Assembly (NCBI GenBank): GCA_041615815.1
Contig: JBFJCP010000003.1
Coordinates: forward strand, 1 to 64,000
Direction: 5' to 3'
DNA: 64,000 nucleotides
Source: Gemmatimonadales bacterium
GTDB taxonomy: Bacteria > Gemmatimonadota > Gemmatimonadetes > Gemmatimonadales > GWC2-71-9
Positions 1-64,000 of this stretch are shown here, in pieces; the first letter of the stretch is position 1, and every line of letters starts with the position of its first letter. The notes beneath the pieces were generated by a model. The model worked only from the letters and a program-made list of their open reading frames with translations. It did no database searches and had not been told where the DNA came from. A program made the translations under genes and the position numbers.

Positions 1-8
1 AGCGGGAA

Positions 9-635
9 ATGGGTAGACTCCGCTCCCCGCTCCCCGCCCCCCGCGCCCTCGCCGGCCGAGTGGTTCTGTGGTGGGTTGCGGCAATTCTGCTGATCAGCGC
101 AACCCCGTTCGCCCTCTCTGCCCAGTCCGGCGCCATCGTGCTCTTCGTGCAGGGCGGACGCCACCTGCCCTTGAGCAATCTCAATAGCGATACGGGTGAT
201 GAGCTCAGCTCCGGATTCTCGGCGGGTGGCGGGCTGAGCATCATGCTGGGTCCCAACCTCGCATTCCGAGGGTACATCTCGAGGGTCCGGTCCGACTACA
301 AAGGACCCACGTTGGACGTGCAGGACAGCACGGTCACCCGCCTGTTCTATGGCGGCGACATCTTGATCGGCGCAGCCACCGACTTCGGACTGGCCCCCTA
401 CATCTTTGGTGGTATTGGGGCGGTGCGCGTCGATCCTCAGGACGAGACTTTGGGATCGTTCGTGAACTTTGCGGGACGCGTGGGACTGGGATTCAATCTC
501 GTGATCGAAGACTCGCGTTTCACCCCCTTCGTGGAAGCGGGAACCTGGTTCTTCGGGTTCGACAGATTCGGCTTCGATGCGAGCCAACTGGATTTTCAGG
601 TGACGGTGGGATTCGCGTTGACGGTGCCCTACTGA
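9..635 (+). CDS. Outer-membrane beta-barrel (OmpA-like transmembrane/porin family) protein
   Basis: Signal-peptide-like N-terminus, alternating hydrophobic strands (APYIFGGIG, TPFVEAG), aromatic C-terminus; true start may be downstream of 9. Confidence 0.6.
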   Translation: MGRLRSPLPAPRALAGRVVLWWVAAILLISATPFALSAQSGAIVLFVQGGRHLPLSNLNSDTGDELSSGFSAGGGLSIMLGPNLAFRGYISRVRSDYKGPTLDVQDSTVTRLFYGGDILIGAATDFGLAPYIFGGIGAVRVDPQDETLGSFVNFAGRVGLGFNLVIEDSRFTPFVEAGTWFFGFDRFGFDASQLDFQVTVGFALTVPY

Positions 636-742
636 GTGAGGGGTACGTCAGGAGAGGAGTGGCGACCGTGTCGTCCGTCTGTGGGTTGAGGCGAGCCTCC
701 TCACTCCTCACTCTCTGTTAGATTGGAACACTCGATCTTCGG

Positions 743-813
743 TGGCCCCTCGTCCAACGGCAGGACGCCGGACTTTGGATCCGGAAATGATGGTTCGAAT
801 CCATCGGGGCCAA
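743..813 (+). tRNA. tRNA-Gln (anticodon TTG), CCA not encoded
   Basis: Acceptor stem TGGCCCC/GGGGCCA, anticodon arm CCGGA-CTTTGGA-TCCGG, T-arm GATGG-TTCGAAT-CCATC. Confidence 0.96.
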
Positions 814-872
814 TAGAGCAGTGAAACACCCCACCCACCCTGGGGATCGCGCCAGCCGCGGGAGCGGTTACC

Positions 873-1382
873 TCAGAACGTCCAGCCACCACCGAACGTG
901 AGATCGGCCATCCCGCTGGAGGGCACGATCACTCGCCCGCGTGCCTCGGCACGAAGACCGAAATGCCGCGCAGGCCGGGCCCGCACACCGGTGACCACGT
1001 GCACCGTTCCATTGCTGCCACCACCGTCCTCCAAAATCTGCTGAAAACCGCCACCCACGCCCACATACGGCCACCACTGCTTCACGGGGAAGGCCATCTG
1101 GAGCCCCAGCTCGGGAACGAGCGATCGGTCCGCAGCGTCGTCCTCGACGTAGGTAAACGCTGCTTCGACGATCAGTTGCCGATTGACCGGATACGACAGC
1201 CTGCTCACCAAGGACAACGCAACTCCCGTACGGCGTGAGTCCTCGACAAAACCACCAATGTCAAACAGCGACGGGCCCACGCCGACGTCCCAGGTCACCC
1301 GATGTACCTGCTGGCTCGAAACCGGACTGGCGCACAGCAGAGTCCAACCAAGAGCAAGGACACCGATGATATTCGCGCGCAC
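873..1382 (-). CDS. Small outer-membrane beta-barrel protein
   Basis: Signal peptide, WPYVGVGGG strand, C-terminal GGGWTF; GTG start at 1382 inferred (ORF extends to 1439). Confidence 0.6.
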   Translation of the reverse strand: MRANIIGVLALGWTLLCASPVSSQQVHRVTWDVGVGPSLFDIGGFVEDSRRTGVALSLVSRLSYPVNRQLIVEAAFTYVEDDAADRSLVPELGLQMAFPVKQWWPYVGVGGGFQQILEDGGGSNGTVHVVTGVRARPARHFGLRAEARGRVIVPSSGMADLTFGGGWTF

Positions 1383-1496
1383 GCATTGCCTTGAGCGGTC
1401 GTCGTGATCCAAATTATGTGCTCGCCCGCCCCATGCCATCGAACGATCGAGCGATGATTACTTCTACCCCCGCACGACCGCGGTTGCCCCCACTCC

Positions 1497-3011
1497 GTGA
1501 CTGACCGCCGCACCACACTCGACCCATCACCGACGACCCGCACGGGACTCGTGCGCGAGATGGGCGTCCTCGGCCTCGTGGCGACGGGCATCTGTTCCAT
1601 GGTCGGTGCGGCGATCAACGTGATCCCCTTTGCCATTCAACGGAGCGTACCCGGCATCGGGCCGTACGTGCTTCCGGCCTATTTGTTCGCCGCCGCGCCA
1701 GCCGTCCTCGCCGGCCTCGCCTACGCGATTCTCGCCTCGGCGATGCCCCGGGCGGGAGGGAGCTACGTGTACGCAAGCCGCGCCCTGAGCCCGTATCTCG
1801 GTTTCGTAGCCAGCTTCTCCCAGTGGTTCGGCCTCTCCATCGCCATCGGCGTCGTGTCCTACGTACTGATCCCGTTTCTGCGCGATATCGCCGCAGCCCT
1901 CGAGTGGATAAACCTCGCCACCGCGCTCGATACCGGCCCCGTCCGCCTCACCTTGGCGCTCCTCTTTCTCTGGATCTTCGTGGGCGTGAATCTGCGGGGT
2001 GTCCGGTCGTACCAGCGGACCCTCGTACCCCTCATGTTCCTGATGTTTGCGTTGAGCGCCGTGGTCATCGTGGCGGGGTTCTCGTTCGATCACGCGGACT
2101 TCACCGCCCAAGTGCTCGAGCGAGAGGGGCGCGCCCTCCCGAGCGGGGGTGTGCCGGTGTTTCGGTTCGACGTGTTTCTCCCGGCGTCAGCACTGCTTTT
2201 TGCCAGCTTCATCGGTTTCGATTCCATTGCCCAAGCCGGCGGCGAGGCGCGAAACCCTGGGCGCTCGCTCCCCCTGGCCATCGGAATCGCCGTGCTGGGC
2301 GTCGGCACGTTCTACGTTCTGTTCACCGCCGCGGTGTACCACGCCGTGCCATGGGAGTACGTGGCGGAGCAAGCATTGCAACGCGACGTCACGGCACCGG
2401 GCTTGCTTGGCTATCTCCTCCCCCCCGCGTGGACGGTCCTCATCGTGGCCGGGGCCGCCGTGGCGCTGATCAACGACCTGCCGGCCATGCTGCTGGCCGT
2501 CTCCCGGCTCATGTTCGCATGGGCCGAGGACGGGGTGTTTCCGCGTATCGTCGCTACGGTGCATCCGCGCCGCCACACTCCGCATGTGGCCATCCTGCTG
2601 AGTGGAGCGATGGCGTCCGTCGGTATCCTCGGCAGCCATCTGGCCGGTGACTTTTTTCTGGGGGTCGATCTCTTGGTCACCTCCATGCTCGTGAATTTTC
2701 TCCTCATGTGCGTATCGGTGCTCACGCTTCCGACGCGCAACCCGGCAATTGCCCGCGACGTCACCGTCGCACCCACCCGATCCATCCAAGCACCGCTCGC
2801 CCTCGTCGGAGCGATCGCGCTTACCGGCTTTCTCGTGGTACACACCTGGAAGGACCTCATCACCTCCGCGAACCCTTGGTACCTGCGGTCCACCCCGGTG
2901 TGGCTCATCGTCATGGCCGTCGCGACCGTGATCTACCTGCGCAACGTGAGCAACCTGAAGCGACGCGGCGTGGACGTGCACCGACTCTTCGCCACGTTGC
3001 CACCAGAATGA
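1497..3011 (+). CDS. APC-family amino acid permease
   Basis: ~12 TM segments; LASAMPRAGGSYVY, FIGFDSIAQAGGEARNPGR and SRLMFAWAEDG motifs. Confidence 0.9.
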   Translation: MTDRRTTLDPSPTTRTGLVREMGVLGLVATGICSMVGAAINVIPFAIQRSVPGIGPYVLPAYLFAAAPAVLAGLAYAILASAMPRAGGSYVYASRALSPYLGFVASFSQWFGLSIAIGVVSYVLIPFLRDIAAALEWINLATALDTGPVRLTLALLFLWIFVGVNLRGVRSYQRTLVPLMFLMFALSAVVIVAGFSFDHADFTAQVLEREGRALPSGGVPVFRFDVFLPASALLFASFIGFDSIAQAGGEARNPGRSLPLAIGIAVLGVGTFYVLFTAAVYHAVPWEYVAEQALQRDVTAPGLLGYLLPPAWTVLIVAGAAVALINDLPAMLLAVSRLMFAWAEDGVFPRIVATVHPRRHTPHVAILLSGAMASVGILGSHLAGDFFLGVDLLVTSMLVNFLLMCVSVLTLPTRNPAIARDVTVAPTRSIQAPLALVGAIALTGFLVVHTWKDLITSANPWYLRSTPVWLIVMAVATVIYLRNVSNLKRRGVDVHRLFATLPPE

Positions 3012-4474
3012 TCGAACCCATGCACACCACCGTGGAACGCGCCAAGCTGGCACCCGGATTCGAGATCTCCCGCGTCCTCACGGGACTCTGGCAGATCGCG
3101 GACATGGAGCGAGACGGAAAGAGCGTGGACCTCGAGTCCGCCGCCGGCACCATGACGCCCTATGTAGACGCTGGATTCACCACGTTCGACATGGCGGACC
3201 ACTATGGATCTGCCGAGGAGATCGCCGGGCTGTACGCGCGACGTCATGGCAGAGCCGATATCCAGTGTCTCACCAAATGGGTTCCCACGCCGGGACCGCT
3301 GACCAGCCATGATGTGCGCGCCGCCGTTCGACGATCGCTGGATCGACTGCAAACGGACGCGATCGATCTCCTCCAGTACCACGCCTGGAACTACGCCGAC
3401 GAGCGCTGGCTGGATGGCCTGTTTTGGCTGCAGGAGCTCAAACAAGAGGGCCTCATCCGACACCTCGGCATGACCAACGTGGACACGCACCACCTGCGGA
3501 TGATCGTCCACAGCGGGATCGAGCTCGTCTCCAACCAGGTGTGCTTCTCGCTCATCGATCGCCGACCGCTGCAGGGGATGACCGATCTCTGCGAGAAACA
3601 CGGCATCAAGCTCCTGGCGTACGGAACCGTGGCGGGCGGGTTTCTCACCGAGCGATGGCTCGGCGCCCCGGAACCGGATTGGAGCCGGCTCGAGACGTGG
3701 TCACAGATGAAATACGGCCGGTTCATACGGGAAGCGGGCGGCTGGGAGAAACTGCAGCCCCTACTGCGAGCAGCCAGCGCGGTGGCTCGCCGGCACAGCG
3801 TATCGATGGCAAACGTGGCATGCCGTTACGTCCTCGACCAGCCCGCCGTGGCCGGTGTCATCATCGGGGCACGCCTGGGCCTCAGCGAGCACATCGACGA
3901 TAACCTCCGCCTGTTCGGCTTTTCCCTGGACGAAGGCGATCGCCAAGTACTCGACGGAGCACTCGCTGCTCTCGATCCCATCCCCGGCGACTGCGGGGAC
4001 GAGTACCGGAGGCCTCCGTTTCTCACCGCGTCCGGAGATCTCAGTCATCATCTCGACGCTGTTCCAACACCCTACCCTGCGCAGCGGGGTCATGACGACC
4101 GCACCATCGTGCTGAGCGGGACACCCTGGGAGACGATGGCGGGCTACGCTCGCGCGGTGCGGCGGGGTGAGCGGATCTCGGTATCCGGTACCACGGCTAC
4201 TCACCGCGATCGGGTGATCGGCGGCACGGATCCGGCGTCGCAAACGCACTTCGTCATCGACAAGATCGAAGGGGCGCTCCAATCCCTGGGCGGCCGGCTC
4301 GAGGACGTGGTCCGGACCCGCATCTTCGTGCGTCGCATGGAGGACTGGGAAGCCGTGGCCCGCGCACACGGGGAGCGGTTCCGGCAAATCCTTCCCGCCA
4401 ACACCCTCGTGCAAGCCGGGCTGATCGGCGACGAATACCTCGTCGAGATCGAGGCCGAGGCGACGGTGCGGTAA
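3008..4474 (+). CDS. Aldo/keto reductase fused to C-terminal RidA/YjgF (Rid) domain
   Basis: ATGA overlap with the permease stop; AKR tetrad (DMADHY, TKW, QYH); C-terminal GYARAVR..VSGTT..LVEIEAEA Rid fold. Confidence 0.85.
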   Translation: MIEPMHTTVERAKLAPGFEISRVLTGLWQIADMERDGKSVDLESAAGTMTPYVDAGFTTFDMADHYGSAEEIAGLYARRHGRADIQCLTKWVPTPGPLTSHDVRAAVRRSLDRLQTDAIDLLQYHAWNYADERWLDGLFWLQELKQEGLIRHLGMTNVDTHHLRMIVHSGIELVSNQVCFSLIDRRPLQGMTDLCEKHGIKLLAYGTVAGGFLTERWLGAPEPDWSRLETWSQMKYGRFIREAGGWEKLQPLLRAASAVARRHSVSMANVACRYVLDQPAVAGVIIGARLGLSEHIDDNLRLFGFSLDEGDRQVLDGALAALDPIPGDCGDEYRRPPFLTASGDLSHHLDAVPTPYPAQRGHDDRTIVLSGTPWETMAGYARAVRRGERISVSGTTATHRDRVIGGTDPASQTHFVIDKIEGALQSLGGRLEDVVRTRIFVRRMEDWEAVARAHGERFRQILPANTLVQAGLIGDEYLVEIEAEATVR

Positions 4475-4477
4475 CAG

Positions 4478-4948
4478 CTACCGGTGGGATTCGAAGATCT
4501 TCCCCACGAGCTGCCAGCGGCCGTCGAGCTTGTAGAGCAGAAAGTAGTCCGTGAAGACCTGGTCGTTGTCGAAGTACACCACAGCGCGTGCCGCCGCCGA
4601 CCCGCCTTCTCTCGCGAGCACGTCTACCTTGGCCGACACCTCGTGCTCAGGGGGAGTCCCCTCCGCGGGAAGTCGACTCACCCATTGATCGATCGTGACA
4701 TGGCGGATGCTGTCTTCCGGGGTCCGCACGAACATGTAAAAGCCCGGATGGAACCCCGCCTCCACGGCGGCCCGGCTCGCGTTCCTGTGCATCCCGTCGA
4801 CATAGGCGCTGAGGATGACTCCTCGAATGGCCTCATCATCGTTGGCCGCGCTCCGCGATTGGAGCGCGAAAAACCCCAGGGGCACGGCCAGGAGCATCGT
4901 GATGGTAAAGGGCAGCGAAGGTCTCCCACGGCGATGGCGTTCTGTCAT
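4478..4948 (-). CDS. Secreted NTF2-like (putative lumazine-binding/SnoaL-like) protein
   Basis: Signal peptide, YVDG..GFHP, FTDYFLLYKLDGRWQLVGKIF; SD GAGGAG before ATG 4948. Confidence 0.7.
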   Translation of the reverse strand: MTERHRRGRPSLPFTITMLLAVPLGFFALQSRSAANDDEAIRGVILSAYVDGMHRNASRAAVEAGFHPGFYMFVRTPEDSIRHVTIDQWVSRLPAEGTPPEHEVSAKVDVLAREGGSAAARAVVYFDNDQVFTDYFLLYKLDGRWQLVGKIFESHR

Positions 4949-5154
4949 GACCACTCCTCAGAAAGTGAATCCCAACCTACTCGGATGCTCGTTCTTTTTT
5001 GTGATCACCTTATCCGCTGGGTGTAAGAGGACGGTATGGTCCATGGATGGAAATTGTGTGATCGCACGCGCGCACTTGGTATCGCGTCCCTTGCGGGCCA
5101 ACGGCGCCGCGCGCAGCATCGAGGCAGCCCGTCCAACCGCTGCCAGGAGTGATG

Positions 5155-5412
5155 ATGACCCTGATCAAGTGCCCTGAGTGCGGCAACCAGGTCTCGGACC
5201 AGGCCGTGGCCTGTCCGTCGTGCGGCAACCCCATCAAGCAGGACGAGGACGCAAAACCGCATCGTCGCGTCACGTGGGGACTCAGGGACGTGATGCGGGA
5301 CATCCAGGAAGGCCGCACAGACACCGCATTCCAACGTTACGGCTGCCGCTATCCGCTGATCCTGCTCATGATCATCCCGATCCTCGTGATACTCTACCTC
5401 GTCTTTCGGTAG
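5155..5412 (+). CDS. Zinc-ribbon protein with C-terminal membrane anchor
   Basis: CPECG..VSDQA..CPSCG plus hydrophobic C-terminus; SD AGGAG. Confidence 0.7.
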   Translation: MTLIKCPECGNQVSDQAVACPSCGNPIKQDEDAKPHRRVTWGLRDVMRDIQEGRTDTAFQRYGCRYPLILLMIIPILVILYLVFR

Positions 5413-5420
5413 CTCATCCG

Positions 5421-6605
5421 CTACTCGGGACTCAGTCGCACGATCATCCCTTCGTCGACCCCGAGATACAGCAGGCCATCCGGACCCTGTGTGACGAAGC
5501 GGACCCGCCAGTTTCGGTCCACCAGAAGACGCTCTTCACGCACGACACGATCGCCGTCGAGCACCAGGCGATTCAAATGCTGCAACACCATCGCGCCAAT
5601 GAACAGGTTGCCCTGCCACTCGGGAAACGCGCTTCCCGTGTAGAACACCATCCCACTCGGGGCAATCGACGGCACGTAATAGTGCAGGGGCTGCTCCATC
5701 CCCTCCTTGCGGGTGATTCCCGCGCCCACCGGCCCTCCACGATACTCCTGCCCGTAGCTGATGACGGGCCAGCCATAGTTCAGCCCGGGCCGGATGAGAT
5801 TCACCTCGTCCCCCCCTCGCGGCCCGTGTTCGTGCTCCCAAAGGGCCCCAGTGGTGGGATGACGGGTCAGGCCCTGCGGATTCCGATGACCGTAGGTCCA
5901 GATCTCGGGGAGCGCATCGTTCCGCCCCACGAACGGATTGTCGTCCGGCACCCGTCCGTCGTCATGCACGCGCAGCACCTTGCCATGGTGGCTGTCGAGC
6001 TGCTGTGCGCGGTATCGGTCGGTGCGATCGCCCACTGAAAGGAATAGGTAGCCGTCGTGCAAGACCAGCCGCCCGCCGAAGTGGTTTGCCGCTCTCGACA
6101 GAGCCTGGGCGGTGAAGATGCGCTCTCGATCCACTAATTGATTCGCGCGGAGGCGGGCGCGGTCGACGACCGTGGTGGCCCCCCGCGGGGTATTCGCAGA
6201 ATACGAGAAGTAGATCCACCGGTTTGCGTCGTAGTCCGGGTGGAGGACAACGTCCAGGAGACCACCCTGCCCCGAGGCGAACACCGGTGGCACCCCACCG
6301 ATGCGCGTCGCTTGACCTGTCGCGAGGTCGACCAGGTGCATCCGACCGGGCTGACGCTGCGTCACGATGGCTCGTCCGTCGGGGAGGAAGGCCATGCTCC
6401 ACGGCACCCGGATTCCACGGGCCACGACGTCGACGCGGAAGCGGACCTGATCGTCGGGCTGGACCCTTCGCTCCCGCAGCCGGGGGTGATCGTCCGTTTC
6501 GCGATCCGCGCCACGCAACGCGGCCAACGTGGCGGCCGCCAGAAGCACGGGCGTCAGCCAACCGATGAATCGACGCCAGGAGCGCCGCTGCCTCTGCTCG
6601 AACAT
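5421..6605 (-). CDS. PQQ-dependent sugar (glucose/sorbosone) dehydrogenase
   Basis: PWSMAFLPDG, GQGGLLDV, HFGGRL, YGHRNPQG, EHGPRGGDEVN, NYGWP motifs; SD GGAGG before ATG 6605. Confidence 0.9.
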   Translation of the reverse strand: MFEQRQRRSWRRFIGWLTPVLLAAATLAALRGADRETDDHPRLRERRVQPDDQVRFRVDVVARGIRVPWSMAFLPDGRAIVTQRQPGRMHLVDLATGQATRIGGVPPVFASGQGGLLDVVLHPDYDANRWIYFSYSANTPRGATTVVDRARLRANQLVDRERIFTAQALSRAANHFGGRLVLHDGYLFLSVGDRTDRYRAQQLDSHHGKVLRVHDDGRVPDDNPFVGRNDALPEIWTYGHRNPQGLTRHPTTGALWEHEHGPRGGDEVNLIRPGLNYGWPVISYGQEYRGGPVGAGITRKEGMEQPLHYYVPSIAPSGMVFYTGSAFPEWQGNLFIGAMVLQHLNRLVLDGDRVVREERLLVDRNWRVRFVTQGPDGLLYLGVDEGMIVRLSPE

Positions 6606-6749
6606 TTCTCCTCCGATGGGTCCAACCTCGAGTCGCGAAGTCCGATGGCGTTGTACACAGCACGATCCCAAAGGGTCGGCACTGAACGGAGCGCCTCCTT
6701 GTGCATCCTGGACATCAGGCAACTTTATTAGGTACGGGAGGAGGCCCCC

Positions 6750-7199
6750 ATGACGCAAACGACCTCGCCTTCGGCGGACGCAACACGCACCCCACGGAAA
6801 CAGCCTGAGACGCTACGGCTCCGCTCCGTGTCGCCATCACTGACGGTAAACGACATTCACGCCAGCATCGCATGGTACTGCAACGTGCTCGGATTCATTG
6901 TGGTGGACGAATGGAACCACGAAGGGAAGTTGCTGGGCGTCACCCTGCGGGCCGGCGCGGTGGATCTACTCTTGGGACAAGATGACTTCGCCAAGGGCAG
7001 GGATCGTCCAAAGGGAGTCGGGTTCCGCCTGTATTGCCAAACGGTGCAGGACGTCGACACCGTGGCCAACGCCATCAAGGCCCGCGGAGGCTCGTTGGAG
7101 CGAGAGCCCACGACGCATTCCTGGGGGGTGCGGGATTTCGCCATTGTGGACCCGGACGGATTCAAGATTTCCGTGGGAACTTGGGACGCGCAGCAGTGA
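6750..7199 (+). CDS. VOC (glyoxalase/bleomycin-resistance) family protein
   Basis: LTVNDI..SIAWY..VLGF and WGVRDFAIVDPDG motifs; SD GGAGG. Confidence 0.85.
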   Translation: MTQTTSPSADATRTPRKQPETLRLRSVSPSLTVNDIHASIAWYCNVLGFIVVDEWNHEGKLLGVTLRAGAVDLLLGQDDFAKGRDRPKGVGFRLYCQTVQDVDTVANAIKARGGSLEREPTTHSWGVRDFAIVDPDGFKISVGTWDAQQ

Positions 7200-7243
7200 A
7201 ATCCGCGAGCGCCCGCGCCTGAGAGACGCCCGCCCAGAACCGC

Positions 7244-7259
7244 CGGCATTGCCCTTGCA
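7244..7259 (+). promoter_or_regulatory. Candidate sigma-54 promoter (-24/-12)
   Basis: CGGCAT-TGCCC-TTGCA with exact GG-N10-GC spacing, ~130 nt upstream of the 7390 gene. Confidence 0.5.
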
Positions 7260-7389
7260 TTGTCCAATGGAACGGGCTCGCCACTTCACGGTCGCCCGAA
7301 CTGAGGCTTCGACGTAGTTTGGACGAAGCACCCTTCCGCTGTTGGGGCGCCCCGCCGCGTGGGTCCGGACAGCGCTCGGAGGTACCCAT

Positions 7390-7986
7390 ATGCGTCACGT
7401 GCTTTTCTCGGGCCTGATCCTTTCGTTCGCAGCGCTTCCCACGTCAGCGCAGCAGCCGCAGCGTCCCGACTCCCAGCCTCGCATGCAGGCCGTCACCCTG
7501 GGACCGGGCGCTCGCATCCGCGTGACGCACGGTTGCGGCCCGCGAACGACCTCCGCCGGCGATCTTCGCATGGTCTGCAAACGAGCCGTTGGAAGCCTGA
7601 CCACGTGGACCCCCTCCACCCTCACCCTGGAGCACGAAGCGTCCGGCAATTCGATGCAGCTCTCGCTCGCGTCGGCGCGGCGACTCGAGATCAGTCATGG
7701 CACCTACCCACCGGCGCGCGTGCGGGGGGCGGTGTTCGGAGCGCTCTTCGGGGCGCCGGTGGGATTCGGAATGGGCCTGATCCTCGAAGGTTTGGTTTGT
7801 GGATCCGCCTGTGGAGGCGAGATCATCAGCGGGAGCATGCTCGTCGGCATCGGCCTTGGCGTCGTGGGGGGTGCCCTCCTCACCAACGGCGCCCGCGACG
7901 ATTGGGTCAACGTTCCCCTCCGCCAGATCCGAAACACCAAACCTGCACCGCGCGGGACCCGGATTGGGCTGGCGTTGGTGTTTTAG
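7390..7986 (+). CDS. Hypothetical exported/membrane protein
   Basis: SD GGAGG, signal peptide, Gly-rich hydrophobic helices. Confidence 0.6.
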   Translation: MRHVLFSGLILSFAALPTSAQQPQRPDSQPRMQAVTLGPGARIRVTHGCGPRTTSAGDLRMVCKRAVGSLTTWTPSTLTLEHEASGNSMQLSLASARRLEISHGTYPPARVRGAVFGALFGAPVGFGMGLILEGLVCGSACGGEIISGSMLVGIGLGVVGGALLTNGARDDWVNVPLRQIRNTKPAPRGTRIGLALVF

Positions 7987-8195
7987 GCGGTCGGCGGATC
8001 AGTGGACCACGAACCGGAATAGCGCGCGCAAGAAGCCGCGGCTCGGCTGATGCCGCCGGAGCGACGGACATCCTCTCGCCCTTCCACCTCCCGGACCCTT
8101 CCACCGCTGCTGCCTTTCCCCCGCTACGCTCCCGCCTCTTCTCCCCGCCCGAATTTTGCTCTATCCTGTAGCCACCCACCAATCGGAGACCATCC

Positions 8196-8462
8196 ATGGC
8201 CCCCATCCGTGTCTATACCACACCCACGTGACCCTACTGCCGGGAGGCCAAGGATTGGCTTCGCGAGCACGACTGCGCATTCGAGGAGCTCGATGTCACC
8301 AAAGATGTGGAACTCCTGCGGGAGTGGCGCGCGCTGACCGGGGGCGCGGGGGTCCCCACGATCGCCCACGGCAACGATTTCATGGTGGGGTTCAATCCCG
8401 AGCGGCTCGCCCAGTTCGTCGACTGTTGCGCACACTGCTCACCGGTTCCTGACGCGGCGTAG
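8196..8462 (+). CDS. Glutaredoxin/NrdH-like protein, probable selenoprotein (UPYC); absent from the ORF track
   Basis: MAPIRVYTTPT-TGA(8229-8231)-PYCREAKDWLREH..FEELDV..GVPTI..MVGFNPERL..; the TGA sits at the first Cys of the CxxC motif. Confidence 0.85.
8241..8265 (+). promoter_or_regulatory. Candidate bacterial SECIS hairpin
   Basis: GAGGCCAA-GGA-TTGGCTTC stem-loop (8244-8262) with a G-rich apical loop 20 nt after the UGA. Confidence 0.65.
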
Positions 8463-8471
8463 CCCGAGTCC

Positions 8472-8810
8472 GTGACCGAACCACCCATCCACCACGACCC
8501 GGAGCGACAGCGGTTCGTCGCTTCCGTCGACGGCGACACGGCCTTCTTGCGCTATCAACGGGCGGGAGCCGACACGCTCGATTTCCGCAGCACTTTCGTG
8601 CCCCGCGCCCGTCGTCGGCAGGGCATGGGGCACCGGCTCGTGCGTCATGCCCTGGACTACGCCCGGGAAGCCGGCTATCGCGTGATCCCAACGTGTTGGT
8701 TCGTGCGCGAGATCATGGAGGAAACACCGGAGTATGGGCAGTTACGACAAGTCACCGGCCACGGGGGATCGGTAACCGGGGACCGGGAGGGACCCCGGGG
8801 GAGCGTATGA
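8472..8810 (+). CDS. Small GNAT N-acetyltransferase (YjdJ-like)
   Basis: RF..AFLRY..STFVP..RRQGMG..VIPTCWFV. Confidence 0.85.
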   Translation: MTEPPIHHDPERQRFVASVDGDTAFLRYQRAGADTLDFRSTFVPRARRRQGMGHRLVRHALDYAREAGYRVIPTCWFVREIMEETPEYGQLRQVTGHGGSVTGDREGPRGSV

Positions 8811-8940
8811 TCGCGGACCCCACTTCGAGGCGGCGTAGGTCCCCGGGAGCACTCCGTCGCCTGTCACCGTCACCCTGTACACCGAGCCCCTACCCGATGG
8901 CCCCCACCACCCCACCAAGCCCCCATCCCCTTACCACCCC

Positions 8941-8969
8941 TTGGCTTCCGAGCTCGCACGAGGTAGCTT
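8941..8969 (+). promoter_or_regulatory. Candidate sigma-70 promoter of prs
   Basis: TTGGCT-N17-TAGCTT ending 11 nt before the ATG. Confidence 0.4.
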
Positions 8970-8980
8970 GCTAGGCTCCC

Positions 8981-9934
8981 ATGGCTGAGATTTCGCTTCG
9001 TAGCAGCAAGATGTTGCTCATGTGCGGGACCGCCAATCGCCCCCTGGCGGAGGCGATCGGGGCCGAAGTGCACCAACCGTTGTGCAGCGTCACGATTCGG
9101 CGGTTTGCCGACGGCGAGATCTTCGTCAAGATCGATGAGAACGTGCGTGGGCAGGACGTCTTCATCGTGCAGCCCACCAATCCGCCGGCTGAGAACATCC
9201 TCGAGCTGCTGCTCTTGATCGATGCGGCCAAGCGGGCCAGTGCGGCACGGGTCACGGCGGTGGTACCCTACTTCGGGTACGCCCGGCAGGATCGGAAAGA
9301 CCAGCCGCGGGTGGCCATCAGCGCGAAACTGATGGCGAATGTCATTACGACGGCAGGCGCCGATCGCGTGCTGGCGATCGACTTCCACCAGCACCAGCTC
9401 CAGGGATTCTTCGACATCCCGGTGGACCACTTGTATGCGGCGCCGGTCCTCGTGCAGCACTACCGCCAGAAGCGGATGCACCACCCCGTCGTCGTGGCCC
9501 CGGACGTGGGGGCGGCCAAGATGGCACGAGGCTTCGCCAAGCGACTCGATGCGTCGCTGGCCATCATCGACAAGCGACGCCCCTCGGCAAACATCGCCGA
9601 GGTCGTGAACGTCGTGGGAGAGGTCGAGGGCCGAGATTGTCTCCTCGTGGATGACATGATCGACACGGCGGGCACCATGGTCGAGGCGGCCACGGCGCTC
9701 GCGCGGCTGGGCGCGAACAATGTGTACTGCTGCGCGTCTCACGCGTTGCTCTCGGGACCTGCGGTGGACCGTATCTCCGCCTCACCGCTGAAAGAGGTGG
9801 CCGTCACCGACACCATCGCCATTCCGAGGGAGCGAGCGTTCGACAAGCTGCGCGTTCTGTCCATCGCGCCGCTCCTCGCACAGGCGATTCGGTTTACCCA
9901 CAGCGATCAGTCGGTGAGTTCGTTGTTTGATTGA
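8981..9934 (+). CDS. prs: Ribose-phosphate pyrophosphokinase
   Basis: RFADGE, PYFGYARQDRK, LVDDMIDTAGT. Confidence 0.97.
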   Translation: MAEISLRSSKMLLMCGTANRPLAEAIGAEVHQPLCSVTIRRFADGEIFVKIDENVRGQDVFIVQPTNPPAENILELLLLIDAAKRASAARVTAVVPYFGYARQDRKDQPRVAISAKLMANVITTAGADRVLAIDFHQHQLQGFFDIPVDHLYAAPVLVQHYRQKRMHHPVVVAPDVGAAKMARGFAKRLDASLAIIDKRRPSANIAEVVNVVGEVEGRDCLLVDDMIDTAGTMVEAATALARLGANNVYCCASHALLSGPAVDRISASPLKEVAVTDTIAIPRERAFDKLRVLSIAPLLAQAIRFTHSDQSVSSLFD

Positions 9935-10028
9935 TCGGTGGGATAGGCGAGCGGCGGCCGTTCGACAAGCCAAGTGACCAAATCGCAAGTTCCCCAACGG
10001 GACCTTGCCGTAACACGAAGGACGACAG

Positions 10029-10700
10029 ATGGCTCAACAAGTCTTACTCAACGCCGAACGCCGCGCGGAACGGGGCAAGGGCGCCGCGCGCAAGCTGCGC
10101 AGCCGTGGCCAAATCCCCGCTGTGATCTATGGACACGGACGCGATCCCGAGGCGCTGGCGGTATCCGCCATGGAGTTGGATAAAGCGCTCCAAGGCATCG
10201 CGGCCGAGAGCACGGTCATCGACCTGTCCGTGGACGGGCAGGGTGTTCAGGCACTGATCCGCGAGATCCAGCGTCATCCGACGCGCATGACCATCACCCA
10301 CGTGGACTTCTACGAGATCCACGCCGGCGAGAAGATCACCCTCGACGTCCCCATACGCTTGGTGGGATCTCCCGAGGGGGTCCGCAACGGCGGCGGGGTG
10401 CTCGAGCAGTTCCTGCGGGAGATCGAGGTCGAGGTGCTGCCCCGAGACATCCCGGAGCATGTCGACGTCGACGTCACCGAGTTGGCGATCGGGAAGTCGC
10501 TGCACGTGGAAGACATCACGATCCCCGATGCCAAGATTCTGACCGACGCCGACACCACGATCTGCACGGTGGTGCCGCCGCGGGTCGAAGAAGAGGCGCC
10601 GGTCGAAGCCGTCGTCGAGGAAGAGGCCGTCGAGCCCGAGCTCATTCGGAAGCCCAAGGCGGAAGGGGAGCCGGAGGCCGGCGAGCGGGAAGAGGACTAG
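10029..10700 (+). CDS. rplY: 50S ribosomal protein L25/Ctc (long form)
   Basis: GKGAARKLR..IPAVIYG, HVDF, acidic tail. Confidence 0.95.
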   Translation: MAQQVLLNAERRAERGKGAARKLRSRGQIPAVIYGHGRDPEALAVSAMELDKALQGIAAESTVIDLSVDGQGVQALIREIQRHPTRMTITHVDFYEIHAGEKITLDVPIRLVGSPEGVRNGGGVLEQFLREIEVEVLPRDIPEHVDVDVTELAIGKSLHVEDITIPDAKILTDADTTICTVVPPRVEEEAPVEAVVEEEAVEPELIRKPKAEGEPEAGEREED

Positions 10701-10703
10701 CCG

Positions 10704-11288
10704 CTGCGCGCCGTCGTCGCACTGGGGAATCCCGGCTCGGCGTACGCGGCGACGCGACACAACGCTGGCTTCCTCTTGGGAGACGCACTCGCCACCCGGT
10801 GGCGCTTTCCGGCGTTCCGACGCTCCGGGCGCGCCCTGGCGACCGAGGGAACGGTCCACGACCAGACCGTCACGATCGTCAAGCCACAGACGTATATGAA
10901 CCTCTCGGGCGAGGCGCTCGAGACTCTCCGTGCCCGAGAGCATTTCCAGGTGAGTCGTGACCTCCTGGTCCTGGTGGACGAATTCGCGCTCCCCCTCGGT
11001 ACGTTCCGTCTGCGCGCCCGGGGATCAGCGGGCGGCCATCGCGGTCTGGAAAGCGTCGAAGCGACCTTCGGAACCCGTGACTATTGTCGGCTGCGCATCG
11101 GGATCGGGCCCCTGCCCGATCACGTGCACGATTGGGCCGATTACGTATTGGCACCGTTCACCCGTGCCGAGCAAGAGATGTTCATCGAGCTCGTGCCCGT
11201 CCTCGGCGACGCGGTCGAGTGTTGGATCACGGACGGCATCGAGACGGCCATGAACCGCTTCAACCGACGAGGTTCACAGAGTGATTGA
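10704..11288 (+). CDS. pth: Peptidyl-tRNA hydrolase (probable CTG start)
   Basis: [17 protein letters not shown] lies upstream of the ORF-track start; [25 protein letters not shown]. Confidence 0.93.
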
Positions 11289-13338
11289 CTACGGCATCCT
11301 CCCCACGACGGCCATCGCCGCTGGCGCGTTCGGTCTGATCGTGGCCTGGTTGACTTCCATGTACATCCGACGCCAACCCAACGGGAATGAGCGGATGCAG
11401 GAGATCGAAGGCCTGGTCTTCACGGGCGCGATGGCATTCCTCCGGCGCGAGTACACCGCCCTCATACCCTTCCTGATCGTGGTGGCCGGTCTCCTCGCCT
11501 GGCTCATTGGGTGGCGCACGGCGACGGCCTACCTCGGGGGGGGCATTTGTTCGGTGCTCGCGGGGTATTTCGGGATGCGTGCTGCCACGCGCGCCAACGC
11601 TCGCACCAGCGAAGCCGCACGAGCCACCGGGCAGGCCATGGCGCTCCGGATCGCGTTCAATGGGGGAGCCGTGATGGGCCTGTCCGTGGCAAGCCTCGGG
11701 CTGCTGGGGATCGGTATCGTCATGCGCGTCTACATGGGGACGCCCAGCACCGATACCGCGTGGAAAGCGTTTAGCGAGATCATCACCGGGTTTGCCATGG
11801 GAGCCTCGTCGATCGCGCTCTTCGCCCGCGTGGGTGGCGGCATCTACACGAAGGCGGCGGATGTCGGCGCGGACCTCGTCGGGAAAGTCGAGGCCGGCAT
11901 TCCCGAGGACGATCCGCGAAATCCCGCCACTATCGCCGACAACGTTGGAGACAACGTGGGAGACGTGGCGGGGATGGGCGCTGACATCTTCGAGAGCTAC
12001 GTGGGTGCCGTCATCGCCACGATCGCCATCGCCGCAACCAGCCCACTGGTGACCAACCGCATGGCTGCCGTGGCGCTCCCAGTCATGTACATCCTCGTGG
12101 GGCTCGCCGCGAGCTTGATTGCGGTGTGGGCATTCCGTCTCCTCGAACGAACCAATCCCGCTGGCGCGTTGCGGTGGGCGACCTTCATCGCGGCAGGACT
12201 TTTTCTGGCGGCGGCGTACGTGATCACGGCGCGCGTCGACATCGGGCTCATGACCGCGCAGGGCGCGGGGAACCCGCTCGGTCCCTTCTGGGCTGTGGTC
12301 ATCGGCACGGTCGCCGGGATTGGCATTGGCCTCGCGACCGAGTACTACACGGCCGCCAAACCCATTCGGACCATTGCGGAGGCGTCGCTCACCGGGCCGG
12401 CCACCAACATCATTTCCGGACTCGCCGTTGGCATGCGCTCCACGGCAGTGCCGCTCCTGGTGATTGCCGGTGCCATCTGGGTGGCCTTCACAAATGCTGG
12501 GCTCTATGGCATCGGAATCGCCGCTGTGGGCATGCTGGCCACGGTGGGGGTCACCATGTCCGTCGACGCCTACGGGCCCATCGCGGACAACGCCGGTGGC
12601 ATCAGCGAGATGAGTGGGCTCGGGCCCGACGTCCGCAAGATCACCGATAGCTTGGACGCTTTGGGAAACACTACCGCCGCGATCGGCAAGGGCTTTGCCA
12701 TCGGTTCGGCCGCGCTCACCGCGCTTGCGCTGTTCAGCGCCTACGCCAACGCCGTGACACCCTCCGGACAGCCACCCGTTGTCTTGGATATCGTCAACCC
12801 CAACGTCGTGATTGGCATCTTTTTGGGAGGAATCCTTCCCTTCTTCATCGCCGCTACCACCATGACGGCCGTGGGCCGCGCTGCCGAAGGCATGGTCCAG
12901 GAGGTGCGCCGGCAATTTCGCGAAATCAAGGGACTGATGGAGGGCACCGCGAAACCCGACAGCGCGCGGTGTGTCGACATCTCGACTCGGGCGGCGCTCC
13001 GAGAGATGATCCTCCCAGGCATCACCGCCATCGTGGCGCCGGTGGTCGTCGGCAAGCTGCTCGGTGTCGAGACCCTGGGCGGGCTCCTCGCCGGTGCGAC
13101 CTTGACCGGGGTGGTCATGGCCCTGTTCATGGCGAACGCGGGCGGGGCGTGGGACAACGCGAAAAAGCACATCGAGGGCGGCGCGCACGGCGGGAAGGGC
13201 TCAGATCCTCACAAGGCCGCCGTCGTGGGCGATACCGTGGGCGATCCCTTCAAGGATACCAGCGGTCCGTCGCTCAACATTCTCATCAAGCTCATGTCCG
13301 TCGTGAGCCTGGTATTGGCGCCCTGGTTCATCGGATGA
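11281..13338 (+). CDS. hppA: Membrane cation-translocating pyrophosphatase, K+-dependent type
   Basis: [38 protein letters not shown] (Ala at this position indicates K+ dependence). Confidence 0.95.
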
Positions 13339-13368
13339 TGGAGCAAACCTAGGGATCGAAGCGCTGCG

Positions 13369-13431
13369 TCTGCCGCCTCTGCCGCCCGTGCCGCCGACTC
13401 GAAACGGCAGGGGCCGCAGGAGCAGCAGGGG
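13369..13431. repeat. 9-mer tandem array followed by a complementary array
   Basis: TCTGCCGCC TCTGCCGCC CGTGCCGCC ... CGGCAGGGG CCGCAGGAG CAGCAGGGG. Confidence 0.6.
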
Positions 13432-13457
13432 CCGCATCAATCTCTCACTGCGCCCTC

Positions 13458-14558
13458 ATGCTCCGCCTCGGCATCGTCGGCCTTCCGAACGTCGGCAAAT
13501 CGACCCTGTTCAACGCCCTCACCGCCGCCGGTGCGGCAGCGGAGAATTATCCGTTTTGCACCGTCGATCCCAATGTGGGCGTGGTTCCCGTACCCGACGA
13601 GCGACTCACGCGGCTCGCTGACGTCGTCCAGCCGCCCAAGGTGGTGCCCGCCACCGTCGAGTTCGTGGATATCGCCGGGCTGGTGAGAGGGGCGAGTCGA
13701 GGCGAAGGCCTCGGCAACAAATTCCTTTCGCACATTCGCGACGTCGACGCGATCATTCACGTGGTCCGATGCTTCGAGGATCCGGATGTGACCCACGTGA
13801 TGGCCGGGGTGAATCCCGAGCGCGACCACGACGTGATCACGGCCGAGCTCGCACTGGCGGATCTCGGCGTCGCGGAGCGGCGATTGGAGCGCGTGGAGAA
13901 GACCGCGCGTGCTGGCGACGAAGACGCTCAGGAAGAAGCCCGCTTGTTGGCCCGCGTAATCGACGAACTCAACGCCGGCCGCGGCGCACGCGAGGCGGCA
14001 AGCTCGCCCGAGGACCGACGGAGGCTCAAGCAACTCGGCATGCTGACGCTCAAGCCGATTCTCTACGCCGCCAACGTGGCCGAAGAGGACCTCACACGGG
14101 GGACCTCGCCCGCCGTGCAAGAGCTGGAAGCAGCCGTGCGCGAACACCATGAACTGGCAGAGGTGGTGGTCTTTTCCGCCAAGTTCGAGGCCGAGCTGGC
14201 CGAGTTGGGACGGGAGGAACGTCTCGAGTTTCTCGAAGCGGCTGGTGTTCACGCCTCCGGACTCGAACGCCTGATCCAAGCCGGATATCGGTTGTTGGGC
14301 CTCGAGACCTTCTTCACAGTGGGCGACAAGGAAGTCCGCGCCTGGACGATTCGGGTGGGCGCGACCGCCTTCGAGGCGGCCGGAGAGATCCATACGGACT
14401 TCCAGCGAGGCTTCATCCGCGCGGAGACAATCCACGTCGAGGAGTTCATCACGGCTGGGTCCTACAAGGCGGCCCGGGAACGGGGAGTCATGCGGAGTGA
14501 AGGACGGGACTACGTGGTGAAGGACGGAGATGTGTTGTTGTTCCGGTTCAATGTCTAG
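13458..14558 (+). CDS. ychF: Redox-regulated ribosome-binding ATPase YchF
   Basis: [30 protein letters not shown] domain. Confidence 0.97.
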
Positions 14559-14716
14559 GGTCTGGTGCTCGGGCTCTGGCTACGGACGAGGGGCTAGGGG
14601 ACGAGGACGAAGGGACGGGAACGTCGGCGGGCCTGCAACAGCGGTTTTTGACCTAGCCTCTAAGCCCCCAACACCTACCGATCACACCCTCTCCCCACTA
14701 TCTTCCCCCTTCACAT

Positions 14717-14770
14717 ATCCCCTACTCCGCCCCACACCTGGGCGGGGTCTCACGGCCAAAGGGAGGTGTC
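14717..14770 (+). promoter_or_regulatory. Candidate S6:S18 autoregulatory leader
   Basis: 9-bp inner stem (14724-32/14740-48), CCA in an internal loop, outer CCCT pairing with AGGG of the SD, directly before rpsF. Confidence 0.5.
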
Positions 14771-15124
14771 ATGGCTCGTCAGTACGAGATCGTCTACATC
14801 TTCGACAGTACCCTGGAAGAAGCGCAGGTGAATGAGCACCTGGAGCGGCATCACGCGCTGCTCAAAACCGCGGACTATCCCGAACCGGTCACCGACGTCA
14901 ATCACTGGGGGAAGCGGACCCTGGCATACCCCATCAAGAAGAAGGAGACGGGGTATTACGTCGTCACGCACTTCGAGACCGACACGGCAGTACTCGGTGA
15001 GTTCGAGCGTGCGCTCAAGTTGGACGAGGCCGTCTTGCGGCACCTCATTGTGCTGAACGAAGGTGTCACGGCGGCGGCGACGGTTGGAGACCAGGACGAC
15101 GGCGAGGAGGAGCCCGACTCATGA
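14771..15124 (+). CDS. rpsF: 30S ribosomal protein S6
   Basis: RQYEIVYI, WGKRTLAYPI, VLRHL. Confidence 0.96.
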   Translation: MARQYEIVYIFDSTLEEAQVNEHLERHHALLKTADYPEPVTDVNHWGKRTLAYPIKKKETGYYVVTHFETDTAVLGEFERALKLDEAVLRHLIVLNEGVTAAATVGDQDDGEEEPDS

Positions 15125-15336
15125 GACGAAAGACCTGTCCCATCTGCGAGGCGGGCATCCGCTACGTCGACTACAAAGACGAGCGTGTCGTAGGGCGGTT
15201 CATTACCGAGCGCGGCAAGATCCTGCCGAGCCGGTTGTCCGGCATGTGCGCGCGTCATCAGCGACAGATGTCGCGCGCCATCAAGCGGGCTCGCTTCCTC
15301 GCGTTGGTCCCGTTCATCAAGGGATTCGCAGGCTAG
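15121..15336 (+). CDS. rpsR: 30S ribosomal protein S18 (Zn-binding C+ form)
   Basis: CPIC..DYKD..ERGKILPSR..C.RHQR..IKRAR. Confidence 0.96.
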   Translation: MRRKTCPICEAGIRYVDYKDERVVGRFITERGKILPSRLSGMCARHQRQMSRAIKRARFLALVPFIKGFAG

Positions 15337-16302
15337 ATGCTCTTCCCGTCCGAGCATCGCGGGCTCGGGCGTCTGGTGGTGGCAGCGATCGCGTTTGGGA
15401 TTCTGGCCCCGCCGGCACTGTTTGCACTCCCGTTGGCCGCGCTCCTGTTGGCCTCACGACCGCGAACAGCGCCGGAATTCATCGCCCTCGCCCTCGCCGG
15501 TGGCGTCGCGCTGTGGTGGCTGATGGCGGCAGGCGATCTCCCGGATCAGCTGCTTCGCGCCGCGGCGCTGTTTGCAGCGATCGTGTTCACCGTCACCTCG
15601 CTGCGAACGCGCGCCACCGTCACTCACCGGGCCCTGCACGCGGTCACCGTGGCCGCCGCGGGTGTAGCCGGGTTGATCGTGTTGCTCGGTACCTCGTGGG
15701 GTGAGATCCGCTGGTGGGTGGCCCACCGGACCGGCATGACGGCCCGCGGCATCATCGGCATGCTGTGGACCGCGACCCCGTCGGGTTCGACCGGTGCGGA
15801 TTCCACCGCTGCCGAACATTCCACGCTGCAACAGTTCCAGACTGGGCTCGCAGACCTCGTCCCGTTGATCGCTGATTACTACCCGGCCATCGTGGCGGCG
15901 CAGCTGGTCGTTGGATTGGTGCTGGCCACGGCCATCTGCCAGCGTGTCGCCACGCGGCCGATCGGGATCCCACTGCAGCCGCTGCGAACGTTTCGGTTCT
16001 CCGAGCATTTGGGATGGGCGGCGGTGATCGGCCTCGCCGTCGTCCTCGTCCCGAAGCTGGCAGCGGGTAAACTGGCCGCCGCCAACATGCTGGTCGTGGT
16101 GGGGGCGCTGTATGCCCTTCGCGGATTCGCAGTGGCCGCCTTTGGGTTCACCGCGCTGGGCGGTGGAGCCTTCCTTATCATTCTCTTCGGACTCATTTTT
16201 CTTTTTCTCATGCCAATCGTGCTAGCCGGAGCGTTGGTCCTCGGAGTGGTGGACGCCGGGTTCGACCTCCGCGCACGGTGGGGCACGAAATCAGTCGGGT
16301 AA
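15337..16302 (+). CDS. DUF2232/YybS-like membrane protein
   Basis: Polytopic protein in the usual position between rpsR and rplI; C-terminal G..D..FDLR. Confidence 0.7.
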   Translation: MLFPSEHRGLGRLVVAAIAFGILAPPALFALPLAALLLASRPRTAPEFIALALAGGVALWWLMAAGDLPDQLLRAAALFAAIVFTVTSLRTRATVTHRALHAVTVAAAGVAGLIVLLGTSWGEIRWWVAHRTGMTARGIIGMLWTATPSGSTGADSTAAEHSTLQQFQTGLADLVPLIADYYPAIVAAQLVVGLVLATAICQRVATRPIGIPLQPLRTFRFSEHLGWAAVIGLAVVLVPKLAAGKLAAANMLVVVGALYALRGFAVAAFGFTALGGGAFLIILFGLIFLFLMPIVLAGALVLGVVDAGFDLRARWGTKSVG

Positions 16303-16317
16303 CGACAGGAAACGACC

Positions 16318-16761
16318 ATGGAAGTCATTCTCAGACAGACGGTTCCGGAGTTGGGTCGGGCTGGCCAGCTCGTGCAGGTCAAGCCCGGGTATGCCCGGAA
16401 CTACCTCATCCCCCACGGCTTGGCGTATCGGGCCACGGAAGCCAACCGGCGCCGGGCCGCCGCGGAAGCTGTCCGGCACCAGGGTCGCCTCGCTGCGGAA
16501 CAGGGCGACGCTGAAGCACTCGCGCAGCGTTTGGCGGAGATGTCGCTCACCTTCACCGCAAAAGCGGGTGAGGGTGACAAGCTTTTCGGCTCGATCACCG
16601 CGGCGGACATCAGCGGGCAATTGGCAGAGCAGGGCGTCAAAGTGGACAAGCGGATCATCGAGCTGCACGAGCCGATCAAAATGATCGGCGTCTACAAGGT
16701 CCCCATCCGGCTCCATCCCGACGTGCGCGGCGAGGTTCGCGTCTGGGTGGTCAAGGAGTAG
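16318..16761 (+). CDS. rplI: 50S ribosomal protein L9
   Basis: MEVIL..LG..G..V.VKPGYARNYLIP, KLFGSIT. Confidence 0.97.
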   Translation: MEVILRQTVPELGRAGQLVQVKPGYARNYLIPHGLAYRATEANRRRAAAEAVRHQGRLAAEQGDAEALAQRLAEMSLTFTAKAGEGDKLFGSITAADISGQLAEQGVKVDKRIIELHEPIKMIGVYKVPIRLHPDVRGEVRVWVVKE

Positions 16762-18626
16762 TGACAGGAAACCCGGTCGGCATCGCATACCTCGACGGCC
16801 CCCGGTTGCGCCGCTCGTTGTTGGCGGCTGCAGATTGGGTAGAGGCCGGCCGGGAGGAGCTCAACCGCATCAATGTATTTCCGGTGCCGGACGGGGACAC
16901 AGGCACCAACTTCGCCATGACCCTGCGCGCGACCGCCGAACGGGTGCGCGCACTCCGCCACGACGCGCTCCCGGCGGTCTCCAAGGCCATGGCGGAGGCT
17001 TGTATCTTCGGCGCCCGCGGCAACTCCGGCATGCTCCTCTCGCAATTCCTGCTGGGCTTTCGCGAGGCGTTGGGCGATCAAGACCGCGCGTCCGCCTCGG
17101 AGGTGGCACGCGCCATTCGCGCCGGCGCCGAGCGGATCGCGCGGTCGCTCGACGAGCCCGTGGAGGGCACCATCCTCACGGTGTCACGCGACATGGCCGA
17201 TGCAGCGGAACAAGCGGCCCGCCGCACGACCAATTTCGAAATCTTGATGCAGGACGTGTTACGCGACGCGCGCGTGTCGCTCCAACGGACCCCGGAGCTT
17301 CTCGCCGTACTCAAGGAGGCCGGCGTGGTGGACGCGGGCGCCAAGGCGTTCGTCCGTGTCTTCGAGGGCATTGTCCGGCTGATCGAGGGCGATCCCATCG
17401 TGGAGGCCCCCACGCCGATCTACGCGGTGCCGGACGCGGCCGCCCTCGCCGAGGTGGCGGCCGAGCGTGACTTCCAGTACTGCACGGAAGTGCTGGTCCG
17501 AGGAGCGAACTTCCCGCCGACCACCGAGATCCGGGCCGCGTTGCGACCCATGGGCGGGTCCATCGTCGTCCTCGCCAGTGAAGACCTCCTCAAGATGCAC
17601 ATCCATACCGACGCCCCCGACGACGTCTACGCGCTCGCCGAGGGATGGGGGAGGATCGAAACGCAGAAAGCCGATGACATGCGCGAGCAGCACCGGGCGC
17701 GTGGGCACGATGCCCGGCGTCAGATCGCCATCGTCACCGACTCCTCGTGCGATCTCCCGGACGAGGTAGTGGATGCGCACAACCTGATCGTGGTCCCCCT
17801 CCAGGTGATCGAGGGAGACACCACCTACTTGGATCGGGTGGAGATTCAGGGCGCGGAGATCTACGAGCGGATGCGACGCGACGGAGCACATTTTACGACA
17901 TCCCAACCCACACCGGGCGCCCTCAAACAGGCCTTCGAAGACGCCCGGGCCCAGGCGGACTCAGTGATCGGCATTCTGGTTGGTGGCAGCTTGTCCGGCA
18001 CGATCACATCGGCGCAGGCGGCAATCGACGTGGCCGGGCTGGACAATATCGCCATCGTGGATTCCCGCTCCGCGTCCTTCGGCGTCGGGCTTCTGGCGCT
18101 CCGAGCCGCCGAGCTCGCCGAAGCGGGATGGTCCGTGGACCGGATCGTGCCGGAGCTCGAGCGCATTCGAGAGCAATCGGCCGCGTTCTTCACCGTCGAC
18201 ATCTTCGACAATCTGCTCCGTTCCGGACGCGTGGGACGGGGCCGGGCATGGCTCGGAAGCTTGCTGGACATCAAGCCGATTCTGGAGGTCGACCGCTCGG
18301 GCAAAGTCGTGCCGCTGGACCGCGTGCGGGGAAGGGCGGCGTTGGTGGAGCGCGTGCTGCAGCACCTGGATCGCCGCCTGACCCCTCGACCCACTGCCCT
18401 TCGGATCGCGATCGCGCATGCCGACGCCCCCGACGTCGCCGAATCACTGCGGAAAGAGCTGATCCAACGCTACGCGCCACGCGACTGCTTCGTGCAGCAC
18501 GTGACCGCCGCCCTGGGGGTCCACACCGGCCCGGGTGCCTGGGGTATATTCTATCAGATTGAGGACCCACCTTCGACGACCGACGCAGAATCATTCCCAG
18601 AGCCACACGCCACGCACGCAGGCTAG
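16761..18626 (+). CDS. DAK2 (FakA-like) / DegV (FakB-like) fusion, putative fatty acid kinase
   Basis: LNRINVFPVPDGDTGTN, GARGNSG, VVDAGA; C-terminal IVTDSSCDL, TTSQP, LSGT, HTGPG. Confidence 0.88.
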   Translation: MTGNPVGIAYLDGPRLRRSLLAAADWVEAGREELNRINVFPVPDGDTGTNFAMTLRATAERVRALRHDALPAVSKAMAEACIFGARGNSGMLLSQFLLGFREALGDQDRASASEVARAIRAGAERIARSLDEPVEGTILTVSRDMADAAEQAARRTTNFEILMQDVLRDARVSLQRTPELLAVLKEAGVVDAGAKAFVRVFEGIVRLIEGDPIVEAPTPIYAVPDAAALAEVAAERDFQYCTEVLVRGANFPPTTEIRAALRPMGGSIVVLASEDLLKMHIHTDAPDDVYALAEGWGRIETQKADDMREQHRARGHDARRQIAIVTDSSCDLPDEVVDAHNLIVVPLQVIEGDTTYLDRVEIQGAEIYERMRRDGAHFTTSQPTPGALKQAFEDARAQADSVIGILVGGSLSGTITSAQAAIDVAGLDNIAIVDSRSASFGVGLLALRAAELAEAGWSVDRIVPELERIREQSAAFFTVDIFDNLLRSGRVGRGRAWLGSLLDIKPILEVDRSGKVVPLDRVRGRAALVERVLQHLDRRLTPRPTALRIAIAHADAPDVAESLRKELIQRYAPRDCFVQHVTAALGVHTGPGAWGIFYQIEDPPSTTDAESFPEPHATHAG

Positions 18627-18655
18627 CTGCCGCGCACCGAGAACTGCGAGTCGCA

Positions 18656-18979
18656 GTGGACACGCTGGATGAGCGCAAAGCGCTCGACATTGTGGTGCTC
18701 GATCTGCGCAAACTGAGCGATGCGACGGACTACTTCATCATCGCGTCCGGTTCGTCCGACACGCATGTCCGCGCCCTGGCCGAGCACGTGACCGAAGCGC
18801 TGCGTCGCAAAGGGCGTCGACCACACCACGTGGAGGGAATGACCGCCGGCCGATGGGCGCTCTTGGATTACGTCGACTTCGTGGTCCACCTGTTCCACCC
18901 CACGGTACGAGATTTCTATCAGCTCGAACGCCTCTGGGCGGATGCCCCGCTGGTATCGTTCGACGGGAACGCGAGTTGA
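18656..18979 (+). CDS. rsfS: Ribosome silencing factor
   Basis: KALDIVVLD..DYFIIASG, WALLDY, RDFYQLERLW; start uncertain. Confidence 0.92.
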   Translation: MDTLDERKALDIVVLDLRKLSDATDYFIIASGSSDTHVRALAEHVTEALRRKGRRPHHVEGMTAGRWALLDYVDFVVHLFHPTVRDFYQLERLWADAPLVSFDGNAS

Positions 18980-18981
18980 CC

Positions 18982-20427
18982 ATGCTGCACAGGACCCACG
19001 ATTCGGAACGAACCCCATGTTCGCGGGTTTGCCAACCCACGGGTTGGTCCTCGATCGCGCTCGCCGTCCTCGCTTGCCTGGTTGGTTGCAGCGGCGAAAC
19101 ACCCCCCAACCGCGTCAAGGAGGCGTTTGCCCAAGCCGCCAACCTCGAGATTGGGGAGACGTCGGTCGCCTTCCGGTTCCCCACGGCGGCGAGAGCACCA
19201 GTTCAACTCTACCAGCTACCCTCGCTTGCGCCCCTCAAGTGGGACTTCAACCCCGCCACCTCGCCTATCACCCAACCGGTGGGATACGCGGAGGGCGAGG
19301 ACCTGATGTACGCGCTCACCCAGGCCGGGCAGTTCGTCGCGATCGATGTGGCAACCGGCCGGACACGCATCCTGGACACGGCGGTGGTCCACGCCGCGCT
19401 CGGCCCCACGGGTGTGCCCTTTCTCGTCCGTCGCGACGGTTCCATTGTCCGCGTCAGCCGTCGTTCCCTCGCGCGATGGTCGACCACCGTGCAGCCCCTG
19501 CCCGAGCGAGTCTGGGCGGCGGCCAGAAACCGACTCGTCGCGCTGGTGGTCGAGGACTCGACACGGCTGCTCCTCTCCCTCGCCGATGGGCGCCCCACCG
19601 TGACGCATCGGATCCCCGACGGTCCCATCGCGGTCTCGTCCTGGGGTGATGCCGCGGTCGTCGGGTCCGATTCCGGCCTCGTGCTGTACGCCACGGCCGA
19701 CTCCGGAGGCGTCGTGTTCGAACGGGTTCGGCCCGCCCCCGGCCCCGTGGCCATCTCGTCCGCCGCGCACCAGGTGTACACCGTGGACGCGGAGGATCGT
19801 CTCCTCGCCTACGACCGCTTCGAGTTGCGCCGACTCCGCCGCGTCGAGCTTCCCGGACCGGCGAGCGACCTGCGAACGGATCCCCTCGGGCGCCTCCTGC
19901 TCGTGCGGGCGGCGGACCGCGACTCCATCTGGATCGTGGACCTCGTCGCATGGGAGCGGGTGACCGCCATTGCCGGTTCGTGGGACACGGACCTGCCCCT
20001 CGTGGCACCGGACGGCACGATCGTGGTGCGACAGGGTGAGGACGTCGTCGCAGTCAGCGGCGGATCCTGGACGGTGACCGACCGTGCCCAAGGCGGTGCC
20101 ACAGACCGATGGAGCACCGTGGCATGGAACCCCCGCCGTCCAACCATCCAGATGGCCCGTGACACCCTGGCAAGCGTCGCCCCCACCGGCGGCGCCTTCT
20201 ACGTCCAGGTCAGCAGCACTCGTAACCGGGCGTGGGCCGACGACTTTGCCCAGAACCTCCGCCGGGCAGGCATGGACGCGAACGTACTGCCGCCGCGCGA
20301 CGCGGACGATCTCTATCGGGTCGTCTTGGGCCCCTATCCCACCCGGGAGGCAGCCGAAGCAACGAGCCGCCAACTCGGACTTCCCTCCTGGATCACGACG
20401 CGAGACACCACCTCGGGCATCCCGTGA
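18982..20427 (+). CDS. Putative lipoprotein with beta-propeller-like region and C-terminal SPOR domain
   Basis: LVGC lipobox; FYVQV..LYRVVLGPY..REAA SPOR signature. Confidence 0.7.
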   Translation: MLHRTHDSERTPCSRVCQPTGWSSIALAVLACLVGCSGETPPNRVKEAFAQAANLEIGETSVAFRFPTAARAPVQLYQLPSLAPLKWDFNPATSPITQPVGYAEGEDLMYALTQAGQFVAIDVATGRTRILDTAVVHAALGPTGVPFLVRRDGSIVRVSRRSLARWSTTVQPLPERVWAAARNRLVALVVEDSTRLLLSLADGRPTVTHRIPDGPIAVSSWGDAAVVGSDSGLVLYATADSGGVVFERVRPAPGPVAISSAAHQVYTVDAEDRLLAYDRFELRRLRRVELPGPASDLRTDPLGRLLLVRAADRDSIWIVDLVAWERVTAIAGSWDTDLPLVAPDGTIVVRQGEDVVAVSGGSWTVTDRAQGGATDRWSTVAWNPRRPTIQMARDTLASVAPTGGAFYVQVSSTRNRAWADDFAQNLRRAGMDANVLPPRDADDLYRVVLGPYPTREAAEATSRQLGLPSWITTRDTTSGIP

Positions 20428-21707
20428 GCCCTGAGACGGTCCCCCGATCTCATCTTCGTGAAGCTATTCCGCGGTTGCTGGACAACCACACGGTCGTGCT
20501 TCTGGCTCCCGCGGGGCCCGATCTCGCATGGGCGGCGGACGCCGCGTGGGAGCTGGCGCGTGCGGCGGCCGCTCGCGGGCGCCGAGTCGCGCTGGTCGAT
20601 CTCTCTGTGGAGCACCCCGCGCTCCATCAGGGAGGTGGGACCGCGGAGGGGATCGTGGACGCGTTTCTGTACGGGGCATCGCTCCATCACGTGGCCCAAC
20701 CCCGGCAGCCCACCGGCCTCTATTACATCCCTGTCGGAACCCTGCCTGAGGACCCACCGGCGATCTGGGGACACGCGCGATGGCCACGCTTGGCGCGCGG
20801 GTTCGCCAAGGAGGGCGCCCTGCTGCTCTTGTTCGTACCCAGGGAGGGATGGCGCCACTTCCCGACCTCGCCGGACCGGATCATCACCCTCGGCGCGCCG
20901 CCGGACAGTGTGGTCATGGCTGACGAGCCCACCGACGAGGTCCCGGGCGTTCCCATTAGCCACGTGGTTCCGGATCGTCCGTCGACCAAGATCGAGACCG
21001 CGCCGCTCACGGCCTGGGCGTCCCGCTCCATCGGGGGGCGACGCCCCTCGACCAGATTGGTGCGGGGAGGCACGATTGGGATTGCCGTCGTGGTCCTCGT
21101 GGTCGCCAGTATGTTCGTGGCGCGATGCCGGAGCCAGCAGCGTCCAGAGCCCCAAGGCAGCGGCGAGGTTCCCACCGAGCCGGCGGACCCCGCGCGTGCG
21201 GCCGGGACGGTCATCGAGCGGGAGCGCACCACGGATTCGCTCTACTACGCCGTGCAGGTCGCGTCGTTCAAAACGCCGGAGCGGGCGTTGGAGCACGCGG
21301 CGGGCTATCGTGAGCGCGGTTGGCCCGTAACGCTGGTGCCGGTGCGGTTGGGATTGCAGGGACTGTGGTTCCGAGTCGTTGTTGGCGCCTTTCCCAATGC
21401 GGCGGTTGCCGACTCGGCGCTTCGGCGGTTCTATGTGCAGGGGCTGCTCGAACGCCCCTACGGAACGATCCTCCGGACCCCGCATACGTTGGTCATCAAG
21501 ACCGTCCCCGACAGCGCCGGCGCGGCGGCTGAGGTCGAGGGGCTACGGGATGGTGGAATCGCTGCCTACATTGTGAAGGCGCCGGGCGGCCATCAGGTCG
21601 CCATTGGCGCCTTCGAGACCCCCGAACAGGCACACTATATGGATTCGATCCTCACCCAAGCCGGGCTCGCCGCCACCATCGCGACCCGTGCCGGAATCGT
21701 GCAATGA
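20424..21707 (+). CDS. Membrane-anchored SPOR-domain protein with degenerate P-loop-like N-terminal domain
   Basis: GTGA overlap; GRRVALVDL, one TM, YAVQVASF..WFRVVVGAF and a second HQVAIGAF SPOR-like repeat. Confidence 0.7.
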   Translation: MSPETVPRSHLREAIPRLLDNHTVVLLAPAGPDLAWAADAAWELARAAAARGRRVALVDLSVEHPALHQGGGTAEGIVDAFLYGASLHHVAQPRQPTGLYYIPVGTLPEDPPAIWGHARWPRLARGFAKEGALLLLFVPREGWRHFPTSPDRIITLGAPPDSVVMADEPTDEVPGVPISHVVPDRPSTKIETAPLTAWASRSIGGRRPSTRLVRGGTIGIAVVVLVVASMFVARCRSQQRPEPQGSGEVPTEPADPARAAGTVIERERTTDSLYYAVQVASFKTPERALEHAAGYRERGWPVTLVPVRLGLQGLWFRVVVGAFPNAAVADSALRRFYVQGLLERPYGTILRTPHTLVIKTVPDSAGAAAEVEGLRDGGIAAYIVKAPGGHQVAIGAFETPEQAHYMDSILTQAGLAATIATRAGIVQ

Positions 21708-24700
21708 AACTGACACGCATCGAGCTTTCTGGCTTCAAGTCCTTCGCCGACACGGTCGAGCTGCCCTTCGGCAACGGCATTACGGCGATCGTGGGGCCCA
21801 ACGGATGTGGAAAGTCCAACATTTCCGACGCCGTCCGATGGGTCTTGGGCGAGCAACGGGCGCGACTGCTTCGCGGGGCCCGGATGGAGGAGGTCATCTT
21901 TCACGGATCCACCAAGCGCCGTCCCATCAGCATGGCCGAGATCACGATGTACTTCGACAACAGCGATGGGGCATTGCCGATCTCGTACAACGAGGTCGCG
22001 ATCAGTCGTCGGCTCTCTCGTTCCGGCCAGAGCGACTATCTCCTGAACCAAGCGCCGATTCGACTCCGGGACCTGCAGGATATGCTGCGTGGCACCGGGA
22101 TGGGTAGCGACGCCGGCGTGGTGATTGAAGCCGAGATGATCGATCGTCTGCTCTCGGATCGTGCCGATGAGCGGCGATCGTTGTTCGAGGAAGCGGCCGG
22201 CATCGGCCTGTACCGGGATCGCAAGGCCAGCACCGAGCGGCGGCTCAAGCAAACGGCCGAAGATCTGCAGCGTTTGGACGACGTCATCTCCGAGGTGCAA
22301 CGGGAGGTCCGAAGCCTCGCCCGCCAGCGTGGGAAGGCTGAGCGTTACCGAAAGTTCACGGACGAGCGCTTTGCCGTCGTGATGACCTTGACCCGGCGGC
22401 GTCTGCGACAGTACGACCAGCGAGAGGCGCAGCTTCGTGAGGAACGCGCAGACCTCGACGAGCGCATTCCCCAACTGCGGGACCAGCTCGGTGGGCGTGA
22501 GCGTGAACGCGAGACGAAGGTCCAGGAACGGGCCACGGCCGAGGCCCGGCGTACCGAGCTCGAGCGGCGGCTGGCAGGGACCCGAATCGAAGTCGAACGG
22601 CTCGAAGGTGACATCCGGCTGTCGGGCGAGCGCCTCGAAAACGCCGCCGCGCGAACGACGCGCGCCCGGGAGGAGCGGGTGCAGGCCCAGGCGCGAGCCG
22701 CGCAGGCCGAGCGCGAGCGCGAGGCCGCGGAGACTGAACTCCGCGCCGCCGAGACAGCCCGCGAGTCGGTGCAGACGGAGCTCGATCTCCGATCGGCGAG
22801 TGAGGAGGAAGTGCGCGAACGCTTCAATCAGCATCGAGCGCTAGTTCGCGAGCTTGAGGGGGCGTTACAACAGGAAGCCGAAAGCCAGCGTGCCCTCGCA
22901 GGAGAGCGGACGGCGTTGGAGCGAGAGCTCGAAGGTCTCCGCGCCGAAGCCATCGGCGCCGATGAACGCCGCCGGCAGGCGGAGCGGGAACACGACGCCG
23001 CCCGCCAGGAGCAGGAGACCGTTCGGGAGGGATTGAGCGCCGCCGAGATCGATGAGCGGGATGCCTCGCACGCGTTGGAGCGGGCGCGCCGGCATCTCGC
23101 GGCAGCGAGAGAGCAGGAGGCCGCGGCACGGCTGGAACGGCGCAGCGTCGAGGAGTCCATCGCGCAACTCTCCGCGCGGCGGGAGGCGCTCGATGAGCTG
23201 GAGCGCAATCGCGAAGGGCTCGCACCGGCAGCTCGCGAGCTCCTGCGCATTCGAGACCAGTTCGGATCCGGGGCGATCTTGGGTCCGCTCAGCGACTTCC
23301 TCCGAACGTCCTCGTCCGCGGCGGCGGTGGCCGAGCGACTCCTCGCAGACTGGCTCCATGCCGTGTTGGTCCGAGATCGCGCCGTCGTCGACGACATTCG
23401 GGCCTGGCATCAAGCCACGCACGGTCCGTTGGTGCTGCTGCCCGTGGATCCGGGACCGGTGAACGTGAGCGATGGCGATGGACGGACGCCCGACCTCTCG
23501 GTTCAGGAGCCGGCGCGCCGTTGGGTGCGCAGCATTCTCTCCGGTGTGGAACTGATGGACGACGAGGGCGCGGCGGTGGTGCAGTCGAACGGGGCCGTGT
23601 ATCTCGCTGGGCGAGGGATCAGCGGGCCGCTCAGCCGGCGGGCGGAGTTGGACACGCTCTTTCGCGATGTGACCGAGGCGGAACGGCGCATGCAGTCCTT
23701 GAGCCTGACGCTCGAGCAGGCTGCCGCCGCGCACGGAAGCGCCGAGAGTGTGCTGGAGGCGGCCCGAGATCAGCTCGAGCGATCGCGCAGCGCGCTTCGA
23801 GAGGCGCAGGGCGCCGCCGACGAAGGGAGTCGCCACCTCCACCGTGCCGAACGGGAGCGCACCGAGCGCCAAGAAGCGCACGAGCGTCTCCAGCAACGGA
23901 TTGGCGAACTGGAGACCCGTCTCCAACGCGTGTCGGAGGACCTCGAGAGCGGGGCGGAGCGACGGAGCCGGTTGGAGGAAGATCTCGACCAGCAGCGCGA
24001 GGCTCTCGACGACCTCGAGAAGGCACAGGAGTCCGCCCGCGAGCGTCGGGTGCACTGGCAGGTGGAAGAGGCCCAGGTTTCCGCCCGCGAACAAGCGGCC
24101 CGCGAACGGAAAGAGCGAGCGGAGACGGCACTTCGGGAAACCACGGCCGAGATGCGGCAGCTGGAAGAAGAGATCCAGACCACCGAAACCAGCACCGCGG
24201 GCCTGGCACAGCAACGCAGTGAATGGCAGGAGGCGCTGACCGAGCGACGGGTCACCGTCCAAGAGCTCGAGGTCGCCGCCCGAGACGCCGAAGAGGCCGT
24301 CGAGGCAGCGGCCAACGAGCTAGTGGCCGTGGAGCACCTGCGCGACGAGACGAGGGCCGAGCTGGAGCGCTTGGGGGAAGAACGGCACAAGCTGGATCTG
24401 GAGTTGGCCGAGGCCAGCGGCACACGCCGGGCACTCGTCGAGCGCGTCGAGGCGGAATGGCACAAAGGGATCACCACGCTCCTGGAGGAGGCACCGGAGG
24501 TGGAGGGAGACACCGCCGAACTGGAAGAAGAGGCAGACCGGCTCGCGCAGACCATCGAGACGTTGGGTCCGGTCAATCCCCTGGCCGTCGATCAGCACGC
24601 CGAGGAGGTGAAACGCCTCGAGTTCCTCACCGGACAACGACAGGACTTGGTCGAGGCGCAAACGTCGCTCCAACGAGCGCTTCGCGAAATCGATGAAACG

Positions 24701-25180
24701 GCGCGCGCCATGTTCGTCGAGACCTTCGCAGCGATTCGCGAGAATCTCCACAAGGTGTTCCATACGCTCTTCGAGGGCGGCGAATGCGATGTGCAGCTCG
24801 CCGATGAACACGACCCTCTGAATTGCGAAATTGACATCCGGGCCGCTCCACGCGGGAAACGGACGCAACGCATACATCTGCTCTCCTCCGGTGAGCGCGC
24901 CCTGGTGGCCATCTCCTTCCTGTTCGCGATCTACCTCACGAAGCCAGCGCCGTTCTGCTTGCTGGACGAGGTCGATGCTCCGCTGGACGACGCGAACGTC
25001 ATGCGATTCGTCCGGCTCCTGGACGAGTTCAAGTCGGAAACCCAATTCATCGTGATCACCCATAACCCGCGAACCATGCAGGTGGCGGACGCGGTCTATG
25101 GCGTGACGATGCAGGAACCTGGCGTCTCCACGATCGTCGGGGTTCGTCTCGGCGAGGAGGTCGAACCGGTCGCGATTTGA
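21704..25180 (+). CDS. smc: Chromosome segregation protein SMC
   Basis: GFKSF, GPNGCGKSN, long coiled coils, LSSGE, LLDEVDAPLD, ITH. Confidence 0.96.
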   Translation: MKLTRIELSGFKSFADTVELPFGNGITAIVGPNGCGKSNISDAVRWVLGEQRARLLRGARMEEVIFHGSTKRRPISMAEITMYFDNSDGALPISYNEVAISRRLSRSGQSDYLLNQAPIRLRDLQDMLRGTGMGSDAGVVIEAEMIDRLLSDRADERRSLFEEAAGIGLYRDRKASTERRLKQTAEDLQRLDDVISEVQREVRSLARQRGKAERYRKFTDERFAVVMTLTRRRLRQYDQREAQLREERADLDERIPQLRDQLGGRERERETKVQERATAEARRTELERRLAGTRIEVERLEGDIRLSGERLENAAARTTRAREERVQAQARAAQAEREREAAETELRAAETARESVQTELDLRSASEEEVRERFNQHRALVRELEGALQQEAESQRALAGERTALERELEGLRAEAIGADERRRQAEREHDAARQEQETVREGLSAAEIDERDASHALERARRHLAAAREQEAAARLERRSVEESIAQLSARREALDELERNREGLAPAARELLRIRDQFGSGAILGPLSDFLRTSSSAAAVAERLLADWLHAVLVRDRAVVDDIRAWHQATHGPLVLLPVDPGPVNVSDGDGRTPDLSVQEPARRWVRSILSGVELMDDEGAAVVQSNGAVYLAGRGISGPLSRRAELDTLFRDVTEAERRMQSLSLTLEQAAAAHGSAESVLEAARDQLERSRSALREAQGAADEGSRHLHRAERERTERQEAHERLQQRIGELETRLQRVSEDLESGAERRSRLEEDLDQQREALDDLEKAQESARERRVHWQVEEAQVSAREQAARERKERAETALRETTAEMRQLEEEIQTTETSTAGLAQQRSEWQEALTERRVTVQELEVAARDAEEAVEAAANELVAVEHLRDETRAELERLGEERHKLDLELAEASGTRRALVERVEAEWHKGITTLLEEAPEVEGDTAELEEEADRLAQTIETLGPVNPLAVDQHAEEVKRLEFLTGQRQDLVEAQTSLQRALREIDETARAMFVETFAAIRENLHKVFHTLFEGGECDVQLADEHDPLNCEIDIRAAPRGKRTQRIHLLSSGERALVAISFLFAIYLTKPAPFCLLDEVDAPLDDANVMRFVRLLDEFKSETQFIVITHNPRTMQVADAVYGVTMQEPGVSTIVGVRLGEEVEPVAI

Positions 25181-27447
25181 AGCTCGCCCGCCTGACCCTT
25201 GCTCTGATCGCCGGCTTCGCGCCGGCGATCCTCCACGCGCAACGACCCACCGTGTCCGACGCGGTGGAGCGCCTGCTGGGGCGCGATACGGTGGTGACCG
25301 TCTGGATGTTCGGCAGACCCGACGTCGGGCTGACCGACCTGGAGAACCTCGTGGTGCGCCTGGGAGGCACGGTGCGCCGGCGCAGCAAATGGCTCCATGC
25401 GGTTTCGGCCGACGTACCCACCGCCGGGCTCCGGGCAGCTAGCCAACGACCCGAGCTGCGCCATCTCCAGCCCGTTGCCCGGTTCATCGGCCGGCGATTT
25501 CCGCCGGTGCCGGTCTCACGGCGCCTCGCCGCGCCGGCTGCAGGGCTGGACTCCACGTTCGGCGACGGCGCCATGCCCTTGCGACGCCTCAATCTGTTTC
25601 CATTGGTGGCCCGCGGCTTGACTGGCGTGGGCGTCACGGTTGCCGTGCTCGACACCGGCTTCGAGACCGAGCTACCGGCGTTCTCCGCTACGACGGTGCT
25701 CGGTCAGTACGACTTCGTCTTCAATGACTCCATCGTCCGCAACGAGCCGCAGGACTCCTCGACTGCCTCTCGTCATGGAACACAGGTCTGGTCGCTCCTC
25801 GCGGCCAACCTCCCCAACGAGATCATCGGTATTGCACCGGATGCCGACTATCTGCTCGCCAAGACCGAAGACATTCGGTCCGAGACACGGACGGAAGAAG
25901 ATAACTACGTGGCCGCGCTGGAGTGGGCGGACTCGCTCGGCGCGGACATCATCAGCTCCAGCTTGGCCTACTTCAGCTTCGACGATGGATTCAGTTACCA
26001 ACCGAACCAGCTCAACGGCGATATCGCCGTCACGACGATCGCGGCCGACTCGGCCGCAGCGAGAGGAATCGCGGTGGTCACATCCGTTGGCAACAGCGGT
26101 TCCGGTGGGTTTCGGACCTTGGCGACTCCGGCCGATGGCGATTCGGTCATCGCCGTGGGCGCCGAGGATTCGCTCGGCGTGCTGCAAACCTTCAGCTCGA
26201 AGGGACCCACGGCCGACGGCCGCTTGAAGCCCGATCTCACCGCACCAGGACGGGACGTGTTCGTCGTCGACCCGGTGGCGTCGACCGGATTCGCACGGGT
26301 GGCGGGTACGTCCTTCAGCGCGCCGCTCATCGCCGGCACCCTTGCCCTCATGCGGGAGACCCACCCAACCCTGACGCCCATCGATTTGCTCGGGGCATTG
26401 CGAGGATCAGCAACCAATCGCGCGAACCCGGATTCGTCGAGTGGATGGGGCCGACCGGACGGCGCAGCCGCCACGACGTACCCCCGCGGCGTCGTCGTCG
26501 TCGATCCCCCTGACAGCCTGATGACAAGCGTCACCCCACGGTTCGAGTGGGACGTGCCTGACGTGCCATTCGCTGCGACCCCGGTGACGTATGAAGTCAT
26601 CGTGGCCCGCGATACCACGCTAGCTACGGTGCTTCTCGATACCGTCGTCACCGAGCCGGCCGTCACCCTCCTCGACCCACAGCGCCCGGCCGCGCGCCTG
26701 GCCATCCAGATCACGGTGGTCTCCAGCGATACCGTCCGCTTCGACGCGCCCGTTGCTGGCCCCTTCGTCGTGCCGGCGTGGACCGAGCTGATCACGTTCA
26801 ACAATCCTGCCGGTATCACGATTCGTGACGCCCGTCCCACGTTTCGCTGGTCGTCCCTTGCTGTCGCCGAGCCGCCCGGCCCGTTCCGTTACGACGTGGA
26901 GGTCATCCGCGCCGACCGAGGAACCGTGGAGGCGCAAGGCGAGGATCTGACGGTGCGCGAGTTCACGCCGGAAGAAGAACTCGAGCGCAACACCCCCTAC
27001 CGCTGGCGCGTTACCACGTCCTTGGGACAAGACAGCGTCGTCACGGAGAGCGAGGGGACGTTCCTGATCCTGGACGAGTCGATCCCGACGGTCACGCTCC
27101 TGTTTCAGAATTTCCCCAATCCCTTCCCAGACCCGGTGAGCCTGCAAACCAGCACATGTATATGGTTCGACCTCGCCCGCGGTGGGCGGGTGCATGTCGA
27201 CGTCCTAGACGTCCGGGGACACGTGGTGCAACGGCTCTTTCCCACCGACGGGCAACCGGCCGAGCTTCCCGCCGGCCGATACGGTCGACCCTCCGTGAAT
27301 CAGTCCGGTCAATGCGATCCGCAATTCGAGTGGGACGGCACCGCGAGAAATGGAACCAAGCTCCCACGGGGTATCTATCTCGTGAAGCTCGCGACCCCAG
27401 CAGGGGTGTTCTTCAAGCGAGTGGTGTACTTGGGAAGCGATTTCTAA
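25177..27447 (+). CDS. Secreted S8 (subtilisin-like) serine peptidase with Ig/FlgD-like C-terminal domains
   Basis: Triad AVLDTG / RHGT / GTSFSAP; QNFPNPF..WDG..GIYLVKL tail. Confidence 0.88.
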   Translation: MKLARLTLALIAGFAPAILHAQRPTVSDAVERLLGRDTVVTVWMFGRPDVGLTDLENLVVRLGGTVRRRSKWLHAVSADVPTAGLRAASQRPELRHLQPVARFIGRRFPPVPVSRRLAAPAAGLDSTFGDGAMPLRRLNLFPLVARGLTGVGVTVAVLDTGFETELPAFSATTVLGQYDFVFNDSIVRNEPQDSSTASRHGTQVWSLLAANLPNEIIGIAPDADYLLAKTEDIRSETRTEEDNYVAALEWADSLGADIISSSLAYFSFDDGFSYQPNQLNGDIAVTTIAADSAAARGIAVVTSVGNSGSGGFRTLATPADGDSVIAVGAEDSLGVLQTFSSKGPTADGRLKPDLTAPGRDVFVVDPVASTGFARVAGTSFSAPLIAGTLALMRETHPTLTPIDLLGALRGSATNRANPDSSSGWGRPDGAAATTYPRGVVVVDPPDSLMTSVTPRFEWDVPDVPFAATPVTYEVIVARDTTLATVLLDTVVTEPAVTLLDPQRPAARLAIQITVVSSDTVRFDAPVAGPFVVPAWTELITFNNPAGITIRDARPTFRWSSLAVAEPPGPFRYDVEVIRADRGTVEAQGEDLTVREFTPEEELERNTPYRWRVTTSLGQDSVVTESEGTFLILDESIPTVTLLFQNFPNPFPDPVSLQTSTCIWFDLARGGRVHVDVLDVRGHVVQRLFPTDGQPAELPAGRYGRPSVNQSGQCDPQFEWDGTARNGTKLPRGIYLVKLATPAGVFFKRVVYLGSDF

Positions 27448-27535
27448 ATGTCTGCGACCTCCGCTGCTCCTGCCACTCCCACCACCACGCGTCAGTTCGG
27501 CGCCAAAAGCGCCGGCAGCATTCGCTGATAGACAC

Positions 27536-28315
27536 ATGATCTCCCTCACCGTCATCGGGAGCGGTACCGTGGCGCCATCAGCCCAGCGCACGGCGCCGGC
27601 CCACTGGGTCGAAGTGGACGGCGTCCGGCTCCTGCTGGATTGCGGGGCGGGCACGCTCCATCGGGCCGCCCTCTTCGGCATCCCCTGGTCCACCACGACA
27701 CACGTTGCCATCACGCACTTTCATCCGGACCATTGGGGTGAACTCGCCCTGTTCATCTTCGCCATGAAGTATGGCATCGAACCAGCGCGGTCGGCTCCGC
27801 TGCAGATTGTGGGCCCGGTGGGGCTGCGCGCGCGCCTCAGATTGGTGGCGGCAGCGATGGGTGACTGGGTCCTCCAACCGGGGTTCCCGCTCAGCATCAT
27901 CGAAGTGGGCGCGAGATCGACGCACCTGCTCGCGACCGGGATCGAGCTCGAGACCCATGAGACGCCGCACACACCGGAGAGTCTTGCCTATGGTGTCCGG
28001 ACCGCACGCGCTCGCTTGGTGTACACGGGAGACACCGGGCCTTCGCCCGCGCTCGGGCGCTGGGCGGTGGGGTGTGACCTCCTCCTGGCCGAATGTTCGC
28101 TACCCGATGAGCGAGGCATAGAGGTACATTTAACACCCTCCACGGTGGGGGAATTGGCTCGGATCGCGCGGGCGGGACGTCTGGTGCTGACACACTTTTA
28201 TCCCGTGTTCGGCACTGCGGACCCGGCAGCACTGGCGGCGAAAGTCTTCGGAGGTCCCACCGTCGCCGCGCGAGACGGTGATCGCTTTGTGGTAGGACGT
28301 GAGGAATCATGCTGA
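27536..28315 (+). CDS. RNase Z/BN-like MBL-fold metallohydrolase
   Basis: [29 protein letters not shown]. Confidence 0.8.
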
Positions 28316-29352
28316 TCGTGATGAAACACGGCGCGACTGCGAACGAGGTGCAGCGCGTCGTCGACGTCATCAAGGAATTGGGATACCAGGCCCGCCCCAT
28401 GCCCGGCCGGCAGCGCACGGCAGTGGGCCTGGTCGGCAACGACGGGAGGGTCGACGAGTCGCGCCTCGCGGCGCTCCCCGCCGTCCGCGAAATCATCCAC
28501 GTCACCCAACCGTATAAGCAGGTGTCCCGCGAATGGAAAGCGGACGCCACCACGGTGCGCCTTCCCGGCGGACTCACCATCGGGGGCCCCGGGATCGTCG
28601 TCATCGCTGGTCCCTGTTCCGTCGAGTCCGAGGAACAAATTCTCGAAGCTGCCCACGCCGTGCGGGCCGCTGGAGCGAGCCTCCTCCGAGGCGGCGCGTT
28701 CAAGCCCCGCTCGTCCCCCTATTCCTTTCAAGGACTCGGCGTCGCGGGGCTCCGCCTGTTGGCCAAAGCGCGCGACGAGAGCGGACTCCTGATCGTCACC
28801 GAGGCCATGGATCCCGAGGGGGTCGACCTCGTCGCGGAATACGCCGATATCATTCAGATCGGCGCGCGCAATATGCAGAATTTCTCTCTCCTCAAGCGCG
28901 CGGGTCGGGTCGGCAAGCCAGTGCTGTTGAAACGAGGTATGGCGGCCACCATCACCGAGCTGCTCCTGTCCGCGGAGTATCTGCTCGCCGAGGGTAACCA
29001 AAATGTGATCCTCTGCGAGCGCGGCGTGCGGGGGTTCGATCAGACCACACGCAACGTGTTCGATGTCACCGCCATCCCGGTCGTTCACGGTTTGTCGCAC
29101 CTGCCCATCATCGCGGACCCGAGTCACGGCACCGGACAGCGAGACAAAGTGATTCCCATGGCGCGGGCGGCGGTGGCCGCCGGCGCGGACGGCATCATGG
29201 TGGAGGTCCACGCCGCACCGGACCGCGCGTTATCGGACGGTGCCCAAAGTCTCTACCCCGGCCAGTTTGCCGATCTGATGGGACAAATCCGGGTGATCGC
29301 GGACGCCATCGATCGTTCGATCCTCGAGCCGCACCCCGCCGTCAGCGCATGA
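28309..29352 (+). CDS. aroF: DAHP synthase (type I-beta with N-terminal regulatory domain)
   Basis: [35 protein letters not shown]. Confidence 0.93.
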
Positions 29353-29993
29353 AGACAGCGATCGTGGGCGCGATCCTGCTCCTGGCCAGTCCGGTAGCGG
29401 CGCAGGACGCTGCGGAGGTGTTGGCCCGAGCGGAGCGGGCGTATGAGCGGTTGACCTCACTCGAGGCTGCGTTCGTCCAAACGATCGTGAACCCCATGCT
29501 CGGTGGCCCTGAAACCTCGACGGGCGTCCTCTACCTCCGTCCCCCCAGTGAGTTCGCCATGCGGTTTCGAGACCCCGAAGGCGACCGCATCGTCGTGGAT
29601 GGCACGTGGCTCTGGACCTACGCACCCAGCTCGGTCCCGAATCAGGTGATCAAGCAACCCATTCCGGTTGGGGGCACGGCGACACCCAATTTGATGGCGC
29701 AATTCGTCCAGCGACCTCTGGAGCGATACCAAGCCGCCTACGTCGGGCAGGACACGATTCACGGTGAACTGGTGGATCTCGTTCGCCTGGACCCGAAACA
29801 GAAGGGAACGGGCTTCACGGAGGCGGTGATCGCCGTGGCGCGCCGAGACGGGCTACTCAGGCGAATCGCCTTACGGGAGGAATCGGGCCAACGCCGAACC
29901 CTCGTCTTCGAGCGTCTCAAGCCCAATCATGCCATCGCCAACCGAGAGTTCAGCTTCCAGGTGCCGCGAGGGACACGCGTCGTCACCCCGTGA
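29349..29993 (+). CDS. lolA: Outer-membrane lipoprotein carrier protein
   Basis: Signal peptide, [28 protein letters not shown]. Confidence 0.8.
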
Positions 29994-30245
29994 TCCGCGG
30001 TCTCGGTCAGTCGTCCTTCAACACGCGTCCATGACCGGCCCGCGCTCCGAGGCGCGTGCCACGTGGTCGAGGGCGGCTCTCACGATCCCCCCACAGTGAC
30101 CACCCTCGCCCTCGGCGTGCGCGGCCCAACGCCGCCGATTCGCTTCCGACTTGCCCCGCACCACCGGCCCACCCGGGTGTGACCGAGCCGGACCGGACGG
30201 TCCTGCGCGTGCCGACCGTGGAGCAACGCCCGATGGCCAGCACGC

Positions 30246-30287
30246 AAAAGGGCCAGGCCGAGCCACGTACTAGCTCTGCCTGGCCCT
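30246..30287 (-). terminator. Intrinsic terminator after the S41 peptidase operon
   Basis: AGGGCCAGGC/GCCTGGCCCT stem with an A-run on the + strand (U-tail on the - strand). Confidence 0.6.
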
Positions 30288-30305
30288 ACGATCCCCGTGG
30301 CGGTC

Positions 30306-31928
30306 TCAGGGACTACGGCTGAGTTCCGATTCTCGACCCGCGAGTTGCAGTAACTCCAGCGGGGTGCGCGCCTGCTCGAGCAGGGTGATCGCCCGCTGGA
30401 TCTGCCCGTCGTCCCGAATGCGGCGCCGATTTTCGGCCTCACGGCCAAAGACGTACCGCTCCACTTCGTAGGCAAACTGCTGGCGCACCAGGTCCTGCGC
30501 CCCGGCCCACACCTCGGAAGGCATCGTAACACCGCGGTCACGCAGCCGACGGAGCAGCTCCGCCTGCATCGCACTCGTGACCTGGAAGCCTGTTTGGTTC
30601 ACCGATGCGTCCGCCTTCAACTCGAGCGCCAACGTGGTCATGATGTCGCGATAGCGGGGGAGGTTCGACCCCAGGGTGCGGACGAACGCCTGCTCCTTGT
30701 CCGTGAGCGTATCATTCCGTACGACGAGGTCGGGATGAATCCCGCCGCCACCGATCAAGATCCGACCGGAATCCGTTCGGTACGTCTCGGTGGAATCGAC
30801 GCTGGGCTCCGCCATCTCGTCGTCATCCAGCGCCGCCAACGGCACGCCGTTTTGGTCTTCCCGGATCCGTTCGATAGTTCGACCGCTCGGCGTGTACCAC
30901 CGGGCGGTGGTCAAGCGAAGCGCCTCCGAGGCACTCAATCGGAACACAGTCTGGACCAGGCCTTTTCCGAACGTGGGCGTACCCACCACGAGCGCCCGGT
31001 CGTGATCTTGCAGCGCGCCGGCAATGATCTCAGCCGCGCTTGCCGTCCCGCCGTTGACGAGCACCACGATGGGCATGTCCGGCCACGGCTGGTCCCGCCG
31101 GGCAGCGTACGAGCGCGTGCTCCCGCGGGCCCGACCACGCGTGGACACCACGGTTTGTCCAGCCTCGAGGAAGAGATCCGAGACGGCCACACCCTCGTCG
31201 AGCAACCCACCCGGGTTGTTGCGCAGATCCAGGATCAGTGAGTGCGCCCCCGCCGTCCGAAGCCGCGAGATCTCCTCGCGCAGTTCGTCGGCGAGCGCCT
31301 CACTGATGCTGGAGTAGACCAAGGAGAGATACCCCACACCACCATCCAACAGGGTAGCCAACTGGATGGCCTTCACATGAATGAGCGCCCGCTTGATCCT
31401 GTAGTCCAAGGGATCGGAAATCCCGGGACGCATGACGGTGATCCGGACCTGTGAGCCCGGTTCGCCTCGCAGTTCGGACACGGCTTTATCGTTCTTCCAT
31501 CCGAACGTGGATCTACCGTCCACGCCAACGATCCGATCGCCCGTCTCGAGGCCTGCTTCTTCAGCGGGCGTTCCGGCAATGGGCGCAATCACGGTGATCC
31601 ATCCGTCCCGCACCTCGATGCGGATCCCGAGCCCGCCGTAGTTGCCCGTCGTACTCTCGGTCAGCTCGCGATACTGTTCGGCGCGCAGGAAGGAGGCGTA
31701 AGGATCGGCCAGCTCGTTGAGCAGTCCGTCGATCGCCATGTTGTACAGCTCGGCCTCACCGACGGAGTCGACGTAGTAGTCGGAGACGTAACCTACGATG
31801 TCGTCGAACAGCCGAGCTTGTTCATAGACGCTGCCGGCCCGCGCCGTGCCGCGCTGAAGTAACCACCCGCCGGACATGAACGAGACCGTCCCGACGAGCG
31901 CGAGCAACAAGAGACGCTGACCTTTCAT
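30306..31928 (-). CDS. S41 C-terminal processing peptidase (PDZ)
   Basis: DPY, GLGI, LDLRNNPGG, TASAAEIIAGALQDH, TFGKG. Confidence 0.92.
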   Translation of the reverse strand: MKGQRLLLLALVGTVSFMSGGWLLQRGTARAGSVYEQARLFDDIVGYVSDYYVDSVGEAELYNMAIDGLLNELADPYASFLRAEQYRELTESTTGNYGGLGIRIEVRDGWITVIAPIAGTPAEEAGLETGDRIVGVDGRSTFGWKNDKAVSELRGEPGSQVRITVMRPGISDPLDYRIKRALIHVKAIQLATLLDGGVGYLSLVYSSISEALADELREEISRLRTAGAHSLILDLRNNPGGLLDEGVAVSDLFLEAGQTVVSTRGRARGSTRSYAARRDQPWPDMPIVVLVNGGTASAAEIIAGALQDHDRALVVGTPTFGKGLVQTVFRLSASEALRLTTARWYTPSGRTIERIREDQNGVPLAALDDDEMAEPSVDSTETYRTDSGRILIGGGGIHPDLVVRNDTLTDKEQAFVRTLGSNLPRYRDIMTTLALELKADASVNQTGFQVTSAMQAELLRRLRDRGVTMPSEVWAGAQDLVRQQFAYEVERYVFGREAENRRRIRDDGQIQRAITLLEQARTPLELLQLAGRESELSRSP

Positions 31929-31970
31929 CGATTGCCTCCGACCAAGGGGGTCGTTTCTACCGTTTGTTCT

Positions 31971-32612
31971 TCAACCCGTTATGCGGGGAAAGGTTTCCCG
32001 CATTCGAGCCTGTACGACGTGCCATGCATCGCGTTCGACATCGTCCGTTGGCTGGGTGGCGTCCAAATGCACGATGTCGGGACCATCGACGGCGGCAAAC
32101 CACCGCGCCACCCGCTCGTGGAGCGCCCGATCCTCCCGCTCCATGCGATCCAACGGCTTGGCCTGCGCGGCCTGCCGCTGGATCCCCACCCGAGCGGGCG
32201 CGTCCAGCACCAGCGTGAGATGGGGGCGCAGGCCACCGGTGGCCAACGCATTAGCGGCGATCACGGCATCGCGCGGTAGTCCGCGTCCCTCGACTTGATA
32301 CGCCATGGTCGACAGATCATATCGATCGCTCAGGACGACCATGCCCGCTTCGAGCGCCGGCCGAATCACCTTTGCCACCAAATCCGCACGAGCTGCCAGA
32401 ATCAAGAACAGCTCGGCGAGCGGGCTGGCCTCCAGCGTCGGGTCGAACGCCGCCCGCCGAGCTAGCTCTGCAACAGGCGTGCCTCCCGGCTCTCGGACGG
32501 CTTCCACCGAGCGACCGGCGTCCCGCAGCCGCGCGGCCAGGCGACTGACCAGCGTCGTCTTGCCCACTCCATCAGGACCCTCAACGACAATGAACACGCC
32601 GGTCACGAGCAC
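31971..32612 (-). CDS. tmk: dTMP kinase
   Basis: EGPDGVGKTT, REPGG, DRY..ST.AYQ. Confidence 0.93.
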   Translation of the reverse strand: MLVTGVFIVVEGPDGVGKTTLVSRLAARLRDAGRSVEAVREPGGTPVAELARRAAFDPTLEASPLAELFLILAARADLVAKVIRPALEAGMVVLSDRYDLSTMAYQVEGRGLPRDAVIAANALATGGLRPHLTLVLDAPARVGIQRQAAQAKPLDRMEREDRALHERVARWFAAVDGPDIVHLDATQPTDDVERDAWHVVQARMRETFPRITG

Positions 32613-32616
32613 CGAA

Positions 32617-32970
32617 TCAACTGAGAGTGATGATCGGACTCGATGCTCCCTTCTTGAGACCCTCCATGATCTGCTGATTCACCCGCATCATCATTTTGTC
32701 GAAGTTGGCTTGCGCCGCTACTAGACCCTGATATTGAGGATCGCCCTGAATCTGACCAATCATGCGCTCGTACTCTTGCGCATCGGCCTCCGAAGGCTCG
32801 GTCCCCTGTTGCGCCCCCCGTTCGAACGACTCCACCAGTCGCTGCAGCCGGGTGAGCTGCTCGTTCAACTCGGGCGTTTCCTCCAGCCGCTGCCGAGCCC
32901 GCTGCAGCGCTTTGTACTCGTCACTCTGCCCCAGCAATCTCCCAAGCTCCTGTGCCTTTTCTGCAATCAC
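32617..32970 (-). CDS. YlbF/YmcA-like helical regulator
   Basis: GTGA overlap with prmC; EKAQELG..SDEYK..coiled coil..AQ. Confidence 0.7.
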   Translation of the reverse strand: MIAEKAQELGRLLGQSDEYKALQRARQRLEETPELNEQLTRLQRLVESFERGAQQGTEPSEADAQEYERMIGQIQGDPQYQGLVAAQANFDKMMMRVNQQIMEGLKKGASSPIITLS

Positions 32971-33851
32971 AACACCTCGCTCCTCGTGGCAAACAGATAT
33001 CGTGGACGACCAAACACATCGTCGTGGACCTGGACCTCCCCCCAACCACCCAGCTGCTCCGCGAGCGCCAGCACCGCCCCGGCGCGCCTGGAATCTACTT
33101 CCAGTGCCAGGAGACCGCCCCCAACCAGACAAGCAGCGGCTCCTCGTACCAACGCCCGCAGGTGGGCCAGACCATCCACACCACCCACCAGCGCCGCCCG
33201 CGGCTCGTACCCCCGCACGGAAAGATCCAGTTGGTCGAACTCCGCCGCTGTGAGATATGGCGGGTTCGAGACGATCACATCGAACGCACCCGCGCGACGA
33301 ACCATCGTCAGCAGGTCCCCACATACCAGGGATACCGGAATCCGCGGCCCGATGCGCACCCGATTCATCGCCGCCACGGCTAGGGCTGGGCGACTCCGAT
33401 CTGTTGCCACGATCTCCGCCACGGTGGCACATTCCACCGCCAAGCTGAGTGCGATACAACCGCTTCCCGTGCCCACGTCGGCTACGCGCAGCGCGCGCCT
33501 CCCCACGCCGCGCTTGGAGATCCACGCCAACACCCCATCGACCAACCCCTCCGTCTCCGGCCGCGGGATCAGGACCCGGTGATCCACCACCAGGTCGAGG
33601 GTGCGAAAGGCCGCCGTTCCCGCGGCGTACGCCGCCGGCTCACCCCCGGCTCGCCGCTCCACCGCTGCCTGGAACCGATGGCGGTCCGCCGCAGCGACGG
33701 GGTGACTTTCCGCCAACCACACCTCACCCAGCGTCATCCCGGTCAGACCCACCCAGAGGCCAATGGCCTCCCGTCGGGCATGACGGACACCGGTAGCCGC
33801 CAAGGCGGCCGCGCCATCGCGAATCGTGGCTGCCACGCTGATCGCCGTCAC
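32967..33851 (-). CDS. prmC: Release-factor glutamine methyltransferase
   Basis: [24 protein letters not shown]. Confidence 0.95.
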
Positions 33852-34909
33852 GCCACTTCCGCCCGCTCCCCGGCATGGGCCGCGTGGAGCGCGTCGATGA
33901 TCTCGTCCAGATTCCCCGCCAGCACGTCCTCCAACTGGTGCGTCGTGAAGTTGATGCGGTGGTCGGTCACCCGATTCTGGGGGAAGTTGTAGGTCCGGAT
34001 CTTGGCAGACCGATCACCCGTCCCGACCATCGCCCGTCGCTCACGGGCCCGCGCGGCTTCCTGTTCGGCGATGCGTCGGTCCAGCAGGCGCGCCCGGAGA
34101 ACCTCCATCGCCTTCACCTTGTTCTGGAGTTGAGATTTTTGGTCCTGACAAGACACCACGAGACCCGTGGGGAGGTGGGTGAGGCGGACGGCGCTGTCCG
34201 TGGTATTCACACTCTGACCCCCCGGGCCCGAGGATCGAAACACATCGACTTTGAGGTCCTTCTCGTCAATCTGCACGTCCACCTCTTCCGCCTCGGGTAA
34301 CACGGCCACCGTCGCAGCGGAGGTGTGGATCCGCCCCTGCGCCTCCGTGGTGGGGACTCGCTGCACTCGGTGGACCCCCGATTCGTGACGCAACCGACCG
34401 TAGACCTCCGCTCCCGAGACCTTGAAGGTGGCCTCCTTCACACCGCCCACGTTGCCTTCGGAGAGCGTGACGACCTCAACCCGCCAGCCACGCCGCTCGG
34501 CGTAGCGGGTATACATCCTGAAGAGATCCGCGGCGAACAGGGCGGCTTCGTCGCCTCCGGTCCCGGCCCGGATCTCGACGATCGTATCACGGTCATCTAA
34601 CGGATCCGGCGGGATGAGGAGTCGGAAGAGCTCGGCGTCCATCGTCTCGAGGTCGGGTACCAATCGGTCCACATCGGCTTGGGCCAGCTCGGCGATCGCC
34701 GGATCGGCGTCGTGCAGCAGTTCGCGCGCCCCCGCGAGCTCACGCCGGGCCCTGTCACGACCGTCGGCCACTCGGCGGATACGCTCGAGGCGAGCGTACT
34801 CCCGCCCCAGGGCCTCCAGTTTCTTGGGATCCTGCGCCGTAGCTGGATCGGCCAGCGCCCGCTCGACCTCGCGGGCCCGCGCAAGCGCGGCTTCAAGCCG
34901 CGCCTGCAT
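33848..34909 (-). CDS. prfA: Peptide chain release factor 1
   Basis: [15 protein letters not shown] (PxT), GPGGQ, IRTYNFP. Confidence 0.96.
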
Positions 34910-34912
34910 GGG

Positions 34913-35134
34913 TTAGCTCTCCTGTTTGGCGCCGGCGGTGGCTTCGTAGCGCTGGCGGAACCGCTCCACGCGCCCTGCAGTGTCCACGAGCTTCTGCTTG
35001 CCCGTGAAGAACGGATGGCAGCGCGAACAGATCTCGACGTGGATGGAAGGCTGCGTCGAGCGCGTCTCGAAGGTATTCCCGCAGGCGCACTGGATGACGG
35101 CGCGCTGATAGGTGGGATGAATGCCTGATTTCAC
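34913..35134 (-). CDS. rpmE: 50S ribosomal protein L31 (C+ form)
   Basis: [27 protein letters not shown]. Confidence 0.96.
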
Positions 35135-35261
35135 GAACTCCTCCGGAAGACTCTACTGCCCCTGCTGCCGTCGCCTGCCCCTGCCACCGATGATCGAGGG
35201 GCGGTTTTGGGGAGAGGAGCGGCAGAAGGGGCAGTGGTGAACTGTGTGCCCCAAGCGGCGA

Positions 35262-35291
35262 AATATAATCCCCACAGGCACTTGCGGACAA
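35262..35291 (-). promoter_or_regulatory. Candidate sigma-70 promoter of the rpmE operon
   Basis: TTGTCC-N18-TATATT on the minus strand. Confidence 0.45.
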
Positions 35292-35311
35292 GCGCCACCC
35301 GCCCTTACGAA

Positions 35312-35340
35312 TTGACACGATCCCCGCCGGACACTAAGCT
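35312..35340 (+). promoter_or_regulatory. Sigma-70-type promoter of the Crp gene
   Basis: TTGACA-N17-TAAGCT. Confidence 0.6.
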
Positions 35341-35377
35341 AGGCGCATCCAACGCGCTGGAGCACCGAGAGAGCCGC

Positions 35378-36049
35378 ATGGCCGTCGCCGAGACCCTGAA
35401 GCGGATTCCCCTCTTTTCGCACCTGGGTGATGACGAGATCAGCCGGGTCGGCCACGCCGTGCGGGAAAAGAGCTATCCCAAAAACAGCGTCATTCTGTTC
35501 GAAGACGACCCCGGGGACGCCTTGTACGTCGTGGTCACCGGCGAGGTCAAGGTGGTGCGAATCGGGGAAGACGGACGGGAAGTGATCCTTTCGATTCTCC
35601 GTTCGGGCGATTTCTTCGGAGAGATGTCGCTCATCGACGATCAACCGCGATCGGCCCACGTCATCGCGATGCAGGATGCCAACCTCCTGGTGCTGCGCCG
35701 GGAGGACTTTCAGCAGTGCCTCGCCGAGCTGCCGAGCATTGCCCTGGGCCTGCTCAAGGCACTGTCTCGCCGACTCCGCCGGGCCGATGACAAGATCGGT
35801 GAGCTGGTGCTGCTCGACGTCAACGGCAGAGTCTCCCGGGTCCTACTCGAGCTGGCCGACGAAAACGACGGCACGATCATTTCTCGAACGGTCACGCACC
35901 ACACGATCGCCCAGATGATCGGCTCCAGCCGCGAGACCGTCTCCCGCACGATTCGCGAGCTGGCAGACCGAGGACTGATCGAGGTCTCCCGCAAGACCAT
36001 CGCTATCCGAGACCGAGCAGCGTTGGAGGCGGTGGCTGGGCTCCAGTGA
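35378..36049 (+). CDS. Crp/Fnr-family regulator with cNMP-binding domain
   Basis: FFGEMSL..PRSA phosphate-binding cassette; IGSSRETVSR HTH. Confidence 0.92.
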   Translation: MAVAETLKRIPLFSHLGDDEISRVGHAVREKSYPKNSVILFEDDPGDALYVVVTGEVKVVRIGEDGREVILSILRSGDFFGEMSLIDDQPRSAHVIAMQDANLLVLRREDFQQCLAELPSIALGLLKALSRRLRRADDKIGELVLLDVNGRVSRVLLELADENDGTIISRTVTHHTIAQMIGSSRETVSRTIRELADRGLIEVSRKTIAIRDRAALEAVAGLQ

Positions 36050-36138
36050 GAGGGGGCACCGATGGGACGTGAGCGTGGTCCTATCCCCTGGTGGAGCCGG
36101 CCATCTACGTTCGGACGGCACGTGGCGAGTCACCGTCG

Positions 36139-37014
36139 ATGACCTGCAAGATCACCTTTTGGGGCACGCGGGGATCCATCCCCACTCCCGGGGCGCCCAC
36201 CGCCCGGTACGGCGGCAATACGCCCTGCGTCTCCGTCGAGCGCACCGACCTCGACAGCACCCGGTTGGTGATTCTCGATGGCGGCACGGGGATTCGTCCG
36301 CTCGGTCGCCGACTCATCGAACAGCCGGAGCGGGACGTCGCCGTCGATCTGCTATTGAGTCATACCCACTGGGACCACATCCAGGGTCTCCCCTTCTTCG
36401 CGCCGTTCTTTCAGGAGGGAAACACGGTCCACATCTGGGGAGCCAAACAGGGCGAGGTGGAGTTGGCGGCGATCCTCCGCCGCCAGATGGATCCGGTCGT
36501 GTTCCCAGTTCCCATCGAGGAAGTAGCGGCCACGCTCGAAGTGCAGCACGTGGGCGAAGGCGAGTTCGAGATCGACGGCTTCGCGGTGGAGGCGGCGCGG
36601 CTCCGGCATCCCGGCACCACCCTGGGCTATCGCCTGACCCCAAAGGGGGGCGACGCCAGTGTGGCGTACGTCACCGATAACGAGCTCGGATTTGGTGGCG
36701 ATTATGACGTGGGACCCGACTGGCATCGCGAGTTTCTCCGCTTCCTGAACGGCGTCACGGTGCTGATCCACGATGCCATGTTCACCCCCTCGGAGCTTGA
36801 GCACCATCGCGGGTGGGGACACAGCTCGTATGGCGAGGCCGTGAAACTCGCGGCCGAAGCCGGGGTAGGGCGTCTGGTGCTGTTCCATCACCTCCCGGAG
36901 CACGACGACGCGGCGATGGATTTACTGGTCGGAAAGGCCCAGGAGGTGGCCGCGGGAACCGATTTTGCGGTAGAGGTGCTGGCGGCAACTGAGGGTATGG
37001 AACTCTGGCTCTGA
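36139..37014 (+). CDS. MBL-fold metallohydrolase (putative phosphodiesterase)
   Basis: FWGTRGS, YGGNTPC, SHTHWDHIQG, HPG, TDNE, WGHS, LFHH. Confidence 0.85.
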   Translation: MTCKITFWGTRGSIPTPGAPTARYGGNTPCVSVERTDLDSTRLVILDGGTGIRPLGRRLIEQPERDVAVDLLLSHTHWDHIQGLPFFAPFFQEGNTVHIWGAKQGEVELAAILRRQMDPVVFPVPIEEVAATLEVQHVGEGEFEIDGFAVEAARLRHPGTTLGYRLTPKGGDASVAYVTDNELGFGGDYDVGPDWHREFLRFLNGVTVLIHDAMFTPSELEHHRGWGHSSYGEAVKLAAEAGVGRLVLFHHLPEHDDAAMDLLVGKAQEVAAGTDFAVEVLAATEGMELWL

Positions 37015-37024
37015 GATTGGAGAG

Positions 37025-37720
37025 ATGGTTATGCAGTGGCGCTCATTGATTGGAGTAGTGCTCCTGGTCGGGCTCGCGGCCCCAGCGGCGGCTCAGGACT
37101 CGCGCCCGGGAGTGGCCGTACTCCCCTTCGAGAACGGCGGGTCCTATGGTCAGGACAAAGAGGACTTCGACGCGCTCGAGGTCGGCATTCAGCAGATGCT
37201 ACTCACCGAATTCGCGGTGAACTCAGCGCTCCGCGTTGTGGAGCGGAGCCGTCTACGGGCCCTTATGGACGAACAGGACCTCGGATCCTCCGGCCGGGTG
37301 GACCAGGGAACTGCCGCGCGCCTCGGTCGCTTGGTCGGCGCCCGGTACATGGTGCTGGGCGGCTTCGTGGACTTCTACGGCGATCTCCGCATCGACGCGC
37401 GCGTGGTGAACGTGGAAACGGGCGAGATCGTCAAGAGCGAGCGGGTGCGCGACAAACGGGAGAATCTCTACGACAACATCGTCGATCTGGCACAGAAGGT
37501 CAGCCAGGGCCTGGATCTCCCACCCCTGTCGCGTCAGGCCATGGAGGAACGCAAGAAGCGAGAGGTCCCAGCCGAGGCGGTCCGGCTCTACGTGAAGGGA
37601 TTGCTCTATCAGGACCGGGGAGATAATGAGCGGGCAGCCGAGCTCTTCCAGCAGGCCGTGGCGGAGTACCCGTCCTACACTGAGGCCGAGGTGGCTCTCC
37701 GTCAGATTGGGAGCTCCTAG
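37025..37720 (+). CDS. Exported CsgG/HfaB/FlgO-like protein with C-terminal TPR
   Basis: Signal peptide, VAVLPFEN, VVERS..EQ, LG..VGA, ARVVNVETGEI. Confidence 0.75.
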   Translation: MVMQWRSLIGVVLLVGLAAPAAAQDSRPGVAVLPFENGGSYGQDKEDFDALEVGIQQMLLTEFAVNSALRVVERSRLRALMDEQDLGSSGRVDQGTAARLGRLVGARYMVLGGFVDFYGDLRIDARVVNVETGEIVKSERVRDKRENLYDNIVDLAQKVSQGLDLPPLSRQAMEERKKREVPAEAVRLYVKGLLYQDRGDNERAAELFQQAVAEYPSYTEAEVALRQIGSS

Positions 37721-37729
37721 GCGGTAGCG

Positions 37730-38512
37730 GTGGCCGCGTCGATCGCGGCCCTTGGCCGGCGAGCGACCGACGCCGTCGCCTGGGTGGGCGCCCTCGCCCG
37801 ATTTTGCGTGCGCACGCTGGCCGCCGCGCGCGCGCTCCCCAGGGCCGGGCGCCGTGTCACCACACGCATCCTTCTGGATCAGGTGCGGTTCACGGCGCTC
37901 CAGGCCGTCCCGCTGATCATCCTCTTGTCCGGCATCCTCAGCTTTCTCCTCATCTCACAGGCGGTACGCGAGCTCGGGCGGTTGGGCGCGACCGAGCTCA
38001 TCGGCCGTCTCATGGTGATCGCGATCGTCCGTGAGTTGGGTCCCCTCCTGACCGCACTGGCCGTGGCCGGCCGCTCGGGCACGGCCATCGCTGCGGAGCT
38101 CGCCACCAATAAAGCGCTCGGTGAGGTCCATGCCCTCGAGGGCATGGGCATAGACCCGGTGCAATACCTCGTCCTCCCTCGGCTCGGCGGGGCCATCGTC
38201 TCCGTGCTCGGGCTGGTGGTGCTGTTCGATCTCGTCGCCATCGGCGCCGGGTTCTTAGCGGCCCTTGCCAACGGCATGAGTGGCGCCCGGTACGCCGAGA
38301 TTGTGACGGACAGCCTGAGCTTCCGCGACGTCTGGCTCACCCCGGCCAAGGGGCTGGCCTTCGGCATGATCATCGGGCTGGTTCCGAGCTTCCACGGACT
38401 CACCGTCGGCGGTCGGCCCACAACGGTACCGATTGCATCGAGCCAAGCCGTGGTCGCGAGCATCGTGGCCATCTTCCTCTGCGCCGGCCTTTTCGTCCTC
38501 GTGCTCTTGTGA
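37730..38512 (+). CDS. MlaE-family ABC permease
   Basis: RELGPLLTALAVAGRSGTAIAAEL, ALEGMGIDPVQYLVLPR. Confidence 0.9.
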   Translation: MAASIAALGRRATDAVAWVGALARFCVRTLAAARALPRAGRRVTTRILLDQVRFTALQAVPLIILLSGILSFLLISQAVRELGRLGATELIGRLMVIAIVRELGPLLTALAVAGRSGTAIAAELATNKALGEVHALEGMGIDPVQYLVLPRLGGAIVSVLGLVVLFDLVAIGAGFLAALANGMSGARYAEIVTDSLSFRDVWLTPAKGLAFGMIIGLVPSFHGLTVGGRPTTVPIASSQAVVASIVAIFLCAGLFVLVLL

Positions 38513-39186
38513 ACGAGCATCCTCTCCGCTTCGAAGACATCGTGCTCCCCGGCTGGCCGGACGCACCGATGGCGCTCGATGTCACGGCGCACCAGGCCGT
38601 CGCCGTCCTGGGATCCGACGCCTCCGGAGTGGATCAGCTCGCCGCCTACGCCCTGGCCTTGCAGGCTCCACCGGCCGGCCGGGTGCTGGTGCACGGACGG
38701 GATCTCGCCACCCTGCCCTACCGGGAGGCGCTCGCGGCACGCCGCGCCGTGGGATATCTCCCGGCTGACGACGGCCTTCTGCATAACCTCACGCTCTCGG
38801 AGAACGTCGCCCTCCCTCTCAGGTTCGGCAGCCGGCTCACCGAGACCCAGATCCGCAGCCGTGTTGGCGTGATCCTCGCACAGCTCCGGTTGGCGGACGT
38901 GGGGGTGCGGCGGCCTGCGGACGCCACGGGCGAGCAGCGCCGCCGGGCCGCACTGGCGCGGGCCCTCGCCTTCGACCCCGATCTGGTGCTGCTCGAACAC
39001 CCCTTCGACGGTCTCACGGACCGAGATGCCGCTGAGCTTCTGGAACTTGCGCGGGGTGGCGAATCGGCCGCAGGTTCGAGGCGCACCGTGTTCATCATCG
39101 GGCCGTACCTTCCGCCGTCGCTCCGGGCTCGCGTGGAATCGCGCTTCCGGCTGCATCGAGGCCGGCTCGAGTCCGAGGAGGGATAG
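38509..39186 (+). CDS. MlaF-like ABC nucleotide-binding protein with degenerate motifs
   Basis: Fold cues (ENVALPL, ALARALAFDP) but Walker A GSDASGVD, signature ATGEQ, Walker B LLEH. Confidence 0.8.
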   Translation: MNEHPLRFEDIVLPGWPDAPMALDVTAHQAVAVLGSDASGVDQLAAYALALQAPPAGRVLVHGRDLATLPYREALAARRAVGYLPADDGLLHNLTLSENVALPLRFGSRLTETQIRSRVGVILAQLRLADVGVRRPADATGEQRRRAALARALAFDPDLVLLEHPFDGLTDRDAAELLELARGGESAAGSRRTVFIIGPYLPPSLRARVESRFRLHRGRLESEEG

Positions 39187-39195
39187 CGTCAGCTC

Positions 39196-40092
39196 GTGGA
39201 CCTTCGTGGCTCGGATTTCCTGGTAGGATTGTTCGTGCTGGCCACGATCGGCGTCATTGTGGGCGCCATCATCGTGACCAGTGGCTTGGGCGTTCCCCGT
39301 TACGACCTCTATATGCGCGCCGCATCGGCGAACGATCTCACGCAGGATACGCGGGTCCTCCTCCAGGGGTTGCCGGTGGGACGCGTGCGGGCGATCTACC
39401 CCGCGGTGGATACGTTGAGCGGGCAAATGGCGGTGCTGGCAAAGCTCTCCATCGAGCGCCGATTCCGCGATGGCACGGAGCTCAGCCTGCCGTCCGGCAC
39501 CCGGGCCGTCATCGTGCAGCGCAACCCCATTGCCTCACCGGTGGTGGAGTTGGTGTTGCCCAACCGGCCCCCAGGGGCGCTGCTCCAACCCAACGACACG
39601 ATCGACTCCGACCGGCCAGCCAGCGTCATCGATGTCATGAGCGAGATGGCACTCGAGCTGAGAACCGAGCTCACGGCGACGCTCCAGGAGACCCGCACGC
39701 TGCTGACCCGCTCAACCACCGCGGTCGAGCAAACCAACGCAGTGCTCACGAGCGTCGGGCCGCCGCTGCAGGACGCGCTGCAGAATCTCGCGAGTGCGCT
39801 CGACCGCACGGACCAGCTCCTCGCCGACCTCGGGCCGCGAGTAGTCGACTTGAGCGACAGCGTGGCCGTCGCGCTCGCCGATGCGCGGCACATTCTTCAC
39901 ACGCTCGATAGTCTCACGCTCTTGGGACAACAAATGGCCAGCGAGAACCGCGACGCCATTCGAAACCTCGTGGATCACCTCCATCGGTCGGCGGCGGTCT
40001 TGGAGCACTTCACGGACAAGGTGAGCCGCCGCCCGCTGCGTCTGTTTACCGGCGTTACCCCACCACCTGATACAATGGATCTCCATCCGTGA
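39196..40092 (+). CDS. MlaD/MCE-domain protein with helical tail
   Basis: VGLFV TM, L..DT.V.LQGL.VGRV MCE motif, coiled coil. Confidence 0.85.
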   Translation: MDLRGSDFLVGLFVLATIGVIVGAIIVTSGLGVPRYDLYMRAASANDLTQDTRVLLQGLPVGRVRAIYPAVDTLSGQMAVLAKLSIERRFRDGTELSLPSGTRAVIVQRNPIASPVVELVLPNRPPGALLQPNDTIDSDRPASVIDVMSEMALELRTELTATLQETRTLLTRSTTAVEQTNAVLTSVGPPLQDALQNLASALDRTDQLLADLGPRVVDLSDSVAVALADARHILHTLDSLTLLGQQMASENRDAIRNLVDHLHRSAAVLEHFTDKVSRRPLRLFTGVTPPPDTMDLHP

Positions 40093-42044
40093 GGTATCTC
40101 CTTTTGCACACCAACGCCGTCGACCTCGGCCCTATCGCGGCCGCGCTGGCAGCGGAAGAGATCGAAACCTGCCTAGTGCATCCGAGCGAGGCCCTCCGGA
40201 TCGGAGAACGACCCACCGTCCTGGTTCTGGACGTGGCGGAATGGACCTCCTTCCATGCGGAGGATCTGCGCCGCTTCGTGGCGGCCGGAGGCTCGGTGCT
40301 GGCGATCGGCGCGCAACATAGCGACGACGTCCCGCCGGCGATCCCCGAAGACCTTCTGGCCGCGTTCGTCTCTCGACCGTACGGCCGCCGCCAGCTCCTG
40401 GTGGCCCTGCGGTCCGCCTACCGTGAAGCAGCAGCTCGACGGGACAGCCTGCGATCCCGCGAGGAAGCCGTGACCCGCACTCGAGAGCTCGGTGAGCTCA
40501 CCCGTATCGGTATGGCCCTGGCCACCGAGCGAGACTACAACACGCTGCTCGATCTCATTCTCTCCCAAGCGCTGGAGATCACGGGATCCGACGCCGGGAG
40601 CTTGTATCTGGTGGAGGGCGGCGAGGCGGACGATGAGGGTACCGAGACCGAGCGTACGCTCCACTTCAAGCTCGCCCAGAACCACTCGCGGCCGGAAATC
40701 CCGTTTATCACGCACACCATTGCCCTGGACCGTGCGAGCATCGCCGGGTACGTCGCGACCACCGGCGAACCGCTGGTGCTGGATGACGCCTATGTGCTGC
40801 CCGAGGGAGTCGAGTATTCCATCAACCGGTCCTTCGACGAGACCTACGGGTACCGGACGCGATCGATGCTGACGATTCCCATGAAGGACCACAAGGATGA
40901 GGTGATCGGCGTGCTTCAGCTCATCAACCGCAAGCGTCATCCCGACGCGAAGCTCCGATCACCCGAGGACTTCGATGCCGAGGTCATTCCGTACTCGGGC
41001 CGCCTGGTGGAGCTGGTGTCAGCGCTCGCCGGCCAGGCGGCAGTCTCCATCGAGAACAGCCAATTGTACGAGGACATCGAGCGCCTGTTCGAAGGATTCG
41101 TGCGGGCGGCCGTCACCGCCATCGAGCAACGGGACCCCACCACCTATGGCCATTCGGGGCGGGTGGCCTCCATGACGGTGGGGCTGGCCGAGGCTGTGGA
41201 TCGTGCTCCGGTTGGAACGTACCGCGATGTCGGTTTCACTCGGGAGGAGATCCGGGAAATCCGCTACGCAGGCCTGCTGCACGACTTCGGGAAGGTGGGC
41301 GTGCGGGAGCAGGTGCTGGTCAAGGCGAAGAAGCTCTACCCTCGCGAGCTCGCGCTGATCAAGCAGCGTCACGCCTTCATCCGGCGCACGGCCGAGCGGG
41401 AGTTCTACCGGCAGCGAACGGAGTACTTGGAACGGCACGGTCGGCAACAATACGATGAGTTCCGAGCCCAACTCGAGGACGAGCATCGGAAGCAGCTCGC
41501 CGAGCTGGACCACTTCATGCAAGTGGTGGCCGATGCCAATGAGCCGTCCCTCCTTCCGGCCGGCACCTTCGAGGAGCTAATCCAACTGGCCGAGCGCCAC
41601 TACGAGGACCTCGACGGACAAGAGCGCCCCTACCTCACCGACGACGAGATTCGGTTCCTGACGATTCGCAAGGGCAGCCTGGATGACGCTGAGCGCCTCG
41701 AGATCGAGAGTCACGTCACCCACACGTATCGTTTTCTCCGACAGATCCCGTGGACCAAGGAGCTCCGGGAGATCCCACGCATCGCCTACGGACACCACGA
41801 GAAGCTCGATGGGAGTGGGTATCCGCGTCGCGTGACGGGCACCCAGATTCCCATTCAGACGCGCATGATGACCGTTGCCGATATCTACGACGCCCTCACC
41901 GCATCGGACCGGCCGTACAAGCGCGCGGTACCGAGCGATCGCGCGCTGGCAATTATCGCGAGCGAGGTGGAAGGTGGGATGCTGGACGCGGACCTGGTGA
42001 AGCTCTTTATCGACGCAAAGGTGTTTCAGCGGACCGACGCGTAG
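40089..42044 (+). CDS. GAF + HD-GYP cyclic-dinucleotide phosphodiesterase
   Basis: GAF (GSLYL, IGVLQLINRK), RDP.T.GHS.RV, LLHDFGK, HHEKLDGSGYP, DIYDALT..RPYK. Confidence 0.9.
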   Translation: MRYLLLHTNAVDLGPIAAALAAEEIETCLVHPSEALRIGERPTVLVLDVAEWTSFHAEDLRRFVAAGGSVLAIGAQHSDDVPPAIPEDLLAAFVSRPYGRRQLLVALRSAYREAAARRDSLRSREEAVTRTRELGELTRIGMALATERDYNTLLDLILSQALEITGSDAGSLYLVEGGEADDEGTETERTLHFKLAQNHSRPEIPFITHTIALDRASIAGYVATTGEPLVLDDAYVLPEGVEYSINRSFDETYGYRTRSMLTIPMKDHKDEVIGVLQLINRKRHPDAKLRSPEDFDAEVIPYSGRLVELVSALAGQAAVSIENSQLYEDIERLFEGFVRAAVTAIEQRDPTTYGHSGRVASMTVGLAEAVDRAPVGTYRDVGFTREEIREIRYAGLLHDFGKVGVREQVLVKAKKLYPRELALIKQRHAFIRRTAEREFYRQRTEYLERHGRQQYDEFRAQLEDEHRKQLAELDHFMQVVADANEPSLLPAGTFEELIQLAERHYEDLDGQERPYLTDDEIRFLTIRKGSLDDAERLEIESHVTHTYRFLRQIPWTKELREIPRIAYGHHEKLDGSGYPRRVTGTQIPIQTRMMTVADIYDALTASDRPYKRAVPSDRALAIIASEVEGGMLDADLVKLFIDAKVFQRTDA

Positions 42045-43569
42045 GAGCGCTACCCCACCCACCACCACCGGGTGTTTCGACCCGGAGCACATCCCCCGGA
42101 AGCAGGGTCACCGCCGCTCTGGCGCGCACGGCCTTCCCGTTCACGAGATTCCGCCCGACCTCCCCGTCGTCGCCCCCGTCCATTCCCCGCGGCGGATGGC
42201 GACGACGATCCGTGAGCAGACTCACCTCGACCTCTTGTAAGGCCTGGTATTCTCTGACCACTCCATCACCACCGGGATGCCGGCCGGCGCCGCCACTGCC
42301 CGGACGCAATCCGTACGTCCGCACGATGACCGGGTGTTCCAGCTCGAGAACCTCGATCGGCGTATTTCGAGTGTTGGACATTCCCACGTGCACCCCCGAC
42401 GGTCCCGGTCCCACCGCGGACGCCCCCTGCCCACCACCGAGGGTCTCGTAGTACGTCCACCCGGCACCACCCAAGACGATGTTATTCATCGTTCCCTGGC
42501 CCTGCGCCGGAACTGCCGCCCCGCGCGATAGCGCGAGGAACAGCACGTCGGCGATGCGCTGGGACGTTTCGACATTGCCGGCCACGACGGCCCTCGGCCA
42601 CGGCGCATTCACCACCGATCCCTCCGGTGCCACGACCTCCACGACCCGATGGAATCCTCCATTGGTGGGAAGCGCTTCGCCCACGAGACACCGGGCAACG
42701 AAGAGCGCCCCCGAACGCGTCACCGACAGCGGGCAGTTCACATTTCCACGGACCGCGTCATCGGATCCGGAGAAATCACACCGCAGCCCCCCATCTCGTA
42801 CCTCCACCGCCACCCGAATCGTGACATCGTCTTCGGTCACCCCATCCCCCTCCAATCGATCCTCCGCCGTGTAGACGCCTGCGCGCACGCGATCACGGAT
42901 GGCGGCCCGGGCCTGACGCTCGGCATAGTCGAAGAGATCCCGCACAGCCTGCTCGACCCCCAGCAGCCCGTACCGGGCCACCAGCTCCCGATACCGTTCC
43001 GCTCCACGCTCACAAGCGGCCAGCTGGGCCGCGAGGTCGCCTCGGCGCACCTCGGGTGTACGCACATTGGCGAGGATCAGGCGCTCGAGATCCACTTGCC
43101 GAACACCGCCCACCGTCCACCGTACTGGCGGGATGATCAGTCCCTCCTGAAAGATCTCCGTGGAGTGCGGCGGCATGCTGCCCGGCCGCACCCCACCCAC
43201 ATCCGAGTGGTGCGCCCGGACGACCGTGTAGCCGGCCACCGCGCGGTTCAGTTCGATCGCATGGACTAGCGTGATGTCCGGAAGGTGGGTTCCGCCCGCA
43301 TAGGGATCGTTAATGACATAGGTGTCGCCGGGCCCCGGAGCGAGCGAGCGCACGGCCGTCACCGCCTCCGGCATCGCCCCCAGGTGCACCGGAATGTGCG
43401 CGGCCTGCGCCACCATCTCGCCGTCTGCCGTAAACAGCGCCGCGGACGAGTCCCGTCGTTCCCGGATGTTGGGTGAAAGCGCGCTGGACACCAGGACCGC
43501 TCCCATCTCTTCGGCAATCCCGGCAAAGGCGTGGGCCATGACTCTCAGCCCGACGGCATCGAGCGTCAC
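42007..43569 (-). CDS. Hydantoinase B / 5-oxoprolinase subunit B
   Basis: SPNIRERRD, HIPVHLG, NDPY.GGTHLPD, GTMNN, TPGGGG; GTGA overlap at start. Confidence 0.9.
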   Translation of the reverse strand: MTLDAVGLRVMAHAFAGIAEEMGAVLVSSALSPNIRERRDSSAALFTADGEMVAQAAHIPVHLGAMPEAVTAVRSLAPGPGDTYVINDPYAGGTHLPDITLVHAIELNRAVAGYTVVRAHHSDVGGVRPGSMPPHSTEIFQEGLIIPPVRWTVGGVRQVDLERLILANVRTPEVRRGDLAAQLAACERGAERYRELVARYGLLGVEQAVRDLFDYAERQARAAIRDRVRAGVYTAEDRLEGDGVTEDDVTIRVAVEVRDGGLRCDFSGSDDAVRGNVNCPLSVTRSGALFVARCLVGEALPTNGGFHRVVEVVAPEGSVVNAPWPRAVVAGNVETSQRIADVLFLALSRGAAVPAQGQGTMNNIVLGGAGWTYYETLGGGQGASAVGPGPSGVHVGMSNTRNTPIEVLELEHPVIVRTYGLRPGSGGAGRHPGGDGVVREYQALQEVEVSLLTDRRRHPPRGMDGGDDGEVGRNLVNGKAVRARAAVTLLPGDVLRVETPGGGGWGSAPTRRSAETPLRR

Positions 43570-45509
43570 GAACGCTCCACGACCAAGCTTCCACTCTCGT
43601 GCACGGTACCGGCCCACCCCGCCTCGATGCGCACCGTGGCGTCGCGACCGTCCAGCATGACCGGACCAGGGAAACGCGCCCCGGGCGTCAGGTCATCCAG
43701 CCCCGCGCGGCCCGATCCCGAACCGGCACTCCTGGCCCCATTGCTTGCGCGCAGCCGCACCGCCTCGGCATGACCGACAGAGACCAGCCGGAGGTTCACG
43801 ACTTCCACCGGCCGGTCCAGATCCGCATGGCCATACCGCGCTCGATGTACACGATGAAATGCCTCGGCAATGGATGCACCGGGTCCGGTCACGGGCACGG
43901 CGAGCTCGTAGCCTTGACCCGGGTAGCGACAATCGGCCATGCGCACGTGTCTCCCCTCGGGTAGCTCGCGACGGGCTTCGGCCTCGAGGTCGCGATACGC
44001 GGTATCCAAAGCTCGCGCCGTGAGGCCCGCCGCCGTGCGATGCAGCGACTCCACCCACTCGAGCTTCTCCGGAGCGGCAGCGAGCCCAAGGGCGGACAGC
44101 ACTCCCGGATGGGGAGGAATCAGTGTACGGGTGATGCCCAGTGATTCGGCCATGCGACACGCAAAGAGGGCGCCGGCACCCCCAAACGGGACCAATGTCA
44201 TGCGCCGAGGGTCAATGCCGCGTTCGACACTGACCCGCCGGAGGGCGCGAACCATGGCGGCGTTGGCGATCTCGATTATCCCTTCGGCACACCGCGCCAC
44301 CGTCAAACCCGCCGGCTTGGCCACACCGAGCAGCGCGGCATGGGCCAGCGACGGGTCGAGGGGGAGTTTGTCCGCGAGCGGTCGGTCGGGATCCAGCCAC
44401 CCGAGGACGAGTGCGGCATCGGTGACCGTGGGCTCCTCCCCACCCTGGCCGTAACAGGCGGGGCCCGGAACCGCTCCGGCGCTCCTGGGCCCAACCCGAA
44501 GTGCCCCCCCACGGTCCAGCCATGCGATGCTGCCCCCCCCAGCGCCGACGGTCTCGATCAGCACGTGTGGAAGGGCCACGGGAACGCCCCCCACAACACC
44601 ACCGGGTTCGGTGAGCGGATGGCCGCCCACGATGACACTCGCATCGGCACTGGTCCCGCCCATGTCGAGCGTGAGGAGATCACCGATTCCCACGGCGTCG
44701 CCGACGAGCCGCGCACCCTCCACGCCGCCGGCTGGCCCGGACAGCGCGAGACTCGCCGCTCGCACGCACGCCTGGTCCGACCGCATGGTCCCACCGTTCG
44801 AGGCCATGATGCGGAAATACGCAAACCCCTGGCTTTGGGCGTCACGACTCATGCGGTCGAGGTACGTCGATACCGCCGGACGGAGGTAGGCTTCCGCCGT
44901 GGTGGTACTCGCGCGTTCGTACTCGCGAAAGACGGGCAACACGGCATGACTGGCGGCGACAGGAACGGAGGGGAGCGCGCGCTGCAGCGCCGCGCACAGC
45001 GCCTGTTCGTGTCGCGCATCCCGAAACGAAAAGAGGAGACACACCGCGACCGCCATCGGTTCGCATGCGGCAACTGCAGCCACCACGCGATTGATCTCTC
45101 CGACGTCCAGGGGAACCAGCACATCCGTGGGCCCCATCCGCTCACGCACGCCCACGACATCGGACCGCGCGACGAGCGGCGGTGGGTGATCCTGCGAGAG
45201 GTCGTACAGGGCGGCTCGATCCTGCCGTCGCAGCCAGAGAAGGTCCTCGAAGCCGGCAGTGGTCACCAGGACCACTCGCCCGCCTGTCCGCTCCAGCAGG
45301 GCATTGGTGGCCACCGTGGTGCCGTGGATGAGCGCCGGCTCTCCGCGCTGTTCGGGGACGAGACCGCGGAGCCTGGTCCACAGGGTGGCTGGCACTCCAC
45401 CAGGCGCCGACCGCACTTTGTCCACGGCGATGGCGCCGGAGAGCGCAACGAGGTCGGTAAACGTGCCACCGACATCCACACCGTACCGAACTACGGACGG
45501 GGACGCCAC
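43566..45509 (-). CDS. Hydantoinase A / 5-oxoprolinase subunit A
   Basis: DVGGTFTD, HGTTVATN, SGPAGG, DMGGTS, GAGGGS, GPACYG; start approximate. Confidence 0.9.
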   Translation of the reverse strand: MASPSVVRYGVDVGGTFTDLVALSGAIAVDKVRSAPGGVPATLWTRLRGLVPEQRGEPALIHGTTVATNALLERTGGRVVLVTTAGFEDLLWLRRQDRAALYDLSQDHPPPLVARSDVVGVRERMGPTDVLVPLDVGEINRVVAAVAACEPMAVAVCLLFSFRDARHEQALCAALQRALPSVPVAASHAVLPVFREYERASTTTAEAYLRPAVSTYLDRMSRDAQSQGFAYFRIMASNGGTMRSDQACVRAASLALSGPAGGVEGARLVGDAVGIGDLLTLDMGGTSADASVIVGGHPLTEPGGVVGGVPVALPHVLIETVGAGGGSIAWLDRGGALRVGPRSAGAVPGPACYGQGGEEPTVTDAALVLGWLDPDRPLADKLPLDPSLAHAALLGVAKPAGLTVARCAEGIIEIANAAMVRALRRVSVERGIDPRRMTLVPFGGAGALFACRMAESLGITRTLIPPHPGVLSALGLAAAPEKLEWVESLHRTAAGLTARALDTAYRDLEAEARRELPEGRHVRMADCRYPGQGYELAVPVTGPGASIAEAFHRVHRARYGHADLDRPVEVVNLRLVSVGHAEAVRLRASNGARSAGSGSGRAGLDDLTPGARFPGPVMLDGRDATVRIEAGWAGTVHESGSLVVERS

Positions 45510-47023
45510 AGGGCCACTCCGGCGAGCAACGCCGAGAGGAGTACCACCCCCCACCCCACCCAGTCGCCGAGCCGTACGTACGGCGGGACCGCACTCGAGG
45601 TCACGAGATCGTCCACCACGAACGTCCGCTCCCCCAACCGGGTCACCGCGTACGTACGTCCAAGCGGATCCACGAACTCGGAGATCCCGGTGTTCCCAGC
45701 GCGGGCCACACCCATGCGATTCTCGATAGCACGCATCACCAAGTGAGCCGCATGCTGGTACGGTGCGCTCGTCTCCTCGAACCAGGCGTCGTTCGTGATG
45801 TTCACGATGAAATCGGCACCGCGCCGTCGATAGTCGCGGCTCAGGTCTTCGAACGCCGACTCGTAGCAGATAAGCACGCCGAATCGACCAATGGCAACCC
45901 TATAGACGGGCCCCGGCGCCCCCGCGCCGAAGCCGCCGAACCATCGCAGATCCAACCAGCGGGGATTGAAAAAGGGGACCCGCTCGACAATCGGGACCAG
46001 ATACCGCTTGTGATACACCGGCTGGGTGTCGTAGCGCCCCAGCGAATCGAAGAGGAACGCCGAGTTGTAGTACTCGTAATCCTCTCGCGTCTCGAAGATG
46101 ACGTCGTACCCGCCCACGACCAGGGGCGTCCGCGCCGACCGGGCATGCCCGCTGATCAGCTGCTTCCACGCGCGACGTCGGAAGAAGTAGTCTGGGACGG
46201 CCGCTTCGGGCCACACAACGAGATCGACGGCCTCTGTCGCAACGGCTTCGCGGGACAACCCAACGAGCGCCCGCACGATGGAGTCCTGTTGTTCACCCTC
46301 CCACTTTGCGTCGAACCCCACCGCCGGCTGCACGAGCGCCACGCGACCCAGAGTTTCCACGGGAAGGGTCCGCATCCGCCACATCCCATAGAGCCCCACC
46401 CCTGCCGTGGTGACCACTACGACGGCAGCCAACAGGCCGGCTCGCTTACGGTCGCGTCGCGCGAGCCACCCGAGGGCGAGGGTTACGTTGGCGAGGACGA
46501 GCAGCAATGTGACGCCGCGGGCACCGATCACATCGGCGATCTGGACCAAGACCGGGAACCCGGTGAGCGAGGTACCCAGACCCAGCCACGGGAAACGCAG
46601 GTCGCCCAAGTGCCCGATGAGCCACTCCAGCGTGGTCCACAGCACGGGGAACACGAGGGCCAGGGAGGCACCGGTGCGTGCGGGGATCCAGCCTGCGAGG
46701 GCAAACAGCACCGAAGTGAACAAGCCGAGGACCACAATCGTGGCGGCGTAGCCCAACGCCGAGAGCCAGGTGAAGTGCCAGAGCGCGATCACCATCCAAT
46801 ACAGCACGAGACCGTTGGTGGTGAGACCGAACCAGAAGCCCTGCACCAAGCGACGCCGGAGCGGTCGGGAATCGTCGGCTCCCGCCACCACCAGCAACAC
46901 CGCTGGGATCAGACAGGTAAACGAGGGAATGAGGGGGTGAAACGGTGGGTAGGCGAGCACCATGAGCAGGGCGCCGGCCAGGACCAGCCACCAATCCGTC
47001 CTCGGCAGCGCGAGGGATCTCAC
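45491..47023 (-). CDS. lnt: Apolipoprotein N-acyltransferase
   Basis: FPW, WPE, YNS, K..LVP..E, ICYE, TNDAWF, RAIE, NTGIS. Confidence 0.93.
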   Translation of the reverse strand: MRSLALPRTDWWLVLAGALLMVLAYPPFHPLIPSFTCLIPAVLLVVAGADDSRPLRRRLVQGFWFGLTTNGLVLYWMVIALWHFTWLSALGYAATIVVLGLFTSVLFALAGWIPARTGASLALVFPVLWTTLEWLIGHLGDLRFPWLGLGTSLTGFPVLVQIADVIGARGVTLLLVLANVTLALGWLARRDRKRAGLLAAVVVVTTAGVGLYGMWRMRTLPVETLGRVALVQPAVGFDAKWEGEQQDSIVRALVGLSREAVATEAVDLVVWPEAAVPDYFFRRRAWKQLISGHARSARTPLVVGGYDVIFETREDYEYYNSAFLFDSLGRYDTQPVYHKRYLVPIVERVPFFNPRWLDLRWFGGFGAGAPGPVYRVAIGRFGVLICYESAFEDLSRDYRRRGADFIVNITNDAWFEETSAPYQHAAHLVMRAIENRMGVARAGNTGISEFVDPLGRTYAVTRLGERTFVVDDLVTSSAVPPYVRLGDWVGWGVVLLSALLAGVALWRPRP

Positions 47024-48036
47024 AGCTCGATGGCGCGGCCTTCCGCGACGGATTCGCCAATAGCCTCCATCGTACGGTGGAGTACGATTTGTTCGTCCAA
47101 GCCTGGATGTTCCGTCTTGCCTCGGACGACATCCAAGAAGTGCGACCACTCGGCCCGATACGAGTGACTCAGAGCATCTTCCCGTGCCTGGGAACCCGTT
47201 GGGGTGACGTTCATCGGAGTCCCGTGAATCTCCTTGAACACCCGCAGGGGTCCGATGGTACCCGACCCATCGGACCCCATCACCTCGAACCAGAACCGTT
47301 CCTGCTGCCCGACGTGGTGCCAGGTCACATCGACGACGATCGAGAGGCCCTCTTCGCACAGAATCATGGCCCCGGCCGCATCCTCGACCGCGCTACCACG
47401 CCTCGGTTCGCTGTACCAACCTGTCACGAGCTTGGGCTTGGGACACGCTGCGATCCACAGGGCCAAGTCCACCAGCGGAAGACCCAAGTCGAACATGGCG
47501 CCTCCGCCCGATTGGGCGTGCCGGACCCGCCAGCCCGCCAGTTGGCCCGCCGGGCGCCAGATATACCAACCGGTGCGGATAGCCCGCAACGATCCCAGTT
47601 CGCCGCCCTTGATAAACTCCAATAGCCCCTGGACGTCGCTGCGAAACCGATAGTTCATCCCCACCATCACCACTCGCTTCGCGCGCTCCGATGCCGCGAT
47701 GACCTCTCGCACCCCCGCTGTGTGCAGCGCCAGGGGTCGCTCGCAGAACACGTGCGCTCCCGCCGACAACGCTGTCAGCACGTGCACGCGATGCAGGTGG
47801 TTGGGCGTGCAGACTACCACGACATCCGGGCGGCCGTACTCCAGCAGCGGTTCGATGTCGTCATACACATCCGGGATGTCAAAGCGTTTGGCCAAGGCTT
47901 GAGCCTTGGGCACATCGATATCCGCGAGGGCCACCAGCTCCACGTCCTCGAGACGGCTCAACACTCCCAGATGGGCAACCTGGGCAATGGCACCCGTGCC
48001 GATGACGCCGACGCGCACGGTGTTCCCCTCGCTCAT
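47020..48036 (-). CDS. Gfo/Idh/MocA oxidoreductase
   Basis: GVIGTGAIA, CTPN..H, CERP, GGGAMFDLG. Confidence 0.85.
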   Translation of the reverse strand: MSEGNTVRVGVIGTGAIAQVAHLGVLSRLEDVELVALADIDVPKAQALAKRFDIPDVYDDIEPLLEYGRPDVVVVCTPNHLHRVHVLTALSAGAHVFCERPLALHTAGVREVIAASERAKRVVMVGMNYRFRSDVQGLLEFIKGGELGSLRAIRTGWYIWRPAGQLAGWRVRHAQSGGGAMFDLGLPLVDLALWIAACPKPKLVTGWYSEPRRGSAVEDAAGAMILCEEGLSIVVDVTWHHVGQQERFWFEVMGSDGSGTIGPLRVFKEIHGTPMNVTPTGSQAREDALSHSYRAEWSHFLDVVRGKTEHPGLDEQIVLHRTMEAIGESVAEGRAIEL

Positions 48037-48773
48037 GGAGTAGTGCGACGTGGAACTCGAATCATCAGGCCCCCGCGGCCGGTGAGGGTGCGGAGCTCGC
48101 TGGACAATGCCGCACGGAGATCAGCGGTCAGAAATACCGGACCAGCCAGTGCCAGATGCGTTCCCGCCGAGACCGTCCCGGCGGCGGCGATCGTGTCCAG
48201 CGCATCGTCTACGAAGGTACCGTCGATAGCCGTTCCGCTGCCGTTTCGGAAGTGTATGGCAATTCCCAAACCGATATAGGGAACCACCCGGTTGGTGAAC
48301 GGGGCAACGTACTGCAGATCGAGGCTTGCCTCCAGGTCCGCCAAGGAAATGGTGCCGACGTCGATGGCGAAGTCTCCCGTGGGGTCATCCACTACTCCAC
48401 GAAGCCGGGTCTCGAACTCGGCGATACTCTCGCTGTCGAAGTCACCCTTGAAGTACGCCAGCCCAAACAGCAAGCGGATGTTGGGCGCGATGTATCCGTA
48501 ATCCACGCGAACCGCGCCCGTGGGCTCTGCCGTCAACCGATTCGAGCCGACCGCACCGAATTCGACCCCGATCCCCGAGAACCGAAGCCCCTCGTAGCTG
48601 AATTGGTCGAAGATCTGCTGAGCCGAGAGCGGTGGGGCAAGAAATACGAGCCCCAACAGGATCCACCCGAGCCCTCGTCCGGTAGCAGAGGCGGCAGCAT
48701 GCGGAGGAGGAGTCAACGCCTGCCGTCCGTGCCGCCTCTGCCTCTGCTGCGGTCCGTTAATACCACCGATCAA
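48033..48773 (-). CDS. Hypothetical outer-membrane beta-barrel-like protein
   Basis: Signal peptide (LSAQ), VPYIGLG strand; start uncertain. Confidence 0.55.
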   Translation of the reverse strand: MIGGINGPQQRQRRHGRQALTPPPHAAASATGRGLGWILLGLVFLAPPLSAQQIFDQFSYEGLRFSGIGVEFGAVGSNRLTAEPTGAVRVDYGYIAPNIRLLFGLAYFKGDFDSESIAEFETRLRGVVDDPTGDFAIDVGTISLADLEASLDLQYVAPFTNRVVPYIGLGIAIHFRNGSGTAIDGTFVDDALDTIAAAGTVSAGTHLALAGPVFLTADLRAALSSELRTLTGRGGLMIRVPRRTTP

Positions 48774-50007
48774 GTTTCGTCCCCGGGAAATAATTGGTCA
48801 AAATGGTCTCGCGATCCTGCCCCGCCCGAGCCCGACCGACGGCACCCCATTGGCACATCCCCACCCCATGTCCCCACCCCGCCCCCCGTGCTGTCAGCCG
48901 TTGGATCACCCCGTCGTTACCGTGGTTCGCGGTGAATTCCACCGCCGTGCTGCCGAGCAGACGTCCGGCTGGCTCGCGCAACACGGTCCGGAGGTCGGGA
49001 CCGAACACTGGAATCTCCCCCTTCCCCACACGGATCCTCAGCTCGGTCACCCGACCCGCATCGCTCCTCCGGCGGACGGTCACGTCCCGCACCGCATCGA
49101 CCACCTCCGCGTCCACGCCCATCACCGACGGCAACGTACGCCGTAATATATTGGCGAGTTCCGCACCGTCCCATTCGACCGTCCAGCGAAACCGGGGCGA
49201 GATGTCGCAGTAATACCCACCAGGACGACGATCCGACACTGAGCGGAGATAGCGACGTGGCCGTGCCGTGCGAAATGCCTCATCCGGTGCGGCCGTGGCG
49301 CCGCCACAGGTCGAATGGAAGAACGTGCTGATCAGCTCACCATCTTGGGTCAGCACGGTGCCGGCTGTTGCCCGCGTCGCGCGCCACGCCTGATCCGTCT
49401 CCGCCTTCACCCCCCCGTAGGCCTGGTCCGTCACCGTTGCCCGGAGGTCGAACCCTTCGCTCGCGAACTTCCCCAGGTTGTCGAGCGCATACGTCCGCGA
49501 TACGATCGCCTGTGCTTCGACCGCCGCTTGCTCCCCGGGTGCCCGTCGCCCCAGCTCCGCCGTTACCACCCCGGCCACATACGCCTCCAGCCCCACTTGG
49601 TTGACGGCGGTGACACCACCTTCGCGGGCGTAGACTTCGATGACACCTCGATACGCCACACCATCGACCTCGACAAATCGTCGATCGTCGAGACTCAGGA
49701 AGGTCAGCGATTCGAACCGACCGCTGGCGGCACCCGACACGACCAGCGTACGATCCGCCGCTTCGATACGGACAGCCTGGCCTTCAATGAGCCGAAACTC
49801 GGAGCCACCGCCACGCATGGCGGCCACCGCACCCTGCGCGGAGATCCGCACACCCTGGGCACGCACCACCACGCCCACGCGAACGTCTGGCTCATCGCCC
49901 GCCGTGCGGGCTGGCACTGTTGGCTTGGCGCAACCCGCCAGCGCCAGCAGGGCGCCGAGGCTAGGACCGACCGCTCTCGGCCAGAGCCTTCGCAAGCTTG
50001 TCAACAC
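48757..50007 (-). CDS. SpoIID/LytB-domain lipoprotein (lytic transglycosylase-like)
   Basis: LAGC lipobox, YRG, LEAYVAGVV.AE, AQAIVSRTY, DQAYGG, GWGHGVGMCQWGA. Confidence 0.9.
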   Translation of the reverse strand: MLTSLRRLWPRAVGPSLGALLALAGCAKPTVPARTAGDEPDVRVGVVVRAQGVRISAQGAVAAMRGGGSEFRLIEGQAVRIEAADRTLVVSGAASGRFESLTFLSLDDRRFVEVDGVAYRGVIEVYAREGGVTAVNQVGLEAYVAGVVTAELGRRAPGEQAAVEAQAIVSRTYALDNLGKFASEGFDLRATVTDQAYGGVKAETDQAWRATRATAGTVLTQDGELISTFFHSTCGGATAAPDEAFRTARPRRYLRSVSDRRPGGYYCDISPRFRWTVEWDGAELANILRRTLPSVMGVDAEVVDAVRDVTVRRRSDAGRVTELRIRVGKGEIPVFGPDLRTVLREPAGRLLGSTAVEFTANHGNDGVIQRLTARGAGWGHGVGMCQWGAVGRARAGQDRETILTNYFPGTKLDRWY

Positions 50008-51265
50008 TGTCCTCGATGAGGTCGTCCGTGTGGGCCGCGGATACGAAGCACGCCTCGAATGGTGAAGGCGGAAGAAACACACCGTGCCGACGGGCGGCCC
50101 GATGAAAGCTCGTGAACCGCTTGGAGTCAGCAGCTTTGGCCTCCTCGAACGTGGATACGGGACCCTTCTGAAAGTAGAACCCCCACATCGCCCCGGCGTG
50201 CCCCACCGTCAGCGGTGCCCCGAGCGACTCGGCGGCCGTGGCTAGACCCTTGACCAGCGTCCGCGTCCGGTGCTCCAACACTTCATGGACGGGGTGCTCA
50301 TGAAGATGGCGCAGCGTGGCGAGCCCAGCGCTCATGGCCAGTGGATTGCCCGAGAGCGTGCCGCCTTGATAGACGGCACCGGCGGGGGCGACCATCTCCA
50401 TCAACTCGCGGCTGCCCCCATACGCGCCAACCGGTAATCCACCACCGATCACTTTGCCCAGCGTGGTCAGGTCGGGTCTGACCCCGGTGAGTCCCTGCGC
50501 CCCCTGCGGATGGACCCGAAACCCCGTCATCACCTCGTCGAAGATCAAAACCGCACCCCACGCTTTGGTGATCTCTCTGAGGCCTTCGAGGAATCCGGGA
50601 GTGGGCGGAATGAAGCCGGCGTTTCCGAGAAAGGGTTCGACGATCACCGCCGCAATGCGGTCGCCGAATTGGGTGAAGAGCGTCTCAACCCCACCAATGT
50701 CATTGAACGTCGCGGACAGGGTCAGCCTGGCCAGGCTCGTGGGGACGCCGGGGCTGTTGGGCAATCCCAGGGTCGCCACACCGCTTCCCGCCGAAACGAG
50801 GAAGCTGTCCGCATGGCCATGGTATGCACCGTCGAACTTGATGATGAGGTCTCGTCCGGTAGCGGCACGAGCCAGCCGGACCGCGGCCATGGTGGCCTCC
50901 GTGCCGCTGTTGACGAACCGAATCATCTCGATGGAGGGCATGATCTCGACCACGAGTTCGGCGAGCTCGATCTCGGCCGGACACGTGATCCCGTAGGAGA
51001 CGCCACGCGCCAGCGCTTCGGCAATGGCATTGTGGATGGTGGGATGGTCGTGACCGAGCAGCAACGCGCCCCAGGACATGACGTAATCGATGAGACGCTC
51101 CCCAGCCGTCGTCACCAAGTGGGCCCCATGCGCCTCTCGTACGAAGAACGGGTCGCCGCCCACGGCGCGAAACGCCCGCACCGGTGAGTTGACGCCGCCC
51201 GGCAACACCGCCAGCGCGCGGCTGTAGAGACCGGTGGCGTCCGTTACCGGACTGGCGTCGCCCAA
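49961..51265 (-). CDS. hemL: Glutamate-1-semialdehyde 2,1-aminomutase
   Basis: PGGVNSPVRAF, NSGTEATM, YHGH, DEVMTGFR, GKVIGGG; TTG start inferred. Confidence 0.95.
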   Translation of the reverse strand: MGDASPVTDATGLYSRALAVLPGGVNSPVRAFRAVGGDPFFVREAHGAHLVTTAGERLIDYVMSWGALLLGHDHPTIHNAIAEALARGVSYGITCPAEIELAELVVEIMPSIEMIRFVNSGTEATMAAVRLARAATGRDLIIKFDGAYHGHADSFLVSAGSGVATLGLPNSPGVPTSLARLTLSATFNDIGGVETLFTQFGDRIAAVIVEPFLGNAGFIPPTPGFLEGLREITKAWGAVLIFDEVMTGFRVHPQGAQGLTGVRPDLTTLGKVIGGGLPVGAYGGSRELMEMVAPAGAVYQGGTLSGNPLAMSAGLATLRHLHEHPVHEVLEHRTRTLVKGLATAAESLGAPLTVGHAGAMWGFYFQKGPVSTFEEAKAADSKRFTSFHRAARRHGVFLPPSPFEACFVSAAHTDDLIEDSVDKLAKALAESGRS

Positions 51266-52560
51266 AAGTCGTAGTCGTGGTTGCTGTCGACGCGCACGGA
51301 GAGGAGCTCGCCGGGACGGGCCCATCCGCCCGCGGTGACGAACGTCACCCCGTCCACATCGTCCGCCTGCCACGGCACCCGACCCACATGGGTGGCGCCC
51401 TGATCGGCCGGTTCGGCCAGCCCGTCGACCAGGAGGTCGATCTCACGCCCCACGAATCGACCCAGCCGCTCTTCCGAGATGGCTCGCCCAATTTCCGTGA
51501 GCTCGTCTTGGCGCTCGCGCTTCACCTCCGCCGGCACGTCGTCGGGGTAGACGTCTGCACGGGTTCCCTCTTGCGGCGAGTAGGTGAAGACGCCCAGCCG
51601 CTCGAACGCCATCTCTTCTACGAACTCGCACAGCGTCCGAAAATCAGCATCGGTCTCGCCTGGGAAGCCAACGATGACGGTGGTGCGGATCGCAAGGTCC
51701 GGAATCGTCTCGCGGAGCCAGGCCACCTTCTGCCGAATCGTGGCACGCCGCTCTGGGCGGCGCATCCGGTGCAGCATGACATCCGAGGCGTGTTGGATGG
51801 GGATGTCCAGATACGGCACGATCCGACGGTGCGAGGCGATCAAATCGACGAGCCGATCCGAGAGCCCGGCGGAGTAGACGTACAGAAGCCGGAACCATGG
51901 CACCGACGTCTCCTCAAGCAGCGATTCGAGCAGATCCGGGAGTTTCGGACCGGCACGCCCCAGATCTCGGCCGTAGTGTCCCAGATCCTGAGCCACCAGG
52001 TTGATCTCTTTGGCACCTTGGGCTTCGAGCAGCTGCGCTTCCCGAATCAGGCGGGTCAACGGTTCGGAGCGGTGCTTCCCCCGCATCAGGGGAATGGCGC
52101 AGAAGGCGCAGGTGTGATCGCATCCTTCGGAGATCTTGAGGTAGCGGACGTGAGCCCCCTCGCCAAAGAACGCACGCATGCCGGGATGCTGTGCCACGGG
52201 GTCACGGATAAGACCACGCTCCGCCAGGGCGGGCACCAACTTATGAAGATCGCCAAAGCCCAGAAACAGGTCCACTTCGGGGATCTCCTTGGACAGCTCC
52301 TCGCGGTAGCGTTGCACCAGACAGCCCACCGCCGCAACGGCCTTGACCTGTCCGGCGCTCTTCAGCGCGGCTGCCCCGAGCATCGCTTCGATCGACTCCT
52401 GCTTGGCGGCGTCGATGAATCCACACGTATTCACCAGAATGACGTCTGCCGTCGCGAGATCAGGAACGATGTGGGCTCCATGCCCCACGAGCTCGCCCAC
52501 CAGGCGTTCCGAGTCGACGGTAGCTTTGTCGCAACCGAGAGAAATGATGCCGAGCTTCAC
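51244..52560 (-). CDS. rimO: Ribosomal protein S12 methylthiotransferase
   Basis: SLGC.K..VDSE, NTCGFI, KISEGCDHTCAFCAIP, TRAM domain. Confidence 0.93.
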   Translation of the reverse strand: MKLGIISLGCDKATVDSERLVGELVGHGAHIVPDLATADVILVNTCGFIDAAKQESIEAMLGAAALKSAGQVKAVAAVGCLVQRYREELSKEIPEVDLFLGFGDLHKLVPALAERGLIRDPVAQHPGMRAFFGEGAHVRYLKISEGCDHTCAFCAIPLMRGKHRSEPLTRLIREAQLLEAQGAKEINLVAQDLGHYGRDLGRAGPKLPDLLESLLEETSVPWFRLLYVYSAGLSDRLVDLIASHRRIVPYLDIPIQHASDVMLHRMRRPERRATIRQKVAWLRETIPDLAIRTTVIVGFPGETDADFRTLCEFVEEMAFERLGVFTYSPQEGTRADVYPDDVPAEVKRERQDELTEIGRAISEERLGRFVGREIDLLVDGLAEPADQGATHVGRVPWQADDVDGVTFVTAGGWARPGELLSVRVDSNHDYDFWATPVR

Positions 52561-52619
52561 AATGGCGGAATATAGAGGGGGGACACCGGGAGCGGGGGCG
52601 GTGGGGCTTCCGGGGCAAC

Positions 52620-52649
52620 AAAAAAAAGGCCCCGGCCTCTGCCGGTGCC
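52620..52649 (-). terminator. Intrinsic terminator after the sigma factor gene
   Basis: GGCCCCGGC-CTCT-GCCGGTGCC stem next to an 8-A run (U-tail on the - strand). Confidence 0.7.
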
Positions 52650-52707
52650 ACGGGTAGACGCTTCGCTGCTCCTTACCGTGTCCCGCTCCCCACTCCCTAC
52701 TCCGGGT

Positions 52708-53562
52708 TCACGTGAGGAAACTCTCCAAGGCCCGGGCGCGACTCGCGTGGCGAAGTCGGGCCAACGCCTTCTCTTTGATCTGGCGGACGCGCTCTCGCGT
52801 GATCCCCATCATGCTCCCAATCTCCTCGAGCGTCATCGGGTCCTGTCCGTCGAGCCCGAAATACAGACGCAGGATTCTCGCCTCGCGCTCCTTGAGCGTG
52901 CCGAGGACCTCCTCCACGGATTCACTGAGCGCCCGCTCGAAGGTCTCGTCATCCGGCCCAGGATTCTGCGTGTCGGGCAGGTAGTCCAGCAGCTTGTTGT
53001 CTTCGCCCGGTGTCAGGGGTGCATCGAGGGAGAGGTGGCTCTGCGAGATCGAGAGGGTTTTGGCCACCTCGTCTTCTGAGATGTCCATACCTTCGGCGAT
53101 TTCTTCGACGGTCGGCTCGCGTCCCAGTTCTTGCTGAAGCGCGGAGGAACGCTTCCCGATCCGATGCAGCGTGCCCGCGCGGTTCAGCGGCACGCGAACG
53201 ATCCGACTCTGTTCGGCGAGCGCCTGGAGAATGGCCTGCCGGATCCACCAGACCGCGTATGAGATGAACTTGATACCTTTGGTTTCGTCGAACTTGTGGG
53301 CGGCGCGGATGAGGCCGAGGTTTCCCTCGTTGATGAGATCGGAGAGGCTCACACCTTGGTTTTGGTACTTCTTCGCCACGGACACCACGAAGCGGAGGTT
53401 GCTCCGGACGAGCTTGTCGAGCGACTCCTGACACCCCTGTTTGATCAGCTTGGCGAGATCAACCTCGTCCTCGCGCGTGATCAGGGGATACTGACTGATC
53501 TCCCTCAGATACTGGTCGAGCGATCCCTCATCGACCGACGTTCTCTTGGTTGGCGTTTGCAT
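52708..53562 (-). CDS. RpoD/SigA-family sigma-70 factor lacking region 1.1
   Basis: LDQYLREI, NLRFVVSVAKKY, DLINEGNLGL, KFISYAVWWIRQ, TRERVRQI. Confidence 0.93.
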   Translation of the reverse strand: MQTPTKRTSVDEGSLDQYLREISQYPLITREDEVDLAKLIKQGCQESLDKLVRSNLRFVVSVAKKYQNQGVSLSDLINEGNLGLIRAAHKFDETKGIKFISYAVWWIRQAILQALAEQSRIVRVPLNRAGTLHRIGKRSSALQQELGREPTVEEIAEGMDISEDEVAKTLSISQSHLSLDAPLTPGEDNKLLDYLPDTQNPGPDDETFERALSESVEEVLGTLKEREARILRLYFGLDGQDPMTLEEIGSMMGITRERVRQIKEKALARLRHASRARALESFLT

Positions 53563-53695
53563 CCAGTTGCATTCCTCCACCGAGACTGGTCGGGCAACGC
53601 TCCCCTCGGCGCGTTTGCCGGCACTGCTCGAGAGACCCACTTCAACCGATCAACACGAACGCCTGTGTACCGAGGAATCCAGGTCGATCTTTACG

Positions 53696-53947
53696 TTAGC
53701 GAGGCCCTACCAAGGGCGCAACTGTGATCGACCAGCCTCTGCCAGACGCCCAGGGCTTGAGCAGCGCTACGAGGTCCGCCGTCGAACACGCATGTTCCAA
53801 CGTGGCTGCCACACACGACGCACGTTCACCTCGAGCCACCTCCACGCGCACGACCCGTGCGTGTGGCAGATCCCGGAGCGCTTGGAGATCGAGCTGTGCG
53901 CCGCCCGTACTCAAGATCACCGCCACGGATGCAAACCGTTCTCGCAT
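53696..53947 (-). CDS. Possible small hypothetical protein
   Basis: 83-aa ORF with protein-like composition filling the gap; no motif recognised. Confidence 0.3.
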   Translation of the reverse strand: MRERFASVAVILSTGGAQLDLQALRDLPHARVVRVEVARGERASCVAATLEHACSTADLVALLKPWASGRGWSITVAPLVGPR

Positions 53948-54109
53948 AGCGACACGGTAATCCCACCACCGCCCTCCCCCCATCCCATCCCATCGCACGG
54001 ACGATCAAATCCTCGCTGACCTCAGAGGACCGCCCGGCAGCCCGACCCTGCGTTCGCTCGCACCCAACCCTCGCGTCTCTCCTCCCCTCACCCCTGACTG
54101 CCCACACCG

Positions 54110-55465
54110 TCAGGTCCGCTCGAGTCCGTATTTCTCGATCTTTTTGTAGAGGTTACTCCGGGGCATGGAGAGTTTTCGAGCCGTCTCGCTGACGTTCCAC
54201 TCGTTTTCCTGCAATTTGGCCTGGAGAAACGCACGTTCGGCGGCCTGTTTGAAGGATTCGAAGGTCTCACAGTTAATGAGATCGCCTACCGCGGATTCTC
54301 CGCGAGCCCCGGTCAGACGCTCCACGTCCTCCGCCCTTACCGCATCGTCCCCCGAGAGGATCAACAGACGCTCCACCGTGTTACGGAGCTCCCGCACATT
54401 GCCCGGCCACTCCCGCTGTCCCAAGGCCTCGAGCGCACCGTCGTCGACTTTCTTGGGTTTCATCCCTCCGGCAGCAGCAAGGTCGTTGACGAATCGCTGT
54501 ACTAGCAACGGAATATCCTCGCGACGGCTTCGCAGGGGAGGCACGTCGATGGGTACGACATTCAAGCGATAGAACAGGTCCTCCCGGAAGCGGCCGGCCT
54601 CAATCTCCCCTTTCAGCTCCTTATTCGTGGCGGCGATCACGCGGACGTCTACCGTCACGGATTTCGCAGCGCCGATACGGGTAACTTCGCCTTCTTCGAG
54701 CGCCCTCAGGACTTTGGCCTGGGCAGCCAGACTCATATCCCCAACCTCATCGAGGAAGAGCGTTCCACCGTCCGCCTGCTCGAACTTGCCTGATCGGTCG
54801 GCAAAGGCACCGGTGAACGACCCCTTCATGTGACCGAACAGCTCGCTTTCGATCAATTCACCTGGTATGGCGGCGCAATTGACCTCTACAAAGGCCTTGT
54901 CAGCGCGCGGCGACTGTCGATGAACGGCACGCGCAACCAGCTCTTTCCCACTGCCGTTCTCCCCGGTGATCAGGACCCGTGCGGGCGTCGGAGCAACCTT
55001 GTTGATGACCTCGATGAGCTTCCGAATCACGCGACTCTTACCCACGATCTCGTATCGATCGCCAACGACCGACTTGAGCCGCTGGTTCTCGGATTCGAGT
55101 TCCACCTGCGCAAACACGTTCCGCAGCGTCACCAGAACGCGGTCCGTATCCAACGGCTTCTCGAGGAAATCGTACGCGCCGAGCTGGGTAGCCTCCACCG
55201 CGGTCTGAATGGTCCCATGTCCAGAGATCATTACGACCTGGGCCTGGGGATCCATCTCTCGCAATTTCCCAAGGGCTTCGAGCCCGTCCATCCCGGCCAT
55301 CTTGACGTCGAGGAACACCAAGTGGGGATGGAAATCCCCATACACTTTGAGCGCTTCGTTCCCGGAATCCACCGTTTGCACGTCGATGCCTTCGTACTCC
55401 AGCAGTTGGTGCATCGCGTCGCGCACACCCTTTTCGTCGTCTACCACCAACACACGCCTGCCCAT
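54110..55465 (-). CDS. Sigma-54-type response regulator (REC-AAA-Fis; NtrX/ZraR-like)
   Basis: VVDDE, LDVKM, GENGSGKE, ESELFGH..GSFTGA, LFLDEV, WPGNVREL. Confidence 0.92.
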   Translation of the reverse strand: MGRRVLVVDDEKGVRDAMHQLLEYEGIDVQTVDSGNEALKVYGDFHPHLVFLDVKMAGMDGLEALGKLREMDPQAQVVMISGHGTIQTAVEATQLGAYDFLEKPLDTDRVLVTLRNVFAQVELESENQRLKSVVGDRYEIVGKSRVIRKLIEVINKVAPTPARVLITGENGSGKELVARAVHRQSPRADKAFVEVNCAAIPGELIESELFGHMKGSFTGAFADRSGKFEQADGGTLFLDEVGDMSLAAQAKVLRALEEGEVTRIGAAKSVTVDVRVIAATNKELKGEIEAGRFREDLFYRLNVVPIDVPPLRSRREDIPLLVQRFVNDLAAAGGMKPKKVDDGALEALGQREWPGNVRELRNTVERLLILSGDDAVRAEDVERLTGARGESAVGDLINCETFESFKQAAERAFLQAKLQENEWNVSETARKLSMPRSNLYKKIEKYGLERT

Positions 55466-56142
55466 CACGGCACCCATCGGTAAAAAGTGACACCGTCAGG
55501 TCGAACCCGCACGTCGCCAACCGTTCGGGGGACGGCAATGTGAAACGCGCCGTCCGATCCGCCTGTCATCGAGTTGATCAATCCGGGGATCGCCACTTCC
55601 GGCAGCGGGAAGTTGCGAAGCGAGAGCTCATCGGGTCGCCAAGCGACCACCCCGGCTTGTTGCACCGTGACCGGACCGGTGGCGCGCAACGGTTCCCGAT
55701 CCGCCAGCAACCCCCCAAACGGACCCAGTGAACCCGCGACCCGCTCGGCGAGTACCTGGGCCTCCACCGTCAAGCGGTTGTCACCCAGCGACACCCGGAG
55801 GGAATCCAGGGACGATCGGGCACGCTCGTCCAACCGAGCATGAATGAGGGACGCCATTTCATTCGCCATGAGCGTCACGTACGGCGGTCCATCGCGCCGG
55901 GCGATGGCAGCTTCCTTGCGCTCCGCCGCTCGCAGCGCGGTCGTCGATGGAATGCCCGCGGCAGGAGCGGGGTCTCCACCCGAGCGCAGCTTGGCGAGTC
56001 GGCTCTGCACGTGCGTGTGGTAAAACCCGAGCATCTCACCCCGATACTGCCACGCGAGACCCGCCGACACGAGCAGAATGATCAGACACCCCACGAGGGC
56101 GACCAGCCGCTGCATACAGCTGCCAATCATTCGGCCGATCAT
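55465..56142 (-). CDS. Hypothetical membrane-anchored protein
   Basis: N-terminal TM; overlaps the stop and start codons of its neighbours. Confidence 0.55.
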   Translation of the reverse strand: MIGRMIGSCMQRLVALVGCLIILLVSAGLAWQYRGEMLGFYHTHVQSRLAKLRSGGDPAPAAGIPSTTALRAAERKEAAIARRDGPPYVTLMANEMASLIHARLDERARSSLDSLRVSLGDNRLTVEAQVLAERVAGSLGPFGGLLADREPLRATGPVTVQQAGVVAWRPDELSLRNFPLPEVAIPGLINSMTGGSDGAFHIAVPRTVGDVRVRPDGVTFYRWVP

Positions 56143-56699
56143 TCCACCAACTCCGCGCGGCATCGAACCGTGTACTTGGCACCGTCACGACGGAGCTCGC
56201 TCTCCATGAGATCGACGGTCCGGACCGAGACTTGGTCATCGAACTCCAGCTTCTCCAAGGCGACATCCAGCCCTTCCAGGGCACGGGCATGCGCATCACG
56301 CCGGGCGCGTCCGAGGGTCACGTGCGGCCGAAACGGGCGTCCTTCCAGAGGAAACCCCAACTGCTCCATCTCGAGCTCGAGTCGATGTTGGAGCAGCTCC
56401 AACGTCGGCACACCCTCGCAACCGACCCAGACGACGCGCGGACGGTGCACCGAGGGGAAGGCACCGAAACCGCTCACGGGCAACAGAAACGGCTTGGCTC
56501 CCCGGCATGCCGATCGCAGACCACTGGTGATCTCGGGCTCCTGAGCCGCCGCAACATCACCCAAGAATTTGAGCGTGAGATGCAGACCATCTGGACGGAC
56601 CCACCGAAAGGGCAACGCCGACTCCCGAAGCGGCGCCGTGGCTGCCCACACGCCCTCACGAATCTCGCGGGGGAAGTTGATCGCGATGAAGGCGCGCAT
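56139..56699 (-). CDS. thpR: RNA 2',3'-cyclic phosphodiesterase (2H family)
   Basis: MRAFIAI, HLTLKFLG, FRPHVTL. Confidence 0.92.
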   Translation of the reverse strand: MRAFIAINFPREIREGVWAATAPLRESALPFRWVRPDGLHLTLKFLGDVAAAQEPEITSGLRSACRGAKPFLLPVSGFGAFPSVHRPRVVWVGCEGVPTLELLQHRLELEMEQLGFPLEGRPFRPHVTLGRARRDAHARALEGLDVALEKLEFDDQVSVRTVDLMESELRRDGAKYTVRCRAELVE

Positions 56700-56701
56700 G
56701 C

Positions 56702-57532
56702 CTAGCGGCGCTCGGCCAGCAGCTCGAGACCTGCCTCACGCCTCCGCCGCAAGAGACTCCCGCGGCGATACCCGTCCAGATCCAATGTGACCCGGCGAAA
56801 GCCGATGCCCAACATCGCCTGACCGATGGCCCAGCGGTGCTGTCGAATTCGGGCAAACTCCGTCGGGGGCGCTTCGATCCGTGCTTCATCACCGCGGTGC
56901 CGGACCCGCAGGTCGCCCACCACACCCAGCGAGCGCAAGAGCGCTTCACTTTGCTCGATCTGCTCCAACCGCTCGGGCGTCACCTCGAGACCGTAGAGCA
57001 CGCGGCTCGAGAGACAGGGTGCCGCCGGCGCGTCCCATACCGGGATCGCGAGCGCCCGTGCCTCCGCGCGTACGTCCGACTTCGTGTAACCCGCCTCGGC
57101 GAGCGGCGAGCGGACGGCTCGCTCCGCGGCGGCGGCGAGCCCGGGTCGATGCTCGCCGAGATCATCGGCGTTGGTCCCATCGGCCACAACCGCAATGCCC
57201 CGATCGCGCGCCACCTGCCCGAGTCGATCCCAGAGCTCGCGCTTACAGAAATAGCAGCGATTCGTGGGGTTGGCGACGTAATTTGGATCCGACAGCTCCC
57301 GAGTTTCGACTTCCACCAGCGTCAGATCGAACCGTCGGGCAACGGCCCGAGCCCGGTCTCGCTGCTGCCTCGGGAGGGAATCACTCAGCCCCATCCCCGC
57401 GACCGCCCGATTCCGGCCCAACACGCGGCGCGCCACCACGGCTAACAATGCCGAGTCGACACCACCAGAATACCCAATCAGGACCGAGGGATACGTGGCA
57501 ATTAGTGCGGCGAGCTTCGAAGGGCGCGGCAT
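56702..57532 (-). CDS. larE: LarE-family ATP-dependent sulfur transferase
   Basis: PP-loop SGGVDS, RCYFCK, DGTNADD, RPG, PCLSSR, DLRVR. Confidence 0.88.
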   Translation of the reverse strand: MPRPSKLAALIATYPSVLIGYSGGVDSALLAVVARRVLGRNRAVAGMGLSDSLPRQQRDRARAVARRFDLTLVEVETRELSDPNYVANPTNRCYFCKRELWDRLGQVARDRGIAVVADGTNADDLGEHRPGLAAAAERAVRSPLAEAGYTKSDVRAEARALAIPVWDAPAAPCLSSRVLYGLEVTPERLEQIEQSEALLRSLGVVGDLRVRHRGDEARIEAPPTEFARIRQHRWAIGQAMLGIGFRRVTLDLDGYRRGSLLRRRREAGLELLAERR

Positions 57533-57579
57533 CGCCAATTAATAACAGGTCGGCCGAACGATGGGCAGATGGCCAACGC

Positions 57580-57607
57580 AAAGGGCCGGCCCCCCCACGG
57601 CCGGCCC
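57580..57607 (-). terminator. Probable intrinsic terminator
   Basis: Perfect 9-bp stem GGGCCGGCC/GGCCGGCCC with a short A-run. Confidence 0.55.
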
Positions 57608-57634
57608 AGGCGCACGACGACGACGACCGACTCG

Positions 57635-58537
57635 TCACCCCGTGCGAGTCCAGATCGCAATCACTCCACACCCCACATCCGCATTGATGTATTCACCCGG
57701 CACCTCGAACTCCCCGTAGATCTCGATCAATTCAATGTCGTGTGGGAAAACGATGTCGTCCAACAGGGTCCCGGGCACGATCTGGAAGCGAATCCCGTCG
57801 AGATAGAGATTGGGCACGCAGCGTCGGGTGCCCCGTCCCATCAACACTTGAATCCCGGGGCGACGCTGGACCCAAGGACATGTCGACCCAGCCGTGGCGA
57901 TGCTCTGGTCCGACCCCACCGTCGTCGGATTCTGGGAACTCCCGCCCACGTCCGGGGCAGCGCCAAATAGCGCCTCGTCGAGACAGTCCCCCATGTTCAC
58001 CCAGTTGAGCGACACTTTCCTGGACCGAGAGAGCGCTGCGCTCGTATCCAGGGGCCGCATTTCGTCCAGGTCGGCCCGGGTGATGAAATCGCCCGATCCG
58101 TGCTGCATGCGCTCGAAGATCTCGCCGACTCGGTTCGGGGGGAGCCGCGGGGCCTGGATCGTCAGCGCCTCGAGGGCGAACGCGCCAGGCTGGATGGGCA
58201 CTTCGACCTCGTAGAGCTTGGTCGCGGCCAGATGCACGATCGCCTCGAACGGCTGGAACCCCACGGCGCGTACACCCAGTCGATACTCCCCGAGCGGCAC
58301 GCCGGTCACGAGGAAATGGCCGTTGACGTCGGTGACGCCCACCTCCGCTGAATCGAGGAAGATCCGCGCTCCGAGGACCGGTGCGCCCCGATCCTGATCC
58401 GTGATCACACCGCGAAGCAGGGCAGTCTCTTGAGCCCGGAGCGGACCGGTAGGCATCGTCGTTGTGATGGCGAGGAGCGCGCCGCAGGCGGCGCCCCACA
58501 TCCGACACCTGGCGATGAAAACCAGTGTGTGGCGCAT
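57635..58537 (-). CDS. Exported carboxypeptidase-regulatory-like domain + TonB-plug-like protein
   Basis: G.ITD..P..GA..TD.NG.F, G.FITRADL, LYLDG, DIELIEIY, CGVIAIWTR; no barrel. Confidence 0.7.
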   Translation of the reverse strand: MRHTLVFIARCRMWGAACGALLAITTTMPTGPLRAQETALLRGVITDQDRGAPVLGARIFLDSAEVGVTDVNGHFLVTGVPLGEYRLGVRAVGFQPFEAIVHLAATKLYEVEVPIQPGAFALEALTIQAPRLPPNRVGEIFERMQHGSGDFITRADLDEMRPLDTSAALSRSRKVSLNWVNMGDCLDEALFGAAPDVGGSSQNPTTVGSDQSIATAGSTCPWVQRRPGIQVLMGRGTRRCVPNLYLDGIRFQIVPGTLLDDIVFPHDIELIEIYGEFEVPGEYINADVGCGVIAIWTRTG

Positions 58538-58762
58538 GGGTGCCCTCCGACAGTCAACCGCCTCGCACCCGGCGCCACGGCGGGCGCGGGGAGGGGCGAG
58601 AGGATTACGGAACCGCAGATCTCGAGCGGAAGCCGACCGACATCACCACACTTCAAGGCCGATGCCAGAGGGGAGCCTCCGCTGCCTGACTAAAGTTAAG
58701 GCACCCCGTTCGCTTCGAAAAGTTTCCCAATTCCGGTGTCTGGTTGCTTCTTCCGCACCCGG

Positions 58763-58778
58763 CGGCACATTTTTGGCT
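58763..58778 (+). promoter_or_regulatory. Weak candidate sigma-54 promoter
   Basis: CGGCAC-ATTTT-TGGCT, GG-N10-GC spacing, upstream of the 58810 gene. Confidence 0.35.
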
Positions 58779-58809
58779 AATAGGCTCTACGATGACTCGA
58801 GAGCGAACC

Positions 58810-60150
58810 ATGCCCAGACTGCCCATGCTCCGCACCGCTATCCCGGCGCTCCTCCTGGCCGTTTCCTTCCTCGGCTGTCGCGGCGACGCCACAGACCCCC
58901 GGGACCACGGGAGATTGACCTTTGCTGTGGCACCACTGTTTGAGAGTGCCGCCGCCGGCATCGTGGACATCGACCGCATCCAGATCGTGCTGGTTCGCTA
59001 CAGCGACGAATCGATCGTCCTGGACACGATCATCGACATCCCGGACGGGACCGACGAGGTCCAGCTGGATATCTCCGTCGAGCTGGAAAGCCCCGACGAG
59101 TTCTTCTTTTTGACGCTCACGCTGATCGATCCCCAGGGTCAGGTGGCGTTCATCGGCGGCCCCATCGACGTGTTCCCGGTCACCGGCGGCCAGCAACCGC
59201 CGACGATCGAGGTCCCCTTGCAATATGTCGGTGTGGGGGCCAATGCCGTGGCCGTCGTCGTGACACCGACCGACATGGTGGGACAGGTGGGCTTCGTCTT
59301 GCTGGACTTTGGCCAGTCGGTGACGTTGGAAGCGGTCGCCATCGATGCCAACCAGACGCCGATTCCGGGTACGCCGATTGGGTTTCGGTCGCTGGATCCC
59401 GCGTTGGTATCGGTGCCGGATGAAGGCGTTCCGACCATCGTGGGAGGCAGTACGCGAGGCTCGGCGGGGGTGGTGGCGGAGTTGTTGACCGGCCCGACCT
59501 TCACGATGCCGGTGGTAGTAGGAGCGGTCGACCCGCTGGGCGACACCTTCGAGACGACCGCCTCGGACGGACTCGTGGTACCGGACATCATCCAGTTCGG
59601 TGGGCTGAGCGACGGCACCCAGTTTCTGTTCATCGGCATCGAGTTCGAGGATGTCGTGAGTACCATTTTCGACGGCGGGACCAATACAGTGGTGGGGTTC
59701 ATCGACATCGACGTGGACCAAGATCCGGCAACCGGAGCGCAGCCCTTAACCGATGCATTCCGCCAGGACGGGGGCTCGGCGAATCTCGGTATCGAGTATT
59801 ACGTCAACCTCCAGACCACCGACGAATTCGGCCAATACCCGATCGAGCAGGTCAACCCGGACCAGACGACCACTATCGTGGGCTATGTGCCACCGGACCT
59901 CAGCGACCCGTTTACGCTCTTCTTGACGATTCCCCTGGCGCTGCTTGGGAATGACGACGGCAACGTGAACCTCGCAACCGTCCTGGGAACTCAGCCCGAA
60001 CCCACGGATATTTCACCCGATGGTTCGGGTAACTTCTCGGTGCGCGCCATCAATTCGGCGGCACCGATTTCGTCCCCCGCTCGCACGGTCACGATCACCC
60101 CAAGGCCCCTCGTGCGCCCCTGGGACCACGTAGCCAGACGTCAGCAATAG
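58810..60150 (+). CDS. Acidic lipoprotein with Ig-like and beta-sandwich domains
   Basis: FLGC lipobox, Big-like V.VTP..G.SV.L.A, DP.GD..PDI, IDVDQDPATG. Confidence 0.65.
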   Translation: MPRLPMLRTAIPALLLAVSFLGCRGDATDPRDHGRLTFAVAPLFESAAAGIVDIDRIQIVLVRYSDESIVLDTIIDIPDGTDEVQLDISVELESPDEFFFLTLTLIDPQGQVAFIGGPIDVFPVTGGQQPPTIEVPLQYVGVGANAVAVVVTPTDMVGQVGFVLLDFGQSVTLEAVAIDANQTPIPGTPIGFRSLDPALVSVPDEGVPTIVGGSTRGSAGVVAELLTGPTFTMPVVVGAVDPLGDTFETTASDGLVVPDIIQFGGLSDGTQFLFIGIEFEDVVSTIFDGGTNTVVGFIDIDVDQDPATGAQPLTDAFRQDGGSANLGIEYYVNLQTTDEFGQYPIEQVNPDQTTTIVGYVPPDLSDPFTLFLTIPLALLGNDDGNVNLATVLGTQPEPTDISPDGSGNFSVRAINSAAPISSPARTVTITPRPLVRPWDHVARRQQ

Positions 60151-60171
60151 GGCCCAGCCCGAGCGCGGGCG

Positions 60172-61278
60172 CTACGCGCGCCGATAGCTCATCGCCTCCA
60201 CCACCCGGGCCTTGGCCATGGCCACCGCCGCCACACGCGGCATCACGTGATCGGAGCGCGCACGCTCCAAGACCTCGGACGTGTTGTCCCGAATGCTGTC
60301 CTCGATCGTGACCATCGCCTGGCCCTCCGTCCCCCCACCGTACTCCACCGCTGCGCAGATCACGCCACCCGCATTCGCGATGAAATCGGGAACGCTCACG
60401 ATCCCCTGTTCGTGCATCCACCGCTCGGCACCTTCGGTGGCGGGAATGTTCGCACCCTGCAGCACCAGCCTCGCCTTGAGCCGACGTACGTTGTCCTCGT
60501 GCAGCACGTCGGGCCGCGCGGCGGGTATCCAAATGTCGCACTCCACGGCGATCAGCTCGTCCCGTTCCAACCCACGCCCGCCGGGAAACGTGTGGACGGG
60601 TGAGTCCGCATCCTTGTGGGCGATCAGCGCCGCGACATCCAGTCCCTCGGGATCCACGACGGCGCCCCGACTGTCCGAAGCGGCTACCAAGGTGGCCCCC
60701 CGCTTCATGAGGCATCGGGCGGCGTGTTTCCCCACGGCGCCAAAACCCTGAACCGCGACTCGCGCGCCTTGCAGCTCGATCCCGGCCACGGGGGCCGCCA
60801 CTTCGGCCGCCACCGCGAGCCCGAACCCCGTCGCTCCGATCTCATCCAAGGGAATGCCGCCGAGCACCTGCGGAAGCCCCACCACCCGGCCAATCTCATC
60901 CTGCACCCATGCCATGCACTCCTCATCCGTTCCCATGTCCGGGCCCGGGATGTAGTCCTCCAGATCCCGAATCGCGCGCGCAAACGTCCGCATCACCATC
61001 TCCTTGCACTCGCGCTCCACCGTCGGGTCTGCCAGGATCCCAGCCTTCCCGCCACCGTGGGCCAGCCCAGCGGCTGCATTCTTGAAGGTCATGGCGCGGG
61101 CCAGACGCCCTACCTCCTCCGCCGTCACGTCGGGCGCCATGCGGATGCCACCCACCGCCGGGCCGCAGGCGATGTTGTCGACCACCACCACCGCCTCGAG
61201 TCCCGAGCGGGGCTCCCGAACGGCGAGCACCTTGAATGGGCCGAACTCGTCTCTCGATCCGTGCATTGCCAGATCCAT
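60172..61278 (-). CDS. Glu/Leu/Phe/Val dehydrogenase
   Basis: GPAVGGIR, MTFK, GGGKAG, PGPDMGT, ATGFG, QGFGAVG, GAN, PDFIANAGGV. Confidence 0.9.
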   Translation of the reverse strand: MDLAMHGSRDEFGPFKVLAVREPRSGLEAVVVVDNIACGPAVGGIRMAPDVTAEEVGRLARAMTFKNAAAGLAHGGGKAGILADPTVERECKEMVMRTFARAIRDLEDYIPGPDMGTDEECMAWVQDEIGRVVGLPQVLGGIPLDEIGATGFGLAVAAEVAAPVAGIELQGARVAVQGFGAVGKHAARCLMKRGATLVAASDSRGAVVDPEGLDVAALIAHKDADSPVHTFPGGRGLERDELIAVECDIWIPAARPDVLHEDNVRRLKARLVLQGANIPATEGAERWMHEQGIVSVPDFIANAGGVICAAVEYGGGTEGQAMVTIEDSIRDNTSEVLERARSDHVMPRVAAVAMAKARVVEAMSYRRA

Positions 61279-61513
61279 GGATGGCCTGCCTCCTCGAGAG
61301 CCAGCGCCTCGGGGTAGTTCGCGTTCAAACGCCCCACCCCGCTCCACATGTACCCCACGCTGCCTGCCGGTGGATGAAAGCACAGTGAAGTCCCCCACAG
61401 AAGATCATCCCCGGTCCCACGGAGGACCCTGCATTGGAGGACCACCTTCGACGTGCCGGTACGCGAGCAGTCCACGCGTGGTGCGCGCTTCGCGTGTTGG
61501 CCAGTCCGTCTCG

Positions 61514-63067
61514 TTACACAGGCCGATCCAGACTCCGATACTGCACGGCCTCGCTCAGGTGGGCGGATTCGATGGTCTCGCGGTCTGCGAGATCGGCAAT
61601 GGTGCGGGAGATCTTGAGGATACGATGATACGCTCGTGCCGAAAGCCGGAGGCGCCCGATAGCCATCTTGAGCAGTCCATCCGCTTCGTCCCCAAGTCCA
61701 CAAAACCGGCGGAGCTCACGGGGCGCCATGTGGGCGTTGGCAAAGAGACCCGGACGGCCCGCAAACCGGGCGAGCTGGCGCCGGCGGGCCCGGTTCACCC
61801 GCTCTCGAATCACGCTGCTTGTTTCGCCGCTCCGCTCGCACGAGAGCTCGCGATGGGGAACCGCCGGCACCTCTACGTGGATATCGATCCGGTCGAGGAG
61901 CGGCCCGGAGAGTCGTGAGAGATACCGACCCACTTCCAACGGATTGCACGAGCACGGGTGCCCTGGATCGGCGTGGTGCCCGCACGGACACGGGTTCATC
62001 GCGGCGGCGAGCATGAAGCGCGCGGGGTAGCAGAGCGTCGTGACGGCCCGGGAAATGGTGACGACGTGATCCTCGAGCGGCTGCCGTAGCACCTCCAGCA
62101 CGTGTTTGCGAAACTCGGGAAGCTCGTCGAGAAACAGCACGCCGCCATGGGCGAGGCTCACCTCGCCCGGCCGTGGGAACGAGCCGCCACCAATCAGTCC
62201 CGCGTCGCTGATCGTGTGATGAGGCGAGCGAAAGGGCCGCATGGTCACCAGTGGCTGCCCTGGCGGCAGCACTCCGGCCACGCTGTGGATCTTGGTCGTC
62301 TCCAACGCCTCTTCGAGCGTCATCTCGGGCAGAATCGTGGAGAGACGCCGGGCGAGCATCGTCTTTCCAGATCCCGGCGGGCCAATGAGCAGCACGTTGT
62401 GACCACCGGCTGCAGCGACTTCCAGCGCCCGCTTCGCGTGTTCCTGGCCGCGGACCTCCGCAAAGTCGACCGCATCCGGCGCCGCCCGGCCAAACAGGCT
62501 CGCGGTGTCGACCAGGGCGCGCCGCAACCTCCCACCTCGACCAAAGAACGCGACCGCATCAGCCAACGAGCCCGCCCCCAACACCTCGATGTCGGCAACC
62601 ACGCCCGCCTCCTCGAGATTGGGCTCGGGCACGATGACCCCCCGATACCCCGCGGCCTTGGCCCGGACCGCCACCGGCAACGCGCCGCGAACCGGACGGA
62701 CCGCCCCCTCCAGCCCCAACTCGCCCAGAACGAGATACTCCGCAAAGCGCTGTCGGGATGACCGCGCATCCGCCGGCCCACCGATCTGTCCCGTGGCCGC
62801 GAGAATACCCAGCGCAATCGGCAGATCGAACGCAGATCCGTCTTTCCGGACGTCGGCTGGGGCGAGATTGACGGTGATCCGCTTGAGGGGAAACTCGTAT
62901 CCGGAGTTGGCGATGGCGGCCCCCACACGTTCTCGCCCCTCTTTCACGGCTCCCTGCGGCAGACCGACCGTGGTGAACGAGGGGAGACCGTTGGCGATGT
63001 CCGCTTCGACATCGACCAGGTACGCGTCGATCCCGAGGACCGCCGCCGAGCGGACACGCGCCAGCAT
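61514..63067 (-). CDS. comM: YifB/ComM Mg-chelatase-like AAA ATPase
   Basis: VGLP..AVKE, NLAPA, GPPGSGKTM, PGEVSLAH, NPCPCG, SGPLLDRID. Confidence 0.92.
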   Translation of the reverse strand: MLARVRSAAVLGIDAYLVDVEADIANGLPSFTTVGLPQGAVKEGRERVGAAIANSGYEFPLKRITVNLAPADVRKDGSAFDLPIALGILAATGQIGGPADARSSRQRFAEYLVLGELGLEGAVRPVRGALPVAVRAKAAGYRGVIVPEPNLEEAGVVADIEVLGAGSLADAVAFFGRGGRLRRALVDTASLFGRAAPDAVDFAEVRGQEHAKRALEVAAAGGHNVLLIGPPGSGKTMLARRLSTILPEMTLEEALETTKIHSVAGVLPPGQPLVTMRPFRSPHHTISDAGLIGGGSFPRPGEVSLAHGGVLFLDELPEFRKHVLEVLRQPLEDHVVTISRAVTTLCYPARFMLAAAMNPCPCGHHADPGHPCSCNPLEVGRYLSRLSGPLLDRIDIHVEVPAVPHRELSCERSGETSSVIRERVNRARRRQLARFAGRPGLFANAHMAPRELRRFCGLGDEADGLLKMAIGRLRLSARAYHRILKISRTIADLADRETIESAHLSEAVQYRSLDRPV

Positions 63068-63151
63068 GTCGATAGGCTAGCGGCATCTCGCCTTCGGGCG
63101 GAATCCGCCTGACGCAGCCTGGGCCTCATTCACGCGGTGCCAGGGCAGGCA

Positions 63152-63709
63152 TCACCAATCCCGAGCGGCAACGAAATCGACCAACGCCGTAACGCGCCGA
63201 TCGACCGACCCCCGGAGCTCCAGCACGTGCACTCCGTATTCGTCCATCAAGGTCCGCAAGCGGTCCGAGACGGCTGCCTGATAGACCGGGTCGATTGCCC
63301 GCTCGCCGTCCGGCACCGGTCGAAACTCCACGGGCAGGAAACCATAGGCATCGAAGAAGCGCGTCTCATGCCGAACGATCTCGGCCAACAGGTCCACGAG
63401 CTCGACCGGAATGGCGGGGTCGTCGTTGACCAGAACGTAGGCCAAGAGGTCGATCAGCGACCGATCCGACAGCAGGAGCGGCGCTTCAAACGCGCTTCGC
63501 TCGGCCGCGAGCTGTTGGCGGATGTACAAGAGGTAGGATGAGACCGTCGCACCACGATCCAGGGCATATCCCGCCGCCAGGACCTGACGGGCAACCTCCC
63601 CGATCATGGTGGGCTGACGGCCGGCCGCCCGGAGACGCGGGATGGCGGCCTCGATCAGCGTCGTCTTCCCGGTGGAAAAGGCGCCGGAGATGGAAAGGCG
63701 GACGGTCAT
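63152..63709 (-). CDS. P-loop nucleotide-kinase-like protein (AAA_28/NadR-kinase-like)
   Basis: ISGAFSTGKTTL, EVAR, SDRSLID.LAY, DGER. Confidence 0.7.
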   Translation of the reverse strand: MTVRLSISGAFSTGKTTLIEAAIPRLRAAGRQPTMIGEVARQVLAAGYALDRGATVSSYLLYIRQQLAAERSAFEAPLLLSDRSLIDLLAYVLVNDDPAIPVELVDLLAEIVRHETRFFDAYGFLPVEFRPVPDGERAIDPVYQAAVSDRLRTLMDEYGVHVLELRGSVDRRVTALVDFVAARDW

Positions 63710-63839
63710 GGTCGATGACGCGTTCGCGCGCGCACAGCACCAGGAACCATGCACGAAAGTGCGCTCGGGGCCACCCTCGGGACAACCCACCTGCCGCGGC
63801 CGGTAGCGCGGCGACACGGAGCGTTGTATCGATCAGGGC

Positions 63840-64000
63840 ATGACCGACATCCCGCTGAAGCGCCTGCACGACGATGCCACGCTCCCGACGCGCGCCACCG
63901 CCGGAGCTTACGGGTATGACCTCGCGACGGCGGACGAGGTCGCCATCGGCCCCCGCGAAACGACGATCGTGGAATGCGGTTTTCAGCTAGCTCACGACCT
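63840..64000 (+). CDS. dUTPase-like protein, 5' part (truncated by window)
   Basis: MTDIPLKRLHDDATLPTRATAGAYGYDL..I.P.E...V..G resembles the trimeric dUTPase N-terminus. Confidence 0.65.
   Translation, partial: MTDIPLKRLHDDATLPTRATAGAYGYDLATADEVAIGPRETTIVECGFQLAHD

Follow-up and report, generated by a model that had tools for sequence, protein, structure and literature searches.

Background

Glutaredoxins that carry selenocysteine (Sec, U) in a UxxC site appear among the prokaryotic selenoprotein families in the table of PMC13188914 and are also described in PMC7642778, and the UxxC glutaredoxin chemistry itself is already known. According to the account in PMC7642778, cGrx1 is a native selenoprotein with a U/C-P-x-C site in which the first residue attacks and the second resolves, with glutathione (GSH) as the reductant. 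For the small redoxin BC3987, PMC3720550 proposes that Thr8 stabilises the buried thiolate, lowering the pKa of the cysteine. Comparable 'Grx-like' proteins of Deinococcus, which lacks GSH and uses bacillithiol (BSH), are treated as thioredoxin-like in PMC8945050. The bacterial SECIS (bSECIS) consensus as given in PMC13188914 is a loop of 3-9 nt with a G among its first two positions, a stem of 4-16 bp, and a distance of 16-37 nt between the UGA and the loop.

Our literature searches found no published description of the redoxin clade presented here, nor one of the Gemmatimonadota selenoproteome. The string 'Gemmatimonad' has no occurrence in PMC13188914 or in the main text of the BSepDB paper (PMC13326102); BSepDB may already list the clade.

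Results and discussion

A glutaredoxin-fold gene with one in-frame TGA

The gene lies in a 64,000-nucleotide stretch of Gemmatimonadales DNA, the whole of which we call the window, and the source genome (G000) is 4.19 Mb long and 95.7 % complete. It starts with ATG at 8196 and stops with TAG at 8460-8462, and its sole in-frame TGA is codon 12. An earlier interpretation made from the letters alone (the sequence-only reading) had described this ATG, a GGAG Shine-Dalgarno and a TGA-interrupted frame of 88 residues, and we re-derived the same translation. We judge it highly probable that the gene encodes a selenoprotein with a glutaredoxin (Grx) fold. It is predicted to work as a small reductase of disulfides, with thioredoxin reductase and not glutathione as the likely means of recharging it. 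The parts of the locus are:

8185..8188, + strand, Shine-Dalgarno-like GGAG 7 nt 5' of the ATG, read from the sequence and of presumed function
8196..8462, + strand, 88-aa glutaredoxin-fold (NrdH/YruB-like) gene with one TGA read through
8217..8219, + strand, Thr8 of the [ST]-x3-(U/C)xxC motif, invariant in alignment A1
8229..8231, + strand, TGA in frame, expected to encode Sec12 as the predicted nucleophile of U-P-Y-C; TGA in 34/38 and TGC in 4/38 orthologous genes
8238..8240, + strand, Cys15, predicted resolving cysteine; a Cys codon in 38/38 orthologous genes and invariant in A1
8244..8262, + strand, SECIS-like hairpin; conserved core 8247-8251 with 8255-8259, GGA loop 8252-8254
8274..8276, + strand, Cys27, an extra cysteine typical of the clade; in 32/34 TGA genes and nearly invariant in A1
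8355..8357, + strand, Pro54 of G-V-P at the cis-proline place of the thioredoxin fold, invariant in A1; cis state predicted from the fold family
8424..8429, + strand, Cys77-Cys78, where the C-terminal helix ends; one or both kept in 34/34 TGA genes
8472..8810, + strand, GNAT-family gene 3' of the stop after a 9-nt gap (PF14542, E 9.4e-24)

With Cys written for U, the read-through protein scored 53.4 bits against the Pfam Glutaredoxin model PF00462 (cut-off 22.9). No second match to this model was found in the source genome, and in its only match the TGA indeed occupies the first Cys of the CxxC motif, as the sequence-only reading had it. A structure model (pLDDT 90.4) has the Grx topology with a helix at 68-80. 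Searching structures with this model gave A. fulgidus Grx, M. tuberculosis NrdH, B. cereus BC3987 and cGrx1 as the nearest folds, and the best PDB sequence match was 7C10, 'Dithiol cGrx1' (E 4.2e-17). The criteria of a Sec glutaredoxin, namely PF00462 over its cut-off, the Grx fold, UxxC and the cis-Pro position, were all found in this protein. Near the C-terminus, Cys77 is kept in 27 and Cys78 in 28 of the 34 TGA genes and one or the other in all 34, a pattern that is not significant alone as about one double loss is expected by chance.

In the window, the redoxin gene is flanked by the GNAT gene and prs. The GNAT gene adjoins it in 3 of 36 loci, which are the three genomes of the same genus only, and is not a conserved partner. 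Scanning 7950-9000 for promoters and terminators returned 0 and 0 sites. On the 5' side of the redoxin gene, a 35-nt stretch (8032-8067) is matched in all four sequencing runs by short contigs of other organisms with unlike flanks; it is possibly a small dispersed repeat.

Evidence for selenocysteine at codon 12

That the TGA of codon 12 is recoded as Sec is, in our estimate, close to certain. A search for the Sec machinery, one of the checks proposed with the sequence-only reading, found all components in the source genome over curated cut-offs: selA (507 bits, cut-off 267.9), selB (362.5 bits, cut-off 242.25), selD (368.3 bits, cut-off 125) and tRNA-Sec (71.6, cut-off 47), the last reported by ARAGORN as tRNA-SeC(tca) with a TCA anticodon. 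The selD gene itself has one in-frame TGA, at the catalytic position.

Several other genes of the source genome read through TGA, which is what a genome-wide code change, with TGA read as Trp, Cys or Gly, would produce. Most of the confirmed read-throughs, however, are at catalytic-Cys motif positions (SelD, AhpD-like CxxU, Prx-like TxxU), and the tRNA-Sec has the TCA anticodon. TGA is also the ordinary stop of several orthologues, and selA, selB and trxB have no internal stops. We give a code change a negligible probability.

To place the TGA among relatives, we compiled 46 close-clade loci from two collection scans (best 80 of 453 and best 80 of 424 relatives). L131, cut by a contig end, and L048, with no match before residue 24, were dropped from the orthologue set, and merging identical sequences resulted in 38 distinct orthologous genes. 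Among the matches listed for this close clade, 34 of the 38 genes have TGA and 4 have TGC at the site, so that the pairing of TGA and Cys at one column, a second check proposed beforehand, was found. No second stop occurs in codons 13-84 of the 34 TGA genes. Downstream of the TGA, their codon differences from the window amount to 782 synonymous versus 658 non-synonymous.

A nonsense mutation (pseudogene) or an assembly error would take a single change from TGC to TGA; Cys orthologues exist (4/38), and the stability of the hairpin described below is ordinary. Yet 34 distinct genes share this TGA, none of them with another stop and all together with a synonymous excess, and the Sec machinery is complete. 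The TGA is also unchanged in contigs of 4/4 sequencing runs. Contigs of three runs agree with the window over the entire stretch, and the fourth, which comes from another study and a diverged strain (depth 4.4), has 18 differences over 7900-8531, none of them in the TGA or the hairpin. Conservation effectively refutes a pseudogene or an error, which we consider very improbable.

The sequence-only reading also expected standard gene callers to miss the gene. This is borne out in the protein databases, where 20 of 42 matches have the N-terminal CxxC segment and 22 lack it. Three N-terminally shortened records apparently correspond to the TGA loci L031, L032 and L034, suggesting that callers cut Sec forms short and, in consequence, that Cys forms may be commoner than 4/38. 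Reading the TGA as Sec corrects the annotation of the 22 public records without the active-site end, which list a selenoprotein as if it were a hypothetical fragment.

A SECIS-like hairpin with a conserved core

The hairpin at 8244-8262 has 8 pairs (one G-U) around the GGA loop at 8252-8254; its stem starts 12 nt and its loop 20 nt from the TGA. Compared by hand, the 3-nt GGA loop, the 8 bp and the distance of 20 nt agree with the bSECIS consensus as stated in PMC13188914. The 8-bp SECIS-like hairpin of the sequence-only reading is thus present and fits the consensus, and its core is conserved, but the conserved core is 5-6 bp and not 8. In the whole genome and all six frames, 367 of 102,251 TGA triplets (0.36 %) are followed by a hairpin of 5 bp or more whose GGN triloop begins between +18 and +24. 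The folding energy of 62 nt is unremarkable (z -0.63; 48 of 200 shuffles fold as well), and we dropped it as evidence for a SECIS since such a value is uninformative.

Pairs +16/+28 to +19/+25 form in 34/34 TGA genes and +20/+24 in 32/34, whereas the outer pairs are present in only 8/34 (+13/+31) and 16/34 (+14/+30). In 20 of the 34 TGA genes we found pairing in 95 % of cells versus 5-60 % when slid, and in these same 20 genes examined for covariation 0 pairs were altered on both sides.

Codon choice in the stem points the same way. Ala18 is GCC in 27/27 TGA genes compared to 57/177 elsewhere in the same genes, and where residue 18 is Val the codon is GTC (7/7), which exchanges C-G for U-G and leaves the pair intact. 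Lys19 is AAG in 34/34 (58/76 elsewhere in the same genes). Asp20 is GAT in 29/29, a minority codon used for 48/171 elsewhere in the same genes and 40 % genome-wide; Ala at residue 20 is GCT in 3/3, which keeps the U. Some further columns (Phe, Ile) likewise show a single codon throughout, but there it is the majority codon.

The loop-closing U at +24 is found in 32/34 TGA genes versus 0/4 Cys genes, a Sec/Cys contrast for which the Fisher p of 2e-4 is overstated because there are only 4 Cys genes and the sequences are related. The Cys genes retain 3-4 of the 5 core pairs since the protein sequence largely dictates them. Taken together, the aligned sequences provide good evidence for what appears to be RNA-level selection on the hairpin tied to the TGA. 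The natural Sec and Cys orthologues, nearly identical to each other and with a SECIS that loosens once Sec is lost, form a tidy test system.

Distribution of the Sec and Cys forms

The gene is present in 11 of 401 genomes of the phylum sample, 9 with TGA and 2 with Cys, and the carriers are spread over 4 families of the class. Besides the source genome, selA and selD are found in 10/10 carriers and tRNA-Sec in 9/10, and all 11 carriers have a SelD with an in-frame TGA. Matches to selA occur in 320 of 401 Gemmatimonadota-group genomes (317 over cut-off, both Cys carriers included; the tally of 401 includes the unpublished genome G186), which makes co-occurrence with selA necessary but weak evidence. 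We rejected it as a discriminating test on account of this base rate of 80 % and because both Cys carriers keep selA. Gemmatimonadota looks like a broadly Sec-using phylum; in genus g53, selA was found in 1 of 15 genomes.

All 60 of the more distant loci have TGT or TGC at the site. Outside the clade, however, the patterns searched are biased towards Cys forms, so that this count is no proof of Sec being limited to the clade. The clade has a support of 100/97 in the tree. On this tree of 86 columns, the Sec and Cys forms are interleaved so that 9 changes are needed. Well-supported branches force at least 3 of these, and the tree does not fix the root state or the direction of change. The 'Cys' group of the tree (n=25) includes the outgroup protein P0050 and 21 database proteins known by protein only. 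The clade's switches between Sec and Cys, if true, constitute a natural series for comparing the two residues.

A plasmid search returned 23 records, all under 60 % identity, and the one unannotated match inspected has Cys. In two Dehalococcoidia relatives (L097 and L107), the site is Cys and the protein is much extended at its C-terminus.

Other candidate selenoproteins of the source genome

Our TGA read-through scans of the source genome are rough filters that missed SelD and do not amount to an inventory. They gave four AhpD/CMD-like CxxU genes (L211-L214) at C2:9355(+), C26:8839(+), C25:34050(-) and C2:215260(+), which are likely further selenoproteins. Two of the proteins have NCBIfam AhpD matches, one has a Pfam CMD match and one (L214) has no Pfam match at 1e-5. 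L211 (C2:9355) shares the geometry of the window gene, with a GGT loop at +21 on a stem of 8 bp. Two more are likely to be selenoproteins. L216 at C26:31428(+) is peroxiredoxin-like and has a TxxU motif, with an Arg at the place for which the scan gives no more than a weak 6-bp stem. L215 at C55:1025(-) is OsmC-like (PF02566); its TGA takes the position of the first conserved Cys, and a hairpin with a GGA loop follows at some distance downstream. Finally, a methyltransferase gene (L217, C52:6348(-)) reads through a TGA directly after Cys and has a weak hairpin; its matches to ArsM-type and UXPK-star selenoprotein models are weak, all far below cut-off.

Proposed mechanism and reductant

Given recoding, we hold with great confidence that the protein is a thiol-disulfide reductase. 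Following established SelB/bSECIS biology, SelB-Sec-tRNA would bind the hairpin whose GGA loop lies 20 nt after the UGA, and Sec would be inserted at codon 12. By analogy with cGrx1, BC3987 and NrdH, the Sec12 selenolate would then attack the substrate disulfide, and Cys15, probably with the help of Thr8, would resolve the mixed selenenylsulfide into an internal Se-S bond, which NADPH-TrxB may reduce.

For the reductant we lean towards TrxB; bacillithiol is a possibility that we regard as rather unlikely, and glutathione or another reductant is less likely again. None of the 11 carrier genomes (91-97 % complete) has GshB over cut-off; the best GshB-like match among them, in G183, is full-length and under cut-off with 188.9 of 299 bits. 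TrxB and BshC are both over cut-off in 11/11 carriers, as is Bdr (YpdA) in the source genome. BrxA/B (PF06491) is found in 11/11 carriers and in 13/15 of the non-carriers tested (24/26 genomes), and no match to BrxC was found in the source genome. The bacillithiol genes of the source genome are BshC at C5:117504-118904, Bdr at C4:64057-64995 and BrxA/B at C4:34992-35399. In a congeneric genome (G002, C93:23258-23601), BrxA/B is matched in two pieces in different frames, which is a frameshift or an assembly error.

The lack of GshB over cut-off, TrxB in 11/11 carriers, a bacillithiol slot already filled by BrxA/B and the thioredoxin-like precedent of Deinococcus together favour TrxB. A NrdH/YruB-like redoxin recycled by thioredoxin reductase is more likely, on this genomic evidence, than a true glutathione-dependent Grx. 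The name 'glutaredoxin-like' given in the sequence-only reading consequently describes the fold and probably not a dependence on glutathione, with GshB over cut-off in 0/11 carriers.

The same selenoprotein might instead serve the bacillithiol system as the Grx-fold equivalent of a bacilliredoxin, either by debacillithiolating proteins or through recycling with BSH and Bdr. BshC in 11/11 carriers, Bdr/YpdA in the source genome and the failure of GshB to reach its cut-off in any carrier are consistent with this, and so are the Grx-type xPYC site and the description of the nearest solved relative with a small-molecule thiol. We nevertheless consider it unlikely: canonical BrxA/B (PF06491) is already in 11/11 carriers, the fold neighbours NrdH and BC3987 belong to a group linked to thioredoxin reductase, and the Grx-like proteins of BSH-using Deinococcus are treated as thioredoxin-like in PMC8945050. 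Bacillithiol coupling, if true, would link selenium to BSH redox chemistry. A still broader scheme, which is doubtful, would have a bacillithiol-coupled Sec redoxin in glutathione-less Gemmatimonadota in which Cys27 and Cys77/78 form a second redox or metal site that regulates or relays electrons, and in which Sec and Cys switched at least three times among lineages keeping the Sec machinery.

A classical glutathione-dependent Sec glutaredoxin, with GSH imported or made non-canonically, would suit the PF00462 match, the xPYC motif and the closest solved relative, cGrx1, which is described with GSH in the account of PMC7642778. The source genome also has one GCS2-family ligase. It has no match to PF04262, though, and no carrier has GshB over cut-off, while the score against the GRX_bact model is 42.3 of 90 bits. 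Moreover, the GshB match of the source genome is partial (positions 97-311, 78 bits) and presumably reads as a RimK-type ligase. We consider glutathione dependence of this classical kind improbable.

Candidate clients and gene neighbourhood

The likeliest clients of the redoxin may be MsrA or the peroxidases of the source genome (Prx- and AhpD-like, several having a TGA of their own in place of the motif Cys). The neighbourhood points to no client, and no conserved partner gene was found among 36 loci in a survey of ORF clusters seen in at least 2 of them, few of which are annotated. The commonest neighbour, a divergent UvrD-type helicase gene, occurs at 10 of 36 loci within one subclade.

At two loci (L040:1751-2884 and L124:651-1886), a same-strand SBF-family transporter gene (PF01758) precedes the redoxin gene, which is about 115 nt downstream. 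We take this transporter to resemble the arsenite exporter Acr3, hinting that the Sec redoxin was recruited to arsenic resistance at these loci. At two others (L032:13-891 and L120:336-1952), a same-strand gene with Rieske and glutamate-synthase FMN domains is followed by the redoxin gene after about 50 nt.

Comparison with known systems

The protein resembles cGrx1 of Clostridium/Alkaliphilus oremlandii OhILAs (7C10/7C12) both in fold (TM 0.74/0.88, rmsd 1.2 A) and in having Sec as the first residue of the U/C-P-x-C site. It differs in sequence (about 30 % identity), in coming from another phylum, and in the extra Cys27 and Cys77/78. cGrx1 is described with GSH, whereas GSH synthesis was not found in carriers of the window gene. 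cGrx1 is also the proposed reductant of Sec-MsrA, while the single MsrA of the source genome has Cys and no internal stop, and we rejected a tandem use with Sec-MsrA as in C. oremlandii.

No model match for the protein was found to the bacilliredoxins BrxA/B (PF06491) or BrxC (TIGR04019). The UXX-star families (NF041212, NF041114, NF041211) are likewise Grx-like selenoproteins, and with C for U the score against NF041212 is 60.5 bits, near the cut-off of 66 and below it, so that membership was rejected. The UXX-star name refers to a Sec two residues before the stop. The window gene has no second TGA near its C-terminus and ends in TAG, and its protein is UxxC where the listing in PMC13188914 gives UxxT or GxGU for UXX-star families 1 and 2.

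NrdH-redoxins (TIGR02194) share the Grx fold combined with a predicted thioredoxin-like recycling, and they take ranks 2, 5, 6 and 10 in the fold search. Membership was rejected with 44.2 of 85.75 bits and no nrd operon in the window; the NrdH motif is S-G-F-R-P, and the window protein has V-G-F-N-P.

The small redoxins of the YruB/BC3987/Cp9 type (TIGR02196; 3ZIJ) have Cys where the window protein is predicted to have Sec. A thioredoxin reductase or peroxiredoxin gene neither adjoins the redoxin gene in the window nor is common to the 36 loci, and with 67.2 bits against a cut-off of 88.55 formal membership of YruB was rejected. TIGR02196 is nonetheless the top NCBIfam match (E 1.3e-18), and BC3987 (3ZIJ) aligns from 1-76 to 1-76 with TM 0.75-0.79 and with its Thr8, Cys12 and Cys15 in register with Thr8, the predicted Sec12 and Cys15 of the window protein.
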